Shown in pieces: positions 1 through 8,264 of a DNA stretch of 8,264 nucleotides; position 1 is the stretch's first letter; the number at the start of each line of letters is the position of its first letter. The stretch lies in IMG/VR virus record IMGVR_UViG_2529292759_000009; one strand, written 5' to 3'. A model generated the notes under the pieces. The model was not told the origin of the DNA. It did not search any database and saw nothing but the letters and a program-made list of their open reading frames with translations. The position numbers and the translations under genes were made by a program. This DNA comes from a virus (taxonomy: Duplodnaviria > Heunggongvirae > Uroviricota > Caudoviricetes).

Positions 1-1002
1 AACTACCGCTTTTTTATGGTGCGTATTTCAGGAAATCCGGGAAGCCGCACGATCACGACAAGACGTGTGCCAATTATCGACGAAGCTCAGACATGGGCGG
101 CGAAACAAACCTTCAGCGCCGGTCTTTCAGGCGAACTGTCCGGCAATGCGGCTACAGCTACAAAGCTGAAAACGGCAAGGACAATTAACGGCGTGAAATT
201 TGATGGTTCTGGCAATATCAATATTAATACGCTGGTATCCAGGAATCGCGTTGCTGCATTAAGCGGGAGTGAGAAGGGGGTGCCTGGTATTCAGATGTAT
301 GAGGCATATAACAATGGCTACCCTTATGCCTATGGCAATGTGCTTCATCTTACGGGGGTATCCGCAACCGGAGAAGGTGAGTTACTTATCGGCTGGAGTG
401 GAACCAGCGGTGCTTATGCACCAGCATATATTCGTTCAAGGCGGGATACAGATGACGCTCAATGGTCTGGATGGGCACAGCTTTATACGACAGCACATAA
501 ACCATCCGCTGGTGATGTTGGTGCTTTACCGATATCCGGTGGCACTATTACAGGCGGTTTAACTGTTGATGGGGAAGTTGTTTCAAGGTCAGCAAACGGT
601 TATCGCATCGTATGTGGGAACTATGGATTCTTTATCCGAAATGATGGTAATTTCACCCATTTCATGTTGACCAACTCCGGTGACAGTATGGGGGGATGGA
701 GTAGTTTAAGGCCATTCTATATTCAGAATTCCACTGGTGGAGTCACTATTGGCCATGGATTAACTGTTGCCGGACAAGTTGTGCCAAGTAACTACGGTAA
801 TTTCGACGGGCGTTATGTGATGGATGTTCGCCTAGGAACACGTGTTGTTCAATTGATGGCGCGTGGCGGGCGTTATGAGATGGCCGGACACACACTTACC
901 GGATTAAGAATTATTGGTGAAGTTGATGGCGATGATGAAGCCATCTTCAGACCGATACAAAAATACATCAATGGCACATGGTATAACGTCGCACAGGTGT
1001 AA
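1..1002 (+). CDS. H: Tail fiber protein, C-terminal portion (P2 gpH-like); 5' end lies upstream of the window
   Basis: Frame 1 is open from base 1 (aac tac cgc ttt ttt atg gtg...) to TAA at 1000-1002, so the ATG at 16 in the ORF track is internal. The translation is Gly/Ser/Thr/Asn-rich, as expected for a fiber distal domain. It sits directly upstream of a tail fiber assembly gene, in the P2 H-G arrangement. The family assignment rests on recalled similarity, not a search. Confidence 0.85.
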
Positions 1003-1005
1003 GTT

Positions 1006-1533
1006 ATGCAGCATTTAAAAAATATAAGGTCAGGAAATCCGAAAACCATTGAACAATATCAACTAACAAAAAAATTCGACGTTATCTGGTTATTTTCAGA
1101 GGATGGAAAAAACTGGTATGAAGAGGTAAAGCATTTTCAGGAAGACACAATAAAGATTGTTTACGATGAGAATAATATTATTGTCGCCATTACCAAAGAT
1201 GCATCAACGCTTAATCCAGAGGGGTTCAGCGTCGTTGAAGTCCCTGATATTACCGCCAACCGACGAGCTGATGACTCAGGTAAATGGATGTTTAAGGACG
1301 GTGCCGTGATTAAGCGGATTTATACGGCAGACGAACAGCAGCAACTGGCGGAGTCAAAAAAGGCAGCTTTGCTTTCCGAAGCTGAATCCGTGATTTTGCC
1401 GCTGGAGCGCGCTGTCAGGCTGAATATGGCAACAGATGAGGAGCGCAGCCGACTGGAGGCATGGGAACGCTACAGCGTTCTGGTCAGTCGTGTGGATCCT
1501 GCAAATCCTGAATGGCCGGAACTACCACAATAA
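1006..1533 (+). CDS. G: Tail fiber assembly protein (P2 gpG / Tfa family)
   Basis: 175-aa ORF starting [14 protein letters not shown]... and ending ...[13 protein letters not shown], which I recognise as P2 gpG-like. The ATG at 1006 is 3 nt after the H stop, with an AGGTG Shine-Dalgarno at 992-996. The gene looks noticeably AT-richer than downstream genes. Confidence 0.9.
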
Positions 1534-1538
1534 ATACA

Positions 1539-1565
1539 GGCGGGCGGATTGCCCGCCTTTTCTTT
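1539..1565 (+). terminator. Rho-independent terminator after G
   Basis: GGCGGGC (1539-1545) pairs perfectly with GCCCGCC (1551-1557) around a 5-nt loop (ggatt), followed by TTTTCTTT (1558-1565). It starts 6 nt after the G stop codon. Confidence 0.8.
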
Positions 1566-1661
1566 ATCTGTTGTTTCATCCACTGACCAGCCAGGTCAAA
1601 TAGCGTCTCATGTACTGCCCAACAGAAAATAGTTGCACCAATTAACCACGGAGTTAAACGG
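1566..1661 (+). promoter_or_regulatory. Intergenic region expected to hold the Ogr-dependent late promoter of the FI operon (PF-like)
   Basis: It lies between the G terminator and the FI start, where P2 has its PF late promoter. There is a TGT-N12-CCA element at 1572-1589 (one mismatch to the TGT-N12-ACA Ogr consensus as I recall it), a perfect dyad TGACC-N5-GGTCA at 1584-1598, and a -10-like GAAAAT at 1625-1630. GGAG at 1650-1653 is the FI ribosome-binding site. The exact promoter elements are not securely identified. Confidence 0.35.
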
Positions 1662-2852
1662 ATGAGTGACTATCATCACGGCGTGCAGGTGCTGGAGATT
1701 AACGACGGCACCCGCGTCATTTCCACCGTATCCACGGCCATTGTCGGCATGGTCTGCACGGCCAGCGATGCGGATGCGGAAACCTTCCCCCTCAATAAAC
1801 CTGTGCTGATTACCAATGTGCAGAGCGCAATTGCAAAGGCCGGTAAAAAAGGCACGCTGGCGGCATCGTTGCAGGCCATCGCCGACCAGTCAAAACCGGT
1901 CACCGTTGTCGTGCGTGTGGAAGACGGCACCGGCGACGATGAAGAAACGAAACTCGCGCAGACCGTTTCCAATATCATCGGCACCACTGACGAAAACGGT
2001 CAGTACACCGGACTGAAAGCCCTGCTGGCGGCGGAGTCGGTAACCGGTGTTAAGCCGCGCATTCTCGGTGTGCCGGGACTGGACACCAAAGAGGTTGCCG
2101 TCGCACTGGCATCAGTCTGTCAGAAGCTGCGCGCTTTCGGGTATATCAGCGCATGGGGCTGTAAAACCATTTCTGAGGTGAAAGCCTACCGCCAGAATTT
2201 CAGCCAGCGTGAGCTGATGGTCATCTGGCCGGATTTCCTCGCATGGGATACGGTCACCAGTACTACCGCCACCGCGTATGCCACCGCCCGTGCGTTGGGG
2301 CTGCGTGCCAAAATCGACCAGGAGCAGGGATGGCATAAAACGCTGTCCAACGTCGGGGTGAACGGTGTTACCGGCATCAGCGCATCTGTATTCTGGGATT
2401 TGCAGGAGTCCGGCACCGATGCTGACCTGCTGAACGAGTCAGGCGTCACAACGCTGATTCGCCGCGACGGTTTCCGCTTCTGGGGTAACCGTACCTGCTC
2501 TGATGACCCGCTGTTCCTCTTTGAAAACTACACCCGCACCGCGCAGGTGCTGGCCGACACGATGGCTGAGGCGCACATGTGGGCGGTGGATAAGCCCATC
2601 ACCGCAACGCTGATTCGCGACATCGTTGACGGCATCAATGCCAAATTCCGTGAGCTGAAAACAAACGGCTATATCGTGGATGCGACCTGCTGGTTCAGCG
2701 AAGAATCCAACGATGCGGAAACCCTCAAGGCCGGAAAACTGTATATCGACTACGACTATACCCCGGTGCCTCCTCTTGAAAACCTGACCCTGCGCCAGCG
2801 TATTACTGATAAATACCTGGCAAATCTGGTCACCTCGGTTAACAGCAATTAA
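1662..2852 (+). CDS. FI: Contractile tail sheath protein (P2 gpFI)
   Basis: 396-aa ORF starting MSDYHHGVQVLEINDGTRVISTV..., with sheath-family length and sequence character. The start is preceded by GGAG 8 nt upstream. The gene order sheath-tube-chaperone-tape measure follows. Confidence 0.93.
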   Translation: MSDYHHGVQVLEINDGTRVISTVSTAIVGMVCTASDADAETFPLNKPVLITNVQSAIAKAGKKGTLAASLQAIADQSKPVTVVVRVEDGTGDDEETKLAQTVSNIIGTTDENGQYTGLKALLAAESVTGVKPRILGVPGLDTKEVAVALASVCQKLRAFGYISAWGCKTISEVKAYRQNFSQRELMVIWPDFLAWDTVTSTTATAYATARALGLRAKIDQEQGWHKTLSNVGVNGVTGISASVFWDLQESGTDADLLNESGVTTLIRRDGFRFWGNRTCSDDPLFLFENYTRTAQVLADTMAEAHMWAVDKPITATLIRDIVDGINAKFRELKTNGYIVDATCWFSEESNDAETLKAGKLYIDYDYTPVPPLENLTLRQRITDKYLANLVTSVNSN

Positions 2853-2864
2853 GGAGCCTGACCG

Positions 2865-3383
2865 ATGGCAATGCCGCGCAAACTCAAATACATGAATGTC
2901 TTTCTGAACGGCTACAGCTATCAGGGCGTTGCAACGTCCGTCACGCTGCCAAAACTGACCCGTAAGCTCGAAAATTATCGCGGTGCGGGGATGAACGGCA
3001 GCGCACCGGTAGACCTCGGCCTTGATGACGATGCGCTGTCAATGGAGTGGTCGCTCGGGGGGTTCCCGGATTCGGTTATCTGGGAGCTTTACGCTGCAAC
3101 CAGTGTTGATGCCGTACCGATTCGTTTTGCTGGTTCTTACCAGCGCGACGATACCGGCGAAACGGTGGCCGTCGAAGTGGTCATGCGTGGGCGTCAGAAA
3201 GAAGTCGACACCGGAGAGGGTAAACAGGGAGAGGATACCGAATCGAAACTCCCGGTGATTTGTACTTATTTCCGGCTGACGATGGACGGTAAGGAGCTGG
3301 TCGAAATCGACACCATCAACATGATTGAGAAGGTGAACGGCGTCGACCGGCTGGAGCAACACCGCCGTAATATCGGCCTGTGA
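2865..3383 (+). CDS. FII: Tail tube protein (P2 gpFII)
   Basis: 172-aa ORF starting MAMPRKLKYMNVFLNGYSYQGVATSV.... AGGAG at 2852-2856 overlaps the FI stop and lies 8 nt before the ATG. Position immediately after the sheath gene fits a tube protein. Confidence 0.92.
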   Translation: MAMPRKLKYMNVFLNGYSYQGVATSVTLPKLTRKLENYRGAGMNGSAPVDLGLDDDALSMEWSLGGFPDSVIWELYAATSVDAVPIRFAGSYQRDDTGETVAVEVVMRGRQKEVDTGEGKQGEDTESKLPVICTYFRLTMDGKELVEIDTINMIEKVNGVDRLEQHRRNIGL

Positions 3384-3391
3384 TTTTCATA

Positions 3392-3410
3392 CGGTCAGCC
3401 AGGCTGACCG
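3392..3410 (+). other. Perfect inverted repeat (RNA hairpin) in the FII-E intergenic region, with no U-tract
   Basis: CGGTCAGCC (3392-3400), A, GGCTGACCG (3402-3410): 9-bp perfect arms, or 8 bp with a 3-nt loop. It lies 9 nt after the FII stop and is followed by gttaaccctg, not a T-run. Confidence 0.5.
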
Positions 3411-3439
3411 GTTAACCCTGATTCAGAAGTGAGAAAAAC

Positions 3440-3715
3440 ATGAACAAAGAAAATGTCATTACCCTGGACAATCCGGTCAAACGTGGTGAGCAGGTTATCG
3501 AACAGGTCACGCTGATGAAACCTAATGCCGGGACGCTTCGCGGAGTCAGTCTGGCTGCGGTCGCGAACTCCGAAGTCGATGCACTGATTAAAGTGCTGCC
3601 GCGCATGACGGCACCGATGCTGACCGAGCAGGAGGTCGCCGCGCTGGAGCTGCCTGACCTTGTGGCGCTGGCCGGTAAGGTGGTCGGTTTTTTGTCGCCG
3701 AACTCGGTGCAGTGA
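3440..3715 (+). CDS. E: Tail assembly chaperone gpE (zero-frame product)
   Basis: 91-aa ORF MNKENVITLDNPVKRGEQVIEQV...VVGFLSPNSVQ ending at TGA 3713-3715. It sits between the tube and tape measure genes, where the tail chaperone pair is found. Confidence 0.9.
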   Translation: MNKENVITLDNPVKRGEQVIEQVTLMKPNAGTLRGVSLAAVANSEVDALIKVLPRMTAPMLTEQEVAALELPDLVALAGKVVGFLSPNSVQ

Positions 3716-3867
3716 CGTTTCCGAAAAATCTCTCGGTCGATGACCTGATGGCGGATGTGGCAGTGATATTTCACTGGCCGCCATCAGAACTGTATCCCAT
3801 GAGCCTGACCGAACTCATCACATGGCGCGAAAAGGCGCTCCGGCGAAGCGGAAACACGAATGAGTAA
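3440..3867 (+). CDS. E+E': Tail assembly chaperone gpE+E', made by a programmed -1 ribosomal frameshift at 3688-3694
   Basis: The slippery heptamer T TTT TTG (3688-3694) sits in zero-frame codons GGT TTT TTG. After a -1 slip, reading continues from 3694 (GTC) through 57 codons, VAELGAVTFPKNLSVDDLMADVAVIFHWPPSELYPMSLTELITWREKALRRSGNTNE, to TAA at 3865-3867. That gives 142 aa, overlapping the T start (ATG 3860) by 8 nt. This matches the P2 E/E' arrangement as I recall it. Confidence 0.8.
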
Positions 3868-6307
3868 CAATGTAAAATTACAGGTATTGCTCAGGGCTGT
3901 TGACCAGGCATCCCGCCCGTTTAAATCCATCCGTACAGCGAGCAAGTCGCTGTCGGGGGATATCCGGGAAACACAAAAATCACTGCGCGAGCTGAACGGT
4001 CACGCATCCCGTATTGAGGGATTTCGCAAGACCAGTGCACAGCTCGCCGTGACTGGTCATGCACTTGAAAAGGCTCGGCAGGAAGCCGAAGCCCTTGCCA
4101 CACAGTTTAAAAATACCGAACGACCGACCCGTGCTCAGGCGAAAGTGCTGGAATCCGCAAAGCGTGCGGCGGAGGACTTACAGGCGAAATATAACCGCCT
4201 GACGGATTCCGTTAAACGCCAGCAGCGGGAACTGGCCGCTGTGGGAATTAATACCCGCAATCTTGCACATGATGAGCAGGGACTGAAAAACCGTATCAGT
4301 GAAACCACCGCACAGCTTAACCGTCAGCGTGATGCGCTGGCGCGTGTCAGTGCGCAACAGGCAAAACTTAACGCAGTCAAACAGCGTTATCAGGCCGGAA
4401 AGGAACTGGCCGGAAATATGGCCTCAGTGGGCGCTGCCGGTGTGGGGATTGCGGCGGCGGGAACGATGGCCGGTGTTAAGCTGCTGATGCCAGGTTATGA
4501 GTTTGCGCAGAAAAACTCAGAATTGCAGGCCGTGCTCGGTGTGGCAAAAGACTCCGCCGAAATGGCTGCACTACGCAAGCAGGCGCGTCAGCTCGGCGAC
4601 AATACCGCAGCCTCGGCAGATGATGCAGCCGGTGCGCAGATTATTATTGCGAAAGCCGGTGGGGATGTTGATGCCATTCAGGCGGCAACGCCGGTCACGC
4701 TGAATATGGCACTGGCGAATCAGCGGTCGATGGAAGAAAACGCCGCCCTGCTGATGGGGATGAAATCCGCCTTTCAGCTTTCAAACGATAAGGTCGCTCA
4801 TATCGGGGATGTTCTCTCCATGACGATGAACAAAACCGCCGCCGATTTTGACGGTATGAGCGATGCGCTGACCTATGCCGCACCTGTGGCAAAAAATGCC
4901 GGTGTCAGCATTGAAGAAACCGCCGCAATGGTCGGGGCGCTGCATGATGCAAAAATTACCGGTTCAATGGCGGGGACGGGAAGCCGTGCCGTGTTAAGCC
5001 GCCTGCAGGCACCGACGGGAAAAGCATGGGATGCACTGAAAGAGCTTGGTGTGAAAACCTCAGACAGTAAGGGAAACACCCGGCCAGTATTTACCATTCT
5101 GAAAGAAATGCAGGCCAGTTTTGAGAAAAACCGGCTCGGTACTGCCCAGCAGGCTGAATACATGAAAACCATTTTCGGGGAGGAGGCCAGCTCAGCCGCC
5201 GCCGTGCTGATGACTGCCGCCTCAACCGGAAAGCTGGACAAACTGACCGCTGCGTTTAAAGCCTCAGACGGAAAGACCGCAGAGCTGGTAAATATCATGC
5301 AGGACAACCTCGGCGGTGACTTTAAGGAGTTTCAGTCCGCTTATGAGGCGGTGGGGACTGACCTGTTTGACCAGCAGGAAGGCGCACTGCGTAATCTCAT
5401 GCAGACAGCCACAAAGTATGTGCTAAAACTCGACGGCTGGATCCAGAAAAACAAATCACTGGCGTCAACCATCGGCCTCATTGCCGGTGGCGCACTGGCG
5501 CTGACTGGCATCATCGGTGCCATTGGTCTTGTAGCCTGGCCGGTTATCACCGGCATCAATGCCATTATCGCGGCAGCAGGCGCAATGGGGACAATCCTCA
5601 CGACGGTTGGCAGTGCTGTTATGACCGCTATTGGGGCGATTAGCTGGCCGGTTGTGGCTGTGGTGGCCGCCATTGTCGCCGGGGCGTTGCTTATCCGTAA
5701 ATACTGGGAGCCTGTCAGCGCATTCTTTGGCGGTGTGGTGGAAGGGCTGAAAGCGGCATTTGCGCCGGTGGGGGAACTGTTCACGCCACTTAAGCCGGTG
5801 TTTGACTGGCTGGGAGAAAAGTTACAGGCCGCGTGGCAGTGGTTTAAAAACCTGATTGCCCCGGTTAAAGCCACACAGGACACCCTGAACCGTTGCCGTG
5901 ACACGGGCGTCATGTTCGGGCAGGCACTGGCTGACGCGCTGATGCTGCCGCTTAATGCGTTCAACAAACTGCGCAGTGGTATTGACTGGGTACTGGAAAA
6001 ACTCGGTGTTATCAACAAAGAGTCAGACACACTTGACCAGACCGCCGCAAGGACTAATGCCGCCACGTATGGCACCGGTGGTTATATTCCGGCGACCAGC
6101 TCTTATGCAGGCTATCAGGCTTATCAGCCGGTCACGGCACCGGCTGGCCGCTCTTATGTAGACCAGAGTAAAAACGAATATCACATCAGCCTGCCGGGTG
6201 GTACTGCGCCGGGGACACAGCTTGACCGCCAGTTACAGGATGCGCTCGAAAAATACGAGCGGGATAAACGTGCGCGCGCCCGTGCCAGCATGATGCATGA
6301 CGGTTAA
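3860..6307 (+). CDS. T: Tail length tape measure protein (P2 gpT)
   Basis: 815-aa ORF with a charged, Ala/Gln/Arg/Lys-rich, coiled-coil-like N-terminal third (...KRAAEDLQAKYNRLTDSVKRQQRELAAVG...). A long Gly/Ala/Ile-rich hydrophobic stretch is encoded at about 5456-5695. Location after the frameshifted chaperone pair is typical of tape measure genes. Confidence 0.93.
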   Translation: MSNNVKLQVLLRAVDQASRPFKSIRTASKSLSGDIRETQKSLRELNGHASRIEGFRKTSAQLAVTGHALEKARQEAEALATQFKNTERPTRAQAKVLESAKRAAEDLQAKYNRLTDSVKRQQRELAAVGINTRNLAHDEQGLKNRISETTAQLNRQRDALARVSAQQAKLNAVKQRYQAGKELAGNMASVGAAGVGIAAAGTMAGVKLLMPGYEFAQKNSELQAVLGVAKDSAEMAALRKQARQLGDNTAASADDAAGAQIIIAKAGGDVDAIQAATPVTLNMALANQRSMEENAALLMGMKSAFQLSNDKVAHIGDVLSMTMNKTAADFDGMSDALTYAAPVAKNAGVSIEETAAMVGALHDAKITGSMAGTGSRAVLSRLQAPTGKAWDALKELGVKTSDSKGNTRPVFTILKEMQASFEKNRLGTAQQAEYMKTIFGEEASSAAAVLMTAASTGKLDKLTAAFKASDGKTAELVNIMQDNLGGDFKEFQSAYEAVGTDLFDQQEGALRNLMQTATKYVLKLDGWIQKNKSLASTIGLIAGGALALTGIIGAIGLVAWPVITGINAIIAAAGAMGTILTTVGSAVMTAIGAISWPVVAVVAAIVAGALLIRKYWEPVSAFFGGVVEGLKAAFAPVGELFTPLKPVFDWLGEKLQAAWQWFKNLIAPVKATQDTLNRCRDTGVMFGQALADALMLPLNAFNKLRSGIDWVLEKLGVINKESDTLDQTAARTNAATYGTGGYIPATSSYAGYQAYQPVTAPAGRSYVDQSKNEYHISLPGGTAPGTQLDRQLQDALEKYERDKRARARASMMHDG

Positions 6308-6321
6308 GGAGGTGACGAAAA

Positions 6322-6801
6322 ATGATGCTCGCGTTAGGTATGTTTGTTTTTATGCGCCAGACGCTGCCACACCAGACCATGCAGCGTGAATCAGATTATC
6401 GCTGGCCGTCAAATTCCCGTATCGGTAAACGGGATGCCTTTCAGTTTCTCGGTGTGGGCGAGGAAAACATCACGCTTGCCGGTGTGCTTTATCCCGAACT
6501 GACCGGCGGCAAGCTGACGATGACCACGCTCAGACTGATGGCAGAGGAAGGCCGGGCGTGGCCGTTGCTGGATGGCACCGGCATGATTTACGGTATGTAT
6601 GTCATCAGCAGGGTGAGTGAAACAGGGAGTATTTTCTTTGCAGACGGCACACCCCGGAAAATTGATTTTACGCTGTCGCTCACCCGCGTTGATGAATCAC
6701 TGGCCGCGCTTTATGGCGATATCGGTAAACAGGCGGAGTCGCTCATCGGTAAGGCCGGCAGTCTGGCGACCAGATTCACAGGTATGATGGGGGCGGGATA
6801 A
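6322..6801 (+). CDS. U: Tail protein gpU (tail terminator/completion-type protein)
   Basis: 159-aa ORF MMLALGMFVFMRQTLPHQTMQRESDYRWPSN.... A strong AGGAGG Shine-Dalgarno at 6307-6312 lies 9 nt before the ATG. The stop TAA (6799-6801) overlaps the D start as TAATG. Confidence 0.9.
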   Translation: MMLALGMFVFMRQTLPHQTMQRESDYRWPSNSRIGKRDAFQFLGVGEENITLAGVLYPELTGGKLTMTTLRLMAEEGRAWPLLDGTGMIYGMYVISRVSETGSIFFADGTPRKIDFTLSLTRVDESLAALYGDIGKQAESLIGKAGSLATRFTGMMGAG

Positions 6802-7964
6802 TGCTGGATGCGCTGACATTTGATGCAGGCAGTACGCTGACGCCGGATTACATGCTGATGCTCGACAGCAGGGATATTACCGGCAATATCAGCGACCGTC
6901 TGATGAGCATGACTCTGACGGATAACCGGGGCTTTGAAGCTGACCAGCTTGATATTGAACTGAACGATGCCGACGGGCAGGTCGGGCTGCCGGTTCGTGG
7001 CGCTGTCCTGACGGTGTATATCGGCTGGAAAGGTTTTGCCCTGGTATGCAAAGGGAAATTTACCGTTGATGAGGTTGAACACCGGGGCGCGCCGGATGTG
7101 GTCACCATCCGTGCCCGGAGTGCAGATTTTCGCGGGACGCTCAATTCCCGCCGTGAAGGCTCATGGCATGACACCACGCTCGGCGCGATTGTTGAGGCGA
7201 TTGCCTCCCGTAACAGGCTGGAAGCCAGTGTCGCGCCGTCACTGGCCGGAATTAAAATCCCGCACATCGACCAGTCGCAGGAGTCAGATGCGAAATTCCT
7301 GACCCGTCTTGCTGAACGCAACGGCGGTGAGGTGTCGGTAAAAATGGGAAAACTGTTGTTTCTCAAAGCGGGGCAGGGGGTGACGGCCAGCGGTAAAAAA
7401 ATCCCGCAGGTCACCATCACCCGCAGCGACGGCGACCGCCATCATTTTGCGATTGCTGACCGTGGAGCCTATACCGGCGTAACGGCAAAGTGGTTACACA
7501 CCAAAGACCCGAAACCGCAAAAGCAGAAGGTAAAACTGAAACGCAAAAAGAAAGAAAAACACCTGCGCGCACTGGAGCACCCGAAAGCGAAACCGGTCAG
7601 GCAGAAGAAAGCGCCTAAAGTACCGGAAGCGCGCGAAGGTGAATACATGGCCGGTGAGGCTGATAACGTTTTTGCCCTGACTACGGTATATGCCACGAAA
7701 GCGCAGGCCATGCGCGCCGCTCAGGCGAAGTGGGATAAACTGCAACGGGGCGTAGCGGAGTTCTCCATCAGCCTGGCTACCGGTCGGGCAGATATTTACA
7801 CGGAAACACCGGTTAAAGTGTCAGGCTTTAAGCGCGTCATAGACGAGCAGGACTGGACAATCACTAAGGTGACACACTTTCTGAATAATTCCGGCTTCAC
7901 GACGTCCTTAGAACTTGAGGTAAGGCTTTCTGATGTGGAGTACGAAACAGAAGATAATGAGTGA
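6801..7964 (+). CDS. D: Tail protein gpD (P2 'late control gene D' family)
   Basis: 387-aa ORF MLDALTFDAGSTLTPDYMLMLDSRDITGNISDRL.... The ATG overlaps the U stop by one base, suggesting translational coupling. It contains an internal lysine-rich segment encoded at about 7503-7625. Confidence 0.9.
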   Translation: MLDALTFDAGSTLTPDYMLMLDSRDITGNISDRLMSMTLTDNRGFEADQLDIELNDADGQVGLPVRGAVLTVYIGWKGFALVCKGKFTVDEVEHRGAPDVVTIRARSADFRGTLNSRREGSWHDTTLGAIVEAIASRNRLEASVAPSLAGIKIPHIDQSQESDAKFLTRLAERNGGEVSVKMGKLLFLKAGQGVTASGKKIPQVTITRSDGDRHHFAIADRGAYTGVTAKWLHTKDPKPQKQKVKLKRKKKEKHLRALEHPKAKPVRQKKAPKVPEAREGEYMAGEADNVFALTTVYATKAQAMRAAQAKWDKLQRGVAEFSISLATGRADIYTETPVKVSGFKRVIDEQDWTITKVTHFLNNSGFTTSLELEVRLSDVEYETEDNE

Positions 7965-7982
7965 TGTTTTTATTTTATCTGT

Positions 7983-8011
7983 TTGTTTTATAAGGATAAA
8001 TTAACTAAAAT
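7983..8011 (+). promoter_or_regulatory. Candidate sigma70-type promoter for ogr
   Basis: TTGTTT (7983-7988), 17-bp spacer, TAAAAT (8006-8011), in the AT-rich D-ogr intergenic region. This would start transcription about 25-30 nt before the ogr ATG. It is a motif match only. Confidence 0.3.
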
Positions 8012-8045
8012 GGCACCATCAACAAAACCGGAAGAGGTGCTCGCG

Positions 8046-8264
8046 ATGTTTCATTGTCCTTTATGCCAGCATGCCGCACATGCGCGTACAAGTCGCTATA
8101 TCACTGACACGACAAAAGAGCGTTATCACCAGTGCCAGAACGTGAATTGCAGCGCCACGTTCATCACTTATGAGTCGGTACAGCGATACATCGTGAAGCC
8201 GGGAGAAGTCCACGCCGTAAGACCGCACCCGTTGCCGTCAGGGCAGCAAATTATGTGGATGTGA
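8046..8264 (+). CDS. ogr: Ogr late-gene transcriptional activator (Cys4 zinc-finger, Ogr/Delta family)
   Basis: 72-aa product MFHCPLCQHAAHARTSRYITDTTKERYHQCQNVNCSATFITYESVQRYIVKPGEVHAVRPHPLPSGQQIMWM with a CxxC...CxxxxC zinc-binding pattern, which I recognise as P2 Ogr-like. GAGG at 8034-8037 lies 8 nt before the ATG at 8046. The ORF-track start at 7983 would add 21 residues and has no comparable ribosome-binding site. The TGA stop is at 8262-8264, the end of the window. Confidence 0.88.
   Translation: MFHCPLCQHAAHARTSRYITDTTKERYHQCQNVNCSATFITYESVQRYIVKPGEVHAVRPHPLPSGQQIMWM

Follow-up and report, generated by a model that had tools for sequence, protein, structure and literature searches.

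A conserved hairpin between the tube gene FII and gene E of a P2-like phage: an ortholog of phage 186 tI and a probable leaky terminator

The spacer between the tube gene FII and gene E in a P2-like late tail operon encodes an RNA hairpin that is conserved among enterobacterial P2-like phages and that, as judged by position, sequence and structure, is the P2-lineage ortholog of the phage 186 element tI. In the mRNA of the late tail operon, we propose, the hairpin probably serves as an attenuator, or leaky factor-independent terminator of low strength, and would thereby set the ratio of the tail proteins; it possibly doubles as a 3'-end stabilizer. The 186 tI ortholog and the leaky-terminator strategy (PMC9163698) are already known, and the P2-lineage member, previously unannotated, is new.

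The window, i.e., the whole 8,264-nt stretch of DNA that was analyzed, comes from a P2-like (Peduovirus) phage or prophage, is 95–97% identical to Yersinia phage L-413C, P2 and relatives, and holds a late tail operon in which FI, FII, E/E', T, U and D were assigned from open reading frames and homology. Gene G (1006–1533; a reading frame matched to a P2-like gene) precedes the sheath gene FI (1662–2852) and the tube gene FII (2865–3383), both on the plus strand and 96–98% identical to their P2/L-413C counterparts. E (3440–3715, with E' produced via a −1 frameshift), T (3860–6307), U (6322–6801) and D (6801–7964) follow on the same strand, identified as reading frames and from the P2 and L-413C annotation. 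The operon thus consists of an upstream block of high-copy genes (1662–3383), whose mRNA segment ends with the hairpin, and a downstream block of low-copy genes (3440–7964), which we propose is reached by read-through only. According to the list of reading frames, the FII–E spacer is the sole sizeable intercistronic gap within the operon; its 56 nt (3384–3439) extend from the FII stop codon (TGA, 3381–3383), which lies 8 nt 5' of the stem, to the E start at 3440. The region 5' of FI (1565–1638, plus strand; activator site and transcription start assigned by homology) aligns with the P2 PF promoter at P2 17545–17660, where the P2 record annotates the activator site and the start site of pF, and transcripts that run into the hairpin probably start in this PF-like region. 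Directly 5' of the PF-like promoter and after gene G lies a canonical, bidirectional-looking terminator at 1538–1558 (AGGCGGGC...GCCCGCCT plus a T-run). The G–FI interval spans about 2.3 kb and contains Z/fun in P2, a segment missing from the window at 1533–1662.

The original prediction placed a perfect 9-bp inverted repeat right after the tube gene, within what proves to be the whole of the spacer, and the repeat is confirmed: the arms CGGTCAGCC (3392–3400) and GGCTGACCG (3402–3410) are complementary at 9 of 9 positions (100%) and 1 nt apart, and no other perfect, short-spaced inverted repeat in the 8.2-kb window reaches 9 nt. Because the arms are only 1 nt apart, the innermost pair is unable to form, and the RNA hairpin (3392–3410, plus strand) consists of 8 bp (5' arm 3392–3399, 3' arm 3403–3410) and a 3-nt loop (3400–3402). 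Six of the 8 bp are G–C, and the hairpin has the stem of a canonical terminator (GC-rich, at least 5 bp, with a loop of 3–8 nt). The folding energy, which had been suggested as a check, was predicted at −14.1 kcal/mol for 3388–3414 with dangling ends (z = −4.6; none of 200 shuffles equally stable), while the hairpin in its 71-nt context gave z = −2.4 and the bare stem-loop −12.5 kcal/mol. Position 3391 is A in the window and C in most close relatives, a variant common to only two other distinct loci (L003 and L005); with the outer C–G pair lost in this way, the window hairpin is less stable by about 3 kcal/mol (−12.5 versus −15.8). We dropped stability alone as evidence of function, since 11% of the 52-nt windows of this GC-rich sequence hold a hairpin of equal or greater stability, and the case against chance therefore rests on conservation. 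A 7-nt complement (3405–3411/3473–3479) was taken as a chance match, and an Rfam search of 3300–3800 at a permissive E-value returned noise matches only.

Conservation was analyzed at FII–E junctions from 80 IMG/VR contigs, 80 prophages from different bacterial species and about 20 annotated phages. A hairpin of −12 kcal/mol or lower occupies 98 of 100 distinct enterobacterial P2-like FII–E spacers (median −15.8 kcal/mol; FII identity 65–100%), at a distance of 3–10 nt from the stop codon (median 7) in these 98 relatives and with stems of 7–12 bp across the family. The spacer outside the hairpin diverges freely, and the flanks are wholly different between lineages. In a MAFFT alignment of 87 sequences, standard pairs fill 83% of cells versus 13–43% when the 3' partners are slid, and none of 500 column shuffles equaled the alignment in paired fraction or covariation score; stem conservation with compensatory changes in P2-like phages, another of the checks initially proposed, is thus found. 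The pair formed by columns 21 and 36 occurs as U·G in 48 sequences, C–G in 28 and U–A in 10, with one unpaired; columns 16 and 40 appear as C–G (62), G–C (9) and A–U (2), and columns 15 and 41 as A–U (17), C–G (17) and G–C (4). When applied to 70 whole spacers, RNAalifold recovered the FII–E hairpin as the sole helix.

The form of the stem also defines the strand on which it acts. P2 itself carries CCGGTCAGCC-T-GGCTGGCCGG, and the commonest state in the family is the U·G wobble; owing to these wobbles the arms usually form no DNA palindrome, which points to a structure formed by the sense-strand RNA of the operon and not to a DNA dyad bound by protein. The RNA hairpin is more stable on the sense strand than on the antisense strand in 62 lineages, and the reverse holds in 14. 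The hairpin has been lost in a Yersinia aldovae prophage, where the 29-nt spacer is without a stem (L155 2017–2051), and in Halomonas phage vB_HboP_4908, where the 69-nt spacer holds no stable hairpin (L173 1211–1285), so that it is dispensable in some backgrounds.

More distant relatives carry other elements at the tube/E-like junction. Hairpins that are unrelated in sequence and lack a U-tract are present in Fels-2/RE2010 (GGCGCGG/CCGCGCC), Aeromonas LPM4, Burkholderia SBP10a and a Ralstonia phage, and textbook terminators in Mannheimia 1127AP1, Vibrio MAR and Xanthomonas FoX5. Those of Mannheimia 1127AP1 and Xanthomonas FoX5 were annotated as rho-independent by the depositors, and that of Vibrio MAR lies 3' of an additional ORF that is inserted behind the tube gene. 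Since the homologs of E, T, U and D are essential, according to the P2 and L-413C records, and are situated downstream, stops after the tube gene must be leaky.

Immediately 3' of the stem, the tail GTTAACCCT (3411–3419, plus strand) consists of a degenerate U-tract (UU) and a C-run, and is G-poor like those of the relatives. The T-run of a canonical terminator is absent, as originally noted (3 T in 9 nt; 2–3 T in the first 8 nt), and a consensus terminator scan of the window did not call the FII–E site. When a U-tract is defined as at least 5 T within 8 nt, beginning 0–2 nt past the stem, 22 of the 98 distinct relatives possess one, which would class them as intrinsic terminators, and the window copy does not. 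Across 43 de-replicated lineages, the first 8 nt of the tail contain 3.5 T versus a background of 1.5 and 0.5 G versus 2.3, and CCC falls within 10 nt of the stem in 21 of the 43, versus a background of 8.5%. The tail is, family-wide, a degenerate U-tract that is T- and then C-rich and depleted in G, and that of the window's clade (UUAACCC) marks the weak end of the range. The C-run is found 5–8 nt 3' of the stem, at 3415–3417 in the window and in homologous tails (L093–L168), and also in the distant Ralstonia phage. By making the RNA:DNA hybrid stronger, the C-run could keep the terminator leaky. Because an rC-rich tail without a T-run should disfavor release, intrinsic termination at the window copy could be very inefficient.

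A named counterpart exists in phage 186, whose GenBank record (NC_001317) describes 15906–15932 as "tI; partial terminator of pJ transcript", a hairpin TGACCGGTCAGCACTGCTGGCCGGTTA between genes I (tube) and H (E homolog). In the 87-sequence alignment, the window hairpin aligns column for column with 186 tI (L001), the core GG(T/C)CAG...CTG(G/A)CC being conserved and its changes compensatory. The location agrees as well, with the window hairpin (3392–3410) between the FII stop and the E start on the sense strand, and the stem-loops are homologous in both sequence and structure. The partial terminator role of 186 tI is the depositors' annotation, and the corresponding role of the window copy is putative. 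The suggestion that such an element had not been described for P2 agrees with the P2 RefSeq record, which annotates no feature at FII–E and places the F-operon terminator after ogr; for the family at large it does not stand, given the precedent of 186 tI. A full-text literature search found no report of a partial terminator at a tail-tube gene.

Transcript levels are available for the 186-like prophage BTP5 of S. Typhimurium D23580, as a TPM table covering 17 conditions (Owen et al. 2020, PMC7067206 supplement). BTP5 is linked to the hairpin through gene and spacer lengths identical to those of Salmonella phage SEN1, which carries a 186-type hairpin. In these gene-level values from uninduced lysogens at low TPM, the median tube/sheath ratio is 1.01, while E is lower than the tube gene in 17 of 17 conditions, with a median E/tube ratio of 0.42 (0.30–0.57 where the tube gene exceeds 10 TPM). 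The drop of about 2.4-fold thus coincides exactly with the tube–E junction, and T, U and D amount to about 0.2 of the tube gene; E and T co-vary with the tube gene (r = 0.89 and 0.77 on logs). The authors likewise describe an abundant BTP5 transcript that ends with the tube gene (PMC7067206). A second step-down, from about 0.56 of the tube gene at E' to about 0.2 at T (D23580 3372435–3375021), is unexplained by the FII–E hairpin, and the upstream tail-fiber assembly gene is 4–10 times as abundant as the sheath gene. At 3667–3695 of the window, a weak G·U-rich hairpin with a T6 run (−14.6 kcal/mol, z = −1.95) appeared terminator-like in the scan; it coincides with the slippery sequence TTTTTTG of the E/E' −1 frameshift marked in the P2 record, and does not resemble a transcription stop because E' RNA in BTP5 is no lower than E RNA. 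The tube gene in the SEN1 record (KT630644.2) is annotated with 201 nt (15412–15612; L084 1276–1476) versus about 519 nt in relatives, so that the record may contain a frameshift or a wrongly called start.

Based on these observations, we propose the following mechanism. RNA polymerase would start at PF and transcribe FI and FII, and the GC-rich stem would form 8 nt past the FII stop. With a tail of merely UU followed by A/C residues, a fraction of the polymerases would release, and the others would read into E, T, U and D. Transcripts ended at this site, together with any 3' ends that decay creates from the downstream side, would carry a 3' stem-loop, which should also shield the FI–FII segment from 3' exonucleases. 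The net result would be an excess of sheath and tube mRNA over the mRNA for the chaperone, the tape measure, U and D. In the P2 tail, the copy ratio of the sheath and tube proteins to the chaperone, tape-measure, U and D proteins is roughly hundreds to few, and the proposed excess of mRNA would match this ratio. Both termination at the window copy beyond mere stabilization, and its efficiency, are points that we infer.

The step-down in BTP5 is equally compatible with differential decay, and the chief alternative is that the hairpin could be purely an mRNA stabilizer or decay barrier: no termination would take place, endonucleases would cut within E–T–U–D, and a 3'-to-5' exonuclease would stall at the hairpin, so that FI–FII outlives the distal part. 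The hairpin is strong, conserved and located on the sense strand, and the window copy lacks a T-run, all of which a barrier of this kind would accommodate. A decay barrier needs no special tail, yet T is enriched and G depleted in the tail throughout the family, and T-runs occur in 22 of the 98 relatives. The canonical terminators at the tube/E-like junction of distant relatives, the label of partial terminator chosen by the 186 depositors, and the presence of a single copy in the window, as opposed to a REP-like repeated family, also speak against it, and we regard a pure decay barrier as possible but unlikely. Quite unlikely, in our judgment, is a distinct, conserved type of terminator designed to leak, in which the ribosome terminating at FII would mask the 5' arm of a stem 3–10 nt past the stop, the C-run after the short UU would hold the RNA:DNA hybrid, and read-through would be tuned by FII translation or by a factor (NusA or Ogr-modified RNAP) instead of being fixed by sequence. 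The C-run and the constrained distance from stop to stem are unaccounted for by the plain leaky-terminator model, and might indicate leakiness that is tuned by translation or by a factor.

Other readings are harder to reconcile with the comparison among relatives. If the region 5' of the stem paired with the Shine–Dalgarno sequence of E, translation of E would depend on ribosomes finishing FII, and the minimum free energy fold of 3375–3445 does pair UUUUCAU (3384–3390) with GUGAGAA (3428–3434) around the hairpin. This outer pairing is unconserved: RNAalifold retains the hairpin only, and no conserved pairing involves the Shine–Dalgarno-like GTGAG and ATG of E (3427–3442, plus strand). Long-range occlusion of the E Shine–Dalgarno sequence was rejected for this reason, and translational control of E by such means appears very improbable. 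The window copy is also a perfect 19-bp palindrome, as might suit a dimeric DNA-binding protein such as a late-gene regulator, but T stands opposite G in the arms of P2 and most relatives, where pairing as U·G is possible only in the sense RNA; moreover, stem sequence and loop length vary among relatives, and the TGT-N12-ACA activator motif is absent from the hairpin site. RNase III normally needs a duplex of roughly two helical turns, and the stems of 7–12 bp fall short of a near-perfect duplex of about 20 bp, which makes an RNase III site unlikely; we judge a DNA palindrome or an RNase III processing site to be extremely improbable. The original prediction had offered a partial terminator, an RNase processing site or a 3' stabilizing stem-loop as the means of setting the sheath and tube ratio. 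This class of function is supported by the covariation, the 186 tI annotation and the drop in BTP5, and the RNase III variant is the one that the short stem disfavors. Finally, hairpins of at least equal stability in 11% of 52-nt windows would permit a functionless chance structure. The idea is refuted by the retention of the hairpin, in the same place and with compensatory changes, in 98 of 100 distinct spacers whose flanks diverge freely, and we give chance next to no credence.

A leaky terminator at this site would explain how P2-like phages obtain very different amounts of sheath and tube versus chaperone, tape-measure, U and D from a single late promoter, and the explanation probably also applies to related contractile-tail modules. 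It supplies an annotation that is absent from P2-type genomes and, for engineering of P2/P4 systems and for tailocin production, offers the hairpin as a simple handle on tail-protein stoichiometry. The conceptual gain is small: that phages place leaky terminators behind their high-copy structural genes is established, and the 186 ortholog is annotated.

Intercistronic stem-loops that stabilize mRNA are known from malE–malF (REP), papB–papA and Rhodobacter puf. As in the FII–E hairpin, they mark the 3' side of a more abundant upstream segment of a polycistronic message. Unlike REP, the FII–E hairpin is not repeated, being present as a single copy in the window and having no Rfam match, and its tail bias and the canonical-terminator homologs favor termination over a decay barrier alone. 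Within P2, the hairpin GCTGGCAC...GTGCCAGC at 8399–8417 of NC_001895 (L178) is annotated as "putative transcription attenuator; O operon". It shares with the FII–E hairpin a GC-rich stem, the lack of a U-tract and a place in a P2 late operon, and differs in sequence and in location, within lysC before R; its attenuator role is putative too. The P2 M–L spacer (99 nt; L178 5900–6000) also contains a hairpin of −15 kcal/mol.

In T7, the inefficient terminator T-phi follows the major capsid gene. Phages commonly use weak terminators to balance expression, and such terminators have been mapped in LUZ7 (PMC9163698). These elements and the proposed role of the FII–E hairpin obey the same logic, in which one promoter and a leaky stop after high-copy structural genes leave the low-copy genes to read-through, although T7 and LUZ7 are other phages with other polymerases, and there is no sequence relationship. 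With canonical intrinsic terminators (window 1538–1558, Mannheimia 1127AP1 and Xanthomonas FoX5), the FII–E hairpin shares the GC-rich stem, the short loop, the position just past a stop codon and the sense strand; in contrast to them, it lacks a U-tract, the few T being followed by a C-run, and must be leaky. The closest counterpart is 186 tI, which, like the window copy, begins 5–8 nt after the tube-gene stop, precedes the E homolog and has a 3-nt loop. Its stem is longer (12 bp, −19.8 kcal/mol, versus 8 bp and about −14 kcal/mol in the window) and has a U·G wobble at the position where the window copy has U–A, whereas the core stems (CCGGTCAGC...GCTGGCCGG in 186 tI; CGGTCAGC...GCTGACCG in the window) and the kind of tail (TTATTACCCCC in 186 tI, compared with the window tail given above) are alike.

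Follow-up and report, generated by a model that had tools for sequence, protein, structure and literature searches.

Recoding of the tail assembly chaperone gene by a -1 frameshift is conserved among long-tailed phages, and in phage P2 the E' extension is reportedly essential and is added to gpE by a -1 shift at a frequency of roughly 10%. The P2 shift occurs at the heptamer TTTTTTG and yields, from one start codon, a 91-aa E protein and a 142-aa E+E' protein, and the shift site is kept in the P2-like phages of Burkholderia (PMC3091744). The same paper cites Christie et al. (2002) and Xu et al. (2004) for the P2 frameshift. In the P2 records NC_001895 and AF063097, gene E is accompanied by a two-piece joined CDS named E+E', which is annotated as 'shares amino terminus with gpE; -1 frameshift; essential tail protein', and in both records the 'site of -1 translational frameshift' is marked as a misc_feature. 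The lambda gpG/gpGT pair (Levin et al. 1993; Xu et al. 2004) is likewise encoded by two overlapping ORFs located between the major tail/tube and tape-measure genes, and a fusion is made in minor amounts when ribosomes slip by -1 shortly before the first ORF ends; the pair is presumed to act as a tape-measure chaperone and as a recruiter of tube subunits. In lambda, the tape measure is bound by the domain that G and GT share and the major tail protein by the T domain, and the two products must be made in the right ratio, which is crucial (review, PMC5009743). The P2 group differs from lambda in the efficiency of the shift, which is reported to be 2-3 times that of lambda G-T in P2 and its relatives (PMC5009743), and in the contractile tail of P2.

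The locus examined here lies within an 8,264-nt stretch of viral DNA (the window; IMG/VR record IMGVR_UViG_2529292759_000009), in which the ORFs are collinear with the annotated P2 tail operon in the order FI-FII-E-T-U-D, with tail-fibre genes also represented. Gene E (3440-3715, + strand, 91 aa) was recognised from the ORF list and its translation, from a match to Pfam PF10109 and from its correspondence to the P2 protein NP_046781. Its upstream neighbour is gene FII, encoding the tail tube (2865-3383, + strand), and it is followed by gene T, encoding the 815-aa tape measure (3860-6307, + strand), both assigned from the ORF list and P2 annotation. The chaperone pair thus sits between FII and T and completes an order of tube, chaperone pair and tape measure. 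Over positions 3400-3900 the DNA is 97.8% identical to that of phage P2 and up to 98.4% identical to that of other Peduovirus phages, and megablast of this region returned 74 phage records with 95-99% identity, all of them P2-like (Peduovirus) and with hosts in Escherichia, Yersinia and Salmonella.

The comparison of the conceptual 142-aa E+E' product with P2 gpE+E', which the original prediction had proposed as a check, was carried out and found 141 of 142 residues to be the same, the single difference being asparagine here and serine in P2 at residue 29. At the nucleotide level, positions 3650-3867, which hold the slippery site and the whole of E', are identical to P2 without a single difference, and nine nucleotide differences, silent or near-silent, are located in 3523-3649. 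The locus therefore shares with the P2 gpE/gpE+E' system (FETUD operon; Christie et al. 2002) the same genes, the same gene order, the same phase of TTTTTTG and the same 91-aa and 142-aa products, and none of the differences from P2 (residue 29, the nine nucleotides and fun(Z)) touches the frameshift. The last of these, fun(Z), is a 1.6-kb lysogenic-conversion gene of P2, located between the tail-fibre genes and FI on the other strand, and is absent from the window; the gap between the 175-aa ORF at 1006-1533 and FI (1662-2852), at 1534-1661, is only about 130 bp and carries no fun(Z) cargo. In addition, the first 810 or so bases of the window, within the C-terminal part of a tail-fibre ORF (16-1002), gave no megablast alignment to P2 or R18C.

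To judge from gene order and identity, the window is the tail operon of a phage or prophage of the P2 type. Among 5426 complete E. coli genomes, 1587 carry the FII-E-E'-T junction region with at least 95% identity, in up to three copies each, so that P2-like prophages, by this sequence measure, are present in about 29% of sequenced E. coli strains. The E/E+E' frameshift at this locus is already known, having been described and annotated for P2 itself; as a discovery it carries no weight, since it is textbook P2 biology and an instance of conserved tail-chaperone recoding.

Gene E runs from ATG 3440 to TGA 3713-3715 and its end reads ...GTC GGT TTT TTG TCG CCG AAC TCG GTG CAG TGA. It contains, at 3688-3694 (+ strand), the slippery heptamer T_TTT_TTG in X_XXY_YYZ phase, which is the same as the annotated P2 site of the -1 shift and whose TTG lies 7 codons 5' of the E stop codon. 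When base 3694 is read twice, the -1 frame continues for 57 sense codons, VAELGAVTFPKNLSVDDLMADVAVIFHWPPSELYPMSLTELITWREKALRRSGNTNE (VAELGAV...SGNTNE), and closes at TAA 3865-3867. This E' extension (3694-3867, + strand), identified by translation and by a match to PF06528, forms the C-terminal part of E+E' only. The composite coding region, join(3440..3694, 3694..3867) on the + strand, spans 3440-3867, specifies 142 aa and is joined in the same way in the P2 records. The E' stop overlaps the start of T (ATG 3860) by 8 nt (ATGAGTAA, 3860-3867). The sequence therefore bears out what had been predicted from it: a heptamer in zero-frame phase 7 codons before the E stop, and a -1 frame that is open for 57 codons and ends just inside T. 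The further claim, that the arrangement is the conserved tail-chaperone frameshift of long-tailed phages and of P2 specifically, is upheld by the P2 records, by the near-identity to P2 and by PMC3091744.

A coincidence of heptamer and open frame, without any function, has in its favour that the bare TTTTTTG is not over-represented, since the two strands of the window together hold four of them where 2.2 would be expected. The long ORFs of the window (2531 codons) contain 11 in-phase X_XXY_YYZ heptamers; after the heptamer in E the -1 frame stays open over 57 codons, as against at most 15 codons after the others. The combination of an in-phase heptamer with a long open -1 frame is therefore unusual in the window, unlike the heptamer alone. 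Among the other heptamers are several A-rich ones in the tail-fibre-assembly-like ORF at 1006-1533, such as A_AAA_AAG (1356-1362), which is the best -1 shifter in E. coli, and A_AAA_AAA (1068-1074). The -1 frame after the heptamers of this ORF closes within 7-15 codons, and a slip would only truncate the protein; they are probably incidental to the AT-rich composition of the gene.

Both parts of the composite product belong to described protein families. Gene E matches PF10109 (Phage_TAC_7; 'tail assembly chaperone proteins E, or 41 or 14') over residues 7-85 with a score of 47 bits (cut-off 25; E = 2.6e-12), and the -1 ORF matches PF06528 (Phage_P2_GpE) with a score of 78.7 bits (cut-off 23; E = 2.1e-22), both matches passing the gathering score. 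E also matches phrog_103 ('tail protein') at E = 3.8e-43. These two Pfam families were the only ones found at E <= 0.01, with no match to a lambda gpG or gpT family, and neither a search of PDB sequences at E <= 1 nor one of NCBIfam gave a match. Lambda gpG/gpT and the E/E' pair of the window are therefore without a detectable sequence relationship, and the class that holds them is defined by synteny and recoding. In every testable respect the sequence of the locus is that of a member of the P2 gpE/gpE+E' family, which would belong functionally to the lambda G/GT class.

Taken together with the P2 annotation, the sequence indicates that the locus almost certainly encodes the P2-type tail assembly chaperone pair gpE and gpE+E', made by -1 ribosomal frameshifting. 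None of the observations speaks against this reading. Ribosomes would initiate at ATG 3440 and the majority would stop at TGA 3713 to give the 91-aa gpE. A minority would slip back by one base on T_TTT_TTG, where tRNA-Phe and tRNA-Leu would pair anew in the -1 frame, and would read 57 more codons to TAA 3865 to give the 142-aa gpE+E'. Tandem slippage would produce GFLVAELGAVTFPK at the junction (...VVGFLVAELG...), and slippage of a single tRNA-Phe on U_UUU would produce GFFVAELG.... By analogy with lambda gpG/gpGT, the common E domain would serve to bind gpT, the tape-measure protein, and the E' domain, present on a fraction of the molecules, would recruit tail-tube subunits; it is from this analogy that we infer the binding partners of the E and E' domains in P2. 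A constant frequency of shifting would fix the ratio of E to E+E' that, on the same model, correct tail assembly requires. Given that the signal is nucleotide-identical, we infer, on good grounds, that the production and essentiality of E+E' in P2 apply to this locus as well.

When 50,697 phage records were searched by tblastn with the 142-aa fusion as query, 418 matched, of which 401 covered at least 80% of the query, and among the matches listed the two pieces fall in two reading frames. Fifteen diverse Peduoviridae with 29-77% amino acid identity (including 186, Salmonella RE2010, Pseudomonas Dobby and phages of Klebsiella, Yersinia, Burkholderia, Ralstonia, Mannheimia and Aeromonas, as well as a Zymomonas plasmid-prophage) all carry, close to the end of E, a heptamer in X_XXY_YYZ phase, and in all 15 the -1 frame is open from the heptamer to the start of the tape-measure gene. 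The heptamer is TTTTTTG in ten of them, the others having TTTTTTT, TTTTTTC, AAATTTT, GGGAAAG and CCCTTTC. Phage 186 (orf51/orf52, gene H) has the same architecture and the same TTTTTTG as the window, as do the E/E' pairs of Burkholderia KS5, KS14 and KL3 and of the phiCTX-like and RSA1-like phages. The E' proteins of 186 and these other Peduoviridae are 45-75% identical, whereas the N-termini of their E proteins differ, their zero-frame tails after the site range from 6 to 22 codons within the T6 group and from 2 to 22 across all 15, and only some of the clades have an SD-like element upstream.

A wider set of 179 distinct loci remained after removal of duplicates from bacterial genomes and IMG/VR and spans many genera; it was drawn from 80 prophage loci of different bacterial species, retrieved with an E' alignment, 80 IMG/VR loci retrieved with the Dobby E' query and 44 retrieved with the RsoM1USA E' query. 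The E' query from Aeromonas Ahp2 gave no match in IMG/VR. In-phase T_TTT_TTN, together with an open -1 frame, is present in 178 of the 179 loci, with G as the last base in 166, A in 6, C in 4 and T in 2. The sole exception, in Enterobacter sp. EA-1 (L047; CP025776, around position 795), has a run of five T, GGTTTTTGTC, which reflects either a one-base deletion in a decaying prophage or a homopolymer sequencing error; the shortened run puts the remainder of E in the +1 frame. The original prediction would have been overturned by relatives with a disrupted heptamer or early stop codons in the -1 frame, and this search, with both features intact in 178 of 179 loci and in 15 of 15 diverse phages, leaves it standing.

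The heptamer is also constrained at sites at which the protein sequence is indifferent. Among 77 distinct enterobacterial sequences, the synonymous sites of the heptamer codons are frozen: glycine is GGT in 72 of 72, phenylalanine is TTT in 77 of 77 and leucine is TTG or TTA but never CTN. Nearby conserved residues vary synonymously, for example aspartate, which is GAC in 39 and GAT in 38. The contrast between frozen heptamer sites and freely varying neighbours indicates that the signal is selected as a nucleotide sequence and not only as protein. The PF06528 match, the conservation in 178 of 179 loci and the frozen synonymous sites together refute a chance origin, which is scarcely credible.

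The composition of the site invites the alternative of transcriptional slippage, in which RNA polymerase would add an extra U on the six T residues and some mRNAs would carry E and E' in frame. The site is homopolymeric, and the invariant glycine codon GGT lengthens the run. Runs of U7 and A7 are avoided in all frames, possibly owing to transcriptional slippage, and in E. coli reporters ribosomes shift only weakly on U_UUU_UUG (PMC4066793). Against this, the two-frame relatives with GGGAAAG, AAATTTT and CCCTTTC have no run of six bases and fit only tandem tRNA slippage. Six bases are also short for efficient polymerase slippage. The event is called translational in the P2 records and in PMC3091744. 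The heptamers of these distant relatives suggest that tandem tRNA slippage fits the family and that a homopolymer-dependent mechanism does not, and polymerase slippage is highly unlikely to be the source of E+E' here.

Ribosomal frameshifting also has to be weighed against the view that E' is a separate small gene, translated from ATG 3748 (39 aa) or GTG 3712 (51 aa), with the heptamer incidental. Both start-like codons lie in the E' frame, GTG 3712 being the one used in the ORF list and ATG 3748 the one used by PGAP, in whose annotation of E. coli genomes the equivalent of ATG 3748 starts a 'GpE family phage tail protein' of 39 aa that stands alone. A separate E' has been called in many phage records and PHROG families for such ORFs exist, and the SD-like score 5' of ATG 3748 (-5.3 kcal/mol) is no worse than that of the start of E itself (-5.1). 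However, the codon at 3748 is not a start in four relatives, being GCC in RsoM1USA, GTT in Kp4845-1, GAA in Ahp2 and ATT in a Mannheimia phage, and in the window this ATG lies within the 5' arm of a hairpin of -24.8 kcal/mol. Moreover, independent initiation gives no account of the -1 frame that runs uninterrupted back to the heptamer in every relative examined, nor of the frozen synonymous sites of the heptamer, and the P2 record states that E+E' shares the amino terminus of gpE through a -1 frameshift and is essential. An independently initiated E' is accordingly very improbable indeed.

As regards annotation, the original prediction, which held that E+E' is invisible to ORF calling, stands in part: RefSeq and many phage records contain no joined CDS, but E' itself is called as a gene of 39-51 aa. 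The accompanying statement that E' has no start codon of its own and would be missed or taken as non-coding does not agree with the presence of GTG 3712 and ATG 3748, and the usual miscall is a separate small gene. In E. coli SaT040 (L222; NZ_CP014495, 649-768) E' is annotated as a free-standing protein, and the phage loci L005-L016 are annotated likewise. Two protein families, phrog_1756 and phrog_6416, appear to have been built from truncated or mis-started E' ORFs. The practical value of the locus lies in annotation, as RefSeq and many phage records split the region into a 'phage tail assembly protein' and a 39-aa 'GpE family phage tail protein'; the fault is widespread, given the 1587 of 5426 E. 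coli genomes noted above, and trivial.

With -1 ribosomal frameshifting as the preferred reading, the means by which the shift is stimulated may be considered. In reporters in E. coli, UUUUUUG shifted at 0.118% without a stimulator, at 0.247% with IS911 stimulators and at 0.765% when the IS3 pseudoknot was present (Sharma et al. 2014; PMC4066793 supplement), so that even the IS911 context, SD included, lifts UUUUUUG only to 0.25%, and this heptamer was outside the 21 patterns searched in gene families (PMC4066793). These rates are far below the efficiency reported for P2. The E. coli dnaX and the IS911 and IS3 signals resemble the window in having an X_XXY_YYZ heptamer after an SD-like sequence, but they also have a downstream structure, whereas the site in E is without one and its SD-like element is a candidate stimulator only. 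The 60 nt at 3695-3754 fold no better than shuffled sequences (z = -0.01), and no hairpin or pseudoknot was found in the window fold at the usual spacing of 5-9 nt after the heptamer. Downstream RNA structure was also reported to be absent from P2 and its Burkholderia relatives (PMC3091744). Since U_UUU_UUG is intrinsically weak (0.1-0.8%), the P2-type site may owe its efficiency to an upstream stimulator.

A candidate for such a stimulator is the SD-like sequence AGGTGGTCG (3678-3686, + strand), which was picked out by anti-SD pairing and conservation. Its 3' end is about 2 nt 5' of the heptamer and its AGGTG part about 6 nt upstream. It is the strongest anti-SD pairing in the whole body of E (-12.2 kcal/mol, rank 1 of 267), and the anti-SD profile of 77 distinct enterobacterial prophage loci has a single sharp minimum at its offset, with a mean of -11.2 kcal/mol and with pairing of -6 kcal/mol or stronger in 97% of the loci. 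The codons beneath it are nearly invariant synonymously (lysine is AAG in 63 and AAA in 1; valine is GTG in 70 and another codon in 5), and AGGTG is kept even where the lysine is replaced by glutamine (CAG) or glutamate (GAG). In the window and the 15 diverse relatives taken together, the best SD-like 9-mer of the gene is located 6-22 nt 5' of the heptamer in 11 of 16 sequences, with differing encoded residues. The GC-rich clades from IMG/VR reach -8 kcal/mol or stronger in 24 of 65 distinct loci and are strong only in the phiCTX-like and RSA1-like lineages; the element is also present in Aeromonas relatives and is weak in other GC-rich clades. Conservation of its synonymous sites extends over the enterobacterial, phiCTX-like and RSA1-like lineages. 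An experimentally stimulatory class of SD-like elements has been described as AGGKG located 6-17 nt before the motif's second base (PMC4066793), and the six nucleotides between AGGTG (3678-3682) and the motif's second base (3689) place the element of the window at the short edge of that range. On the strength of these patterns, AGGTG(A/G)TC about 6 nt 5' of the heptamer is tentatively proposed as an upstream stimulator of the shift, a role that is possible but rather doubtful. Such a stimulator is possibly new, and the primary P2 paper may already mention an SD-like element.

A strong hairpin within the coding sequence of E' (3745-3787; CTGATGGCGG ... CAGTGA-TATT-TCACTG ... CCGCCATCAG, -24.8 kcal/mol) begins 50 nt after the site, which is too far for it to influence a ribosome positioned on the heptamer. 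In a 100-nt context it has a z of -3.3. Across 70 distinct relatives, 93% of cells are paired, compensatory change is seen in only 5 cells, and the hairpin overlaps the most conserved residues of E'; it is lost in more distant phages.

The position of the E' stop also bears on the translation of gene T. No SD-like sequence was found upstream of the T start (ATG 3860), the best pairing there being -3.7 kcal/mol. In nearly all relatives the E' stop either adjoins the T start or overlaps it, and the stop of E lies 145 nt upstream of the T start. Translation of T may be coupled to the termination of frameshifted ribosomes and not to the bulk of ribosomes stopping at E, which is a weaker idea than that of the SD-like stimulator; if true, coupling would tie the dose of the tape measure to that of E+E'. 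Gene U (ATG 6322), by contrast, is preceded by a near-perfect SD, AGGAGGTGA, with a pairing of -15.2.
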